From: a virus
Lineage: Duplodnaviria > Caudoviricetes
Reading direction: 5' to 3' (one strand)
Virus record (IMG/VR): IMGVR_UViG_3300012682_000006
Location: 1-52,421 of that record
DNA: 52,421 nucleotides
Of this stretch, positions 1 through 52,421 are shown in pieces. The translations under genes and the position numbers were made by a program. How positions within the stretch are numbered: position 1 is the first letter of the stretch; every line of letters begins with the position of its first letter. The notes beneath the pieces were generated by a model. It ran no database searches. It worked only from the letters and a program-made list of their open reading frames with translations, and was not told the origin of the DNA.

Positions 1-254
1 GGATAGCAACTAGGCCAGTGGGTGCAGGGCCATGGTGTACCTCTCCTCTCTCCCTTACCTAGGCCAGTAGCCCCTCGCCTTGCGCAAACAGGGCGCACGA
101 GATGGTGGTGTGGGCGTAGGCGTACGTGCCCCCCTCTCTACATGCAGCACGGGTACACACTCCCCGGGGGTCATGCGCAGGAGGGAAAGGGCTTTCTGAA
201 CGGGGGCCTGGGTGTGGTACGCTCGTGGGTCACCCACCAACGTAGGAGGATCCC

Positions 255-608
255 ATGGAGATAAAGATCGACGCCGAGGCCGTGCAGGCCGTGGTGCAGC
301 AGGCCATCTTCGACCAGTTGGGCTCGGAGGGCCGAGACCGGCTCGTGCAGGCCTCGCTCGAACACCTCCTCAAGACGGAGCCAGACCAGTACGGCCGACC
401 CCGCTCGGTCTCGCCCCTGCAGAGGGCCTTCAACGATGCGGTCGGGATCGCAGCCCGAGACATCGTGATCGAGTTCGTGCGGAACGACGAGGAGTTCAAG
501 CAGCGCATCAAGGTCGTCATCGGGGAAGCGATGCTGAAGATCGACGAGGACGACTACTCCGAGAACGTCGGTTTGGCGCTCGGTGCTGCGCTCAGGAAGG
601 ACCGATGA
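255..608 (+). CDS. hypothetical protein
   Basis: AGGAGG RBS before ATG, GC3-biased codons, ATGA overlap with next gene. Confidence 0.8.
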   Translation: MEIKIDAEAVQAVVQQAIFDQLGSEGRDRLVQASLEHLLKTEPDQYGRPRSVSPLQRAFNDAVGIAARDIVIEFVRNDEEFKQRIKVVIGEAMLKIDEDDYSENVGLALGAALRKDR

Positions 609-868
609 GCACGCACCGCACGAGCGTCGAGCCCGAGATCACGACGTGGTCGCTTGACGGCGAGCGCAACCTGCAGATCACGGTGTCCGTTGCCCCGTTT
701 GACGGCATCAGGTACTTCTTCTGGAGCGCTCCCGGGTGGACCAACCGACGGTCAGACGTAGACACGATCGACGGGCCGCTCGGGATCCTCCTCGACCACC
801 TCTTGCTGCAGCACCCCGTGCTCGGGCTCATGAGCGAGTTCCTGGGAATCGTCGAGGGCGAGTCATGA
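605..868 (+). CDS. hypothetical protein (MSTHRTSVEP...)
   Basis: ATGA overlaps at both ends; C-terminal part of track ORF 212..868. Confidence 0.7.
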   Translation: MSTHRTSVEPEITTWSLDGERNLQITVSVAPFDGIRYFFWSAPGWTNRRSDVDTIDGPLGILLDHLLLQHPVLGLMSEFLGIVEGES

Positions 869-1338
869 CGCAGCGGGTGAAGGTGTTCCTCGACGTCGAT
901 GGTGTGCTCAACGCCGTCACGACGAAGCGAGTGCCTTGCGCAGACTGGGACGACTGGAAGGTCACGAAGTGCGACGGTTGGCCGATCAACCACAGCGTGC
1001 AGATGGGCGCTGCGCTGCGGGCGCTCGACGCCGACTTCTCGTGGCTGACCACGTGGGGCGTCGAGGCCAACGAGTTCATCCGGCCCCTGTTCGGTTGGTC
1101 TGAGTTCCCCGTGCTCGCCGTACCGCCTTTCGAGTGGTGGAAGTTCGAGGCCATGCAACTCGTGTATGACGCCGACCCTTCCCCCTTCATCTGGGTGGAC
1201 GACGACCTCTCGTACGAGCGGGACGCCATGGACTGGACGGTCGACAACGGTGGGCTCGTGATCTCCCCCGCCACCCGGCAAGGCCTCACGAAGAACGAGA
1301 TCGAGGCGATGGCGGCCTACATCAGGAAGGCGTGCTGA
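865..1338 (+). CDS. HAD-superfamily hydrolase (Swiss-Army-Knife RNA-repair-like HAD)
   Basis: FLDVDGVLN motif I, WLTTW, WVDDDL, P...GLT. Confidence 0.8.
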   Translation: MTQRVKVFLDVDGVLNAVTTKRVPCADWDDWKVTKCDGWPINHSVQMGAALRALDADFSWLTTWGVEANEFIRPLFGWSEFPVLAVPPFEWWKFEAMQLVYDADPSPFIWVDDDLSYERDAMDWTVDNGGLVISPATRQGLTKNEIEAMAAYIRKAC

Positions 1339-1449
1339 TGCCGGTCACGGTGCACGGGCACGAGGAGGGCGAGCCGTGCAATGTCTTCTGCTTCGAGGAC
1401 GTCACGTGGTGGGAGCGTGTCGTCTTGCGCATCCATCGCTGGTGGTCTC

Positions 1450-1791
1450 GTGGCCAGGGGTAGACCACCGGTCGAGGAGCGGTGCGCTCGTGGGCGCCCG
1501 TTCGGCACGGTCAAGCGAGAGGTGAACGGCCCGCTCGGGCGTGGGATGTGCATGGGGTGCGGTGCTGGCCCCCTGCACGCTCCCGCTGTGGGCTGCTGCT
1601 CGTACCTCCGGGAGTGGGATCCATCCGATGGTCACGGCCTGCGTCTGTGCCGTGACTGCGCCCTCGGCTACGACTACGAGACCACCGGCAAGACGAGCAT
1701 CCAGAACTCACCCTTTGCCCAGAAGGAGTGGGCGGTGGTCGTTGACCTTCAGCGCCGAGCGAGGGCGCTACGTGATCAGGCGGGGACGTAG
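1450..1791 (+). CDS. Cys-rich hypothetical protein
   Basis: GTG start in track ORF 1381..1791; CxxC pairs CMGC and CRDC. Confidence 0.55.
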   Translation: MARGRPPVEERCARGRPFGTVKREVNGPLGRGMCMGCGAGPLHAPAVGCCSYLREWDPSDGHGLRLCRDCALGYDYETTGKTSIQNSPFAQKEWAVVVDLQRRARALRDQAGT

Positions 1792-1919
1792 CCCTCACGC
1801 AGGATCGTGAGGAGTTCGGCCTCCGTGTGCCCCATCTCGAAGCACGCTGCGCAGAGGCCCTCCTCCCTGTTCAAGAGGAAGACCGCACGGTGCTTGTGGC
1901 AGCGGCAGCAGATGACCAT
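1776..1919 (-). CDS. small Zn-finger-like protein (47 aa, not in ORF track)
   Basis: MVICCRCHKH...LCAAC; preceded by TTGACG-N18-CATGAT-6nt-ATG. Confidence 0.55.
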   Translation of the reverse strand: MVICCRCHKHRAVFLLNREEGLCAACFEMGHTEAELLTILREGYVPA

Positions 1920-1972
1920 GCGCTCATCATGTGCCCAAGTCTTGACCGTCGTCAACCTTGAATGTCGAGGGG

Positions 1973-3484
1973 TCAGGAGTTGGGGGTTGGTTCGACGATC
2001 TCGGCGTCGAGGATCTCCGCCATGAGTTCATTCGTTCGACGAGCATCCGCTGGTGAATCCACGAGTCGAGTCGGACCAGCCGCCTCTTCCCCGAAAAGCC
2101 TTGAGAGGACACCAGCACCACCCCTTGTCTCGACCGTCATCTTCATGAACTCACGGTTGTCCTGGATGTCCTTCATCCGCTCCACCAACTTGAAGAGTCG
2201 GTCCATCTCGTTCGACAGGTTCGGGTCCGGGTATCCGCCCTCCAACTCTTCGTTGAACCGAGCGAACAACACACGCTGAGACTGCATCTCGATCATGCCC
2301 GTCAGCAGTGCGAGCAGTTGATCCTTCGTCTTCACCTCGACCGGGATGTCGTACGCACAGGCGCTGTTCTCGATGAAGGCCGGGCAGTTAGTTGCTACAT
2401 AGCAGGTGTCGCACTTGCGCATCGAGGACGAGCGCAGCGACAGGACGTCCACCGTCTTGACCGGTTCTCCAGCCTCCGAGGGCGCTTGGATCCTCGTGGT
2501 CTCGAACACGGGCAGGATCGCACGCTGCTCACGCACGGCTGGCAGGTTCCGCCCTGCGGGGTGCGATGCAGCAACAGCGCTCCGGTCGTCTTCCACGATC
2601 GTCTCCTCGGACTCTTCAGCCCATGTAGTTGCTACATCGGACCCCTGAACGACCTCCAGGTGCCTCACACCACGCCGCTTGGCCACATGCTCCTCGAACT
2701 GGCGCCACGACCAGATGGTGAATCGAGCCACCTCGTTGGGCTCATCTTTGGCGATCGCATCGGCGTCGAACCCTGCCCTCGTGAACAGAGAGCGATGCCT
2801 CTTCCGAGCGGCCTCCTTCATGTGCATGGGGTACCGCTTCAACCTCGACCCATCCCACACGATGGTCTCACCGAAGCGCATGGCCGAGAGCCACGAAGAC
2901 GTGCTCGCCGTGCTGTATCTGGTGTTGAGGAGGACGTCGGGAGATGCGATGGAGACGCCGTGCAGGTCGACCGAGTACTTCTGATGGATGCTGTTGAGGC
3001 GGCCACGCAACTGCGTGTTCTCACTCATCTCAGCGCCCACCACAGCGATGCGGTCGTAACGCTCTCCGAGCGCTTCCAGAGCCTGCAGTCCATGGTCCTT
3101 GTGCCACACCGGCATGAACTTGTCGACCGGCAACTTGTCGAAGAAGTCCCGCCTCATGCCCTCGATCCAGTCGAGCCCGAGCGGGAGCGCATCGAACTCG
3201 CTGATGATGTCGAGGCGGTCCACGTTGATCTCGACGAAGTCCACGTACTTGTCGGCCAGCGCCTGCAGGTCGTCGAGGTCGATCTCGGCGCCGTGGATGG
3301 CGGGGTCGAGGAGGACGGCCTGGCCCTCGGGGAAGTTATCGGCCACCTTCCAGACCTTGGTCTTGGGGAGGCGCTCGGCCAGGTGACGGAACGACAGGCC
3401 CACACCTGCAGCGCCCTGCTCGGCCAGCATCTTGCGCCAGCCGGGTACGTCAGCACCCTGGAAGAAGAGAGTGAACCCGCTCAT
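1973..3484 (-). CDS. TGT/DpdA-like protein with C-terminal Cys cluster
   Basis: LHG...STASTSSW...RFG resembles the H-G...SxDS(S/T)W motif; CDTC-x5-C-x8-C. Confidence 0.5.
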   Translation of the reverse strand: MSGFTLFFQGADVPGWRKMLAEQGAAGVGLSFRHLAERLPKTKVWKVADNFPEGQAVLLDPAIHGAEIDLDDLQALADKYVDFVEINVDRLDIISEFDALPLGLDWIEGMRRDFFDKLPVDKFMPVWHKDHGLQALEALGERYDRIAVVGAEMSENTQLRGRLNSIHQKYSVDLHGVSIASPDVLLNTRYSTASTSSWLSAMRFGETIVWDGSRLKRYPMHMKEAARKRHRSLFTRAGFDADAIAKDEPNEVARFTIWSWRQFEEHVAKRRGVRHLEVVQGSDVATTWAEESEETIVEDDRSAVAASHPAGRNLPAVREQRAILPVFETTRIQAPSEAGEPVKTVDVLSLRSSSMRKCDTCYVATNCPAFIENSACAYDIPVEVKTKDQLLALLTGMIEMQSQRVLFARFNEELEGGYPDPNLSNEMDRLFKLVERMKDIQDNREFMKMTVETRGGAGVLSRLFGEEAAGPTRLVDSPADARRTNELMAEILDAEIVEPTPNS

Positions 3485-3502
3485 GGCCCTCAGCGTACGA
3501 GC

Positions 3503-3530
3503 AGAGGCCCCTGTGGCTCGATCTCAGGCC
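3503..3530 (-). repeat. dispersed 26-28 bp repeat, copy 1
   Basis: GGCCTGAGATCGAGCCACAGGGGCCTCT. Confidence 0.7.
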
Positions 3531-3668
3531 TTGCAGGCGCCGGAGCACCGAGGTCGCCGCACCCGGGAAGCATGGACGGGAGCGTCGAGCAGGGCACTCA
3601 CTGAGGGGGCGGTGATGAGGTCTGACTCACACAGGGCCTCCATGAGTTTGCGCATGGGGGCGTGGCCA

Positions 3669-4028
3669 TCAGACCGATCCACCGCTATCGCCAGCGCCCA
3701 TCGAGCCGTCACCGCCAGCCTCTAGGTACCCGCTGTCGAACTGCGAGCCGATCTGGTTGTACGCCAGCCGGTGCTCGGGCGCCCACGAGGGGCTGTCGTT
3801 GATGTACGAGGTGGCGTCCCGCATCGTGGGGAACGTCATCGGCGCTACGAACCCACTCGAACGGGGGCGAGCGCTCCATGCGTTGGGGCTCCGCCTACGT
3901 GCCCCCACAGCGGTCTTGCGCACCTCCCAGCGCTGATCGTCGCTGACGTACTCGCCAGACCCCTCAGCGGCCTTGTAGAAGGCACTCACACGTGCCTGGG
4001 GGAACTGCTCCTGGCTGAGGTTGCTCAT
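3669..4028 (-). CDS. hypothetical protein with N-terminal LSxxQF motif
   Basis: GGAGG RBS, ATGA overlap, starts MSNLSQEQF. Confidence 0.75.
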   Translation of the reverse strand: MSNLSQEQFPQARVSAFYKAAEGSGEYVSDDQRWEVRKTAVGARRRSPNAWSARPRSSGFVAPMTFPTMRDATSYINDSPSWAPEHRLAYNQIGSQFDSGYLEAGGDGSMGAGDSGGSV

Positions 4029-4510
4029 CGGTGCCTCCATGTGGGCGTGTGGTGCGGGCTGTAGTACTCGTCGTCCGTCTCGCCCTCGTGCTCGACCGGG
4101 ATCTCGGTGTGGCCAGCCTGCTCCAGGTGAGCAAGGCGGTGGTGGCCGTCGGTCAACTCGGTGCCCGTGGTGGTGGGCGACGTGTCGCCGTACGGGTCGT
4201 AGTGGAACAGCGTCACGGGCGGCGTCTCACCCTTGGCGATCATGCTCCCGTACCCGTCGGCGTGCTCGGTCCCGCCCTGCCGGTGCTCGTATGAGTGCGC
4301 CTCCATGAGTTTGGCGTCACGCAGCGACGGCGAGCGCCCCTTCCATCCGGTCGGGCGCTGCTCACGGTCCGGCTTGACCCACTGGTCTCGGGGCGTGACG
4401 TTGGGACCCTGCAGCGACGAGTCGCCCTTGGGGATCTCGTTGATGATCTTCTTGAGGGGCTCGAACGTAGACAGTTGCTCGAACTGACGCCCGTTCACGT
4501 TCCGGTTCAT
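4025..4510 (-). CDS. ParB/Srx-like domain protein
   Basis: PPV...ELTDGHHRL motif; paralog of next gene. Confidence 0.65.
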   Translation of the reverse strand: MNRNVNGRQFEQLSTFEPLKKIINEIPKGDSSLQGPNVTPRDQWVKPDREQRPTGWKGRSPSLRDAKLMEAHSYEHRQGGTEHADGYGSMIAKGETPPVTLFHYDPYGDTSPTTTGTELTDGHHRLAHLEQAGHTEIPVEHEGETDDEYYSPHHTPTWRHR

Positions 4511-4983
4511 CGGTATCTCCACGGCCTGCGGGGGTTGTAGAAGTCCTTGTCCCTGCCCAGCCCGGCTTCTTCCACAGCGATCTCCGTGTGGCCTTGCTCC
4601 TGGAGATGAGCGATTCGGTGGTGTCCATCCATGAGTTCGGGCCGTCCCTGTCCGAAGCGGTGGTGGACCACCGGGGGCTTGGGCGGTCCGTAGTCACTGA
4701 TGAAGCGGGGGTCACTCTTCGTCTCTTCACCCTGGAGCATCTTCTCGTAGGTCATCCCCTTGCGGAGCCGGGACTTGTCCCGCAACTTCATCTCACGCAG
4801 CGACTTGCCGAGAGGTCCGCCGTACGGGCTCTCCCACTGGTCTCGGGGCGACATCTGTGATCCAGGGCCACCCGGGGCGTAGGGGCTGTCGGCCTTGTCG
4901 TACTCGTCGATGATCGTCTTGAGGGGCGTGAACATCTCGCCCTGGTTGAACTGGCGACCGTTGACGTTTCGGTTCGTGCTCAC
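4507..4983 (-). CDS. ParB/Srx-like domain protein (tandem paralog)
   Basis: PPV...ELMDGHHRI motif; GTGA overlap start. Confidence 0.65.
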   Translation of the reverse strand: MSTNRNVNGRQFNQGEMFTPLKTIIDEYDKADSPYAPGGPGSQMSPRDQWESPYGGPLGKSLREMKLRDKSRLRKGMTYEKMLQGEETKSDPRFISDYGPPKPPVVHHRFGQGRPELMDGHHRIAHLQEQGHTEIAVEEAGLGRDKDFYNPRRPWRYR

Positions 4984-5492
4984 AACGTGCTCGCATCCTT
5001 CCGGGGGTCGGTGCGGATGAGGACGACCTGTCGGTCGACCTCTGCCTCGATCTGCGACCACTCACGCACGGCTGGCGCAGCGTCCGGTCGGAACTCGGGC
5101 CGCATGTACGTGGGGTGAGAGAACAGCATCGTGGGGATCCCGTGGAAGAGCGAACGAGCGGCCACAGCCGGGCTGGGCGTGACCAGGAGGCCCACGTCCT
5201 CGGAGAGGCCCCTGAGGGCGTACAGGTGCCTCTCACGGACCTCTGCGTTCGAGCAGTCGCTGTCCCTGGGCGTGCGGGTGAGGAGCACGGGGTGATCGGA
5301 CAGGCTGTGCACGGTCAGCCAGTGCTGGACGAGGTCTCGATCCTCGTTGCTGCTCGACAGGGCGATCCTGAAGCCCGTCTTGAGGGCGTGGTACAGGGCG
5401 ATCCCGGAGCGGATGGGTGACGCAGTCGAGATGGACGTGCTGACCTCGCTGGCCAGCACACCCTCGATCGACATGAGCACGGTGGACGCCAC
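4980..5492 (-). CDS. hypothetical protein, degenerate HAD-like fold
   Basis: VLMSIEGVL resembles HAD motif I without the catalytic Asp; TAGCCT 6 nt before GTG. Confidence 0.6.
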   Translation of the reverse strand: MASTVLMSIEGVLASEVSTSISTASPIRSGIALYHALKTGFRIALSSSNEDRDLVQHWLTVHSLSDHPVLLTRTPRDSDCSNAEVRERHLYALRGLSEDVGLLVTPSPAVAARSLFHGIPTMLFSHPTYMRPEFRPDAAPAVREWSQIEAEVDRQVVLIRTDPRKDASTL

Positions 5493-5566
5493 CGCCTCAG
5501 GCTACTTCTGCGTGCTCCCTCAGGCGTCGACAGGCTCGTACTTGGCGGCGAAGCGGTAGAGGCCCA

Positions 5567-6136
5567 TCACCCACGCCTCGGCGGGAGGTTGATGCCCTCC
5601 TGCGCCAGGCGCTGGGCGAGCGCAGCGTTCTTCTGCTGCTCCATCATCATCTGCGCCGTCTGCTGCTGAGCGTTGACGATCATCTGCGTGGTGTTGAGGA
5701 CCTGGATGTCGGACAAAACCTCCGAGCACCCGTGCAGCATGAGCGAGAGGTTGGCGACCGTCTGCACCTCGTAGACGGCCTTGATGTCGCTCGTGGCGAG
5801 CCACTTGCCGGTCGGGTCCTGGTAGACGATGAAGGCGGCGTGGCACGGGATGGTGTCGGGCGGCGTGATGTCGTAGCCCTCCTGGTTGCCGGGCTCGGGC
5901 TCAGGGTTGGCCTCGGGCTCGTCCTCCATGCCGGGGAACTGCAACTGGTTGGGGTCGACCTTCTGGCGCTCGGCCTCCTCGGCCTGGCGCTTCTCGAAGT
6001 CCTCCTGCCCGTCGTTGGCGCCCGGACCCTGGTGGATCATGGGCGTGCGCTTGCGGCGGTCGTTGACAATGTGGCCGGGCTTGGTCTCGTCGTCGCTCAT
6101 CTCGTGCTCCTGGTTGTCGTTCGGATCGGTGGTCAC
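5567..6136 (-). CDS. hypothetical protein
   Basis: GC3 bias, coupled to upstream gene. Confidence 0.75.
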   Translation of the reverse strand: MTTDPNDNQEHEMSDDETKPGHIVNDRRKRTPMIHQGPGANDGQEDFEKRQAEEAERQKVDPNQLQFPGMEDEPEANPEPEPGNQEGYDITPPDTIPCHAAFIVYQDPTGKWLATSDIKAVYEVQTVANLSLMLHGCSEVLSDIQVLNTTQMIVNAQQQTAQMMMEQQKNAALAQRLAQEGINLPPRRG

Positions 6137-6588
6137 TTGTAGTCGCCCCGCTTAGCCCGCTTCTCGACCATCACCCGAGACGCAACCGGGCAGTAGGCGC
6201 AAAGGTAAATCTTGGGGGCGTTGTTCCAGCCAGCGCTCGTCGGGTTGCCGAGGCGCTTGCGATCGTCCTGCCAGTCGATGCAGCGCTCGGGACGGTTGTG
6301 CTCGTTGAAGCACTTCATGGCGTCCTGCTGGAACGTGTCCTTCGTGGCGTAGAACTCGGGGTCGAAGCCGGTCGTGTCGTTGGACGTGACCTGCTTCAGG
6401 ATCTCCTTGCGCCGCTCGGCGTTGTCCCAGTCGGACTGCGAGATCTTGATGAGGTTGCCGAGGTGCTCCATGTCACCCGTGCGGTGCCTGCTCGACAGGG
6501 CGTCGAGAAGGACGTCACGCTCGGGCGGACCGTCGAAGTCGGGCAACTCCTCCAGCGTGCCGCATGTGTTGCACTTGAGCAACCTCAC
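6133..6588 (-). CDS. Zn-binding hypothetical protein
   Basis: GTGA overlap start; CNTC, C...H...C, CAYC. Confidence 0.75.
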   Translation of the reverse strand: MRLLKCNTCGTLEELPDFDGPPERDVLLDALSSRHRTGDMEHLGNLIKISQSDWDNAERRKEILKQVTSNDTTGFDPEFYATKDTFQQDAMKCFNEHNRPERCIDWQDDRKRLGNPTSAGWNNAPKIYLCAYCPVASRVMVEKRAKRGDYK

Positions 6589-7004
6589 CGAACCTGACTC
6601 CAGTCCGCTACCGGAGAGCCAGGTTCGTTGATGTTGTTCTGGTGATCGAGATCGACGGCGGTCTGCATGGCGTTGGCGAACCACCCGGTCATCCAGCCCT
6701 CGAACTCGGGGTCATTCGGGTCGACGCCGATCCCCCGTGCGACCCTGCAGAACTCGTCGGCCCACACCGCAGCGTCGCTGGTGGCGTACAGGCGCTCGGT
6801 CATGCTGGCCAAGTCCTCCTGCTTCAGGACGTCGCCGAGCATCTCGTAGGCGATCGCCATCACATGTGCCACGCCTGCAGGGTCAGCGATCAGGCGGTCC
6901 TCGCCGACCCTGCCGCTCCACACACCTTCGTAGTCTCGGCTGAAGACGACGTTTTGGCCGTCGGGCATGCCGATGGTCCTCGTGTTGCTGTCGTCGATCA
7001 TCAC
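6585..7004 (-). CDS. hypothetical protein
   Basis: coupled ORF, GC3 bias. Confidence 0.75.
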   Translation of the reverse strand: MMIDDSNTRTIGMPDGQNVVFSRDYEGVWSGRVGEDRLIADPAGVAHVMAIAYEMLGDVLKQEDLASMTERLYATSDAAVWADEFCRVARGIGVDPNDPEFEGWMTGWFANAMQTAVDLDHQNNINEPGSPVADWSQVR

Positions 7005-7225
7005 TGGTTCTCCGGGCTGCGAGCGATCGAGGCGTTGGCCCAGAACATGGCCTCCTCCAGCGCCGTGACCATGAGGCTCTGCTCCCGGCCCGGCTTCGTC
7101 TCGTTCATCAGGGCGAGGGCGGCTTCGTACAGAACACTCCGCACCTCTTGGTGTGCCTCACGGGTGGCGTCGGTCTTGGGCGGGCCGAATCGCAGGGCGA
7201 GGTCGTCTTCGTCGAGTGCTGCCAT
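7001..7225 (-). CDS. Acb2/Tad1-like cyclic-nucleotide sponge (candidate anti-defence protein)
   Basis: 74 aa; GREQSLMVTALEEAMFWANASIAR matches the R-x2-S-x3-T-x-LEEA-x2-W signature; AAGGAG RBS. Confidence 0.7.
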   Translation of the reverse strand: MAALDEDDLALRFGPPKTDATREAHQEVRSVLYEAALALMNETKPGREQSLMVTALEEAMFWANASIARSPENQ

Positions 7226-7283
7226 GGCAGGTTCTCCTTGTCGATGGATCGAGGAGTAGAACGCTACTCGATTCTGAACGACG

Positions 7284-7718
7284 TCAACACTCCCGGTATC
7301 GCAGCGTCTGGCCGCAAGACTGCGAGCACGTTGCAGTGTCCTTCCGAGAGCCATCTGGCATCGTGCGCCGCTTGGGCTTGAACAGCACGTCACAGACAAG
7401 ACACGGCACCGACGGCTTCCGCTGGCCTCTCGGCTTGCCCTTCGGCCAGCCCCACCCACCAGTTGCGATGTGTTCTTGGATGTGGCCGGACTGCGATTCA
7501 TGGTGCTCCAAGTTCTCCACTCGGTTGTCTTGCTTGTCCCGGTTCCGGTGATGGACAATCTCGGCGGGCTCCAGCAAGCGCCCCAGCACCGCCTCCATGA
7601 CGAGACGGTGCTGGTAGACGTAGCGCTTGCGAAGAGGGCACCACTCCTCGATGTAGCCGTTGTGCTCACGAGAACGGCGGACGCCCCACTTCTTGCCCTG
7701 CTGGTACGTTCGAGCCAT
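7284..7718 (-). CDS. free-standing HNH endonuclease
   Basis: HRLVME...VHHRNRDKQDNRVENL...H plus C-terminal CxxC...CSxxC. Confidence 0.9.
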   Translation of the reverse strand: MARTYQQGKKWGVRRSREHNGYIEEWCPLRKRYVYQHRLVMEAVLGRLLEPAEIVHHRNRDKQDNRVENLEHHESQSGHIQEHIATGGWGWPKGKPRGQRKPSVPCLVCDVLFKPKRRTMPDGSRKDTATCSQSCGQTLRYREC

Positions 7719-7744
7719 ACGACCAAGTCTAGGCGATAAGTGCC

Positions 7745-8344
7745 TTAGCAGGACCAATGGCTTCGGCCCCTCCCGCCGTCCCACAACGCAGCGGCGGCTG
7801 CGTCCTGTACGTGCTCAGGAGCATCAGACGCTCTGGCATACCCGCCATAGTTGTTCCATGAGGAATCCAAGAACTGCCACTTGCCCGATGCGCTCGACGT
7901 CGGGTTCTCGGCCGTCAACTTCCCGCCCGACTCGCAAGCGAGGATGGCGCAGGACGGCAGATTGCCACCGCACGCTCCAGAGCCCTGTGTGGCCCTCTGG
8001 GGGCTGGAAGCCCTGACTGCCGCCTGCGGGGCCTGGCGGGCCTGAGATCGACGTACAGGGGCCTCTCGTTCAGATCTGGCTGCAACCTCGGCTCGTGCAG
8101 CGGCTGCCTCAGCGGCGAGGCGGTCCTGCTCGGCGTGCCATGCCTGGTGCCGGCGCTCGACCTCGGCATTCCAGATGCGAATCGCCTCATCACGCTCGGC
8201 CTGCTGCCACACGAGGATGGCGTGGGCGTGCGCCTCGATGATCGAGTTCGTGAAGGTGGGGTCGGCTGTTGCGGCTGGGACTGCGGCGGGCGCTGCGGAC
8301 ACCGTGAGCACGGCAGCCATGAGGGTCGAGAGGATGGTGAGCAC
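7745..8344 (-). CDS. secreted Rpf-like lytic transglycosylase
   Basis: signal peptide, helical linker, ACESGG...GKWQF...W...ASDA...QD...W. Confidence 0.85.
   Translation of the reverse strand: MLTILSTLMAAVLTVSAAPAAVPAATADPTFTNSIIEAHAHAILVWQQAERDEAIRIWNAEVERRHQAWHAEQDRLAAEAAAARAEVAARSEREAPVRRSQARQAPQAAVRASSPQRATQGSGACGGNLPSCAILACESGGKLTAENPTSSASGKWQFLDSSWNNYGGYARASDAPEHVQDAAAAALWDGGRGRSHWSC
8039..8066 (+). repeat. dispersed repeat, copy 2
   Basis: GGCCTGAGATCGACGTACAGGGGCCTCT. Confidence 0.7.
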
Positions 8345-8372
8345 GTGGTCCGGCTCCTGTGTCGACGACGGG

Positions 8373-8403
8373 ACAGCAAAGAGCCCCCGGTGAGGGGGGC
8401 TCT
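8373..8403 (-). terminator. intrinsic terminator-like hairpin
   Basis: AGAGCCCCC/GGGGGCTCT 9-bp stem followed by TTGCTGT on minus strand. Confidence 0.55.
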
Positions 8404-8453
8404 CGACGAACTGCAGGTTACAAGTCCGTGACTATCTGACCAAGGCTAACACT

Positions 8454-8765
8454 TTAGTGCAAGTCGAGGTGACGGGACCGCTTGCGCTGCGCCGATGCGT
8501 ACCAAGTCGGGTTCGAGGTGGCCAGGAAGGCGAGCGCCTCGTCCTCGTCCGCCTGCAGCGTGAACGTGCAGCGTCCCCGCCCTCGCACGACGGTCGTGAG
8601 CGTGACGGTGGCGCCGAGCAGGGTCTCGTACGCCCACCTGTCCCACAAGGGTGTGCAGTCCCGAAAGCACCCCGCCACACGCCCTGTGTGGCCGTCAGGG
8701 CGGCGCCAGCGCAGGTCGGCCCTGATCGGGCCTGGCTGCACCGGGAACCGCTCCTGGAGGCTCAC
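8454..8765 (-). CDS. hypothetical protein
   Basis: fills gap, GC3 bias. Confidence 0.6.
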   Translation of the reverse strand: MSLQERFPVQPGPIRADLRWRRPDGHTGRVAGCFRDCTPLWDRWAYETLLGATVTLTTVVRGRGRCTFTLQADEDEALAFLATSNPTWYASAQRKRSRHLDLH

Positions 8766-8773
8766 AGGGGCCT

Positions 8774-9082
8774 CTACGAGCCCTCTGCCCGACGCTTTGC
8801 GTTGGCAACATCTCGACGGGCAGCCTCAGCGGCCAACGTGGCAGCGGCCTGAGTACGAGTGGTGTGAAGCCCGAAGGACTTCCCAGCAAACTCCGGCCGC
8901 CACGCTGCCTGGCCGGAGGTCTTGACCCGAGCCACCCGGCCAATCTTGCGCTCCCCAAGGGCAACATCGTGGATGGCCTCGGTCCTCCAGTCGGGGTCCT
9001 TGTGCCTGCTGGGGCGGAACGTGGGCTTGGGGGCGGCAGGCTCATCGCTCTGGAACTGGGGGCCAAGTGCTCGCTCTGTCAT
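8774..9082 (-). CDS. hypothetical protein with N-terminal RALGPQF motif
   Basis: shares N-terminal motif with five other small ORFs. Confidence 0.7.
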   Translation of the reverse strand: MTERALGPQFQSDEPAAPKPTFRPSRHKDPDWRTEAIHDVALGERKIGRVARVKTSGQAAWRPEFAGKSFGLHTTRTQAAATLAAEAARRDVANAKRRAEGS

Positions 9083-9097
9083 GGTGTGTCCATCCTC

Positions 9098-9292
9098 TCA
9101 CTTCTTCTTGCGGGGAGCGGGGTGCCAGCCGGGACCGGCCGGGACCCAGCGCCTGCCGCATCGGCACAGCCCGGTCCCGTTCTGTGGCGAGCAGTTGTGC
9201 TTCGGGTGGAGGCGAGGCTTGAGGATCCCGCCGTCGGGCTCGCCGTGTCCGTGCGTGGTGCACGAGCAGGTGGTGGGGGTGCGGACGCTCAT
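9098..9292 (-). CDS. small Cys/His-rich protein
   Basis: ATGA overlap with upstream gene. Confidence 0.55.
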   Translation of the reverse strand: MSVRTPTTCSCTTHGHGEPDGGILKPRLHPKHNCSPQNGTGLCRCGRRWVPAGPGWHPAPRKKK

Positions 9293-10065
9293 GCCAGCAC
9301 CTCACCCTTGCGGGGGCGGCTGGCGAACCCGAACGTGGGGTCGTCGTTGCTGACTTCCGTGTTGGCCACGAACCGGACCCGGTCGCCGACCTCGACGTCC
9401 CGCAACGTGCTCGGGCACGAGCCCCACACCTTCCAGCCCTTGCCCTTCACGAGGAACTTGAGGGTCGAGCCGAACTGCGAGTCGACCCACTTGAACGACA
9501 GGACCTCGCCCTCGACCGTGACGGCCTTGCCCTCGGGGAACGGCTCCGGCTCAGGCTCGGCAGCGGCCTCCCACACCAGGAACCGCTCCCACGCAGCGCC
9601 GAGCGTCTCGACCTGGCGCTCGCTGAGGAGCGAGTGACGGGCACGCAGCGCCACGTCCACGACGAACGAGTCGTCGAGCGTGTGGCAGGACTGCTCGGCG
9701 TCGAACGAGGCGTCGACCCGGGCCAGGATCTCGGCGAGCACGGGGAGAGCGACGAGGTTGGCCTCGAAGTGCACCACGGCGTCCTTCTGGGCCTTGACGG
9801 ACTTGGCGGCGGCCCGCTTGTCGGCGGCGGCCTGGCGCTTGGCGAGTTCCACTTGCACCTGCTCGTCGGTGAACGAGACGGGGAAGCAGAGCGTGCGGTC
9901 GCCCTTGGGGTCACGGCCGCCGCCACCGCAGCGCCAGCACGTGAAGCCGGGCCAATGTGAGAAGCCACCCACACCGCCGCACTTGTGGCACTTGGAGGCG
10001 AGGAAGTGGAAGCCGGGCTTGTTGATCCCTGCGAGGCGCTCGGTGCCGAAGGTGGTGATCGTCAT
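9289..10065 (-). CDS. Zn-ribbon protein with probable C-terminal OB fold
   Basis: CHKCGG...CWRCGG; beta-rich C-terminus; GGGAGG RBS. Confidence 0.75.
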   Translation of the reverse strand: MTITTFGTERLAGINKPGFHFLASKCHKCGGVGGFSHWPGFTCWRCGGGGRDPKGDRTLCFPVSFTDEQVQVELAKRQAAADKRAAAKSVKAQKDAVVHFEANLVALPVLAEILARVDASFDAEQSCHTLDDSFVVDVALRARHSLLSERQVETLGAAWERFLVWEAAAEPEPEPFPEGKAVTVEGEVLSFKWVDSQFGSTLKFLVKGKGWKVWGSCPSTLRDVEVGDRVRFVANTEVSNDDPTFGFASRPRKGEVLA

Positions 10066-10110
10066 GGTGGTGGGCCTCCCGTCGACCTGTGGGTCAGGTC
10101 TTTAGAAACC

Positions 10111-10139
10111 ATGATGCCAGGTCTGGCGCCCCACTGCAA
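10111..10139 (-). promoter_or_regulatory. SigA-like promoter
   Basis: TTGCAG-N17-CATCAT followed by GGTTTCT, the same downstream sequence as the 38422 promoter. Confidence 0.5.
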
Positions 10140-10169
10140 CTCTTCGAGGTCGAGAGTTGCGTGACCTCG

Positions 10170-10376
10170 TCAGGCGCCCCGGACGATCCCCTTCAGGATG
10201 TCCCGCACGTACCGCTCGCCCTGCTGCTGGTCGTACCGATCGCCCTGGAGCATCTGGCGGTTGAAGGCGCTCGTGGCCTCGACCCGACCGGCCCGGTCCG
10301 GCGAGGACTTCTTCAGGGTGGCGTCCGTTGCGCCCTCCAGGAGTTCCACGTTCATGCTGCGCTCGATGTTCTCCAT
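10170..10376 (-). CDS. hypothetical protein
   Basis: adjacent to upstream stop; purine-rich RBS. Confidence 0.65.
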   Translation of the reverse strand: MENIERSMNVELLEGATDATLKKSSPDRAGRVEATSAFNRQMLQGDRYDQQQGERYVRDILKGIVRGA

Positions 10377-10913
10377 CTACCTTCTCCTGGCCTTGGGGAC
10401 TGCGGGGGGCTTGAATGCCTTCGGCGCCGCTCGCTTGATGCCGCCTCGTGCTGCGGCCATGCTGCGCATGCCAGCGACCTGCGGGCGTGGTGAGGGCGTA
10501 CGAGAGACCCGTGTGGGCGTCGTAGGGGCCTCCGTGGGCTCGGGGGCGGGTGATGCCGCCCGAACCTCCTGGCGGACCTGCTGGCGCATCAGGGCGGCCT
10601 CGATGGCCTTGGCCTTGTTCGCCTCGGCGACCTGTGCGGAGATGACGGGCACACGCTCGGCGAGTTGCTGCGCAGCGCCCATCCCGGACGAGGGCGTGTT
10701 GATGCGGGCGGCCGAGCGCCTGTCCCGCTCGACCTGCACCTTGGCCTCACCGCCGAACATCTCGTTGCGGTAGGCGATGAGGTCCGACATCTTCTCCGGG
10801 GTGTCGAACTTGTAGCCCTTCGAGCGGCCGGGCACGGGGTTCGCCTCCCGATGCGCCTTGGCCTCCGGGCTGTGCCAGTTGCGCTGGCCGAGCATCTTGT
10901 CCTTGGCAGCCAC
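10377..10913 (-). CDS. basic hypothetical protein
   Basis: AGGAGG RBS before GTG at 10913 (track start 11438 too long). Confidence 0.65.
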   Translation of the reverse strand: MAAKDKMLGQRNWHSPEAKAHREANPVPGRSKGYKFDTPEKMSDLIAYRNEMFGGEAKVQVERDRRSAARINTPSSGMGAAQQLAERVPVISAQVAEANKAKAIEAALMRQQVRQEVRAASPAPEPTEAPTTPTRVSRTPSPRPQVAGMRSMAAARGGIKRAAPKAFKPPAVPKARRR

Positions 10914-10915
10914 GG

Positions 10916-11197
10916 TCAGCCTCCTGTTGCGGGTCGTGAGGTGGAGTCGATCCCGGCGGGCGTGCCCGAGTAGTCCATCCGGCGGTTCGGATAGTACCTG
11001 TCCATCCCGAGCACGTCGTCGATCCCGATGGCGCTGCGGTCGTACCCGAACTTGGGTGGGAAGGGCTCGACCTGCGGGAGCGGCGGCCGGACCATGGCGG
11101 CGAGGATGTAGCCGGGCACGGTCTGGGACATGAGGGCGTCCGTCACGAGCCGCTCGGGGCCGGACTCGAACGGGCGCCTCTGGTCGTAGGGGTTCAC
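10916..11197 (-). CDS. hypothetical protein
   Basis: GTGA overlap, GC3 bias. Confidence 0.7.
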   Translation of the reverse strand: MNPYDQRRPFESGPERLVTDALMSQTVPGYILAAMVRPPLPQVEPFPPKFGYDRSAIGIDDVLGMDRYYPNRRMDYSGTPAGIDSTSRPATGG

Positions 11198-12624
11198 GAG
11201 CGCTTGCCTCGTGCAGCCCTGGTCGTGCGCCCGGCGGCGAGGGGACCGGCCGGAGCGGGCTCGTCGGCGAACATCGAGCCCTGGTTGGGGTCAACCTTCT
11301 TCGGCGCAGGCGTGGGGTACGCCTTGTCCTCGGGGAAGGCGAAGCGTGCGTCCTGCTCGGTCCTCTGAATGCGCTCCTCCGACCACTGCGTGGCCTGCGT
11401 CTGGCGCACAGAGCCGAGGCCACGCTGCGCCATCGCACGACGGTGAGCCTCGTCCGCCATCGAGTGGAAGCCCTTCGTCTCGATGCCAGCCTCCCGCTCG
11501 CTCTTCTCCCGTTGGAACCCCGAGCCCGACGAGTTCGGCTTCGGGTTGCCCTCGCTGTCGAGCATGAGGGGCTTAGCGGTGCCGAGGTGCGGGATCATGC
11601 CACCGCCACCCGAGTGGACGTCAGCGACGAACGTGTCGGGCGTGCCACGCAGCCACGAGTTGTGGTACGGCCCCGTCTTCGGACCGAACATGGACGAGCC
11701 CGACTCGTTCTTCCAGTCAGACATCGGCACACCAGCCTTCCACTGGTCGTGCGCACGGCCAGCCTTCTCGAAGTTGGCCGGGTAGCCCGAGTGCCGCTTC
11801 TCCTCACCCGTGGTGGGGTCGGTGTAGTTGGCGTCCCGATGCACGGTCGAGGCGTCGCCGCCTGCCTCCATGTGGCGCACGACGTGCATGGCCGCCTCGT
11901 TGTTCGGGTAGCGGTCGCCCTCCTGGAACTTCGTCTGCGGGCTCGTGAAGGCGTTCATGGCGGCGTGCACCGAGTACGGGATCCCGAGTTCCCGAGCGGA
12001 CTTTGCCACCACGCCACGAGGCGAGTCGGGGTTCTCCTCGTTGTGGTAGAAGTCCTGCCCGTACGGCCGCACCTCGGATGCACCTGCAGGCGTGTTCTTG
12101 TCGGCTCGCAAGTACGACTGGTCGATCTGGGCGCCCATCGACTTGACCATCGAGCCCATGGTGGCGCCCGACTTCAGAGCGACACGACGCTCGATGTCGC
12201 CACGCTTCTTGTCGTCGAGGTCGTCCCAGCGCTCAGGGGTGGGCGCTGCAAGCGGGTCCTCCATGCCGGGCAACTGGCGGTCGTACGCACGAGGCATGTT
12301 CGTCTCGGACTGCTTCGCCTCCGTGTAGCCACGCAGCATGTAGGACATCCCAACGCCCATCCCCTTGTCCTGCACGCCCGTCATGCGTGCCTGACCCTCG
12401 GGGCTCGCCTCCCAGCCCTCACGCCTGCTGAAGTTCGCCTGCGTGGTGACCTCGTCAGTGACCTTCCGGGCTGCCTGCTTCTTCCGTGTCTCGGCGGCCG
12501 TCAACTTCGGCTTGGCCGCCGTTGCAGGCTTGGCTGCTGGCACCGAGCCGCCCGCTGCAGGGACCTCCTCGGGGCTCCAGTCGTCGAGGTCGTCGTACGA
12601 GCGCCCACGGGTGCGGGGAGCCAT
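11194..12624 (-). CDS. HhH DNA-glycosylase-like protein
   Basis: SPQ...N, N..KA, GPKT..Y.N, VADVH, QA..W motif series. Confidence 0.5.
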   Translation of the reverse strand: MAPRTRGRSYDDLDDWSPEEVPAAGGSVPAAKPATAAKPKLTAAETRKKQAARKVTDEVTTQANFSRREGWEASPEGQARMTGVQDKGMGVGMSYMLRGYTEAKQSETNMPRAYDRQLPGMEDPLAAPTPERWDDLDDKKRGDIERRVALKSGATMGSMVKSMGAQIDQSYLRADKNTPAGASEVRPYGQDFYHNEENPDSPRGVVAKSARELGIPYSVHAAMNAFTSPQTKFQEGDRYPNNEAAMHVVRHMEAGGDASTVHRDANYTDPTTGEEKRHSGYPANFEKAGRAHDQWKAGVPMSDWKNESGSSMFGPKTGPYHNSWLRGTPDTFVADVHSGGGGMIPHLGTAKPLMLDSEGNPKPNSSGSGFQREKSEREAGIETKGFHSMADEAHRRAMAQRGLGSVRQTQATQWSEERIQRTEQDARFAFPEDKAYPTPAPKKVDPNQGSMFADEPAPAGPLAAGRTTRAARGKRS

Positions 12625-12842
12625 CAGATCTTCACCCCCGCCATGCGGTTCTGCGTGACGACGGTGCCCATCGCCGACCACCACGAGGCGACGACGTTCT
12701 CGCCCGTGACGTCCACGATCTTGGACCCGTTCCACGGCTGGGCAAGGTTGTCGGTCTCGGCCAGGAGCCCGTAGGCGCCCTGCAGCACGGCCTCCTCCTT
12801 GGCCTGGTTCACCTGGACACGGGGGTCACTGGTCTGGCGCAT
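12624..12842 (-). CDS. hypothetical protein
   Basis: GGAGG RBS, TGATG overlap. Confidence 0.65.
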   Translation of the reverse strand: MRQTSDPRVQVNQAKEEAVLQGAYGLLAETDNLAQPWNGSKIVDVTGENVVASWWSAMGTVVTQNRMAGVKI

Positions 12843-12846
12843 CGGA

Positions 12847-13320
12847 CTACCTCCAACTTGGCGACAAGCGTCGCAACTGGCTGATGCGCTTCGCACCGGC
12901 GGGGATGAACTCGACCTCACCCTCAGGGGTGAGCATCTTGCCTTCGGACACGAGGTGGGTCGGAACGAACTGCTGCAGCGGTGCGAACTTCAAGCCCCTG
13001 GCTTCGTACTCCAGGCCCGTCATCATGTTGAACTCGGGCGGCCAGTAGTAGTCGCTCCGGTCGATGCGCTCACCCTTGTGCACGCCTCGCTGGTACGCCT
13101 TCTTGTTCAGCGTCGACTTGAGGCTGTCGAGCATCCGGTCGCCACGTCGGCTGTTGATGGTCCCGAGGTAGCCATCTGGGTACTCCGCCGAGGGGACCCG
13201 GCGGTGCATGGAGCGGTGAGCGTCCAGCACGGTCCTGTAGAACGCCTCAGGGGGGCCTGTGCGCACCACGGAGCCCGGCTGGTCGACCTCGGGCAGGTAC
13301 TGGAAGTTCTGGGCCATCAC
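12847..13320 (-). CDS. hypothetical protein
   Basis: coupled ORF, GC3 bias. Confidence 0.75.
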   Translation of the reverse strand: MMAQNFQYLPEVDQPGSVVRTGPPEAFYRTVLDAHRSMHRRVPSAEYPDGYLGTINSRRGDRMLDSLKSTLNKKAYQRGVHKGERIDRSDYYWPPEFNMMTGLEYEARGLKFAPLQQFVPTHLVSEGKMLTPEGEVEFIPAGAKRISQLRRLSPSWR

Positions 13321-13901
13321 ACGCCCCTGAACAGGCGCTGCTGGCCCTTCATCTTCTGCGGGCGGGTCGTCCTCGTGCGCTGCACGGGACCCTCGATGGC
13401 GGCCTGGTTGAGGCTGCGCTCGGTCTCCATGCGGGCCTGCTCGGACACGAGGCGCCGGTACTTCGTATGGTCCTCAGGCGAGTCCTCGAAGAGCGTGCCC
13501 TCACGGCTCGTGGGGAGGCCACGGGTGTGTCGGATGACGGGCGCCTTGTCGGCGTCCACGTTGTAGTACGCACGCTGAGCGTGCTCCCGCCCCATCCCGA
13601 CGGCGCCCCGCTTCGTCATCTTGCGCACGCTCTGGTCGAGGAACGTGGTGGGGTTGCTGGGGTCCGTCTCGGTGTCCACCCACGCACCGAAGTACTCGTT
13701 CATGCCGGAGGCGTTGGCGTCGATGTACGCCTTCACGTCTTCCGTCTGCGCTCGACCCGGCACGATCGTCTCGGTCCCGTGCTTCGACACCATGTTCCCG
13801 GTGTGCGGCACACGCCCCGTCTTCGCACGCATGGAGAAGCCCCACCCCTCGCCCTGCAGGTGGGAAGCGAACTGCTCGGCGGAGAGGGAGCGCTTAGTCA
13901 T
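13317..13901 (-). CDS. hypothetical protein with N-terminal RSLSAEQF motif
   Basis: ATGA overlap; shared N-terminal motif. Confidence 0.75.
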   Translation of the reverse strand: MTKRSLSAEQFASHLQGEGWGFSMRAKTGRVPHTGNMVSKHGTETIVPGRAQTEDVKAYIDANASGMNEYFGAWVDTETDPSNPTTFLDQSVRKMTKRGAVGMGREHAQRAYYNVDADKAPVIRHTRGLPTSREGTLFEDSPEDHTKYRRLVSEQARMETERSLNQAAIEGPVQRTRTTRPQKMKGQQRLFRGV

Positions 13902-14086
13902 CGGACCGGCGACGGCCCCGTGCGGCTGATGGCCGACCGCAGGATCTGGCGGGGGCCACGGCTGAAGTTCATCGCCTCACTCGTGGGGCCAGCGAGCGTC
14001 GCCGTGATGCCGGGCAGCGAACCGTCCACGGTCTCGGGTGCCTCGACCATCGGGGGGCCAACCAAGTGGCTCGTGTCCATGCTCAT
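13898..14086 (-). CDS. hypothetical protein
   Basis: coupled ORF. Confidence 0.6.
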   Translation of the reverse strand: MSMDTSHLVGPPMVEAPETVDGSLPGITATLAGPTSEAMNFSRGPRQILRSAISRTGPSPVR

Positions 14087-14089
14087 CTC

Positions 14090-14431
14090 TCAGTCTCCGT
14101 AGGAGGTCATCTCGACGTGGCTGCCGCCGATGAGGCTGCGCACCACCTTGCCCTGGCTCGTGTTCGGGACCTGCTGGATGTCCCGCTTGTCGCTGCGCAC
14201 CGTGCGGAGCCCGGCGCCGATGTACTCGGGGATGCGGGCCTGCTGCTGGTGGGCGCCGATGCGGCCGAGGCCCATCGCCTCCTGGATGGCGCTCGTGTCG
14301 CCCTGGTCCCTCGTCGTGGCCGCAGCGTTGCGCTTCGCCGCGCGGCGGGGCTGCATGCGGTCGCCCATGGCCCGACTGTCGGACAGCGGCGTGGCCTGGC
14401 GAGCGGTGTCGATCGACTTGACCTTCCTCAT
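14090..14431 (-). CDS. hypothetical protein
   Basis: ATGA overlap. Confidence 0.7.
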   Translation of the reverse strand: MRKVKSIDTARQATPLSDSRAMGDRMQPRRAAKRNAAATTRDQGDTSAIQEAMGLGRIGAHQQQARIPEYIGAGLRTVRSDKRDIQQVPNTSQGKVVRSLIGGSHVEMTSYGD

Positions 14432-14694
14432 CGCCCACCACCCCCACGGCGTGCGAGGTTGTCGCCCTTGCCGTTGAAGGTGGCTGCACGCACCCGGCGG
14501 TCGAGGTTGGCGAAGGCGGGGTCGACTCCGGGGTTGGGCGGAGCGGAGGCGGGGTCGAACTGCGCCTCGGCCAGCGCCGTGGGGGCGAGCATCGCCAGCG
14601 ACTCGGCGTGCGCCTCGTGCGCCATCTGCAGGTGGTTGGTGGGAGCGCCCATCCGTCGCCGGATTGCGTGCCCCACCATGCGGGAGTCGGCCAT
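14428..14694 (-). CDS. hypothetical protein
   Basis: GAGAGGA RBS. Confidence 0.65.
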   Translation of the reverse strand: MADSRMVGHAIRRRMGAPTNHLQMAHEAHAESLAMLAPTALAEAQFDPASAPPNPGVDPAFANLDRRVRAATFNGKGDNLARRGGGGR

Positions 14695-14759
14695 GTCGTT
14701 CCTCTCAGGGTCGAGATGTTCGTCCCCCAGAGTAGGCCTGTGGGCTCCTCAGGGAACGA

Positions 14760-15077
14760 TCAGTCGACGACCACGTGGATGACGATGGCCGAGACGGTCT
14801 GGCCATCCGGCATCTCCACCTCGGCAAACCCCGGTCGGAACGTGAGGTCCATGCCCCTCATGGCCGTGAAGGATCGGGCGATGGCGCACGCCTTGACCGC
14901 TTGATTGACCGCACCGGCTCCGATCGCCCGGAGCGTGATCTTCCGGTGCTCGTAGACCCCGTGGCTGATGGCTGAGGCGAGGGACTCGGGGGCGGTGGTG
15001 GAGCGGACTCGGAGGACGTCTTCTCGGGTCGACTCGGCGACGACTTCCGCTTCGGGTGTGTCGGGCGCTGTTCCCAT
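14760..15077 (-). CDS. spoVS: SpoVS-family (Alba-fold) protein
   Basis: LRAIGAGAVNQAVKACAIAR...PGF signature. Confidence 0.85.
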   Translation of the reverse strand: MGTAPDTPEAEVVAESTREDVLRVRSTTAPESLASAISHGVYEHRKITLRAIGAGAVNQAVKACAIARSFTAMRGMDLTFRPGFAEVEMPDGQTVSAIVIHVVVD

Positions 15078-15649
15078 TCGGTGTGCTCCAGGAGTTGATC
15101 GAGTACCTCTTGCTCATAGGCGAAGGTAACCGACCTCGTGTGAAGCGCTGCGGCAACCCGTGCGATGGCGTACGAGTCGGCCATGTCGTCGCTGGCAAAC
15201 TCGACGCCCCACTTCTTGAACACGGCGAGCATCACCTGATTCTTCTTGGCGTTGCCGGACCCCGTGGTGAACTTCTTGACGGCGCTCACGGCGACGATCG
15301 TGGGGTAGCCGACGGGCGAGCCGTACAGGCGCCGGAGTTCCAACTTCACGGCCGCTCCACACTCGCCCATCTTCTCCCGTCCGAACTTGGCGGCCGGTGC
15401 GTAGCCCTCCATCGCCACGTGCACGACCGTGCTGCCGAACGTCTCGATGAGCGCCATCGTTGAGACCATGTGGTCCTGGATCTCGAACAGGCGGTCGACG
15501 CCCGACGCCTTCGAGGAGAAGACGGTCGTGTAGTAGCCGTTCGTGGCTGGCACGAGGACCGTGGTGGCGAACCCCGTCAGGCTCTGGTCGATCCCGATGA
15601 CCACGTCCTGCTCACGGTCGGCGAACGCTCCGCCGTCGATCATCTTCAT
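14858..15649 (-). CDS. ruvC: RuvC-like Holliday junction resolvase
   Basis: IGIDQSLTGF, MEGY, VKKFTTGSGNAKK, DDMADS. Confidence 0.85.
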   Translation of the reverse strand: MKMIDGGAFADREQDVVIGIDQSLTGFATTVLVPATNGYYTTVFSSKASGVDRLFEIQDHMVSTMALIETFGSTVVHVAMEGYAPAAKFGREKMGECGAAVKLELRRLYGSPVGYPTIVAVSAVKKFTTGSGNAKKNQVMLAVFKKWGVEFASDDMADSYAIARVAAALHTRSVTFAYEQEVLDQLLEHTEWEQRPTHPKRKSSPSRPEKTSSESAPPPPPSPSPQPSATGSTSTGRSRSGRSEPVRSIKRSRRAPSPDPSRP

Positions 15650-15866
15650 GCGTGACCTTCCTGCCGAGGTAGTCGATGGCACTCGTGATCGCCGCCAGGT
15701 AGTCGTGGTCCCTGGCGTCGTTGCCGCTGCGTGCCCACTCGTACACGACGTTCTCTCGCACCCGCTTCGTGAGCATGGCCATGTGCACGGGACACATGTG
15801 CGGGCTGCGCTTGTTGAGGACCTGGCCGCACGGTGGGTACGGGCAGCGGGACTGCTTGACCTTCAC
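15612..15866 (-). CDS. small Cys/His protein
   Basis: CPYPPC...CPVH; GTG start. Confidence 0.55.
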   Translation of the reverse strand: MKVKQSRCPYPPCGQVLNKRSPHMCPVHMAMLTKRVRENVVYEWARSGNDARDHDYLAAITSAIDYLGRKVTHEDDRRRSVRRP

Positions 15867-15990
15867 GCCGAACGCCCCGTGGCGTGGAGCCACTTCGCCC
15901 AGGGCTGACGTTCGAGACTCTGTTGCCGCCCAAGGTCCATCACGGACTTCTCGCCGCAGCGAACACACTGCTGCTCTGACCCTCTCGTCG

Positions 15991-16536
15991 TCATGCTCGG
16001 TTCCTGTCCACTCGTCGGGTGATGTCGGTCATGGCTGTGCGTCGTGTCAGTTCCCGGGAGCAGAGCGAAGCGTCACGCTCGACGGCGTTGTAGAGGACCT
16101 GGCACATCTTGCGGTAGGCGTAGGCGTTGTCGAGGGCGTCCCGGTACTTGATGACGTTCGGCATCTGGGAGATCTCGGCCTTCGTGGACGTGACCTCGCC
16201 ACGAGCGGGCCTGCCAGCCGTCACGAGCGCTGTGGCCTCCGCACGCTTGACCAACGTCTCGGCCGTGTTCTCCTCGATCTCAGAGATCGCCAGTCGCCCG
16301 CTCAAGAAGTCCGCCCAGCGAGTGAGGATGGCGAACAACTCCATCAACTGGTCGTCGGTCTGCTCGGTCAGGGCGTTCGGGATCTGCGGAATCTCGTGCT
16401 CGGGCTCCGCTGGCAGCACGAGCCCGTCCCGCTCCAGCCGTTCCTGTGCGCTTGCGGCGCCCGCCGCCAGTTCCAGCGTCAGGTCCACCGGTCCTTCGTA
16501 CGACCTTCCGCTTCGTCGGACTGTCCTTGTCCCCAT
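15991..16536 (-). CDS. helical protein, possible recombination mediator
   Basis: coiled-coil character, position between nuclease and resolvase genes. Confidence 0.6.
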   Translation of the reverse strand: MGTRTVRRSGRSYEGPVDLTLELAAGAASAQERLERDGLVLPAEPEHEIPQIPNALTEQTDDQLMELFAILTRWADFLSGRLAISEIEENTAETLVKRAEATALVTAGRPARGEVTSTKAEISQMPNVIKYRDALDNAYAYRKMCQVLYNAVERDASLCSRELTRRTAMTDITRRVDRNRA

Positions 16537-17452
16537 TCGATTCTCCGTCTTCGTAGGCTCGGCACTCCGCACACCCGCCGTTCGGGCACGGTGGCGGCTT
16601 GCCCTTTCTCAATGCGTACTTGATGTCGAGGCACGCTTCAAGTAGCGGCTCGACGAACTTCGGCGTGTACCGGATCACGAACTCCCGGCTCTGCTGGTTC
16701 CACTTGCACTCGTACAGGAAGACGATCCTCGACTTGCCGGAGAGGAAGCAGTACATCATCCCCTGGCGGAGGTGGCTGTTGAATGGGCGCTTGATGTCCC
16801 GCCAGATCCCCTCGTAGTCCATGAGCGTCTTGCCAGCGTCCTCGCTCTCGTACGTGTGCTTCTGAAGGAGCGCAGGGGCCTCGAAGCGCAGGGTGCCGAT
16901 GCCTACGCTCTTCACCTCCAGGAGGGCCTCAGAGGACGACAGAAGGCCGTCTGAGTGGCCGATGATGAGGTGCTCCTCGTTGTAGAGCGGGACCTCCTTG
17001 TACGCCAGGGTCTTGCGGCTCGACGCATCGGCCAGCCACGCCGGGCAGTCGAACGCCGTGCACTGGTCGGGCGACACGGCCCACCACTCGTGCTCGCACA
17101 CGAGGCACTTGAAGATCCCCTCCAACTCCCCGATGTCCCACAGCCAACCCTGCCACTTCGCATGGATCTGGTGGCCCTCGGCGAAGATCGTCTCCAGCAC
17201 GAACGATGGGTTGGTCTCGACGGACACTGCATCCTGGCCCGCTGCGATCCGGTAGTAGGTCGCACGGTGGCACCACGTGTCCTTGGCCATCTCGCTCGGG
17301 TGGATGTGCATGGTGTCCCGGCCCTCGTGCGGGGGCTTGGCCAGGAGGTGTCGGGTGATAGGGCCGACGACGATTGAGTCCGTCTTCTTTGTGGCCTGCA
17401 AGGCCTTCAGGGCCTGGCTCGTGATGGCGCCCTTGCGGGCCACGACCGTCAC
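16280..17452 (-). CDS. Cas4/RecB-like PD-(D/E)XK exonuclease
   Basis: HPS...C.R, G..IH, GHSDG, LEVKS, Q...Y, C-terminal Cys cluster. Confidence 0.85.
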   Translation of the reverse strand: MTVVARKGAITSQALKALQATKKTDSIVVGPITRHLLAKPPHEGRDTMHIHPSEMAKDTWCHRATYYRIAAGQDAVSVETNPSFVLETIFAEGHQIHAKWQGWLWDIGELEGIFKCLVCEHEWWAVSPDQCTAFDCPAWLADASSRKTLAYKEVPLYNEEHLIIGHSDGLLSSSEALLEVKSVGIGTLRFEAPALLQKHTYESEDAGKTLMDYEGIWRDIKRPFNSHLRQGMMYCFLSGKSRIVFLYECKWNQQSREFVIRYTPKFVEPLLEACLDIKYALRKGKPPPCPNGGCAECRAYEDGESNGDKDSPTKRKVVRRTGGPDAGTGGGRRKRTGTAGAGRARAASGARARDSADPERPDRADRRPVDGVVRHPHSLGGLLERATGDL

Positions 17453-17748
17453 ACCACGGTCCTCAGGCCACGCCTGCGTGCTTCCCTGCGCCGCTCCCGC
17501 TCGGACATCCCGCCCCACACGCCGAACCGCTCCCGGTTCTCGATGGCGTACGTGAGGCAGTCCTGGCGCACCCTGCAGATCCCCCCGACGGCATCGAGCC
17601 CGTTGCAGATCGCCTTCGCCCGCTGGACGTCGGCGTTGCTCTGCTCGGCGTACATCATGGCCGTCTCAGTCCCGAGCCCGAGGCACTTCGCCCGCTGCAT
17701 CCATGCGGGCTTCTTCGTCTCATTGTCGTCTGCGTCCCGCTCCGCCAT
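17449..17748 (-). CDS. whiB: WhiB-family transcription factor
   Basis: four Cys and GVWGGMSERER. Confidence 0.9.
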   Translation of the reverse strand: MAERDADDNETKKPAWMQRAKCLGLGTETAMMYAEQSNADVQRAKAICNGLDAVGGICRVRQDCLTYAIENRERFGVWGGMSERERRREARRRGLRTVV

Positions 17749-17758
17749 GCGTATGTGG

Positions 17759-18091
17759 TCATCCCTCCGGCGCTCGATCGCACCGTTGTCGCATCTCTTG
17801 GTAGTCAGCATCGAGCATGACCACGTAGTCGATGCCCGCCAGATGGAAGCCGAGGATGCCTCGCCGTCCTTCTATCGCAGCCTGGTTCATAACGCCAGTC
17901 AGGTCCCCGACCTTGAGACTGATCGACTTCTTGTTCGACGTGTCCTTGAACTCGACGAGGTCGGTGTCGCTGTGCACGTCGTTCTTGCGCTGCCACTGGT
18001 TACCCGAGCCTGCATGTTGCACACCCTCAAAGCGCTTCGCCCCCTTCTTCTCCTGGAGGCGAGAGCGCTTCAACTTCGGGTCGAGCGTCAT
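17759..18091 (-). CDS. Hjc-like PD-(D/E)XK nuclease/resolvase
   Basis: QEK...GSG...KNDV...EFK. Confidence 0.7.
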   Translation of the reverse strand: MTLDPKLKRSRLQEKKGAKRFEGVQHAGSGNQWQRKNDVHSDTDLVEFKDTSNKKSISLKVGDLTGVMNQAAIEGRRGILGFHLAGIDYVVMLDADYQEMRQRCDRAPEG

Positions 18092-19269
18092 GAAGACTTG
18101 CGGGTGACCTTGCGCTTCTGCGCAGCGGCCCTGCGGGGTGCGACCTTGCGAGCGGGCGCCTCGACGTCGACACCGTCGTCCGTGGAGCCCTCGTCGTCAG
18201 CGTCACCAGGCTCCTGCGGGGGCTTGACCTTGCCCTTGACGGCGACGTCGAGGACCTCCGCCTTGATGCGCTCGCTGAGCGCCGGGTCCTCCCGGATCCC
18301 AAGCAGGAGTTCCGCTCGACCGTTCCACTGCTGGCCGCCGAAGTGGTACCAGGCGCCCTTGCGCTCGATCACCTCGTACCGCACGCCGAGGTTGATGCAC
18401 TCTTTCAAGAGGTCGTACGAGCCCGCCTTCAGGTCACCGGGGCCATCGGCGAAGTAGTAGTCGTAGACGCCGACTTGGTGCGGGCGGGTCGTCTTGTTCT
18501 TGAAGATGCGGGCCTTGATCGTCTGGCCGACACGACGGTCGACGCCGTCGTCCTTGCCGTCCACGATCCACTCGTCACGCCGCACCTCGACACGGGTGAA
18601 GAACCAGTAGTTCTTCGCCTTGCCGCCCGGTGTCGTGCGAGGATCGCCGTACTTCACGCCGATCTGGTCTCGCCACTGGTTGACGACGAAGCCGGTCACA
18701 GGGCGCTCGGCCTCCGTCAGCGAGCGCTTGGCGGCCGTGCCCTGCTTGCGGAAGAACTGGCCCGTGAGCCAAGCACCGAGCCCGACGGGAATCTCCCCCA
18801 TCTCGCCGAGTTCCTCCCGCTCGGGCACGAGCGCAGGGAGCGAGTCGATGACGACGGCGTCGACCAACTTCGTCTCCATGAACTTCATGACGGCCGTGAA
18901 GGCGGACTCCATGCCGTTCATGTCCACGACGATGATGCGCTTGAGGTCGCAGCCGAGCATCTCGGCGTACGACGGCACGAACTCCTCTGCCGCCACCCAC
19001 ACGCACGTCCACGCCTTGTCCTTGGCCTGGTTGGCGGCGACCGTCATGAGGATCGTGGCAGATTTGCCAGCGCTCTCTTCACCGACAATCTCGTTCCACT
19101 GGTTGACGGGCCACCCGCCGCCAAGGGCAACATCCAGAGCGAGACTGCCGCTCGTGATTCGAGAGATCACCTTCTTCGCCAGGCGGTCGCCCGTGATGAT
19201 GGTGTCCGTGCCGTGATCCTTGTTGATCTTGCCAATGATGGCTCGGAGTGCTGTGTCCATAGTCTTCAT
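18088..19269 (-). CDS. recA: RecA-like recombinase
   Basis: SGSLALDVALGGG, Walker A GEESAGKS, VIDS, NQWR, TPGG. Confidence 0.95.
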   Translation of the reverse strand: MKTMDTALRAIIGKINKDHGTDTIITGDRLAKKVISRITSGSLALDVALGGGWPVNQWNEIVGEESAGKSATILMTVAANQAKDKAWTCVWVAAEEFVPSYAEMLGCDLKRIIVVDMNGMESAFTAVMKFMETKLVDAVVIDSLPALVPEREELGEMGEIPVGLGAWLTGQFFRKQGTAAKRSLTEAERPVTGFVVNQWRDQIGVKYGDPRTTPGGKAKNYWFFTRVEVRRDEWIVDGKDDGVDRRVGQTIKARIFKNKTTRPHQVGVYDYYFADGPGDLKAGSYDLLKECINLGVRYEVIERKGAWYHFGGQQWNGRAELLLGIREDPALSERIKAEVLDVAVKGKVKPPQEPGDADDEGSTDDGVDVEAPARKVAPRRAAAQKRKVTRKSS

Positions 19270-19727
19270 GAAGCCTTCTGCTTGGCGGCGTACCTGCGGG
19301 TGGCTGCGTTGCGGCACACACGACACGCCCGACCGCCTGTCTTGATGCGGTACGTGTTCTCGTCGGTGTACTCATGTCCCTGGGGGCAGTGGGTCTTGGC
19401 GGCGTAGATAGAAGCGAGGGTGTTCTCGCTCCGCCGAAGGTTCTCCCGGTTCGTGACGGGCTCCAGATGAGCGAGGTTCACGCAGGCTCGGCTCGTGCAG
19501 CCCCTCGCCTTGACGTGGTCGAGCATGAGACCGACTGGAAGTGGGCCATGCGCCTGCTCCCAGATCCAGCGGTGCGCCCTGTGCTGCTTGCCGTCTGCCC
19601 AGAACAAGCCATGGCCGCCGCCGCCGACACATGCAGTCCAGATCCAGCACCCAACGGTCTTCTCGACCTTGCTCCAGAATCGGATCTGATCCTTGATGCC
19701 GATGACGGCGGCGAGGGCCTTGTCCAC
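19266..19727 (-). CDS. free-standing HNH endonuclease
   Basis: RFWSKV...CWIW...AHR...LDH...CVNLAHLEPVT..EN; KTHCPQGHEY zinc finger. Confidence 0.9.
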   Translation of the reverse strand: MDKALAAVIGIKDQIRFWSKVEKTVGCWIWTACVGGGGHGLFWADGKQHRAHRWIWEQAHGPLPVGLMLDHVKARGCTSRACVNLAHLEPVTNRENLRRSENTLASIYAAKTHCPQGHEYTDENTYRIKTGGRACRVCRNAATRRYAAKQKAS

Positions 19728-19729
19728 GG

Positions 19730-20161
19730 TCAGACGGTGACGGGCTTGAGGCGCCGGACCCGCTTGGCCGTGGGGGTGGTGATGACGGCGCCGTTCGAGA
19801 CGGGCTCGCCGGACTCGCCGTTGAGGGAGGTGGCGACGACGTTGTCGTTGACGGCGTTCGTCCGCACCTTCGTGGCGGGAGCCTTGCGGGGAGTGGCCTT
19901 GGCGGGCGCTGCGGCAGCGGGCTTGCGGTTGCCGGTGCGGGCGGTGGTCTCCTTGTCGGGGGCGTACTCGACGCCCTCGGCCTTGAGGATCGCCTTGAGG
20001 CGCTTCATGCTGTAGCGCACGCCCTGCAGGAAGCCCTCGGGGTCGGCGCCCTGGGCCTTGGCACCCGGGAGGTTGCCGGTGCGCTTGACCTCGTTCGCCT
20101 CCTTCGTGAGGCGTTCCATCTCGTCGACGAGCAACTGCACGGTGCTGGGCTTGCGGGCCAT
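19730..20161 (-). CDS. basic histone-like/DNA-binding protein
   Basis: Ala/Lys/Pro-rich segment PAKATPRKAPATK; AGGAG RBS. Confidence 0.6.
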   Translation of the reverse strand: MARKPSTVQLLVDEMERLTKEANEVKRTGNLPGAKAQGADPEGFLQGVRYSMKRLKAILKAEGVEYAPDKETTARTGNRKPAAAAPAKATPRKAPATKVRTNAVNDNVVATSLNGESGEPVSNGAVITTPTAKRVRRLKPVTV

Positions 20162-20237
20162 GTGGATCTCCTGGTGGTGTATCGGGTTGACAACGAGACC
20201 CTAGCGGGATTCTGAAGGCCTTGCAGAATCCTTCATC

Positions 20238-20639
20238 TCAACGAACGGTCGGCGTCATTCCCTGGAGATCGAACATCCCGTTGTGGCCGCAGGCGAAGCA
20301 GTGGGGAGCGGGCGCCATCATCCCGGACGCCGTCATCTTCTTGTCTGCGCTGCGGCTGAAGTAGTTGTTGCTCCCGCAGTTCGGGCAGTGGCCGGTCGTC
20401 CTCGTCTCCCTGGCGCCCTCGCCGCCCTTCCACCTGTTCGAGGCGATTGCCTCCGTGATCGGAATCTCAACCCGGTCGTCGTAGTGCTCGGTCGGCGAGA
20501 CCGTAGGAGGCACGTAGGCGGCTGGCTGGTGGTACTGAGGCGTGCCAGTGCGGGCTGGGGCCACGGGGGCCTGAGACGGGCGCTGAGGGGCCTGTGAGGG
20601 GACGCCACCACCCAACTTCCTTGCGTACCAGTCACTCAT
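20238..20639 (-). CDS. Zn-ribbon hypothetical protein
   Basis: CPNCGS...CFACG; GGAG RBS. Confidence 0.75.
   Translation of the reverse strand: MSDWYARKLGGGVPSQAPQRPSQAPVAPARTGTPQYHQPAAYVPPTVSPTEHYDDRVEIPITEAIASNRWKGGEGARETRTTGHCPNCGSNNYFSRSADKKMTASGMMAPAPHCFACGHNGMFDLQGMTPTVR
20568..20593 (+). repeat. dispersed repeat, copy 3 (divergent)
   Basis: GGCCTGAGACGGGCGCTGAGGGGCCT. Confidence 0.55.
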
Positions 20640-20654
20640 GTGGTCTCCATCCTT

Positions 20655-22523
20655 CTACGACTTGGCAGCGCCCCAGTTGTCGACCACGGACGTGTTGGCC
20701 ACGAGCGGGACTCCGTTCAACTCATACGCACCTTCCATTGCCTCCGTCATCATCTTGGCACCCTCGTCGGCCAACTCCTCAGGCACGAGCGCACCCATCT
20801 CGTCGTGCACCGTGAAGACGAGTCGCATGCGGGGATCGTGCACCTCGATGGCGTCGAGGAACCTCACCATGGCGATCTTCATGATGTCGGCGGCCGAGCC
20901 CTGGATGATGGCGTTGATGGCCTGGCGCTCGGCCGCTCGACGTGCGCCCTGCTGCGTGGCGAGGAGGGCGGGCAGGCGCCGCTTGCGCCCGAGCAGGGTC
21001 TGCGTGTGCGGGGGCCGACGTGAGCGGGCATCCTGCAGCGTCTTGGTCTGCCACGGCATGACCTTGACGTACGTGGCGTAGAAGGCGTCGATGAGCATCT
21101 GGCCCTCCTTCTCGTTCTTGACGCCGTACTTGAGCACGAGGGTCCCGGGTGTCACGCCGAACGTCACGGAGAAGTTCACGTTCTTGGCCAGCCCACGCTC
21201 CTCGGGTGTCGGGTTCTCCGTGTGGTAGGCGGTCTTCGCCGTCATCATGTGGAGGTCGAGGCCCTGGGTGTATGCGCCCACGAGCAGCGGGTCCTGCGTG
21301 AAGTGGGCGAGCACCCGCAACTCGATCTGGCTGAAGTCCGAGACCACGTACACGTACCCGGGCGGGGCGGGGAAGAGGTTGCGAACCTGCTTGCCCTCGT
21401 CCGTACGCACAGGGATGTTCTGAAGGTTGATTTCGTTGGACGACCAACGGCCTGTGACGGTGCCGACTTGGTTGAACCTCGTGTAGACCCGCCCGTCCGT
21501 GTGGATGTGGTTCCGCAGGCCCGTGACGAACGTGCCCTTCAACTTCGACGTGCCGGTCCAGGCGAGCATGTCGGCCACGAGCGGGTCTTTCTTGGCCAGC
21601 GGCTCGAACGCACCGGCCGCCGTGCTCGGCTTCTTCGTCTTGTCGGTGAAGAGCACGGGCTTGTGGCCGAGCACGCCGTACACGAACTTGCCCTTGGCGA
21701 TCGGGGCGTCGAGGTTGAACTCCGCACCGTTGGCCTCGAAGATCCGGTCCTGCAGAGTGTTGAGGCGCTGCGTCATCTCGACGTCGAGGCGCTCGACCTG
21801 CTCTCGATCGACGGGAGCGCCCGTGAGTTCCATGTGCACGACCGTGCGCATCACGTCCATCTCCAGCCGGTAGAGACCGGCGAGTCGCTGGGCGTTGAGG
21901 ATCTTCTTCAACTTGCACCAGAGGAGCCACGTGTACTTGGCGTCGAGGTAGGCGTAGCGGGCCACTTCCCTGAACGGGAAGGTCTCCGGCCCCTTCTTGC
22001 CGACGCCCTTGTCGTACAAGAAGCCGAAGTGCCTCTGCGTGATGGCGCCGAGGTTGTAGACGTGGAGGTTCTCGTTCAGCACGTGCTGGGCGACCATCGT
22101 GCATGCGTAAGGACCGATCGGCGGCTCGCCGTCGTAGTACTTGGCCATCGTCTCGATGTCGAAGCGCAGGTTGTGCCCGACCTTGCGAGCGTCGTTGAAG
22201 AAGAGCGGCTCCAGCACGGGGAAGACCTCGGACCGCCACAGTTGCTCGGGTCCAGTGGGGTGGCCGACCGGGATCGTGTCACAGCGGCCGGGGCCAGCAA
22301 ACGAGAGCCAGATCACCTCGTTGGTGAGGACGTCGACCGCTGGCTTGTCCTTGGGGTACCGCTTGGCCCGGGTCCCGACCGTCTCCAGGTCGAACGCCCA
22401 CTCGGGCTGATCCTGGTACCAGGCGACCATCTCCCGCAGCGCAGGCATCGTGAGGATCGGCGATCCCGTCTCGTGCCGGGACTGCAGCACGTACGGGGGC
22501 TCGACCTTCTTGGCTGCTGCCAC
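20655..22523 (-). CDS. polA: family A DNA polymerase with 3'-5' exonuclease
   Basis: DLET, HNLRFD, YAYLD; TGRWSS..NLQN, DFSQIELR, RxxxKxxNF, HDE; AGGAG RBS before GTG 22523. Confidence 0.95.
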   Translation of the reverse strand: MAAAKKVEPPYVLQSRHETGSPILTMPALREMVAWYQDQPEWAFDLETVGTRAKRYPKDKPAVDVLTNEVIWLSFAGPGRCDTIPVGHPTGPEQLWRSEVFPVLEPLFFNDARKVGHNLRFDIETMAKYYDGEPPIGPYACTMVAQHVLNENLHVYNLGAITQRHFGFLYDKGVGKKGPETFPFREVARYAYLDAKYTWLLWCKLKKILNAQRLAGLYRLEMDVMRTVVHMELTGAPVDREQVERLDVEMTQRLNTLQDRIFEANGAEFNLDAPIAKGKFVYGVLGHKPVLFTDKTKKPSTAAGAFEPLAKKDPLVADMLAWTGTSKLKGTFVTGLRNHIHTDGRVYTRFNQVGTVTGRWSSNEINLQNIPVRTDEGKQVRNLFPAPPGYVYVVSDFSQIELRVLAHFTQDPLLVGAYTQGLDLHMMTAKTAYHTENPTPEERGLAKNVNFSVTFGVTPGTLVLKYGVKNEKEGQMLIDAFYATYVKVMPWQTKTLQDARSRRPPHTQTLLGRKRRLPALLATQQGARRAAERQAINAIIQGSAADIMKIAMVRFLDAIEVHDPRMRLVFTVHDEMGALVPEELADEGAKMMTEAMEGAYELNGVPLVANTSVVDNWGAAKS

Positions 22524-22547
22524 TGCGTCTCCTGGCTGGTGGGTCGG

Positions 22548-22590
22548 TGGTGCCCGCCCCGGGAGTCGAACCCGGAACATCCGCTACTTA
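22548..22590 (-). tRNA. 3' part (positions 34-76) of split tRNA, probably Leu(UAA)
   Basis: TAAGT AGCGG ATGTT CCGGG TTCGACT CCCGG GGCGGGC A CCA. Confidence 0.85.
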
Positions 22591-23039
22591 CGGCGACGGC
22601 AGAAGGTGGGGTTCTGAGCGTCGCAGTTCGGACAGAGCAGGCGTAGGTTCTCTATTCGATTATCTCGGTTGTCACCGTTGGTGTGATCAAGACGTAGCAC
22701 TAGCGGTTGGCCACGCCACTCAGTGATGCCACACCAAGCGCACGCATACGTCAGCAGACCCGCATCCAAGAGGCGCTTCTTCAAGCCCCCTCGGTACTTG
22801 CTGTCCTTGACGAGGATCTCATCAAGCGTTGGCATCGGCCCGTGGAACTGTCTGACCATGCCCTTGCTCCACCGCTGGCCGACCAAGTGCTCTGTGGAAA
22901 GATCAAGCCGCTCAGCAGTAAGGGCCACCGTCTTGTAGTTGCCTCCCGTCGGACGAAGCCCAAGGTGGCGCAGCACACCGGCAACCGATGTTGCCGACGC
23001 CAGCCCCACCTTGAACTCCTCGTCCGTCCACCTCTTCAT
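22584..23039 (-). CDS. HNH endonuclease inside the tRNA anticodon loop
   Basis: VLRHLGLRPTGGNY...CAWCG...LDHTNGDNRDNRIENLRLLCPNC; stop codon lies in the tRNA 3' part. Confidence 0.9.
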   Translation of the reverse strand: MKRWTDEEFKVGLASATSVAGVLRHLGLRPTGGNYKTVALTAERLDLSTEHLVGQRWSKGMVRQFHGPMPTLDEILVKDSKYRGGLKKRLLDAGLLTYACAWCGITEWRGQPLVLRLDHTNGDNRDNRIENLRLLCPNCDAQNPTFCRRRK

Positions 23040-23060
23040 GGTAGAAGTGTAACCTCTCCG
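22591..23060 (-). mobile_element. 470-nt intron-like insertion in tRNA
   Basis: removal regenerates a 76-nt cloverleaf. Confidence 0.75.
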
Positions 23061-23093
23061 AAGGCGGCGCCTCTGCCGTTGGGCTAGGCGGGC
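23061..23093 (-). tRNA. 5' part (positions 1-33) of split tRNA
   Basis: GCCCGCC TA GCCCAACGGCAGAGGC G CCGCC TT; acceptor stem 7/7 complementary to the 3' part. Confidence 0.85.
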
Positions 23094-23112
23094 GTGGCAC
23101 AGGAGCCCCGTG

Positions 23113-23140
23113 AGAGGCCCCTGTGCGTCGATCTCAGGCC
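23113..23140 (-). repeat. dispersed repeat, copy 4
   Basis: GGCCTGAGATCGACGCACAGGGGCCTCT. Confidence 0.7.
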
Positions 23141-23421
23141 TCCGGGGCGTCCTCGGGGGCAATCTCCCTCAGAGCGCCGCCCAGACCGTGGTAGAGCGCC
23201 AGGGCGGATGCGGGATCGAGCACGCAGGCCTGCGTCATCATCGGCGCCAGGATCGTGCCGTACCCGATCCCGAACGTGAGCCGGATGGACGGGTTGTCGG
23301 TGTCGATCGTCTCGATCGAGAACCCGAACCTCGGAACATCGGCGTCACCCTGGTCGTACGGGGGGTCGCTCGGCTCCACATGGACGGGGACCTGCACGGG
23401 GATGTCAGTCATCGCCGCCAC
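23134..23421 (-). CDS. hypothetical protein
   Basis: GC3 bias; start may be 23412. Confidence 0.65.
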   Translation of the reverse strand: MAAMTDIPVQVPVHVEPSDPPYDQGDADVPRFGFSIETIDTDNPSIRLTFGIGYGTILAPMMTQACVLDPASALALYHGLGGALREIAPEDAPEA

Positions 23422-24211
23422 CGGCCTGCTCTGCGACCTCGGCCAACTCGGACCGGGAGTGCGTGTAGATCGCCTTGGCCGTGAGGACGTTGGCCTCGGC
23501 CTTCTCGATCTGGTCGTCCGTGAGGGGAGAGATCTCCCAGTCCTCCTCCAGGTCCCGTTCCTTCACGGGGTGGAACGAGGTGATCGTCTTCTTCTGGCGG
23601 CCCTGGCCCTTCACCTCCTTCGTGATGACCCAGTACAGGTCGTCCCGGTTGATGGGGCTCGACGCCTTCTTGGCAGAGAGGTTGGCGATCGCCGAAGCGG
23701 CCGTGATGCGGAGAAGGATGTAGAGGTTCTTCCGCTGCTGCAGGTGGAAGATGTTGAAGCCCGAGATCACGGCGACGTCGTTGCCGATGTCGCAGAGCGG
23801 GCAGTCGTCGCCGACGCACACCCACGACTTCTTGCTTCCCTGCGGGAGCCCCTCGACCCAGTGCTGCTTGTACGTGACGAAGGGACCCTCGTCGAGGAAC
23901 TTCACGACCGTGTCGCCCTCGGGGATCTTGAACTCCTCGCCGAACTGCGACGGGACCTCCGCCTTCGTCTTCTCGAAGCCGTCCCACCCGCCGCTGAGCA
24001 CGGGGCGGTCGGACTCATCGGCGTCGTCGTCCGACGTGGCGGCCCTGCGGCTGCGGCGAGGCGTGTCCTCGTCGGCGGCCTCCTCCCGGCGGGAGCGGCG
24101 GGGCTTCTCCTGCTCGGGCTCGAAGTCGGCGTCCTCGTTCTCGTACTTCGAGGAGGTGGTGGGAGCGGCGGGTGCCGGGCGGCGGCGGACCTTGCGGGTG
24201 GTGTCGGTCAT
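23405..24211 (-). CDS. gp32-like single-stranded DNA-binding protein
   Basis: KFLDEGPF..Y.QHW...CVGDDCPLC; position next to polA. Confidence 0.75.
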   Translation of the reverse strand: MTDTTRKVRRRPAPAAPTTSSKYENEDADFEPEQEKPRRSRREEAADEDTPRRSRRAATSDDDADESDRPVLSGGWDGFEKTKAEVPSQFGEEFKIPEGDTVVKFLDEGPFVTYKQHWVEGLPQGSKKSWVCVGDDCPLCDIGNDVAVISGFNIFHLQQRKNLYILLRITAASAIANLSAKKASSPINRDDLYWVITKEVKGQGRQKKTITSFHPVKERDLEEDWEISPLTDDQIEKAEANVLTAKAIYTHSRSELAEVAEQAGGGDD

Positions 24212-24537
24212 GAGCGTCGAACCTTTCGGGTGGTGGCCTTCGGCTTGGGCTGAGGGCTCGGGGGAGTGAGGCGGGGGGCTGCGAGGACGAACGAGTCCTC
24301 GTTGAGCGTGAGGTGGCTGGCGTCGGCGATCTCGCCTGCCAGTTGGTCGTTGAGTCGGGTCATCACCAGATCGAGCAACCGCTGGAAGGCGGCGTCTCGT
24401 CCTGCGTCGTCCATGGCTACCAGATCGTCTTCAGAAAGTCCAACGTCGCCGTGGCCGAGCCCGACGTTGACCTCGAACGTGTACGTCTCGTAGTTGCCCA
24501 TCGAGACGGACATCTTGCGGCTGCGTGCGATCCACAC
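24208..24537 (-). CDS. hypothetical protein
   Basis: GAGGAGG RBS before GTG; SMGNYE motif. Confidence 0.7.
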   Translation of the reverse strand: MWIARSRKMSVSMGNYETYTFEVNVGLGHGDVGLSEDDLVAMDDAGRDAAFQRLLDLVMTRLNDQLAGEIADASHLTLNEDSFVLAAPRLTPPSPQPKPKATTRKVRRS

Positions 24538-24538
24538 G

Positions 24539-24982
24539 TCAGACCTCCTCGAACAGGCGGATGACCCGCTCGGTGAACTGGGTCCCGGCGGTGGCGACCT
24601 GGCGGTTCGGCTTGTCGATGCCTTCCTCCTTGGCGATGCGCACGATCCCCTCGACCTGCGCTCGTGAGTAGAGGCGCCGCTGCTTACCAGCGGGGCCGGG
24701 GCTGCGGAAGCGGGCCATGGGGATGATCCCGTTCGCCTCCCACATGCGGATGGTGACGGGCTTGCGGCTGAGGGCCTTGGCCAGAGCGCCGATGGTGAAG
24801 AACTCCACCTCGACGCCCTGGACCACGTACACCTTCGGGCTGGCGTCCCAGTCGTTGATCGACTCGACCTCGACGGTGGGGGCGACACTGCCTCGACGCT
24901 TGTTCGAGCCGGGGTAGTATGCCTCCGCCATCTCGGCGATCTCGTCGAGCGTCCGATCCTCCAGCCCGTCGGACTCAGGCAC
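24539..24982 (-). CDS. MerR-like HTH DNA-binding protein
   Basis: FTIGALAKALSRKPVTIRMWE..G.IP...RRLYS. Confidence 0.8.
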   Translation of the reverse strand: MPESDGLEDRTLDEIAEMAEAYYPGSNKRRGSVAPTVEVESINDWDASPKVYVVQGVEVEFFTIGALAKALSRKPVTIRMWEANGIIPMARFRSPGPAGKQRRLYSRAQVEGIVRIAKEEGIDKPNRQVATAGTQFTERVIRLFEEV

Positions 24983-25301
24983 CGCCCTGACCTCGCTGTG
25001 CACGCTCAGCGAGCGCCTGTGCCGCTTCGAGGGCGCCGGGCGAGCGCTCCAGGATCTGCGTGATGAGGACCGCCTTGATGACCTGGGCCATCTCCTCGAT
25101 CTCGTTCAGGCGCTGGCCGACCTCGGCCGTGAAGAGGGTGCCGTCCCCCCTCGCCTTGATGATGTCGTGGGCGTGGTTGCGGATGAGGGTGAGGCTCCGC
25201 ACGATGGCGTCCCCGATCTCGGGGTCAAGATCGCTGGAGTCGGTGGCCTCGGCCACGACACGGTTGATGAGGGCTTCCGCCTCGTCTGCTGCGTCAGACA
25301 T
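24975..25301 (-). CDS. hypothetical protein
   Basis: GC3 bias, helical. Confidence 0.7.
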   Translation of the reverse strand: MSDAADEAEALINRVVAEATDSSDLDPEIGDAIVRSLTLIRNHAHDIIKARGDGTLFTAEVGQRLNEIEEMAQVIKAVLITQILERSPGALEAAQALAERAQRGQGGA

Positions 25302-25473
25302 GCCAGCCTGCATCTCTCATCTCTTGGAGCCCCCGACGTCGCTCCCACGCATTCTCGACGGCCGTGAAGAGGCAGGCCATGAGCAAGACCACGATCGTCT
25401 GCCAGACCCCGACCAAATGGTTGCTGAGCAAGATCAGGAGGAGGAAGAGGAAGTTCTTGTCGAACGTGCTCAT
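25294..25473 (-). CDS. small membrane protein
   Basis: two hydrophobic segments; GGGAGG RBS. Confidence 0.6.
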   Translation of the reverse strand: MSTFDKNFLFLLLILLSNHLVGVWQTIVVLLMACLFTAVENAWERRRGLQEMRDAGWHV

Positions 25474-25738
25474 GACCCCGGCCTCCCCAGCGTCTCGTTC
25501 ACCATGCGCAGGGTCTCGACGGCGAGCGTCTTGTCCGGCACCACGTTGACGAGCGCCTCCTCCAGGAGACGGATGTGTCGGCGCAGACCCTCGACCTGTG
25601 CATCCAGGCGAGGTCGTCGGCGTCAAGGTCCGTCGATCCGACGAGGTGCCAGCCCGCCGTGCGCAGGCTGGTGAACACCTCACCATCGACGACGCCGAAC
25701 GCCGGGTGGTCCCGGGGGTCGTACTCGGTGCCACTCAT
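25470..25738 (-). pseudogene. hypothetical gene with apparent frameshift near 25600
   Basis: codon bias switches frame; second frame ends in ATGA overlap with next gene. Confidence 0.45.
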
Positions 25739-26205
25739 GCCCGCACCGGCACGAGGGCGTAGATCGTCTTCGACGTGAAGAGCGAGTCCAACTCCTTCTC
25801 GGAGATCTTGCCCTCGTGGTGGCGAGCGAGGAGGGCGTCCTGGTCGATCTGCTCGACCGTCTCGACGACACCGCCGTCGATGACCGGGACCCACAGGCCC
25901 TTGGCCCTCGTGAAGCCCTCCGTCTTCTCGACGTTGAGGCTCGTGGTGGTGCGGGCCTCACGCTTCAGGCCCTTGACGCCGTTGAACTCCTCCGGCAGGT
26001 CGAAGAACTGGTTGCCCTCCGACTCGTAGCCGACGACCTCGATCGACGACTTGAGGTCCTTCTTGACCTCGTCGGCCTTGTCCGTGAGCACCTTGATCTG
26101 CTTCTGCAGGGTGAGGTACACGACCGCCTGCTCAGCGATCTGCTCGACGGACGGACCCTGGGTCTTCGTGCCCTTGCGAGCGACCTTGCGGGTTACGGTT
26201 GCCAT
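25735..26205 (-). CDS. coiled-coil hypothetical protein
   Basis: AAGGA RBS, GC3 bias. Confidence 0.75.
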   Translation of the reverse strand: MATVTRKVARKGTKTQGPSVEQIAEQAVVYLTLQKQIKVLTDKADEVKKDLKSSIEVVGYESEGNQFFDLPEEFNGVKGLKREARTTTSLNVEKTEGFTRAKGLWVPVIDGGVVETVEQIDQDALLARHHEGKISEKELDSLFTSKTIYALVPVRA

Positions 26206-26248
26206 ATGTCTCTGGTTCCTTCTGGTTGGTGGGGTTTCAGATACTAGC

Positions 26249-26578
26249 CTACGGGAGGGGTGTGACAGCCACTCCGATCTCCCGCTGGTACGCCTGGAGG
26301 GTGATGGTCTCGGTGCCCTCGTGCGTGAGGTGGTCGGACAGACGGTGGTGGGTCTCCCCACCCTCTCGACCGGCCGAGCGTGCCCCGTCTCCAGAGCCCG
26401 CTGAGAGGTGCTTCATGGTCGGGGGCACCACGTAGGCCGGGTTGGGCGTGGAGGGGCTCCAGCAGCGACACAGGCACCTCTCGTGAAGGCATGAGCCGTA
26501 GTGCGGGAGTGGGTCCTCGACGGTCGTGAGCAAGCGATGGGCGTGCTTGCACTTCCAGCACCTGTCCACGACCTTCAC
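26249..26578 (-). CDS. Cys-rich hypothetical protein
   Basis: GTGA overlap; CWKCKHAH...C...C.C.C. Confidence 0.6.
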   Translation of the reverse strand: MKVVDRCWKCKHAHRLLTTVEDPLPHYGSCLHERCLCRCWSPSTPNPAYVVPPTMKHLSAGSGDGARSAGREGGETHHRLSDHLTHEGTETITLQAYQREIGVAVTPLP

Positions 26579-26829
26579 CTGCTCACCGCCTCCGATGCTC
26601 GGGTGTAGTCAGGGCAGGGCCAGTCCGGCCCCCTGAGGTCGTGGTCGGCATGACGACACCAGAGGTCACCGTCGTAGTCCGCTTCGGGGGCATGCTCCAC
26701 CAACACCCTGGCGTGGACGAGCACGGCGGCGACGGCAGCGTCGGCCAGGTCGTCAGCCGTGGGTCGGATGACGCTGACCCGACGCACCGCATCTCGGGCT
26801 TCCTGCTGGGCCAGACACACGTCAGCCAC
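26575..26829 (-). CDS. hypothetical protein
   Basis: coupled ORF; WPC motif. Confidence 0.6.
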   Translation of the reverse strand: MADVCLAQQEARDAVRRVSVIRPTADDLADAAVAAVLVHARVLVEHAPEADYDGDLWCRHADHDLRGPDWPCPDYTRASEAVSR

Positions 26830-27877
26830 GTGCCACTGCCTTGCGCCGAGCCTTGGCGGGACCCCTCGACAGTGCGGCGAACACGGTCTCGCCGATGTCC
26901 TTCGTCTGGCCGAACAGGACCTCGTCGGTGCGCAGCGTCTCGTTCTTGGCCACGCTCCCGCCCGCCCCGTAGAAGAGGCGACCCCACTCGGCCCTCTCGA
27001 CGACGGCGTTGTAGACCCCGTACTTGGTGCCCTTGACGTTGGCGAGGTTGGGGCTGTTCTCCCACACCCACTGGATCTCGCCCCGCCGGTTCTGCCACTG
27101 CGGGAACGCCTTCGTGTCCTTCTCCGGCTCGGGCCACACGGCCTTGATCGCCTGGTCGACCGTGCGAGCGGTGGCGGGCTCGGCGAGGAGTGCGTTGAAC
27201 TCCACCTGCAAGGCGTCGGTGTACTCGTATGACAACTGCAGGGTGTCCCGGACCTCGGCGATGCGCTTCGTGGCGTTCACGTTGTGGTGGATCCGCCACG
27301 TGCTCTGGGCGCTCTTGATCGAGGCGTTCAGGGTGTTGTTGCACTCGACCCGGACGGGGGATACGTGCGCTTCGAGTGAGCCGCCGCCGTGCCGGTTGAG
27401 GACGTTCAGGTACGTGGGGATGCGCTCCCCGTTCCGCTTGCCGCCGACGATGATGTCCTTGCCGAGGTTGAGCGTGGCGCCCACCGTGCGGCCCTCGTGC
27501 AGGACCCAGCCCGTGACGAACGAGGCGTCGGACGAGTCGTAGATGTTGCTGGCGAACTCGTAGAGGTCGCTGTTCTGCACGACGTGGTAGCGACCACCGA
27601 CCACGTACAGCACGGCGCCCGTGTCGATGCGCACGAGTGCGTAGAAGTCGCTCGCCTCCGGGCTGTACCCGCTGTCGAGCACGGCCACGAGGCGCCGCTT
27701 CTCGACCTGCCAGTCCGCACCGGCCAGCGTGAGCGCACGCTTCCAGTCGACGGCGTCGTCGCTGATGACGGTGGCGAACTGCCCACCGATTCCCTGCCAC
27801 CAAGGCGCTCGGTCCTGGGCGGAGAACATGGTTTGGACATCGTGGCTCACAGCGGGCACTGCCTCTCGTTCTGTCAA
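26822..27877 (-). CDS. DUF932/TIGR03299-like phage protein
   Basis: PWW..G, ADW.V.K, Y.VVQN, N.H.G, P.RV.C.NTL, GT.YG.YNAV.E. Confidence 0.85.
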   Translation of the reverse strand: MTEREAVPAVSHDVQTMFSAQDRAPWWQGIGGQFATVISDDAVDWKRALTLAGADWQVEKRRLVAVLDSGYSPEASDFYALVRIDTGAVLYVVGGRYHVVQNSDLYEFASNIYDSSDASFVTGWVLHEGRTVGATLNLGKDIIVGGKRNGERIPTYLNVLNRHGGGSLEAHVSPVRVECNNTLNASIKSAQSTWRIHHNVNATKRIAEVRDTLQLSYEYTDALQVEFNALLAEPATARTVDQAIKAVWPEPEKDTKAFPQWQNRRGEIQWVWENSPNLANVKGTKYGVYNAVVERAEWGRLFYGAGGSVAKNETLRTDEVLFGQTKDIGETVFAALSRGPAKARRKAVARG

Positions 27878-28050
27878 TGGTGGGGGTAGAGCGACCGGCC
27901 CCCCTCTCCGAGCAGCGGAGTTGAGGGGCCGGGCGGCTCACTTCTTGGCCTTCGGCTTGCGGGCCGGGTGGGGGCCACGGTTCACGCTCGGGCGCCGAAC
28001 CGGGCGCTCCTGGTAGGAAAGCAGGGACGAGGACGAGACGGGGGCGGGCA

Positions 28051-28308
28051 TCAGATCTGGTCCGCTCGGAGCGGGGTGACCGTACCGTTCACGAAGACCG
28101 TGATGACGAGGTGCACAGCCGGGTCGACGACGGCGACCACGCCGTTGCGGATGAACTTCCACTGGCCCGGGTGCTGGTGCGACTCGTACGTGACCTGGGG
28201 GTCGTGCGCAGCGGCGAGGATGTCGGCGGGAGCAAAGCCCTTCGCCTGCGCCTGCTTCAGGCAGTGGCGGGAGAGGGTGTAGCGGTCGGCGGGGGCGATG
28301 GCGGGCAT
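28051..28308 (-). CDS. DUF4258-like small protein
   Basis: LSRH...Q...G....I...VVD....VITV; AGGAG RBS. Confidence 0.6.
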   Translation of the reverse strand: MPAIAPADRYTLSRHCLKQAQAKGFAPADILAAAHDPQVTYESHQHPGQWKFIRNGVVAVVDPAVHLVITVFVNGTVTPLRADQI

Positions 28309-28436
28309 GCGAGGCTCCTGGGCTGGTTTGTGGTGGCTTTCTGAAGTGTACAGCGCTCGTGACTTGCGTGTCGACCTTACGGCTTGGCGTGACACCCCGA
28401 CCCTAAGGCGGGTGGAAGATCTGAACGCTCATTGTG

Positions 28437-28706
28437 TCAGACCTCCGCCTGGCCCGGGCGGATGACGGGCGCCTGCGAGAACGAGCCGAACGGCAGCGCC
28501 CACTCGGAGGGCTTGCCCGACCTGTCGGAGACCTTGATCCCGACCCGGAAGGCACCGTGGTCAGGGTTGCCGTGCTGGCGGAGGGTGACGAACTTGTGGG
28601 TGCGGTGGACGACGTCGAACGTCCAGCAGAAGTCGCCGGGGCCGGTGTCGACGATCGTGCCGACGATGAAGGCGGTGGCGACGGTGCGAGGCTGGGTGGT
28701 GGGCAT
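28437..28706 (-). CDS. hypothetical protein
   Basis: TACAGT 7 nt before ATG (leaderless pattern). Confidence 0.65.
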   Translation of the reverse strand: MPTTQPRTVATAFIVGTIVDTGPGDFCWTFDVVHRTHKFVTLRQHGNPDHGAFRVGIKVSDRSGKPSEWALPFGSFSQAPVIRPGQAEV

Positions 28707-28743
28707 GGGTGTAACTGTACACCCCTCAACACTTGGCCGCAAG

Positions 28744-28935
28744 TCAGCCGAGGATGTCCTGCAACCGCACGTCTGCGAGACGGCTGCCGGGCACCACCTG
28801 CTGGGCTGCGTACGTGGCCCGCATGGTCGCCTCGCAGATGTCGAAGGCCGGGATCTGAACGGTCACGTCCTCGATGATGTACAGCCCGCCGGGGCGCAGG
28901 GCGGAGAGCGTGACCACCATGAGGAACACGACCAA
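28744..28935 (-). CDS. hypothetical protein
   Basis: fills gap after helicase. Confidence 0.5.
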   Translation of the reverse strand: MVVFLMVVTLSALRPGGLYIIEDVTVQIPAFDICEATMRATYAAQQVVPGSRLADVRLQDILG

Positions 28936-28937
28936 CG

Positions 28938-31277
28938 TCAGACACTCGTGGCGTCGAGGAACTCGGTCAGGGTGGTGGCGTCCAACTTCAACTCGCCCTG
29001 CTTGTCGATGCCCCGCCCGTCCATGACGGCGCTGGCGATCGAGCGCTTGCGCTCCAGCATCTCGTACTGGCGCTCCTCAATCGAGCCCCGCATCATCATG
29101 TTGATCAGGGTGACGGACTCGAACTCGGTCGAGAGCCGGATGATCCGTGCGTTGCGCTGGTCCATCTTCCCGGCGCTCCACGGGAGGTCGTAGTTGATGA
29201 GGTAGTTGGCGTTCGGGAGGTCGAGACCCGTGCCCCCGGCGTCGCTCGACAGGAACAGCCTGCAGTTGTGTACAACTACACTCTCAGCAAGAAAGATCCC
29301 GGATGACGTGTGGAGGTTATAGACGTGAAGGGAAGAGACAGCACTGTCGACGCTGAGGACCTCATCGCCGACTACCTCGAAGGAGCCACAGTCGCCGACC
29401 TCATGGCAAAGCACTCCGCCGGGTTCCGTAAGGTCCAGCGCCTGTTGACCGAGAGCGGTATCGAGATCAGGCCCCGGTCGAGTTACGCCACCGACATGAG
29501 AAACGCTCACGCCGCTGCCCGAGGGCGTGTAATGGGTGAGTCCACGAAGGTGAAGCGGGCTGCGACCGTCGAACGTCTGGCGCAAGGGCGTCTCCCCACC
29601 AGCGTTGGAGAGCGGGACTTCATCAACCTTGTCACTCCCCTGCTTTCCGAACAGCCGATCCCTCAGAAGATGATCCACTACTACAACGTCGACTTCGCTT
29701 TGGAAAGCCCCCGCATCGCCGTGGAAGTCACCGGGTTTGGTGGATCGACTCGTGCTCGATCCAACCGCCAAAGCCGCATCGAAGAGTTGCTCCGCCGTGA
29801 GTGGTGCGTCCTGGAAGTCATGGCCCGTAGAAGCCCGGTCACCCCTGCGCTGGCGGAATACCTCATCACCTGGACGAAGGTCCGATGCGGGCAGCCACCC
29901 TCGCCGAGTGAGCACCGGGTGGTTTGCGGTAACGGAGAGCCCTACCCCCGACGCCGTAGCCGCCGTGACCACCTCCCCCTGGTACAGCGCACGGGTGACC
30001 GCTAGGAGATCCCCGACCGACTCGACGTAGGTAGACCCCACCACGCACTCGGGGTCGGTGTCGAAGGTCTGCTTCGCTGCGTCCTTCTGCTTGGCGTTCA
30101 TGTCGCCCGTGTAGATCACGCTCTTGGTGAGGGCGGACGTGGCGTCCTTCAAGAGCCCGAGCGTGCTCTTGAAGAACGAGAACAGCACGACCTTGTTGCG
30201 TGGATCGGCCGACAGGATGTCCTCGATCAACTCCAACGTGGCTTCCATCTTCGGCGCCTGCAGGGTTGCCTTCAGCACGCCCGCCGCCTTCAGTTCGCTG
30301 GCGTACTTCGAGCCGGTCGTGAGCGTGTCGTCGTCGAACGCCTTGGCGCTGAGGCGAAGGAGTTCCGGGTGATCACACAGCATGCGCAGGCACGTGAGCC
30401 TGGCCATGATCTTCCCCTGCTGCTGCATCTCCTCCTTGCTCCGGCCCTCGCCCGAGTAGTGCTTGTAGACGTCGAACGATCCCGACACGACGTTGGCGAG
30501 TTCGACCTGCAAGTCCTTGGCGATCTTGCGGTAGAGCGTGCGGCCGGGCGTGTCAAACGAAACGAGCACCACCTCCTCGGACACCTTCGGCATCTGGTCC
30601 CGGACGTCAGGGTCCTGCCGGGTCTTGCGCACCATGGCGGCAGAGACCTTCTTGTGCAGGGTCGGGAGGTTCTTGTAGCGCAGCACGGCGCCGTACCCGT
30701 TGCGCACGATGAACGACATGTCGAAGATGTCGAAGCGCCCGAGCACGACGGGGTCAACCCACTCCATGACAGAGAACAACTCCTCGGGCACGTTCTCCAC
30801 AGGCTGGCCGCTCAGGCCCCACTGGTAGCGGGCTCGCATCTTCTTGATGCGCTTGGTCCGCAGGGACTTGAAGCCCTTGATGGCGGTGACCTCGTCGCAC
30901 ACGATGAAGTCCCGAGGCAGGTCCCGCACGATCGCCCAATCGTTGACGACCTGCTCGTAGTTCATGATCGTGTACTCGATCTCGCCGTTCAGAACCTGCT
31001 GGTACAGGGCCTTGCGCTTCTCGGGGCCGCCGTCGATCACGAGCGAGATGGCGCCGTCGGTGAACTTGGCGATCTGTCGCTCCCACTGGTACTTCAGGGT
31101 CGCTGGCACGATGATGAGACCGCCCCCAACCTCACCAGACTCGATGAGGCGCTCAACTGCAGCAATCGTCAGGATTGTCTTCCCTAGCCCCATGTGAAAC
31201 GCCACGAGCAGGCGCTTCTGATTGACCATGCGGTCGACCGCTTCTTCTTGGAACGGACGCAGTTCACCGAGGAACAT
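28938..31277 (-). CDS. SNF2-family helicase, intein-containing
   Basis: MGLGKT, CDE, LSGQPVEN, SSDAGGTGLDL, QRNARI.R. Confidence 0.95.
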   Translation of the reverse strand: MFLGELRPFQEEAVDRMVNQKRLLVAFHMGLGKTILTIAAVERLIESGEVGGGLIIVPATLKYQWERQIAKFTDGAISLVIDGGPEKRKALYQQVLNGEIEYTIMNYEQVVNDWAIVRDLPRDFIVCDEVTAIKGFKSLRTKRIKKMRARYQWGLSGQPVENVPEELFSVMEWVDPVVLGRFDIFDMSFIVRNGYGAVLRYKNLPTLHKKVSAAMVRKTRQDPDVRDQMPKVSEEVVLVSFDTPGRTLYRKIAKDLQVELANVVSGSFDVYKHYSGEGRSKEEMQQQGKIMARLTCLRMLCDHPELLRLSAKAFDDDTLTTGSKYASELKAAGVLKATLQAPKMEATLELIEDILSADPRNKVVLFSFFKSTLGLLKDATSALTKSVIYTGDMNAKQKDAAKQTFDTDPECVVGSTYVESVGDLLAVTRALYQGEVVTAATASGVGLSVTANHPVLTRRGWLPASDLRPGDEVFRQRRGDRASTGHDFQDAPLTAEQLFDAALAVGSSTSRSTKPGDFHGDAGAFQSEVDVVVVDHLLRDRLFGKQGSDKVDEVPLSNAGGETPLRQTFDGRSPLHLRGLTHYTPSGSGVSVSHVGGVTRPGPDLDTALGQQALDLTEPGGVLCHEVGDCGSFEVVGDEVLSVDSAVSSLHVYNLHTSSGIFLAESVVVHNCRLFLSSDAGGTGLDLPNANYLINYDLPWSAGKMDQRNARIIRLSTEFESVTLINMMMRGSIEERQYEMLERKRSIASAVMDGRGIDKQGELKLDATTLTEFLDATSV
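29265..30047 (-). mobile_element. intein (261 aa) in SNF2 helicase
   Basis: starts CVVGST, block B TANHPV, block F VYNL, ends VHN followed by Cys; removal gives FDTDPE/CRLFLSSDAGG. Confidence 0.92.
29325..30005 (+). CDS. antisense HTH/NUMOD3-like/DUF559-Vsr-like endonuclease nested in the intein
   Basis: GGAGGT 7 nt before GTG; YLEGATV..L...VQRLL..SGIEIR, GRVMGESTKVK, S..E...PQ....YNVDFA....IAVEV.G...L...W.VL.V. Confidence 0.8.
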   Translation: MKGRDSTVDAEDLIADYLEGATVADLMAKHSAGFRKVQRLLTESGIEIRPRSSYATDMRNAHAAARGRVMGESTKVKRAATVERLAQGRLPTSVGERDFINLVTPLLSEQPIPQKMIHYYNVDFALESPRIAVEVTGFGGSTRARSNRQSRIEELLRREWCVLEVMARRSPVTPALAEYLITWTKVRCGQPPSPSEHRVVCGNGEPYPRRRSRRDHLPLVQRTGDR

Positions 31278-31401
31278 CGGGCTCCAGCGGGAACTCGGTG
31301 TGGCACTTCCTGCACTCACGCCATCCGGGCGTCTCATCGTCTCCGGGAAACTGCACGACGAGATCGAGATGGCACTGCGGGCACTGCTTCAGCGGGGTCA
31401 T
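31264..31401 (-). CDS. small Zn-ribbon protein (45 aa)
   Basis: CPQC...CRKC; TGATG coupling. Confidence 0.55.
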   Translation of the reverse strand: MTPLKQCPQCHLDLVVQFPGDDETPGWRECRKCHTEFPLEPDVPR

Positions 31402-32390
31402 CACGCACTCCAGAGGACGGCGGGGATGGCGGTGTCGATGGCGTGGTGGATCTGGTCGTCGGTCATGTCACCTGGGTCCTTCACGTCGAGGGCTGCGTAG
31501 TCGAGCACCGAGATGTTCAAGCGCTTGGCCCAGTTGATGCCCTGCTTCGGCTTGCCACGTCGATCATACGAGACGCCCGTCAAGATCTCCTGGGTCCGCT
31601 TCTTCCCGGCGGAGTCGTTGTCGAGCGCCAGCACGAGGCGGTCCGTGTGGGTGATGACCAACTTCATCTGCTCCTCGCTCACGACCACGCCGAATGACGA
31701 GACGCCGTTGGGCACGCCAGCCGTGTGCAGGCGCACGACGTCGAGCGGGGACTCCACAAGCACGAGCGGGGCGCCCGGCTCCGCCTGGTCGAGGCCGAAC
31801 AGACAGTGGCTCTTCTTGATCTTGATGGGCCGGTTGCGGACGTAACCCTTGCGCTTCACCTGATAGCCCACGAGAGCCCCCTGTGGTGCCCGTACAGGGA
31901 GGATCCACGAGGAATCGCTCTGGTCCCACACCACGTCGTAGCGACGGCAGGAGGCGAGGCTGAGCGACCTCTCCTGGAGTTGTGCTGCAGGTGGGTCGCC
32001 GTAGACGTCGAGGGCGTCCTCGCTGAACGTGCGCACTGCCTCGGGCTCGGTACTGGCGGGGGCCGCCAGGTACTGGATGATCTTCTCCAGGTCGACGCCG
32101 AAGCCCCGGATGAACCGGTTGGCCTCGAACACGTCCCGGCCCGTGACGTCGAGCACGAGCCCGAGCAAATTGCCCTTGTACCCGCAGGAGAAGCACGAGT
32201 GCAGGCCCGTGTCGGTGTTGATCGACCACGACGCCTTGCTGTCCTTGTGGTTGGGGCTCGGGCACAGCGCCCACGTCTCCTCCTCATCGGAGAGGCGTGT
32301 GTCGATGTCGAGGGCGAGCGACTCCAGCAGGCCCTCCATGTCGGCGGGGATGACGAGCGCAGGCCTAGAGGTCTCCGGCGTCGTACGCAT
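31401..32390 (-). CDS. DNA primase (CHC2 Zn finger + TOPRIM)
   Basis: CP...H...CFSC; VESPLD; LDND; KDPG. Confidence 0.9.
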   Translation of the reverse strand: MRTTPETSRPALVIPADMEGLLESLALDIDTRLSDEEETWALCPSPNHKDSKASWSINTDTGLHSCFSCGYKGNLLGLVLDVTGRDVFEANRFIRGFGVDLEKIIQYLAAPASTEPEAVRTFSEDALDVYGDPPAAQLQERSLSLASCRRYDVVWDQSDSSWILPVRAPQGALVGYQVKRKGYVRNRPIKIKKSHCLFGLDQAEPGAPLVLVESPLDVVRLHTAGVPNGVSSFGVVVSEEQMKLVITHTDRLVLALDNDSAGKKRTQEILTGVSYDRRGKPKQGINWAKRLNISVLDYAALDVKDPGDMTDDQIHHAIDTAIPAVLWSA

Positions 32391-33627
32391 CGGGCGCCTC
32401 CATCTCGTCCTCTTCGCTCTCGTCGAACGAGCCCGTCTCCCAGTCGAACCTGATGAAGAACGAGTGCCCGCTCGGCGCAGCACGGGCGGCGACAATGTTC
32501 AACTTCGCCACGTTCATCATCTCCGGCGCCATCGACTCGACGCCGAGGATCACGTCCGAGTCCTGAGCGAACGAGGATGAGTAGCCGATCGTGTCGGCCG
32601 TGATGCCCCGCTTCTTCGAATGCTTCCACGACAGGCCCTGCGTGGTGATGAGGACCGGGCGCTGGATGCGCTGCGCCATCCGCTTGAGCGAGCGGGTGAT
32701 GGACGTGAGCGCTTGCGGTGAGCCCGGCTCGACACCTGGGATCTCGGACTCCATGAGGTACGCACCGTCGACCACGATCAGGTCCGGCTGGTACTCCTCC
32801 GCCTTGGCCGCCAGCCCGCTGACCGTGGTGGCGGACTGGATATCGGACGACAGCACGAACGGGGGCAGCGACTCCTGCAACTTGTACGCCTTCTCCAGCG
32901 CACGCTCGTCCCGAGGCGTCATCTTCCCGTGGATCAGGCGCTGGTAGTTGATGCCCGCCCGCATGCCATCGTGGCGTGCCTCCTGCTCATCGTTGCTCAT
33001 CTCGAAGCCCACGAACAGCACGCTCTTGCCCTGCGTGTGTGCGTGCACGGCGATGGCGAGGGCGATCGTGCTCTTGCCCGCCTTGGGCAGCCCGACGAGC
33101 GTGATCAACTGCTCGTTCTGCAAGCCGCCCGTAGCCAGGTCGATCGAGGGGAAGCCGGTCGGGATCCCGTGCAGGCCAGGGTTGTCTCGCATGATCCGGT
33201 AGCGCTCCAGTCGGGTCTCACCCGTCTCCACGAGGTTCGTGTCCCGCAGGACCGACACCTCCGTCCCGATCTTCAGCAGCCCATCCGTCAGGTGCTTGAC
33301 GGCCTCGTCCGTCTCGCCCGCCTGCACCGCCTGCGCTGACGCCTGCAGGGTCTCGGTCATGAGGGCGTGCTTGCGGCGGTCCCGCATCTCGTCGAGGTAG
33401 TAGGCGTACGGCTCGCTCGTGTCAATGAGCGAGTACGAGGCGAACTCTTGCTTCAACGCCTTGGACGTCGGGCACTCGCCGTACCTAGCGTAGTACTCGC
33501 CAACCCACAGGAAGACCTTGCGGTGCTCCTCGTCCTGGAAGAAGTCGACCGTGATCTTGGCCTCGAAGAGAGGCTTCAGATCCTGTTCCCGGACGGCCTT
33601 GCTGATGAGGTTGCGCTCGACGTCCAC
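32365..33627 (-). CDS. dnaB: DnaB-like replicative helicase
   Basis: GIPTGF..ID..TGG, GLPKAGKS, EMS, VVDG.YLM, QDSD. Confidence 0.92.
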   Translation of the reverse strand: MDVERNLISKAVREQDLKPLFEAKITVDFFQDEEHRKVFLWVGEYYARYGECPTSKALKQEFASYSLIDTSEPYAYYLDEMRDRRKHALMTETLQASAQAVQAGETDEAVKHLTDGLLKIGTEVSVLRDTNLVETGETRLERYRIMRDNPGLHGIPTGFPSIDLATGGLQNEQLITLVGLPKAGKSTIALAIAVHAHTQGKSVLFVGFEMSNDEQEARHDGMRAGINYQRLIHGKMTPRDERALEKAYKLQESLPPFVLSSDIQSATTVSGLAAKAEEYQPDLIVVDGAYLMESEIPGVEPGSPQALTSITRSLKRMAQRIQRPVLITTQGLSWKHSKKRGITADTIGYSSSFAQDSDVILGVESMAPEMMNVAKLNIVAARAAPSGHSFFIRFDWETGSFDESEEDEMEAPDAYDAGDL

Positions 33628-34073
33628 TAGGCGAACGGGTTGAACGTCGAGGGGTCCGACACGTGGCGGCCCCTGTTGCCCCACGAGAACCTGCGCTCGG
33701 GGTCTGCGTCGAACACGGCAGCGACGCTCGGCATAAACGACAACTCCTGCGCCAGCAGGGGCACGGTGGTAGCGAAGACGCTGCTGACAGGGAGGGCAAG
33801 GTGGTCCATCCGCTTGCCGATCTCCTCGGCGAAGTCGGGGTCCTTGAACGTCACGATGTCGAAGCGGTAGTGGTGGCGCCAGGCCAGGTCCCACAGGCGC
33901 TTCGTGGTGTGCGGGTCGAACCGCCAGCAGCGGGCGGCGTGCTTGTGGCGGCCGAGGCGTTCGAGCACCGCTGCCTTCGCCCTGGCCTCCTTGTCCGGGA
34001 GGGTGGCGATGAGGCCCTCGAACACGAAGAGGAACCTGTCCGGTGTCTCGTTGGAGATGTCGTTGCCTTGCAC
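33627..34073 (-). CDS. hypothetical protein
   Basis: coupled to dnaB, GC3 bias. Confidence 0.7.
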   Translation of the reverse strand: MQGNDISNETPDRFLFVFEGLIATLPDKEARAKAAVLERLGRHKHAARCWRFDPHTTKRLWDLAWRHHYRFDIVTFKDPDFAEEIGKRMDHLALPVSSVFATTVPLLAQELSFMPSVAAVFDADPERRFSWGNRGRHVSDPSTFNPFA

Positions 34074-34105
34074 GTGCTACCCCTGTCCGTGGGTGGGTCG
34101 ATGGT

Positions 34106-34726
34106 CTAGCGCTTGCGGCGGCGTGCGTCCACGCCGTCGACAGCAACGTGCTCGCACGCCTCGTAGATGAAGGACCCCATCGACTCGCTGTAGGTCTTGG
34201 CCCACAAGTCGATGGGCGTGTTGGTGGTCATGATCGTCGGCAGGCCCTTGTCAAACCGGTACCGGAGCAGGAGATCGAACTCGTCCTCGGCGAACCGGGT
34301 GGTGGTGGTGTGCTCCTTGCCGACGTCGTCGACCATGAGGAAGTCGATGTCGTTGCGCAGCATGCGCTGGTACTTGCGGCGGTCGTTCCAGTCGTCGAAG
34401 GCCTCGACGTCGCCCATCTTCTCCCACGCCGACTTCAGGTTGATGTTGTCGATGAGCATCTGCACGTAGCCAGCAAGCGTCAGGTAGTGGACCTTGTGGC
34501 CCAGGCTCAGCGCCTCGTTGAGCACGATGCAACCGAGCATCGTCTTGCCAACCCCCGGGGGACCAACGAGGAGGAGGCCCCGCCCGTCCTCATGGTGCTC
34601 GCACATCTGCTCGGCGTAGGCGGCGACGAGCCCCTTCGACTCGCCGTCGCCTCGACCGGACGTCCCGTAGTCCGCCAGCGTCTTGCCCTGGAAGCGCTTC
34701 GGGATCCGGTGCTGGTCGGTGCTCAC
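34106..34726 (-). CDS. DnaC/IstB-like ATPase (helicase loader)
   Basis: GPPGVGKT, MVDDVGKE, R....PTIMTTN. Confidence 0.9.
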   Translation of the reverse strand: MSTDQHRIPKRFQGKTLADYGTSGRGDGESKGLVAAYAEQMCEHHEDGRGLLLVGPPGVGKTMLGCIVLNEALSLGHKVHYLTLAGYVQMLIDNINLKSAWEKMGDVEAFDDWNDRRKYQRMLRNDIDFLMVDDVGKEHTTTTRFAEDEFDLLLRYRFDKGLPTIMTTNTPIDLWAKTYSESMGSFIYEACEHVAVDGVDARRRKR

Positions 34727-36384
34727 TGGAACGTGAACACTCCGCCGTCAGCGGCGTACAGGCGGTAGCCGTCCTCGGGCGAGCCGAGGGCCGTGGCCCC
34801 AATGATGTGACCGCCGAGCGCCAGCGGCGTGGTGCGAAGGTCGCCCTTGAACCACTGGGGCTTGGCCTTGTCGAGGGCGGACACGTCGTTGTGGATCGTG
34901 ACGATGCCACTGGCGTTCACCTCGCCGAAGGTCACTCGACCGTTGGGCCAGACGGGGGCGGGGGTGTAGGCGAAGAACATGGGCTCCTCCAGGGGGCGCA
35001 GGATGGGGACGTCGAGCAGGTACTTGATGTTGATCTTGCCGGGGTCGCCGTGCGTGTTGTGGCAAAGCAGGCCGGATGCGATGTAGGTAGACGTAGATGT
35101 CGTGAGAGAAGCAACTGGCTGCTTGCCAACACTTTCAACGCTCAAGATGGCCACGTCGCCAGTGGTCTTGCCGATTACAGCGCCTTCCCACATCCGCTGG
35201 CCCTTGGCCAAGAGCCGTGCTGGGCGCAGGGTTCCGAGTACCTCCAACGTCTTCCACATCCCACCGAGGATGCGCACATCTGTGAAGTCCTTCGGGTTCT
35301 CGGAAAGAGCCTTACGCTTGGTCCAATCACGACGGATGACCTTCGTCGTGTAAGAACGCCGGTCGCACTCAGCCAAGAACAGGTCAAGGACTTCACCATC
35401 AACCTGACCGAATCCGACCCATGACCCGTGTCGGCCTCCAGCAAAGGCATGTCCGTCAGCATCGAGGACGCCCGCCATCCAGCCAGCCATGCGAGAGTCC
35501 TCAGCCTCCCAGAGATCTCCGGTGCTGATGATTCGGTGCTTCTCGGTGTCAAGGTTGCTTGTCTTCACCCAGGCGATTCGTGAGCCTCGGTTGACGTAAG
35601 GCAGGCGGACCAACCAGGGGTGATCGGCGCTGGCCACGACCTCCCCCTGTGTTGTGATGAGTCTGTATGAATCCTTGACTGCTGGCCTGTTCTGGGTGAC
35701 GACGGACTTTCGGTAGCGCCGTCCACCATTGGCGTTCCCGATCTTCTCTGTCTCTTCATCGAAGGCGATCAGTTCATCACCAACCTGAAGGCCCCCTGCG
35801 GGTCGCCACGTGAGGTCAGCGCAGAGGATTGGTGTGTCGGGGTGTACGCAGTTCTCCGGTGCGTGCTGGTGGCCGAGCCAGCCGGAGAAGGCGTCGAACT
35901 CGGGGCCGCTCATGCGCCACGGCTCCCGGCCGAGGCGGGCACCGTTCTCGGGCGGGTAGTGGTGGAACGAGTCGACCGCTCGGCGGGGCACGCCCGTGAC
36001 GTACTCGACCCACCGCATGAGGCGGCGCAGCGCATCGAGGAGAGCCGTCGGCATCTGGCCGCCCGCCGCAGCACGCCACACGATCTCGACCTGCACGATG
36101 CGATCGAGGTTCGTCTGGACACCGCCCGCCAGGTTCTTGAGGGCTCGGGCCGCCCTGTTCACGGGGATGTGCTGGTACACGAGCACGGTCCCGTTCGTGA
36201 GCATCACCACGGTGAAGTGGGGATACGAGGTGTGCCAGCCGCCGTACTTCGTGCCGTGCGGCGTGAAGCCCGACGTCTCGGTCGTGTGGAGGATGCCCTT
36301 CGGCTCACCGTTGTCGGTGTACGTGCCCCACAACGAAGAGGGCGCTCGGTTCTGGACTGCGTCTTGCCACCAGAGATCTGCCAT
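34723..36384 (-). CDS. amidase_2-like endolysin, intein-containing
   Basis: LHTTE, PHF, QVEI, GHQHAPEN/THGDPG; C-terminal GY.L.AADGGVFTF repeat. Confidence 0.85.
   Translation of the reverse strand: MADLWWQDAVQNRAPSSLWGTYTDNGEPKGILHTTETSGFTPHGTKYGGWHTSYPHFTVVMLTNGTVLVYQHIPVNRAARALKNLAGGVQTNLDRIVQVEIVWRAAAGGQMPTALLDALRRLMRWVEYVTGVPRRAVDSFHHYPPENGARLGREPWRMSGPEFDAFSGWLGHQHAPENCVHPDTPILCADLTWRPAGGLQVGDELIAFDEETEKIGNANGGRRYRKSVVTQNRPAVKDSYRLITTQGEVVASADHPWLVRLPYVNRGSRIAWVKTSNLDTEKHRIISTGDLWEAEDSRMAGWMAGVLDADGHAFAGGRHGSWVGFGQVDGEVLDLFLAECDRRSYTTKVIRRDWTKRKALSENPKDFTDVRILGGMWKTLEVLGTLRPARLLAKGQRMWEGAVIGKTTGDVAILSVESVGKQPVASLTTSTSTYIASGLLCHNTHGDPGKINIKYLLDVPILRPLEEPMFFAYTPAPVWPNGRVTFGEVNASGIVTIHNDVSALDKAKPQWFKGDLRTTPLALGGHIIGATALGSPEDGYRLYAADGGVFTFQ
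35056..35850 (-). mobile_element. intein (265 aa) with a LAGLIDADG motif
   Basis: starts CVHPDT, SADHPWL, WMAGVLDADG, ends CHN followed by Thr. Confidence 0.92.
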
Positions 36385-36387
36385 GCC

Positions 36388-37194
36388 TCAGTCTGCCTCC
36401 CGCTCGTCGACCCATTGCGAGCCGAGCCAGTACGACTTGTCGTTGACGTGCGCCTTCGCTTCCTCGTCAGCCGTGTGCCGCTTGGCGTCCTCGAAGAGGC
36501 GAGCACGCAGCCCGAGGAACGAGAGCCACGACGGCGTGCCGCTCTTCCGCAAGCGAGGGTCGGCTGCGAAGGCGTCGATCATGGCGACGATCATCTCATT
36601 GCTCACGCCGTCCGCTCGCCACTCGGCCATGAACGCTGCGATGGCCCTGAAGTTCGTGGTCTTGGGCTCGCCGGGGACGTACGTCTCCCGCCCGAAGTAG
36701 ATGGCGAGGTGCCGTGCGTTCCAGTCGTCCACGTCGTCCGGGAGTTCGATGACGGGGGGCGGGCGCCTCACGACCCGCCTTTCTTTCTCAAGTGTTGAGA
36801 CCTTGACACTTGCCAAGGCTTGAAGGCTCTCGGCTTCGGCCTCTCCGCTTCCGGTGCCGGGTCGGAGACCCAGCACTGGGGGTCGGTGTCTGGTCGGAGA
36901 CCATACACTCTCCCCGAGACACGTGCCGTGTCTCGTACTCATCCCAGGGCAGAAGCAGCGCTTCTCCAGGATGAAGTTCTCGCCATCCGGTCCCGCCGAG
37001 TTCGAGATCAGGCCGTCGGCGATGAGGAGGTCGACCGAGACCTTCACGGTGACGGGGTCGAGTCCGAGGTCACGGGCCAAGTCGGCCTTCGTGGTCTTCG
37101 AGAGGCTGTGTGCCTTGTTCTTGCCCGCCCTCGTGATGAGGGCGAAGATCTGGTGCTCGTGGTCGCCGAGATTGGCGCATGCGTTGATGCTCAT
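36388..37194 (-). CDS. wHTH protein, probable replication initiator
   Basis: KADLARDLGLDPVTVK..V..L...GLI; upstream of DnaC-like and DnaB genes. Confidence 0.6.
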   Translation of the reverse strand: MSINACANLGDHEHQIFALITRAGKNKAHSLSKTTKADLARDLGLDPVTVKVSVDLLIADGLISNSAGPDGENFILEKRCFCPGMSTRHGTCLGESVWSPTRHRPPVLGLRPGTGSGEAEAESLQALASVKVSTLEKERRVVRRPPPVIELPDDVDDWNARHLAIYFGRETYVPGEPKTTNFRAIAAFMAEWRADGVSNEMIVAMIDAFAADPRLRKSGTPSWLSFLGLRARLFEDAKRHTADEEAKAHVNDKSYWLGSQWVDEREAD

Positions 37195-37285
37195 GGTCTC
37201 CCTGTCCGTGGAGGTACTGCGTCCGGTTGGTGGTGCAGTCGAGCCCTGGCCTGCTGTCACTACAGGCCAGGCTCCACGGGTGACG

Positions 37286-38311
37286 CTACTTCTTGGCGAT
37301 CCGGCGCCTCGGGGCAGCCTTCGCCTGGGGCTCATCCTGAGGCCCCTCAGCGTCGATCTCAGGCCCGCTGGACACAGGAGCGGCCAACTCCGAGGGGAGG
37401 TGCTCCAGCGCCGCTGCGAGGCGGCTGATGGCGTGGACGATCTCGTGGGTCAGGACTCCGAGCGTGGTGTGGATACCCGCCAGGTGACCCTCGATGGCGT
37501 CGAAGCCGAGGGCGTTGGCGGACCCACCGCTGACCTCGGGCTCATCGTCCTTGTCCTTGCGCCGAGACGTCCGCTCCTCGGGCTCGTCCTCGGGCTCGTC
37601 GGCGGGTGCTTCGCCCTGCGCCGCCAAGATCGCCTCGATGTACTTCTTCGCCCGGGACCGGGGCGGGACCGTCAGGCCCCACTCGCCAGCGATGTCCTTG
37701 AGGGCGTCGGAGTCCATCGCTTCGAGTTCATCCCGGGTGTAGGGATTGTCGACCCCGTCCTGCTCCCCGCTCGTGTCCTCGGCGTTCTCGTCGTCGGCCT
37801 TCGACTTCTTGGCGGGCTTGGCGTCCTCCTCCGGCTCCCCGCCGCCCTCGGGCTCGTCGGCGTCGTACTCCAACTTGTCGAGCCCGTTCGTGAGGTCGAG
37901 ACACTCGATGTTCTTCTCGATCGCCTTGTCCATGGCGGCCTCGCAGTCGCCGTCATCGTCGTCCCACAAGATCACGAGCCGGGGCTCGGCCGCCTTCTCC
38001 AGGAGGTTGACGATCTTGTGCGGGACCCGAGCGACCTTGTGCTCCTTCTCGGCCTCGGCGAGGATCGGCTTGAACTTGCGGTCGGCGGCCGAGTCGTCCG
38101 TGACGACGGCCTCGAACGGGATCTGCTGGTCGATGATCCAGTCGGCGATCTCGCCGAGCGTGTCGGACCACTGCTCGCCCGAGACGGGGAGGATGAACCG
38201 AGCGTCGTCGAAGGCGCCCGTCAGATCTTCGAGGAGGGCGATGGCGTTCTCCGGGGTGGTCTCGCCGAGCCCGATGAGGCCGATCGTGATCTCTGTCTTC
38301 TTCGCTGGCAC
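37286..38311 (-). CDS. acidic protein with Rho-N/HeH-like motif
   Basis: AAGGAG RBS; ELEAMDSDALKDIAGEWGL...YIEAIL. Confidence 0.7.
   Translation of the reverse strand: MPAKKTEITIGLIGLGETTPENAIALLEDLTGAFDDARFILPVSGEQWSDTLGEIADWIIDQQIPFEAVVTDDSAADRKFKPILAEAEKEHKVARVPHKIVNLLEKAAEPRLVILWDDDDGDCEAAMDKAIEKNIECLDLTNGLDKLEYDADEPEGGGEPEEDAKPAKKSKADDENAEDTSGEQDGVDNPYTRDELEAMDSDALKDIAGEWGLTVPPRSRAKKYIEAILAAQGEAPADEPEDEPEERTSRRKDKDDEPEVSGGSANALGFDAIEGHLAGIHTTLGVLTHEIVHAISRLAAALEHLPSELAAPVSSGPEIDAEGPQDEPQAKAAPRRRIAKK
37339..37365 (-). repeat. dispersed repeat, copy 5
   Basis: GGCCTGAGATCGACGCTGAGGGGCCTC. Confidence 0.7.
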
Positions 38312-38421
38312 TGGTGTTGCTCCTTGGGGTTGTCCGGGTTGTGTCCGGTTGGTGGGAGGTGGCAGTCTGCCACGTTGGTCGGGGCTCGGCGCAACTTCTT
38401 CAAGTCTCGACACGTCAGGAC

Positions 38422-38450
38422 TTGCAACTCTCGTTCAGATCCTGTAGATT
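38422..38450 (+). promoter_or_regulatory. SigA-like promoter
   Basis: TTGCAA-N17-TAGATT upstream of plus-strand genes. Confidence 0.65.
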
Positions 38451-38490
38451 GGTTTCTGTCAGCCCCGCCACCCCAGCCCAGGAGCCCAGC

Positions 38491-38700
38491 ATGAGCATCG
38501 ACTACGCAGCAGTCACGAAGGCCTACCGGTCCGGCAAGTCCAACGTGACCCGGGCCAAGAACCGGGGCGACCACGCCAAGGTCATCGAGGTCTGCACGGC
38601 CACGCTCGACCGGTTCGAGGACGTCGGCTTCCCCGACGACTGGGCCTTCTTCCAGCGGGCCGCTGACGACGCCACCTCGGCGATCCGGTACGGCCGATGA
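38491..38700 (+). CDS. hypothetical protein
   Basis: AGGAG RBS, GC3 bias. Confidence 0.75.
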   Translation: MSIDYAAVTKAYRSGKSNVTRAKNRGDHAKVIEVCTATLDRFEDVGFPDDWAFFQRAADDATSAIRYGR

Positions 38701-38957
38701 GCGCCCGCACCACCCGCTGCTCGTGCGGCGAGACTCGTCCGAGCGCTGACCGTGCGTCGCTTGCCTTCTTCGAGAGCGCTGCTCCCGGGACCCAGGACCA
38801 CGTGTGCCGGGTGTGCCGCTTCTACGAGGTGGCCCACCGCTTCGACCCCAGCCGGGTCCGCCCCGAGGTCTCGGCTCGCTGCCAGCACCCCTTCGAGCCG
38901 ATGACCGAGGGCCGCCCGACCGACTCCTTCTACTGCGGGTGTCGGGGGTTTGACTGA
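38697..38957 (+). CDS. Cys-rich hypothetical protein
   Basis: ATGA overlap; CSCG, CRVC, YCGCRGFD. Confidence 0.75.
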   Translation: MSARTTRCSCGETRPSADRASLAFFESAAPGTQDHVCRVCRFYEVAHRFDPSRVRPEVSARCQHPFEPMTEGRPTDSFYCGCRGFD

Positions 38958-39089
38958 TGGGCTCCAACCGCTCGCCGAGGCGTCAGCGCTTCGGTGGGCG
39001 CTCCCCGTGCTGGAGGCGGAGAGGATGTCGATCATCCGGCTCCAGCGGTCGCTGCCGGCCGGCAGGGCTCTGCTGCCAGACTGTTCGGC

Positions 39090-39269
39090 ATGACACAGCG
39101 AGCGCTCAGCCAGGCCCAGTTCGAGGAGTGCACCACGTGCGGCCTCGACACTGAGATGTCACCCCCCGACAACGCCGTCGGCTTCGCCACCCGCCACCAC
39201 GTCGGCGAGTCCCACCAGCAGGGCTTGAACTACGACGACGACCACGACCCCGTGCTCCGTCAGCGCTGA
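39090..39269 (+). CDS. small protein with N-terminal RALSQAQF motif
   Basis: CAGACT 7 nt before ATG; CTTCG. Confidence 0.65.
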   Translation: MTQRALSQAQFEECTTCGLDTEMSPPDNAVGFATRHHVGESHQQGLNYDDDHDPVLRQR

Positions 39270-39281
39270 GCCCAGACAGCA

Positions 39282-39319
39282 AGAGAGGCGAGGGGGCCGG
39301 ACAACCCCTTCGCCTCTCT
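39282..39319. terminator. terminator hairpin between convergent genes
   Basis: AGAGAGGCGAGGGGG/CCCCTTCGCCTCTCT 15-bp stem. Confidence 0.75.
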
Positions 39320-39361
39320 CATCATTGCGTGGACGTCTCCAGTGCTGAGCATAGGGGACCG

Positions 39362-39673
39362 TCAGGCTGCTGTGTCAACTCCTTGCACCGTCGTGTAGGG
39401 CGTCTTCCCCTCGATCCGCTTGTCCCAGCACTCCTGGACGACCGTGCGAATGAAGAGCCCGTACGTGCGCCGGATCTCCCACGCCGGCAGGCCCTTGGCC
39501 CGGACGTACTCGTTCAGGAGAGCGTGGTACTCGTTGTGGCAGAGGCCACAGAGTTCGAGGATCTTCGACGTGGCGCCGTTGTTGAGCGTCCACGACTTCG
39601 GCGGGTGGTGATGCGACTCGTTCCGGTGGAGGGTCGGATGCCAGCCCGAAGGATTGTCGCAGAAGACGATCAC
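39362..39673 (-). CDS. small HNH-like protein
   Basis: HHHPP...LCGLCHNEYH; GTGA overlap. Confidence 0.6.
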   Translation of the reverse strand: MIVFCDNPSGWHPTLHRNESHHHPPKSWTLNNGATSKILELCGLCHNEYHALLNEYVRAKGLPAWEIRRTYGLFIRTVVQECWDKRIEGKTPYTTVQGVDTAA

Positions 39674-39861
39674 GACTCGATGGTCACGTTGCTGTAGTCG
39701 CCTCGGACCACCCGCTCGGCCATGTTGCGGCAGTCGACCTTGTGCCGGTAGCCCTCGCCGGACGTGGCGATGATGTTCCCGTTGCTGGACACGAGGCGCC
39801 AGCGCCAGCGTTCGGTCGAGAGCAGGGAGCGGGAGCGGTAGACCTGGATGCGGTGCTTCAT
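39670..39861 (-). CDS. YegP/DUF1508-family protein
   Basis: WRWRLVSSNGNIIATSGEGY. Confidence 0.85.
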   Translation of the reverse strand: MKHRIQVYRSRSLLSTERWRWRLVSSNGNIIATSGEGYRHKVDCRNMAERVVRGDYSNVTIES

Positions 39862-40058
39862 CTGTCCCCCGGGAGTGCGGGTGCCATGGACCCGCTGTCG
39901 AGTGGCTGGATCGGAACGAGCGGTTCACGAACGCCTGCGAGCCCGTCGCCCTCGTTGGGGCCGATCGTGTTGTTGCTCCACGACACCGAGTAGTTCGACG
40001 TCGATGTCGGCGTCCCCCACCGGGGGTCAGGGTTGTAGAAGTTGTTGCTGATCTTCAT
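39858..40058 (-). CDS. hypothetical protein
   Basis: ATGA overlaps at both ends. Confidence 0.55.
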   Translation of the reverse strand: MKISNNFYNPDPRWGTPTSTSNYSVSWSNNTIGPNEGDGLAGVREPLVPIQPLDSGSMAPALPGDR

Positions 40059-40360
40059 CGGCGTGCTCGCATCCTGGCGGCCGGGTCGGCCCGGCTCATG
40101 ATCGTCTGGACGAGATCGTCGCTACGCATGGACAGTAGGCCCATGATCTCGTGGAGGAATGAGGCGCCACCAGCGGCCGCCAGACCCCCCAGGAGGCCAT
40201 CCCGCCCTCCTAGGAGCCAAATCCCGCCGCAGGCCCCCAGAACGACGCTGAGGGTGCTCTTCTGCCACCCTGGCAGGCCCCACGGGACGCCCTGCTTGAC
40301 GAGGTCGACGACCTTGACGATCACGAACGCCAGGGCGGTGAGCCCGAGCGCATCGTTCAC
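40055..40360 (-). CDS. membrane protein, holin-like
   Basis: 2-3 hydrophobic segments, downstream of tail genes. Confidence 0.6.
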   Translation of the reverse strand: MNDALGLTALAFVIVKVVDLVKQGVPWGLPGWQKSTLSVVLGACGGIWLLGGRDGLLGGLAAAGGASFLHEIMGLLSMRSDDLVQTIMSRADPAARMRARR

Positions 40361-40665
40361 GGCGCCGGGTCCACGACGTTGGGTTCGGGCTGCGGGGTGG
40401 GGGGCAGGGGAGTCGGGACGCTCGACGGGTCGAGGAACCGGCGCAGGATGAATGACCCAGCGCTCTGGATGAACGACTTGGCGATCGAGAAGGACAGGAT
40501 CGTCCACTCCAGATCACCCCACGCCTCGGCATCTCCGAACGTGGTCAGCAGCACGAGCGTGATGCCGACGAGGGTGTCGATGGCGAGCCCGATCATGAAC
40601 GATCGGAGCGCACGGTTCTGAGCGTCCTGCGTGAGCGCTCGGGTCTCGTTGAAGTTCATGGCCAT
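40357..40665 (-). CDS. holin-like membrane protein
   Basis: RALRSF...two TM segments; AAGGAG RBS. Confidence 0.65.
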   Translation of the reverse strand: MAMNFNETRALTQDAQNRALRSFMIGLAIDTLVGITLVLLTTFGDAEAWGDLEWTILSFSIAKSFIQSAGSFILRRFLDPSSVPTPLPPTPQPEPNVVDPAP

Positions 40666-40681
40666 GTTCGTGTGGTCTCCT

Positions 40682-43669
40682 TCAGACAGATGTGGCGGGG
40701 GTGTCGATGCCGTACTTCAGAGAGAAGGATGCCCCCGCCGGGATGTACTCAGGCATCACCTGCAGCAGACGGTAGTTCTTCGTGTCCCTCCTCGGGTAGT
40801 AGAACGACCGGGTGAGGTGTGCAGTCCCTCCCCACAAGAAGTCTGAACTGGGTGACGAGTTGCCGTCGAAGTACCCGTTCACGGCTCGGCTCTGCTCCAA
40901 CATCACGGCGTCGAAGTCGTGGATCTCTCCGGCTGCCACTCCGAACACCTTCACCACGAGCGCTGCGAACGCTGCGGTGGCGGGCGCCTGAGCGGTGACG
41001 GTTGCGAGCCGAGCCCACGTGCCGGGCGTGTCGTTCGCCTGCGTGCCAGCGGGCTCCGTGATCAAGACTCCGTTGATCGTGTACCAAGCGATGGTGATCG
41101 ACGTCGCTCGTCCGACCGTGTTCGCTCGGAACCCGCACTGCGCCGAGTACCACTCGCCACCGATCACCGGCATGGACAGCGTCTCGACCGGCGCCGAACC
41201 TGCAGAGGCCGTCCACGTGCGGGTGGCCGAAGCCCATGTACCGGTCGCTTGCGCCCACGTGCTGCCGGTCCCCGTGCCGCCGAGCGCCATGCTGGCGATG
41301 CCCCTCGCCGTGAACGCCGAGATGGTCCCGGCTGCGATGGCCGTGAGGCGGAAGGCTGCGGCGCCTTCCCGGTGTGTGGCGGACGTGCGGGTGAGGGTCG
41401 TGTTGGCGCCCTCCGCCCAGCCGGACGTGCTCGCCTCGGCCGACGGGTTAGGGACCTTGTTCTCCCGGTTCCCGAGGAGGTAGATCTGGATCTCCCGAGC
41501 AGGCTGCCAGGTGGTCGGGCCAGGCGACACCCAGCGGGACGCAGTGGCGCCTTCCTCGAACTGGAGGCCGTCGGAGTAGAACGTAGCACCCGGGCCAGTA
41601 CCAACCTCGGCTCGAACGTTGTCCACGAAGATGACTTGGTTCGCCGCTAGGGACAGCGCCCTGATGTTGGCTCGAAGTTGAACGGTCCCCGCTGGTGCAG
41701 TAGCCGTAACTTGCAAGAGGGTCCAGGTGTTTGCCGCCAATACTGTGCTCGGGCCACTTGTACGAACTGTCCCAGGAACCAAGTCGAACTGACTTTCCAT
41801 CGACAACGTGCAAGCAGACGCTGAGCGAACGTAAGCAGAGAAGGTGTAAGTCGTGCCAGGAGATGCCGTGATGAGTTCGCTGTAGACGAACGCCTCGGTA
41901 GACGTCGTAATGGCCGTGTTTCTGTTCTGCACCTGCAGTGACCTGGTGCCCGAGAATGCCTGCGCCGACGAGTTGGCGAATGTCACGCCGGACACGACGG
42001 TCATGTGGCCGCCGGTCGTCCCGCCCTCGAACGAGGACTGTTCGGCGGTGAGCAGGTTCGTGCTCCCCCCCGTGGCGGCGTCGCTTCGCAGGTACAGGTC
42101 GTAGGTCCCCGTGAAGCCGACCGAGATCTGCTGGACGAGCCGCTGCCACGAGCCCCTCGTGACCGTCTTGTAGCGAGAGAGGGTGTCGCCGAGCAAGAAG
42201 TCGGTCGTGCCGAACGTGACGTAGAACCGGAACGGGAACGTGCCAGTGCCCTCGACAAACACGTCGGCCGACAGCGTGTACATCACGCCAGCCACCATGT
42301 GCACGGCCGACAGGCTGATGCCGCCGTACGAGGATGTGACGCACCTCACGGATGCAGTCCCCTTCGTGAATCGGCTCGTGTCCCGGGTGATGGTGGCAGG
42401 GTTCCCCAACGGGTTCGAGCCGGAGATCCCGTCCAGGTTCGTCTCGACCGACGCCTGGTTGGCCGTGAGGCGGTTGATGGTGCGCTCGAACTGCATCGTG
42501 TCGAAGGCATGCACCTCGCCGTTCGCCGTGCCCACCGCCCGTACGTTCACGGTGGCCAGTGCTGCGAGCGAAGGGGCCAGGCCGTTGATGAACGAACGAG
42601 TCCACGAGCCCACGCCGTTGACCACACCGTCGCCCCAGAAGGTGGAGATGATGTAGATACCGTCACCCGTGTACCAGTTGATCTGAACGCTGACAGCACG
42701 CCCGATCGTGAGGGCCTGTGACACGATGCTCGCCGTGTACGCCTGACCACCCGTGATGGGGATGGCACCGAGGATCCCGAGTGAAGCGGAGGCGTCAACC
42801 GCAGCGCTTGACGTGAGGCGGAGGTAGTACGTGCTTCCGGCGGGAAGCGAGAGGGCGTTGTCCCGAGACAGGGTGGTGCTGGTGCCACCCACCCAGTTGC
42901 CGATCGACTGCTCGAAGTTGGCGTCGTTCAGGTCGAGCGCCAGGTTGCGTCCCACCACTGCGTCCGCACCGAAGCCCGTGTACGCAGTGGCCACGCCCTC
43001 GATCCCGGGCTTGGTCCCCTTCGTCTTGTAGAGGTGGATGGCGTTCGTGACGAGGATCCTCGTCTGACGCATCCCGATCTCGGGTTCGTACCCCACGCCC
43101 AACTGCTCGGCGAATGCAGGCAGGAGCCCGCCCGACACCCGGTTGATGTCGGTCACCCGAGCGAGCGTGCCCATCTCCGTCTGGATGCGGTCGGCCTCGT
43201 AGGCGAAGAGCATGAGGAAGCGCTGCAGCGGGCCACGGTCTTCGGCGTCCGTCCAGAAGAGTTGGTCGGCCTCCTTCATGTAGTCGGCCGTGTAGTCCCA
43301 CATCACGCCCCGGTGGTTGTGATCCTCGACCACGAGGCCGATGATGTTGCCCGCCACCACCCAGCGGTCCGGGCTCGTCGAGTGCACGAAGAGCGTGTAG
43401 TAGTAGAAGTTCCCCGGCTGGAGGTCGGTGTCGAGGAACGAGAGGTTCAGGCCCTCGTTGAGCGTCACGCCGTCGAAGATGGTCGTGGGGAACCCGTACG
43501 AGTTCCTGACGAGGCGCATCGTGTCGAAGTTGCCCGAAGGCGCACCCCAGGCGATGAACAGCGAGTCGTAGCCGATCGGGTCCGCATTGAAGTATGGGAC
43601 CTCGAACTGCACCGGACCAGCGAGGCCATAGGTGTCCTGGCCGTAATAGGAGACGCCGTAAATAGCGAT
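40682..43669 (-). CDS. baseplate wedge/tail fibre protein with carbohydrate-binding-like repeats
   Basis: YKTKGTKPG tail-I-like motif; repeated N(L/K)..N.SFE modules; start ATC 43669 or GTG 43612. Confidence 0.8.
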   Translation of the reverse strand: MAIYGVSYYGQDTYGLAGPVQFEVPYFNADPIGYDSLFIAWGAPSGNFDTMRLVRNSYGFPTTIFDGVTLNEGLNLSFLDTDLQPGNFYYYTLFVHSTSPDRWVVAGNIIGLVVEDHNHRGVMWDYTADYMKEADQLFWTDAEDRGPLQRFLMLFAYEADRIQTEMGTLARVTDINRVSGGLLPAFAEQLGVGYEPEIGMRQTRILVTNAIHLYKTKGTKPGIEGVATAYTGFGADAVVGRNLALDLNDANFEQSIGNWVGGTSTTLSRDNALSLPAGSTYYLRLTSSAAVDASASLGILGAIPITGGQAYTASIVSQALTIGRAVSVQINWYTGDGIYIISTFWGDGVVNGVGSWTRSFINGLAPSLAALATVNVRAVGTANGEVHAFDTMQFERTINRLTANQASVETNLDGISGSNPLGNPATITRDTSRFTKGTASVRCVTSSYGGISLSAVHMVAGVMYTLSADVFVEGTGTFPFRFYVTFGTTDFLLGDTLSRYKTVTRGSWQRLVQQISVGFTGTYDLYLRSDAATGGSTNLLTAEQSSFEGGTTGGHMTVVSGVTFANSSAQAFSGTRSLQVQNRNTAITTSTEAFVYSELITASPGTTYTFSAYVRSASACTLSMESQFDLVPGTVRTSGPSTVLAANTWTLLQVTATAPAGTVQLRANIRALSLAANQVIFVDNVRAEVGTGPGATFYSDGLQFEEGATASRWVSPGPTTWQPAREIQIYLLGNRENKVPNPSAEASTSGWAEGANTTLTRTSATHREGAAAFRLTAIAAGTISAFTARGIASMALGGTGTGSTWAQATGTWASATRTWTASAGSAPVETLSMPVIGGEWYSAQCGFRANTVGRATSITIAWYTINGVLITEPAGTQANDTPGTWARLATVTAQAPATAAFAALVVKVFGVAAGEIHDFDAVMLEQSRAVNGYFDGNSSPSSDFLWGGTAHLTRSFYYPRRDTKNYRLLQVMPEYIPAGASFSLKYGIDTPATSV

Positions 43670-43808
43670 GACTACTGCCCTCCCCTTCTTGCCAACCGAC
43701 GCTTCTCGTTACGGGTGATGGCGCAGGCACGCACGTCAGCACCAAGGAGCAGCGTCAGGTCCGCCTCGACCCCACCCGGGTGATCGAAGGTGTCGGTCTG
43801 AATGCGCA

Positions 43809-44570
43809 TCAGGCCATCATCCGAGGGCCGTCGAGCCTGACTTCATAGGTGAGCGTCATGGCGCCGTGGCCCGTTTTCGAGCCAGCCGTCGTGACGCCGT
43901 TAGTCACACCACCCAGGTAGGACGAGCCGCCACCGCCCGAACCGCCAGTGGCAGTACCGGCGACGGCACCACCCACACCACCCGCAACCTGCGTTCCACC
44001 CTTGCCGCTAACCGTCCCTCCCCCGTCGCCACCCGTCAGTCCGCCGCCGGTTCCGCCGGGTTGGCTGGGGACACTCTGGTTGCTATCGCTGCTATTGCCA
44101 GCGTTTCCGCCCTGTCCAAGCGAGCCCGCTTGACCAGGTGCGAAGTTGTTGGAGCCACCGCCACCGCCGTAGTAGCCACCGCCTCCCGCACCACCGTACA
44201 AGCCCCCGGCCGCAAGGGTTTCAGCAGTACTGCCGCCACCGCCCGCCACGATACGGCGATTGCCAAGCGCTACACCGTCCTGGCGCAGGTCGGTGGCACC
44301 GCCGCCCTTGTTGTTGGCGTTGTTGATCGTTGGAGCATCCCCACCTCCGTTGTACCCGTTTCCGCCGCCCACGTAGATGGTTAGCGTTTCGCCGACGGTA
44401 ACCGCCAAGTTGCCTTTGGCGTAGCCGCCCAACCCTCCCGTGACTTGGTTAATCGTGACTCCAGTTGCTTGTGCTCCCCAGCACTCCACCTGGATTGAGG
44501 AGACGCCCACTGGGACAACGAAGTTCTGGACGGCTCCTGTGAAAGCGAAACTCTGCACGATCGGCGGCAT
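43809..44570 (-). CDS. glycine-rich protein (probable virion fibre)
   Basis: FTGAVQNFVVP.GV..I.VECWGAQ...GGxGG repeats. Confidence 0.75.
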   Translation of the reverse strand: MPPIVQSFAFTGAVQNFVVPVGVSSIQVECWGAQATGVTINQVTGGLGGYAKGNLAVTVGETLTIYVGGGNGYNGGGDAPTINNANNKGGGATDLRQDGVALGNRRIVAGGGGSTAETLAAGGLYGGAGGGGYYGGGGGSNNFAPGQAGSLGQGGNAGNSSDSNQSVPSQPGGTGGGLTGGDGGGTVSGKGGTQVAGGVGGAVAGTATGGSGGGGSSYLGGVTNGVTTAGSKTGHGAMTLTYEVRLDGPRMMA

Positions 44571-44642
44571 CAGGTGACCACGCCGTCAAGAACAGCCTCG
44601 ACCTCGGTGCCGATTGGGGTGAGAGGCATCATGCGCTCCGCA

Positions 44643-45545
44643 TCAGGACGTGTAGTCGAACTGGGCGCTGACCATCAGGTTCCTCGGTGAGCCGATCGGG
44701 TTGGACACGATGATCGTGATGAGATCACCACCAAAGAAGACCGTCGCCGCTCCGGCCGGGTTGGTCATGGCGGTCGTGACGGTGAAGTTGTAAATGAGGT
44801 TGCCGTTGCGGTAGATCCCGACCACCACGCTCGTCCCGCTGTTCAACTTCGCACGCACGCCAGCGAGCGTGGTGCCGGATCCAGCACCAAACTGGTCGGG
44901 GACGACGAACCCCATGATGTAGTCGATGTCGCCCGAGGCGACTTTCACTTCGCCGGGGATGTGCCAGGTGTGGGGGATGCGGACCGTCTTGAGGCTGTTG
45001 CCGGAAGGCAGCGCTCCATACTCCAGGCCCGTGCCCGCAGCGTTGACCCTGAGGTACTGCGCCGCCGAGCCCCGAGGCAGGCGTGCATAGACATCGTTGC
45101 CGGTGCCCACCACGAGGTCGCCCGTGTCGTCGAAGATCGTGTTCGGGACGAAGGCGGTCGAGGCGCCAGCGAGCGTGAAGTACTCCAGCCCGGTCCCGGC
45201 TGCGTTGACCCGTAGCACTTGCTGAGCGGAACCACGAGCGAGGCGCCCGAAGGCGTCGTTCCCCGTCCCGACGATCAGGTCGCCAGCGGAGTCGAAGACC
45301 GTGTTTGAGAGCGCCGAGGCGTGCGTGTGACCGGTCTGGGCGTAGCCAGACTCCAGCGCCTCCAAGCGTGCGTCGACCGTGCCGTACGTGGTCGCTCGGG
45401 CTGCGGACGCTCCCGGGTTGACGCCGAGCACCTGCTGGACGGCGACGATCTCCTCATAGATCTCGTTGACGTGTCCCGCCAACACGATGTCGAGGAGATC
45501 GACACGGGTCGTGAAGATCTTGATGCCTGCGGGGAAGGTGGCCAC
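44643..45545 (-). CDS. tail fibre/minor tail protein with tandem ~42-aa repeat
   Basis: NT.FD..GDL.VGTGND...RL.RGSA.Q.LRVNAAGTGLEY occurs twice. Confidence 0.8.
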   Translation of the reverse strand: MATFPAGIKIFTTRVDLLDIVLAGHVNEIYEEIVAVQQVLGVNPGASAARATTYGTVDARLEALESGYAQTGHTHASALSNTVFDSAGDLIVGTGNDAFGRLARGSAQQVLRVNAAGTGLEYFTLAGASTAFVPNTIFDDTGDLVVGTGNDVYARLPRGSAAQYLRVNAAGTGLEYGALPSGNSLKTVRIPHTWHIPGEVKVASGDIDYIMGFVVPDQFGAGSGTTLAGVRAKLNSGTSVVVGIYRNGNLIYNFTVTTAMTNPAGAATVFFGGDLITIIVSNPIGSPRNLMVSAQFDYTS

Positions 45546-45555
45546 GATTCTCTCC

Positions 45556-46986
45556 TCAAGATCCGATCAAGCCGCCGGTGGCGGTCACGGTGATGGTTCC
45601 GGCGACTGGGATCTCGAACTGCCCGGTCTGCACGTCGGCGAGCCCCACGGCGGTCTTCGAGAGCACGTTGATGGTGCCGTAGTCGACGCCCTCGACCTTG
45701 GCGATGACCTCGTACACGTCGGACAAGGCGACCCGAAAGGCGAAGTCCACCCTCGTCAGGTCGAGCAGGGATGCGATGCGGTTCGCCACCGTCTGGCGCA
45801 CCGCCTCCCGGCTGTAGTTGTCGAGCACGTCCACGACGGCCGTGATGTTCACAGGCGTGTAGGTGGGGTCGAGGATCGTGATCGAGGTGTTGATCATCTT
45901 CTTGTCTGCCAAGTAGTTGATGACGAGGTTCTTGAGGGTGGCGGGTGCGATGCCTCCGCCGACGGGGGCGAGGTAGATGAGGACGTTCGTGTACACGGTC
46001 GCCGTGGCGTTGGCGTACTGCACGCCCGCCACCTTCTGGGCCAGCGTCTTGTAGTCGCTGAGCGTCACGGCCCGGTCGAGCGCTCGCAGGTTCTTCGGCG
46101 CCGACTTGCGGATGTTGTCGGTGGTCTCAGCGTCCGCACCACCCGCTGCGTTGCCGGGGTTCGTCACGCTGGCGACACCAGGAATCGTTCCCACGATCTC
46201 GGTGACGGTGCCCGAGCCCACGTTGCCGAGGAGCCCACCGCCCGTGCGGTACGAAGCCGTGATGGTGGCACCGAGCCCCGGGATCTTGCCGTTGGCGTCG
46301 TCGCCGAACTCCAGCGTCACGGCGCCGTCCTCGTCCACGGAAGCGGAGAAGGCGGTCGCTCCGGCGAAGGCGTCGATGAGGTGCTCGTAGTACGACCACT
46401 GCACGGGGCCTGCGCCCTCGTCCACGAAGACCACGAGCGTGCTCTCGATGACGGGCAGGCGGTACAGGAGGAACTGCTGGTCGACCGAGCCCGTGCTCGT
46501 GCCCACCGCCTCCAGCGTTGTGGTCTCACCCTGCACCGCATCCACGAGGCCCGTGGCGCCCGGCGTGAGCACGAGCGGCAGCAGCGTCTCGAACGGCACG
46601 CCGACGGCTTCAGGCGACGAGCGGGTGGACACCTGCGTGCCCGCTGGGATGATGACGACCTGAGGCGCCGTGGCGGAGATGGTGAACTGCAGGCTGACGG
46701 TGGCGGGCGCCTGGCTGAGGGGCTTGTAGTCCAGCATCGAAGCGATCGACAGGACCGACGCCCGCTGCGTGGCGGTGGCCAGGAACGCCTCGTTGGCGAT
46801 GCGATCTGAATAATAGTTCAAAATATCGCCACAATATGCGAAGAGGTCGATCATCACGATGCCGAAGTCGTTGGACGACCGGCTCGTCCACTCGGGCAGG
46901 AGGCCCGGGATGGCAGCGATCAGGTCCGCCTTGAGGGCGGCGTAGTCCCTGCTCGTGTACTGGATCGGGGAGATGCCCTCAGCCAC
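45556..46986 (-). CDS. baseplate J-like protein
   Basis: YTSRDY...E.FL.TA..R.S, FGD...G.IP, GGADAET, RAVTLSDY. Confidence 0.9.
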   Translation of the reverse strand: MAEGISPIQYTSRDYAALKADLIAAIPGLLPEWTSRSSNDFGIVMIDLFAYCGDILNYYSDRIANEAFLATATQRASVLSIASMLDYKPLSQAPATVSLQFTISATAPQVVIIPAGTQVSTRSSPEAVGVPFETLLPLVLTPGATGLVDAVQGETTTLEAVGTSTGSVDQQFLLYRLPVIESTLVVFVDEGAGPVQWSYYEHLIDAFAGATAFSASVDEDGAVTLEFGDDANGKIPGLGATITASYRTGGGLLGNVGSGTVTEIVGTIPGVASVTNPGNAAGGADAETTDNIRKSAPKNLRALDRAVTLSDYKTLAQKVAGVQYANATATVYTNVLIYLAPVGGGIAPATLKNLVINYLADKKMINTSITILDPTYTPVNITAVVDVLDNYSREAVRQTVANRIASLLDLTRVDFAFRVALSDVYEVIAKVEGVDYGTINVLSKTAVGLADVQTGQFEIPVAGTITVTATGGLIGS

Positions 46987-47383
46987 TGGTTGTTCCCGTC
47001 TGAGAGCCGCCCACGTTGACGATCGTAGTCAAGACGTCCTGCAGCGGCCGGACCTTGTATGAGATCAACAGTTCCAGTCGGCCCTCCTCCATCCCGCTTT
47101 CCGTGTGCGTGACGTCGACCACATCGACCGCAGGCTCCCAGATGGTGACGGCCTGCTGGAGGAGGCTCGCCAACTCCGAGATGATGAGGGGGTCGAGCGC
47201 CTCCCACACGTAGCGCCGGGTCGGGCTGCCGTACGTCGGGAGCATCAGGCGCTCGGGCGGCATCGTCATGATGATCATCGTCAGGCGCTGGTTGAAGATC
47301 GCCGAGAGGCTCGTGACGGACGCCACGGCTCCGTTCCCGTCGAAGTGGAAGGGGATCGAGATCTCCCTGCTGGGCGTGCGCAT
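46979..47383 (-). CDS. gp25/GpW-like baseplate wedge subunit
   Basis: T...ERLM.P.YG...WEP. Confidence 0.9.
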   Translation of the reverse strand: MRTPSREISIPFHFDGNGAVASVTSLSAIFNQRLTMIIMTMPPERLMLPTYGSPTRRYVWEALDPLIISELASLLQQAVTIWEPAVDVVDVTHTESGMEEGRLELLISYKVRPLQDVLTTIVNVGGSQTGTTSG

Positions 47384-47384
47384 G

Positions 47385-47732
47385 TCAGACCTTCCTCATC
47401 CAGGTGCCGAGCCAGATCGGGTGCTCGATGTCGTTGCCCTCGAACATGATCCAGACCCCGTCGCCGGGGCTGGGCACGGGATACGTGGCCTTGTGCTCCT
47501 TGCCAGCCTCGATCGTCGTGTGCGTGTGTGCGTGGCTGCCGTCGCCCGTGTACTGAGCGTGGCTCCCCGCAGAGTGCCCTGTGTGGTTCTGCAGGACGAA
47601 CGGCCAGCCGGGTGGCACGCAGGGCCATGCCCAGGCGCTGACGGCCTCTCCGAGGATCTGAGGCACCGTAGCGGTGATCCTCATGAGGCCCTCCGGGTCG
47701 ACGTTGTTGACGCACACGCCTCGGTAGATCAT
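47385..47732 (-). CDS. baseplate spike (gp5/gpV OB-fold) protein
   Basis: YRGV.V.N.DP..L.RI...VP...P..GD.VW..FE..D...P.W.G; His-rich insert. Confidence 0.85.
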   Translation of the reverse strand: MIYRGVCVNNVDPEGLMRITATVPQILGEAVSAWAWPCVPPGWPFVLQNHTGHSAGSHAQYTGDGSHAHTHTTIEAGKEHKATYPVPSPGDGVWIMFEGNDIEHPIWLGTWMRKV

Positions 47733-48835
47733 GCGGCCACCCACTGTCCGTTGAGGAGGGCCGAGCGCTCCGCCTTGGCGCTGCGGAGGATCGCCTGCGT
47801 GGGGATGGTGCTCGCACCCGTGGCGTCCCGCCCGAGCCCGAGTTCGAGGCTGTAGCCCTGGCCCGTGACCACGTGCGTGGCGGCCGACACGTACCAGAGC
47901 CCGTCGTGCTCGGTGCCAGCAGCGTCGATGCCGACCACCATGCCGGGCCGGACCCGACAGTCGCCAGCCACCATGGCGTTCGCCGAGGTGTAGAGGCGAT
48001 TGGCGTCGATGGACGACGCCAGTTGCTGGTTGGCCTCCCTGAGGTCGTGCGTGACGGGGCCGGTCTGGGTTCGGTTGAAGATGGGTGCAGCACCCTGGCG
48101 AGCGAGCGCTCGGATCGTCTCGGGCGCCGCCTTCTGGTACACGGCCTGCTGCGTGCGGGGGTTCACGCCGAACGTCTGGCGGTTGACTTTCTCGCCACCG
48201 CTCGGGGCAGCGACACCGACCTGCGCTGCGAACGAGGACAGGGATCCGTCCGACAGGCGGAAGACGGGGAGGGACCCAGCGACCCGGTCGAGCGAGACGA
48301 TGCGGGGGTGCAGGCGGATCGTGGTCCCGTCCGCCACGAGCGTGTACCCAATCGACTTCGCCTGATCGACGAGAAACGCCCACGTGGTCTGGCCGACCGG
48401 CGAGCGCATGGCCACGATGCCGGGGTGAGGCGTGACGTCCGCCTTGAACCGGAAGTCCTTGATCACCCGCTCGACGACCTGCGAGACCGTCACGTTGCGC
48501 CAGACCTTGAGTGACTCCTGCTTGAACACGAAAGACGAACCGGCCATGACGATGTCGTCGCTCACGGCGCCCGGCCCGTTGACGTTCGAGTACACCGGGT
48601 TGTGGTGGTTGACGTAGCCGTTCAGTTCCTTGCTGAAGCGGGCGTCGTTCCCCCAGTGCACAGTGATGGGGACCCCGCTCTTGAACCGCTTCGCCTCAGG
48701 CGACCCGTCGGGGAGCGAGAGCACGGCCACGTCGTGCTGGTACTCCTGCTGCACGATCTTCAGTCGCCGCAGGGGCTCGGGTGCTCCACCCCCGCTCGGG
48801 ACAAAGCCGCAGAAGCCCTTGCCGAGCGTGATCAT
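47729..48835 (-). CDS. baseplate hub (gp27/GpD-like)
   Basis: position; QTTWAFL...A...GY, GD..VRPG...G.WYV....H. Confidence 0.8.
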   Translation of the reverse strand: MITLGKGFCGFVPSGGGAPEPLRRLKIVQQEYQHDVAVLSLPDGSPEAKRFKSGVPITVHWGNDARFSKELNGYVNHHNPVYSNVNGPGAVSDDIVMAGSSFVFKQESLKVWRNVTVSQVVERVIKDFRFKADVTPHPGIVAMRSPVGQTTWAFLVDQAKSIGYTLVADGTTIRLHPRIVSLDRVAGSLPVFRLSDGSLSSFAAQVGVAAPSGGEKVNRQTFGVNPRTQQAVYQKAAPETIRALARQGAAPIFNRTQTGPVTHDLREANQQLASSIDANRLYTSANAMVAGDCRVRPGMVVGIDAAGTEHDGLWYVSAATHVVTGQGYSLELGLGRDATGASTIPTQAILRSAKAERSALLNGQWVAA

Positions 48836-49107
48836 GCCGGGACCCTGAGGATGGTGCCGGGCACGAGCCGGGACGGGTTCAGGATCTCCGGGTTCAACTC
48901 GGCCACCATCCACCACAACTCAGCGTCCCCGAGCGTGTTGTAGGCGATGAGTTCGATGCGCTCACCCTCTTGCACAATGTGGTACCTGAACGACCGGACC
49001 TGTGCGTACGGGCTCGGCGTGTAGTAGGTGGTCGGTCGGTAGACGGAGTCGGCGCCCTGGGTCATGAGGACTCTGGACTCCTCGTAGCGAGAGCCTTCGG
49101 TGATCAT
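48832..49107 (-). CDS. LysM/tail-X-like protein
   Basis: H.VQEGE.I..IAY..LGD..LWW.VAELNP...L.PG..LRVP. Confidence 0.85.
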   Translation of the reverse strand: MITEGSRYEESRVLMTQGADSVYRPTTYYTPSPYAQVRSFRYHIVQEGERIELIAYNTLGDAELWWMVAELNPEILNPSRLVPGTILRVPA

Positions 49108-49943
49108 CAGACGACCTTGTTTCCGCCGGGTCGGCTGACTTTGTTCCGGTTGGACCGGTCGATGTCCATCTGAGCCACGTCTTGCTGGACCGGTGTGCCC
49201 CCGCCACCTACGCCACCGGGTGGCATCGTGGGCGTGTTCCCTGTGATGGTGCGGCTGAGCGTCACGTCGATCTGCGCCACGGTCGGGATCATGCGCTGGC
49301 TGAAGAGCAGGTACCGGATGTTGACGGCTGAGAAGATGCCGGTGAAGGCGAACAGGCGCAGGCCTGCGACGCCACCAAAGATCACCTGCACGGGCACGGA
49401 CTGCAGCGCCCCACCCTGAAAGGCTCCGAGCATGCGCTCCAGCGCAGCCACGTCTTCAAGCACGCCCATGCTGTTGGCGTCCTGGTGGCACTCGTACTGG
49501 CGGTTGAACATCAACTGGAATCCCACGTCCATGGTGGACACGAGGTTCGTGATGGACGTCTGCTCTTCCGTCAAGGAGTCGACCCCCATGGCGTTCTGCT
49601 GGAACCCGTAGGTGGCCGAGATGGCGCCCGGGTTCCAGAGGAAGTTGAGGGCGAACTGCTGGCCAGGCGCCTGCGCACGCTTCACGAGGATGATGCGGCC
49701 ACGGAACTTCGGGCCACGCCCGTCGGGTCGAGCGGCCTGCGCACGGATGTCGAACGGAGGGTTCGTCTGCATGTCCTGCCGCACGACGTTCGTCTGCTGC
49801 GTCATGTGCAGGTCTGTCAGACCGAAAGGCGTGCCGCTCGCCGTCGAGCCCGTGTTGCGGCCCACTCGGGAGATTGCTCCAGCGACGAGCGTCAGGGGGT
49901 TGGTCTGGGTGACCGGTCGTTCTGCGATCGGATCGACTGCCAT
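49107..49943 (-). CDS. tail tube initiator-like protein
   Basis: FLWNP..IS motif; position after tape measure. Confidence 0.7.
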   Translation of the reverse strand: MAVDPIAERPVTQTNPLTLVAGAISRVGRNTGSTASGTPFGLTDLHMTQQTNVVRQDMQTNPPFDIRAQAARPDGRGPKFRGRIILVKRAQAPGQQFALNFLWNPGAISATYGFQQNAMGVDSLTEEQTSITNLVSTMDVGFQLMFNRQYECHQDANSMGVLEDVAALERMLGAFQGGALQSVPVQVIFGGVAGLRLFAFTGIFSAVNIRYLLFSQRMIPTVAQIDVTLSRTITGNTPTMPPGGVGGGGTPVQQDVAQMDIDRSNRNKVSRPGGNKVV

Positions 49944-49944
49944 C

Positions 49945-52419
49945 TCAGACCGCCCCCACCATCTGCTCCTGTGCACGGTTGGCGATCTCGCCCATGACCA
50001 TGTTGGCCAACCGCTTGGCCTCGTCGGGCGAAGCCGAGGCGACGTGGACGTGCATCGTGATGTTGCCGATCGACACCGAGCGGCTGGCGTTGACGCTCCC
50101 TCCACCACCACCGCCGCTCCCTGCACTCGGCGGGTCACCGACGCCGAGGAACTGCGTGTAGTTGCGGGCTCGACCGTGAGCGGTAGCACCCGAGTACGTG
50201 GTCCACGGGTTGAAGTTCTTGCCACCACCCGACACGGCGAAGGCGGCCCGAGCGTTCGTCAGGGGGTCGTAGAGGTTGCCGAACTTCTCGCCGTGCGCAT
50301 CGACGTTGATCTGCCAAAGGCCTCGGCTGTCCTCGCCCTTGTTGTTGTGCCCGCCTGGGTTCCCGCTCGACTCGGCGAGTGCGATGGCGACGGCCGTGTC
50401 GAGCGCCTGGCCGGTGAAGCCAGCCTGTGCAGCCACTGCACGGATCTGCGCTGCGCTCAGGGAGCCTTTGCCCCCGGAGATGCTGGCGTTGCCACCACTG
50501 CCGACGGGGGCTGCTGCAGCGGACCCGCCACCGACGACACCACCAGCGCCCGACACGCCCCTGTAGTTGGGACCGGCGGGGCCTGCGCTGAAGACTTCCT
50601 TGAGGATCTGGCCTGCCGTCTTGTTCATACCCAGGAAGGAGTTGACGGCTGCGCCCGTCGACAGGGTTGGCGCCACGGTGGCGTTCGGCTTCTGCTCACG
50701 GTCCGCCGCCTGCGTCGCAGCCACGTTCCCCTGCGTTCGCCCTCCAGCGTCCTCGAAGTGCCAAGGCTCCGAGGCCACGGTCTTGGCGAGCCCGAAGCGT
50801 GCAGCGTTGGCGGCCAGCCACCCGTACTCCGAGGCAGGCCCAATGTCTGCTGCGTTCCCGCTCTCGTGGCGAGAGGAGCCCGGCTTGGCGGCCTGAGGCC
50901 CCTTGCCGGAGATGAACTTGTTGTAGACGGCGACCTGCTCCTCGTACGTGCGGAACCCACTGTTGATCGTGAGGCGAGGGTTCTCCTGGAACATCTTCCG
51001 CAACTTCTCTTCGAGCCCAGGGTTCAAGCCCGTGCTGTCGCCCGGCAGCGGCGGGTCACCCTTGTGGATGAACCCGAAGCCCTTGTGGTTGCTCGGAGGG
51101 TCGCCCTTGTCACCCCTCTTCGACCGGCCAGCGGCGCTGCCTCGGCTTCCCCGGTCGTTCCCAAATCCGAAAGCAGCCTTGAACCCAGCGAACTGCTCAT
51201 CCCAGAACCCAGCGTCAGCGTTTGCGGGGTCCGCTCGGTATTCGTTCTCCCACTGCTTGGCGGCGTAGATCCCCGCCCCTGCAGCGGCAGCAACAGGGAT
51301 CGCCATGGCTGCAGTGCCAGCCAGTCCACCCCCGCCGAGCAGCGTGGTCGCTCCTGCTTGACCCGCCGCCGCCTTGACGAGACCAGCCCCCGGAAGACCG
51401 CTACCACCGCCGAGCAACTTGAGGGCGATGAAGGCGTTCAGCACACCGCCCGCTGCGCCCGTGATCTGAGCAAGCAGGTCACCGAACTGAAAGACCTTGG
51501 CATCCAAGCCCTTCATAGTCTCGTTCATCTTGGTGCGCAGTTCCAGTTCGGCTTCCATCTGCGTGTAGATGTCGCTGAAGATCTTCACCTGGAGTTGCGT
51601 CTGCGACTCCATGAGTTTCTGCTGATCCCGCACGATGTGGTCGCCGACACCCGTGTCCTTCTCTGAAGCCTCGCTTGCGGCCTTCGACACGTTGAAGAAC
51701 TCGTTGCCGGAGCCGGAGACTGCGTACTCCTGGACTGCGGCGATCGCCTCGGCCGACAAGCCCTCCTTGGCGAGGTTGTTGTAGCCACGCTGGCCCTGCT
51801 GGAAGCCCTCGAAGCCTTTGCTCCGTGCCTGCTGTGCCGTGATGGGCTTACCACTCCCATCAGCGAGGCCCAACTGCGTAAGGCCCTGCAGGAACTCATC
51901 CATGCTGCGGATCTGGCCACCCGGCCCGACGAGGCCTGCGCCGTACTTTTGTTGGAGGTTGTTGTTCACCTCCGCTGAGGCGAACTCCGCCTGGATGCTG
52001 GCGGCATTCTGGAAGCCACCACCCGTGAGGAGTGCAAGCCCGCTGGTGTTCGTGAGCGCACGCTTCATTTGGGCGGGGTCGTTGCGCCCGATCGTGCTCA
52101 TGACGGTGCTGGCGCCACCCGCCAGGTCGGTGGTGTCGTTGTAGCCCGTGAGGCCGTTCGAGAGGTACTGCTCCCAGCCCTTCACCTCGCTGCGCCCGCC
52201 GTATCCGCTGCCCATGCGGCGAGAGAACTGGTTGGCGACGAACTCCAGGGTCGGGACGTTCTGTCGTGCCTGCCCGATGGCGGACCCCGCCGCCATGCCC
52301 CCGAGCGCCATGGCGCCCTGCCCCATCATCTGGAACCGGAACATGGTGGCGAGGCGAGCCTCAGCCGAGTTGTCGACCTCTCCGCTGGCGCCCCCGAGAG
52401 CGGGGTGCGTCGGCGTGCG
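49945..52419 (-). CDS. tape measure protein with M15 peptidase and SLT transglycosylase domains (5'-partial)
   Basis: frame open to window edge; SGFR..EEQ...SRHE.G.A.D...EPWH; AIALAESSG...GLWQIN. Confidence 0.85.
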   Translation of the reverse strand, partial: RTPTHPALGGASGEVDNSAEARLATMFRFQMMGQGAMALGGMAAGSAIGQARQNVPTLEFVANQFSRRMGSGYGGRSEVKGWEQYLSNGLTGYNDTTDLAGGASTVMSTIGRNDPAQMKRALTNTSGLALLTGGGFQNAASIQAEFASAEVNNNLQQKYGAGLVGPGGQIRSMDEFLQGLTQLGLADGSGKPITAQQARSKGFEGFQQGQRGYNNLAKEGLSAEAIAAVQEYAVSGSGNEFFNVSKAASEASEKDTGVGDHIVRDQQKLMESQTQLQVKIFSDIYTQMEAELELRTKMNETMKGLDAKVFQFGDLLAQITGAAGGVLNAFIALKLLGGGSGLPGAGLVKAAAGQAGATTLLGGGGLAGTAAMAIPVAAAAGAGIYAAKQWENEYRADPANADAGFWDEQFAGFKAAFGFGNDRGSRGSAAGRSKRGDKGDPPSNHKGFGFIHKGDPPLPGDSTGLNPGLEEKLRKMFQENPRLTINSGFRTYEEQVAVYNKFISGKGPQAAKPGSSRHESGNAADIGPASEYGWLAANAARFGLAKTVASEPWHFEDAGGRTQGNVAATQAADREQKPNATVAPTLSTGAAVNSFLGMNKTAGQILKEVFSAGPAGPNYRGVSGAGGVVGGGSAAAAPVGSGGNASISGGKGSLSAAQIRAVAAQAGFTGQALDTAVAIALAESSGNPGGHNNKGEDSRGLWQINVDAHGEKFGNLYDPLTNARAAFAVSGGGKNFNPWTTYSGATAHGRARNYTQFLGVGDPPSAGSGGGGGGSVNASRSVSIGNITMHVHVASASPDEAKRLANMVMGEIANRAQEQMVGAV

Positions 52420-52421
52420 AC

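Follow-up and report, generated by a model that had tools for sequence, protein, structure and literature searches.

How is a phage tRNA gene to be understood when it is cut in two at its anticodon loop by an HNH reading frame and no ribozyme accompanies the interruption? The locus that raises this question lies in the window, a term used here for the whole 52,421-nt stretch of phage DNA analysed. The first-pass annotation, made from the letters alone, had left three readings side by side, namely a minimal tRNA intron spliced in trans or by proteins, a tRNA assembled from halves, and a recent disruptive insertion. The evidence assembled here favours the last, in the form of an HNH homing-endonuclease gene inserted without a ribozyme and inactivating a dispensable phage tRNA, a reading to which a probability of about 0.78 is assigned.

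The split tRNA gene

Both halves lie on the minus strand. The 5' half (23061..23093; 33 nt, tRNA positions 1-33) provides the 5' strand of the acceptor stem, the D arm, the 5' strand of the anticodon stem, U32 and U33, while the 3' half (22548..22590; 43 nt, positions 34-76) runs from UAA, G37 and U38 through the 3' strand of the anticodon stem, the variable loop ATGTT, the T arm (CCGGG-TTCGACT-CCCGG) and the 3' strand of the acceptor stem to A73 and an encoded CCA. With the 470-nt insert (22591..23060, minus strand) taken out, 33 and 43 nt make a 76-nt cloverleaf, in which the acceptor stem GCCCGCC/GGCGGGC is read as paired at 7 of 7 positions and the anticodon stem CCGCC/AGCGG has a single mismatch, C31-A39. 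This anatomy, including the mismatch and the encoded CCA, is as first described, and when the halves were joined by coordinates and given to ARAGORN, as had been suggested, 7 of 8 junctions came out as a 76-nt tRNA; one of the 8 gave a tRNA lacking an assigned type. The anticodon called depends on the junction, being TAA after U33, CAA after nt 34 (the 1-nt shift already anticipated), then CGA and then CGG.

Standard searches pass over the gene: ARAGORN with default settings found 0 tRNAs in the whole window, and the Rfam tRNA models had no match on the unjoined locus at E <= 10 other than a 13.8-bit tRNA-Sec at E 9.4. ARAGORN in intron mode reported one split tRNA at the site, with a 469-nt intron and a slightly different 77-nt fold. 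As a control for chance, a coarse rule for split tRNAs, requiring a T arm, an acceptor stem of 7 bp, U8 and a gap of 300-1000, matched once in the window, at this very site; the rule alone is weak, because 20 shuffles yielded a mean of 0.85 matches each. The tRNA split by the HNH frame is nonetheless a genuine observation: the cloverleaf is complete, the two halves flank the reading frame exactly, and the tRNA is homologous to a family described below.

The insert consists, as first noted, of a 21-nt leader (23040..23060, minus strand) and an HNH homing-endonuclease ORF (22584..23039, minus strand; 151 aa plus TAG) that starts at ATG 23039 and stops at TAG 22586-22584, so that its last codon and stop fall in tRNA positions 35-40, the 3' anticodon arm. 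Read by eye, the leader holds two motifs ahead of the ATG, the purine run GGAGAGG at a distance of 13 nt and the hexamer TACACT at 6 nt, both with putative roles at most; the hexamer had been proposed as a promoter, and it does sit at that position, but the promoter scan made no call there. A sigma-70-like match occurs instead in the 3' part of the ORF (22659..22687, minus strand; 9 of 12 matches, 0.1 expected in shuffles), a match to the consensus only. Directly downstream on the same strand lies a family A DNA polymerase gene (20655..22523; DNA_pol_A, E 6e-99, with a 3'-5' exonuclease domain), which likely starts at GTG 22523 behind AGGAG. Translation of the HNH protein would probably proceed from read-through transcripts of this minus-strand operon.

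The encoded protein matches phrog_10822 at E 5.9e-41 and Pfam HNH_3 at 24.2 bits, slightly under the 24.8 cut-off, contains the HNH (beta-beta-alpha-metal) motif with two CxxC pairs, and aligns end to end with free-standing homologues without extra sequence; C100, C103, H119, N131, C136 and C139 are invariant in the alignment. The motif is of the variant form H-N-D, the protein ending CPNCD where all 9 aligned homologues have H, as the first-pass annotation had remarked. Across 80 viral relatives, the third position of the motif holds H in 68 (plus 4 more in which it is visible in the tails), D in 3 and N in 3, with 2 unresolved, and the activity of the window enzyme is uncertain because of this D. 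The composition of the ORF is foreign to the phage genome: its GC3 of 0.71 lies below that of the three genes beside it (0.89 to 0.94), and 7 of its 21 Leu codons are CTT, compared with 46 of 830 in 38 other genes.

Close relatives of the phage itself are scarce. For the DNA polymerase, identity to phage records does not exceed 34%; the protein has no relatives among viral contigs and matches two loci among metagenome contigs at 30% identity. A blastn search of the locus against phages returned as sole match 77 nt of the HNH gene in one Gordonia phage. No HNH-less relative of the window phage was found in the phage, viral-contig and metagenome collections.

The tRNA family and the insertion point

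The 5-nt variable loop had been considered atypical for a bacterial tRNA-Leu, a difficulty that disappears once the family is known. The kin of the window tRNA are 74-76-nt class-I tRNAs with Leu anticodons that abut members of the same HNH clade in phages and Actinomycetota, and uninterrupted members score 50-60 bits with the Rfam tRNA model. The D-arm stretch of the window tRNA equals that of one such 76-nt Leu(UAG) tRNA (L110) at 18 of 18 nt, counted by eye. The anticodon loop, TT/TAAGT with the insert at the slash, compares with TTTAGGT in three family members (L161, L111 and L102) and TTTAAGC in a fourth (L115), and from this match of loops the insertion was probably precise, its point most likely lying exactly between U33 and U34.

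Searches with the separate halves gave other partners, the best phage matches of the 3' half by BLAST being actinophage tRNA-Gln genes (82-85%) and those of the 5' half mostly non-tRNA mycobacteriophage DNA. An origin from tRNA-Gln or from tRNA-Pro(CGG) with loss of the anticodon was dropped, the class-I Leu-anticodon tRNAs beside HNH relatives being closer. A derivation of positions 38-40 from the ORF, whose 12-aa tail after CPNC is of typical length, is the less likely origin, being outweighed by the family loop match.

Linkage of the HNH clade to tRNA-Leu genes

The phrog_10822 HNH clade is tightly linked to tRNA-Leu genes. A tRNA lies within 1.2 kb in 75 of the 80 best viral relatives, the commonest neighbour being tRNA-Leu(taa) with 44 genes, and in 24 of these 80 loci a tRNA starts -40 to +20 nt from the ORF stop. 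Among the 80 best bacterial relatives, 60 are flanked by tRNAs, including Leu(taa) in 36, Leu(tag) in 12 and Leu(caa) in 5.

Four states can be distinguished among the relatives: a free-standing gene next to a tRNA; a gene preceded by a duplicated 5' tRNA remnant and followed by a complete tRNA; a gene within a group I intron of tRNA-Leu(UAA); and a gene naked in an anticodon arm. The intron-borne state is established at two loci, L030 and L038, in which Rfam detects a group I core of ~200 nt that lies after the ORF, and probably applies likewise to L121, L125, L128, L139 and L162. In a naked case, L019, a split class-I tRNA(UAA) encloses both the HNH gene and an entire tRNA(UAA). At loci with a complete tRNA upstream, no clear 3' tRNA remnant was seen downstream of the HNH gene in the 12 best of 59 loci, the few scores above shuffle maxima belonging to T-arm-like stretches or known neighbouring tRNAs (L092, L019, L076). 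Intron-mode ARAGORN calls at L004, L007, L008, L011, L072, L077, L089 and L092 were set aside as chimeras joining halves of two intact neighbouring tRNAs.

Empty and occupied sites

Direct comparison of alleles is available in two other phage groups. Staphylococcus phage vB_ScoM-YCP differs from ISP, across flanks that are 100% identical, by a 512-nt insert, carrying a homologous HNH gene, after nt 34 of tRNA-Trp with loss of 7 nt of the anticodon arm; 4 records with the occupied site cover at least 80% of the query, and the near-identical empty records among the matches listed cover ~43% of it in two pieces. In Enterococcus, a 768-nt insert in phage Bop replaces 14 nt of the anticodon arm of the tRNA-Gln present in EFGrKN, and 2 records are occupied; the HNH homologue there is labelled F-TflIV by its depositor. 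Rfam gave no group I match in the vB_ScoM-YCP and Bop inserts, and splicing could not restore either tRNA, because part of the anticodon arm is deleted.

Search for a splicing route

No ribozyme core is present in the insert. Intron_gpI has no match at E <= 10 on either 22300-23400 or 22540-23100, and the Rfam search returns nothing at gathering score, group I RNA included, anywhere in the 52-kb window. The same model recovers the intron-borne relatives L030 (56.1 bits) and L038 (45.8 bits) as positive controls, for which short stretches were needed, since Rfam searches of whole loci at E <= 0.1 missed both cores. The first-pass annotation had thus been right to see no core, and none overlaps the ORF; of the group-I-like boundaries it described, the letters of a 5-bp P1-like GCCUU/GAGGU pairing and the terminal G of the insert do exist, but both are within chance.

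Signs of protein-dependent splicing were equally absent from the material searched. There is no bulge-helix-bulge, a structure in which two 3-nt bulges at the junctions of exon and intron have 4 bp of helix between them; the cofolded junction pieces form an imperfect rod with 1-2-nt bulges only. RtcB, RNA_ligase and tRNA_int_endo are missing from the 52-kb record, and a Pfam scan of 20 large ORFs likewise gave no RtcB, RNA ligase or splicing endonuclease. Because the record is only ~53% complete by CheckV, this constitutes a weak negative; the remainder of the genome, or the host, could supply splicing or ligation genes or an intact copy of the tRNA. The predicted minimum-free-energy fold of the 546-nt transcript closes the acceptor stem (z = -3.05 against shuffles), and the insert ends can prolong the anticodon stem into the imperfect rod.

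A probable ribozyme-less homing insertion and its alternatives

Under the preferred reading, the HNH enzyme would recognise, at the DNA level, the anticodon-arm region of tRNA genes with Leu anticodons and cut alleles without its gene, the gene then being copied in during repair of the break, so that the insertion destroys its own target. The two halves would be those of a recently inactivated tRNA gene. Since no ribozyme came along and a catalytic core is absent, the transcript would have no route to a mature tRNA, and the split tRNA is most likely dead. Its loss would be tolerated because the tRNA is dispensable, UUA occurring once in the 11,310 codons of the phage. The Staphylococcus and Enterococcus alleles lend weight to the disruptive insertion among the three original readings, while the other two, a minimal intron removed in trans or with the help of proteins and a tRNA assembled from halves, find no support, there being no core, no bulge-helix-bulge, and no RtcB, ligase or endonuclease in the record. 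Two observations count against a dead gene: the halves are undecayed save for C31-A39, with CCA still encoded, which fits a recent insertion and continued selection equally well, and the junction looks precise, and hence intron-like, unlike those of the two verified cases.

Removal of the insert from the RNA without a ribozyme of its own, through junction nucleases and an RtcB-type ligase or a trans-acting ribozyme, would account for the apparently precise junction and intact halves and yield a working Leu-type tRNA; the closed acceptor stem and the rod, a possible site of structure-guided cleavage, would suit it. Such a route is nevertheless very unlikely given the missing bulge-helix-bulge, the absence of candidate enzymes and group I RNA from the record and the anticodon-arm deletions in both homologous empty-site cases, and protein-dependent tRNA splicing is not known from bacteria or phages. 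This does not explain away halves that are intact, a CCA that is still encoded and a junction that looks exact at U33/U34; recency makes splicing unnecessary as an explanation of these features, no more. Were such splicing real, the window insert and precise naked insertions such as L019 would be the first tRNA introns without a ribozyme in bacteria and phages. A divergent or novel self-splicing core hidden within the HNH coding sequence, to which the U and G at the boundaries, the P1-like pairing and a fold energy somewhat lower than that of shuffles might point, is more improbable still: the model that detects the relatives' cores is silent on the 561-nt search, those cores follow the ORF, for which no room is left here because the ORF runs into the exon, and nothing is added to the ORF relative to its free-standing homologues.

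It is also unlikely, if less so, that the halves are kept not as a tRNA but for the benefit of the endonuclease or the downstream polymerase gene, either as a tRNA-like scaffold by which the HNH mRNA is stabilised or processed (RNase P or 3' end processing) or as a regulator. The stops that abut or overlap the next tRNA in free-standing relatives, those 24 of 80, would be compatible with such a role, as would the acceptor stem closing the transcript in the predicted fold, and the T4 segB paper proposes that expression of the endonuclease is limited because tRNA processing severs its mRNA at the stop (PMC2330249). Recency is, however, the simplest reading of intact halves, and in the verified naked insertions the anticodon arm is not conserved. 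The chance that mis-assembly of a metagenome joined the HNH gene into the tRNA is close to negligible. The record does come from a single metagenome. In the one sequencing run listed with the locus, a DNA run that may be of the source sample, a second contig of 389 nt shows similarity to two short stretches of the HNH gene, but one contig spans 21800-23900 with an even word depth of 16.4, no differences and no alternative joints; no RNA run was listed, and like architecture occurs in isolated, completely sequenced phages.

Implications and comparison with known systems

The usual view is that homing-endonuclease genes persist inside essential genes only under the cover of an intron or intein. 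A single HNH clade here displays the whole series, beside a tRNA, behind a remnant, in a group I intron and naked in the loop of a dispensable tRNA, and so offers natural material for asking how tRNA introns and endonuclease genes become associated. The series further helps to single out, among interrupted phage tRNA annotations, those that stand for dead genes. In practice, default tRNA finders miss HNH-split tRNAs, and pipelines may annotate an over-long 'HNH' ORF through a tRNA half.

Split tRNAs are familiar from Nanoarchaeum, and tRNA introns bounded by a bulge-helix-bulge from Archaea; as there, the halves at the window locus pair through the acceptor stem, whereas neither a bulge-helix-bulge nor a splicing endonuclease accompanies them and the context is that of a bacterial-type phage. 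Selfish nuclease genes among phage tRNA genes offer another likeness. Homing-endonuclease genes lie in phage tRNA clusters, T5 carrying F-Tfl endonuclease ORFs and T4 encoding SegB, whose recognition element is conserved in tRNA genes, whose cuts fall within such genes and whose ORF ends at the next tRNA, as far as the segB paper describes them (PMC2330249). A putative tie to F-Tfl comes from the depositor's label of the Enterococcus homologue; the T4 and T5 genes lie between intact tRNA genes, whereas the window HNH gene lies inside one, in its anticodon loop. An HNH gene is described as conserved upstream of bacterial tRNA arrays, and array-linked HNH genes of bacteria and phages are proposed to spread such arrays (PMC8421152); these share the tRNA linkage of the window gene but stand upstream of the arrays rather than inside a tRNA. 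No report of a phage HNH gene inside a tRNA anticodon loop was found in the openly accessible literature searched. Fractured genes are reported to be split by a free-standing homing-endonuclease gene into two co-linear pieces around it, as here, with function restored at the protein level by split inteins (PMC2677866); no rejoining device is visible at the window locus. The group I introns of tRNA-Leu(UAA) share the gene type and almost the site (33/34 here against 34/35), and they harbour the same HNH clade, as L030 and L038 illustrate, whereas the window insert carries the HNH gene without the catalytic core.

A tRNA gene divided by an HNH reading frame

The tRNA gene at 22548–23093 lies on the minus strand and is divided in its anticodon loop, the 5′ half (23093–23061) being followed by a 470-nt insert (23060–22591), made up of a 21-nt leader and a 151-aa HNH ORF (ATG at 23039, TAG at 22586–22584), and then by the 3′ half (22590–22548), which ends in an encoded CCA and contains, in its anticodon arm, the last codon and stop of the ORF. 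A family A DNA polymerase gene lies 24 nt beyond the 3′ half on the same strand; on the other side, a 95-aa minus-strand ORF terminates at 23134, separated from the 5′ half by ∼40 nt of spacer judged by eye to be hairpin-capable. The G+C-rich hairpin (23097–23126, minus strand), between the 95-aa ORF stop and the start of the tRNA, lacks a T run and was not called in a terminator scan.

Default ARAGORN reports no tRNA in the whole window, and Rfam nothing at gathering score; once introns are permitted, ARAGORN detects one split tRNA at the locus, and the halves joined by coordinates are called as a 76-nt tRNA for seven of eight junction choices, with anticodon TAA when joined after U33 and CAA when joined after nucleotide 34. 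Since ∼0.85 matches to a crude split-tRNA rule alone are expected in shuffles of the window, the case rests on the full cloverleaf, on how exactly the halves flank the ORF, and on tRNA-family homology. The 7/7 acceptor stem, perfect T arm, G37, C31-A39 mismatch, and TACACT hexamer 6 nt before the ATG described in the first-pass annotation are all borne out.

Loss of the anticodon at insertion was first suspected; the best matches of the 3′ half are actinophage tRNA-Gln genes, and the 12 aa that follow CPNC in the HNH make a tail of typical length, so that the ORF might have brought its own stop. A better comparison comes from Leu-anticodon tRNAs of 74–76 nt found beside HNH genes in Pseudonocardia, other Actinomycetota, and phages including Gordonia phage GodonK. 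The D-arm of one Actinomycetota member (L110) equals that of the window over 18 nt (by eye), and differences from the family in the acceptor and T stems are paired changes; anticodon loops read TTTAGGT (L161, L111, L102), TTTAAGC (L115), and, with the junction as a slash, TT/TAAGT in the window. As the 3′ half contributes five of these seven letters, four of which match the family, the loop is probably genuine, with the insertion exactly between U33 and U34; the anticodon would then read UAA, with CAA as the outcome of a junction one nucleotide later.

Bacterial tRNA-Leu is usually class II, with a long variable arm, and the short variable loop had been flagged as atypical; it is the norm in the HNH-linked family, which answers that concern. 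Class-I-shaped Leu-anticodon tRNAs (74–76 nt; anticodons UAG, CAA, UAA, and CAG) share a common D-arm signature, often abut the HNH stop, and occur on Actinomycetota genome contigs (L099, L102–L104, L106, L109–L111, L161) and in L006 (GodonK), L019, L070, and L074. Three members tested, all from L019, pass the Rfam tRNA model at 50.6–60.3 bits.

The HNH protein and its linkage to tRNA genes

The window HNH protein matches phrog_10822 (E 5.9e-41) and, slightly below cut-off, Pfam HNH_3, and can be aligned over its full length with free-standing phage HNH genes (35–47% identity), two CxxC pairs and the motif H and N being invariant. CPNCD does replace CPNCH, as first noted: the third motif residue is D in the window; of the 80 best viral relatives, 68 have H (with four more H read from the tail sequences), three D, and three N. 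D is thus a recurrent variant of the motif, with which the window enzyme may or may not be active. The composition of the ORF is foreign to the window genome, with GC3 of 0.71 against 0.89 to 0.94 in three adjoining genes, and CTT supplying 7 of 21 leucine codons, compared with 46 of 830 across 38 other genes.

The HNH clade lives on tRNA genes, tRNA-Leu above all. Among the best 80 of 572 viral and the best 80 of 587 bacterial relatives, a tRNA lies within 1.2 kb of the HNH gene in 75 and 60, respectively; tRNA-Leu(taa) is the commonest viral neighbour (44 viral, 36 bacterial), with tRNA-Leu(tag) (13 and 12) and tRNA-Leu(caa) (8 and 5) also present, and in 24 of the 80 viral loci a tRNA starts between −40 and +20 nt from the ORF stop. 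Homologues in annotated phages sit within tRNA clusters, with the stop abutting or overlapping the next tRNA, for example in Rhodococcus phage Francesca, Gordonia phage GodonK, a Variovorax phage, Pseudomonas Pakpunavirus, Enterococcus Schiekvirus, and Escherichia Suspvirus. Published work describes homing-endonuclease genes in phage tRNA clusters (PMC2330249) and beside bacterial tRNA arrays (PMC8421152).

Other RNAs also occur at these loci. On a 69% G+C viral contig (L023:1626–1697), a 72-nt amber-reading tRNA with anticodon CUA, labelled 'Pyl' by ARAGORN, starts 9 nt ahead of the HNH stop; in L064 and L068 (943–1019 in both), ARAGORN predicts a 77-nt tRNA whose anticodon has four bases (gtaa), adjoining tRNA-Leu(taa) upstream of HNH; and the tRNA region of Enterococcus phage Bop contains a ROOL RNA (L009:2485–3071, 260 bits).

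Four settings of the clade

The majority of relatives are free-standing beside an intact tRNA (state A). In three Patescibacteria MAG contigs (state A′), a 5′ tRNA-Leu remnant (approximately positions 1–27; L165:∼1120–1145, L171:∼1120–1150, L148:∼1120–1145) precedes HNH and a complete tRNA-Leu(UAA), the remnants scoring 16–20 in alignment against shuffle maxima of 9–11. The remnant lies ∼60 nt upstream of HNH, and the complete tRNA begins at the ORF stop. This looks like an anticodon-arm insertion that brought with it a substitute for the part it displaced, leaving the host a working tRNA.

In state B, HNH lies within a group I intron at nucleotides 34/35 of a class II tRNA-Leu(UAA), with the core after the ORF, as in two putatively viral IMG/VR contigs (L030:501–1359, 776-nt intron, 56.1 bits in Rfam; L038:1107–1907, 713-nt intron, 45.8 bits); intron-sized interruptions in L121, L125, L128, L139, and L162 are candidates. 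A 2014 review places all phage introns then known in protein-coding genes (PMC3984707), which makes these two tRNA-Leu introns worth attention in themselves. A tmRNA gene (L038:277–649, 126 bits) lies upstream of the second. Candidate interrupted tRNA-Arg(CCU) and tRNA-Ser(UGA) genes on bacterial MAG contigs (L146:1004–1830 and L156:1118–1904) hold inserts of ∼700–750 nt with HNH inside, on which ARAGORN intron mode and an acceptor/T-arm rule agree.

HNH is naked in the anticodon arm (state C) in the window, L019, L010, and L009, the split-tRNA rule, run on 90 loci including the window, having also caught L038. In Staphylococcus phage vB_ScoM-YCP, a 512-nt insert lies after nucleotide 34 of tRNA-Trp, 7 nt of which it replaces, and the ORF takes its stop from the tRNA variable loop; four records have this occupied form, covering at least 80% of the locus query, whereas phage ISP and many other Kayviruses carry the empty site with 100% identical flanks and an intact tRNA. 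In Enterococcus phage Bop, 14 nt of tRNA-Gln (positions 28–41) have given way to a 768-nt insert; the gene is intact in EFGrKN and other Schiekviruses. Neither insert has a group I match and neither tRNA is restorable by any splicing; both are straightforward cases of disruption, in which the same enzyme family has inserted into the same part of a tRNA gene. In L019 (1089–1758), a split class-I tRNA(UAA) encloses the HNH ORF together with a whole class-I tRNA(UAA) at 1644–1717; a third copy lies at 2156–2229.

Splicing or disruption at the window locus

The precise junction, such as an intron would have, and the undecayed halves speak against disruption of the window tRNA. A ribozyme hidden in the insert is extremely unlikely: permissive Rfam searches of 1,101 and 561 nt gave no group I match at E ≤ 10, a meaningful negative given the scores of the model on core-bearing relatives. 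Splicing in trans or without a ribozyme is very unlikely, with no bulge-helix-bulge (the two junctions cofold into an imperfect rod) and with genes for RtcB, RNA ligase, and tRNA splicing endonuclease all absent from the window record, this last being a weak negative as the record is ∼53% complete and such genes may also lie in the host. Retention of a tRNA-like frame serving mRNA processing is unlikely, and an assembly error has a negligible chance, both junctions being bridged by contigs of one DNA sequencing run, possibly that of the source sample, with no alternative join.

The record, an IMG/VR virus record that the window spans in full (linear, ∼53% complete by CheckV, 65% G+C), contains genes for phage replication and structure, among them those for RecA, DnaB-like and SNF2 helicases, baseplate J, and a lysozyme-like domain. 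No close relative was found in the collections searched, the polymerase reaching at most 34% identity to phage records, finding no relatives in viral contigs, and matching metagenome loci at 30% identity only; an empty site is therefore not demonstrable for this lineage, which with the incomplete record qualifies the disruptive reading. In the SNF2-family helicase (28938–31337, minus strand), the N- and C-terminal helicase domains are ∼365 aa apart, and residues 444–691 weakly match Intein_splicing (E 5e-4, below cut-off); an intein may interrupt the protein here and, if so, the replication module would carry a second selfish element.

Under disruptive insertion, the most likely mechanism, the enzyme would recognise tRNA-gene DNA around the anticodon arm and cut alleles without HNH; repair of the break from an occupied allele would copy HNH in, the tRNA halves acting as homology arms, and insertion would destroy the target. 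In bacteria, which need tRNA-Leu, members of the clade are found next to the gene, after a duplicated remnant, or within a ribozyme; in phages, for which the tRNA is dispensable, the HNH gene can sit naked. TTA and TTG are used so rarely in the window (1 and 92 in 11,310 codons) that losing a UUR reader would cost the phage little, and the arrival would be recent, judging by the intact halves and the foreign codon usage.

A literature search covering few subscription journals turned up no description of a naked HNH gene in a phage tRNA anticodon loop. Both endonuclease genes within clusters of tRNAs and anticodon-loop group I introns of tRNAs are already known; the interest of the window feature is moderate, and lies mostly in the comparative series of states of the HNH clade.
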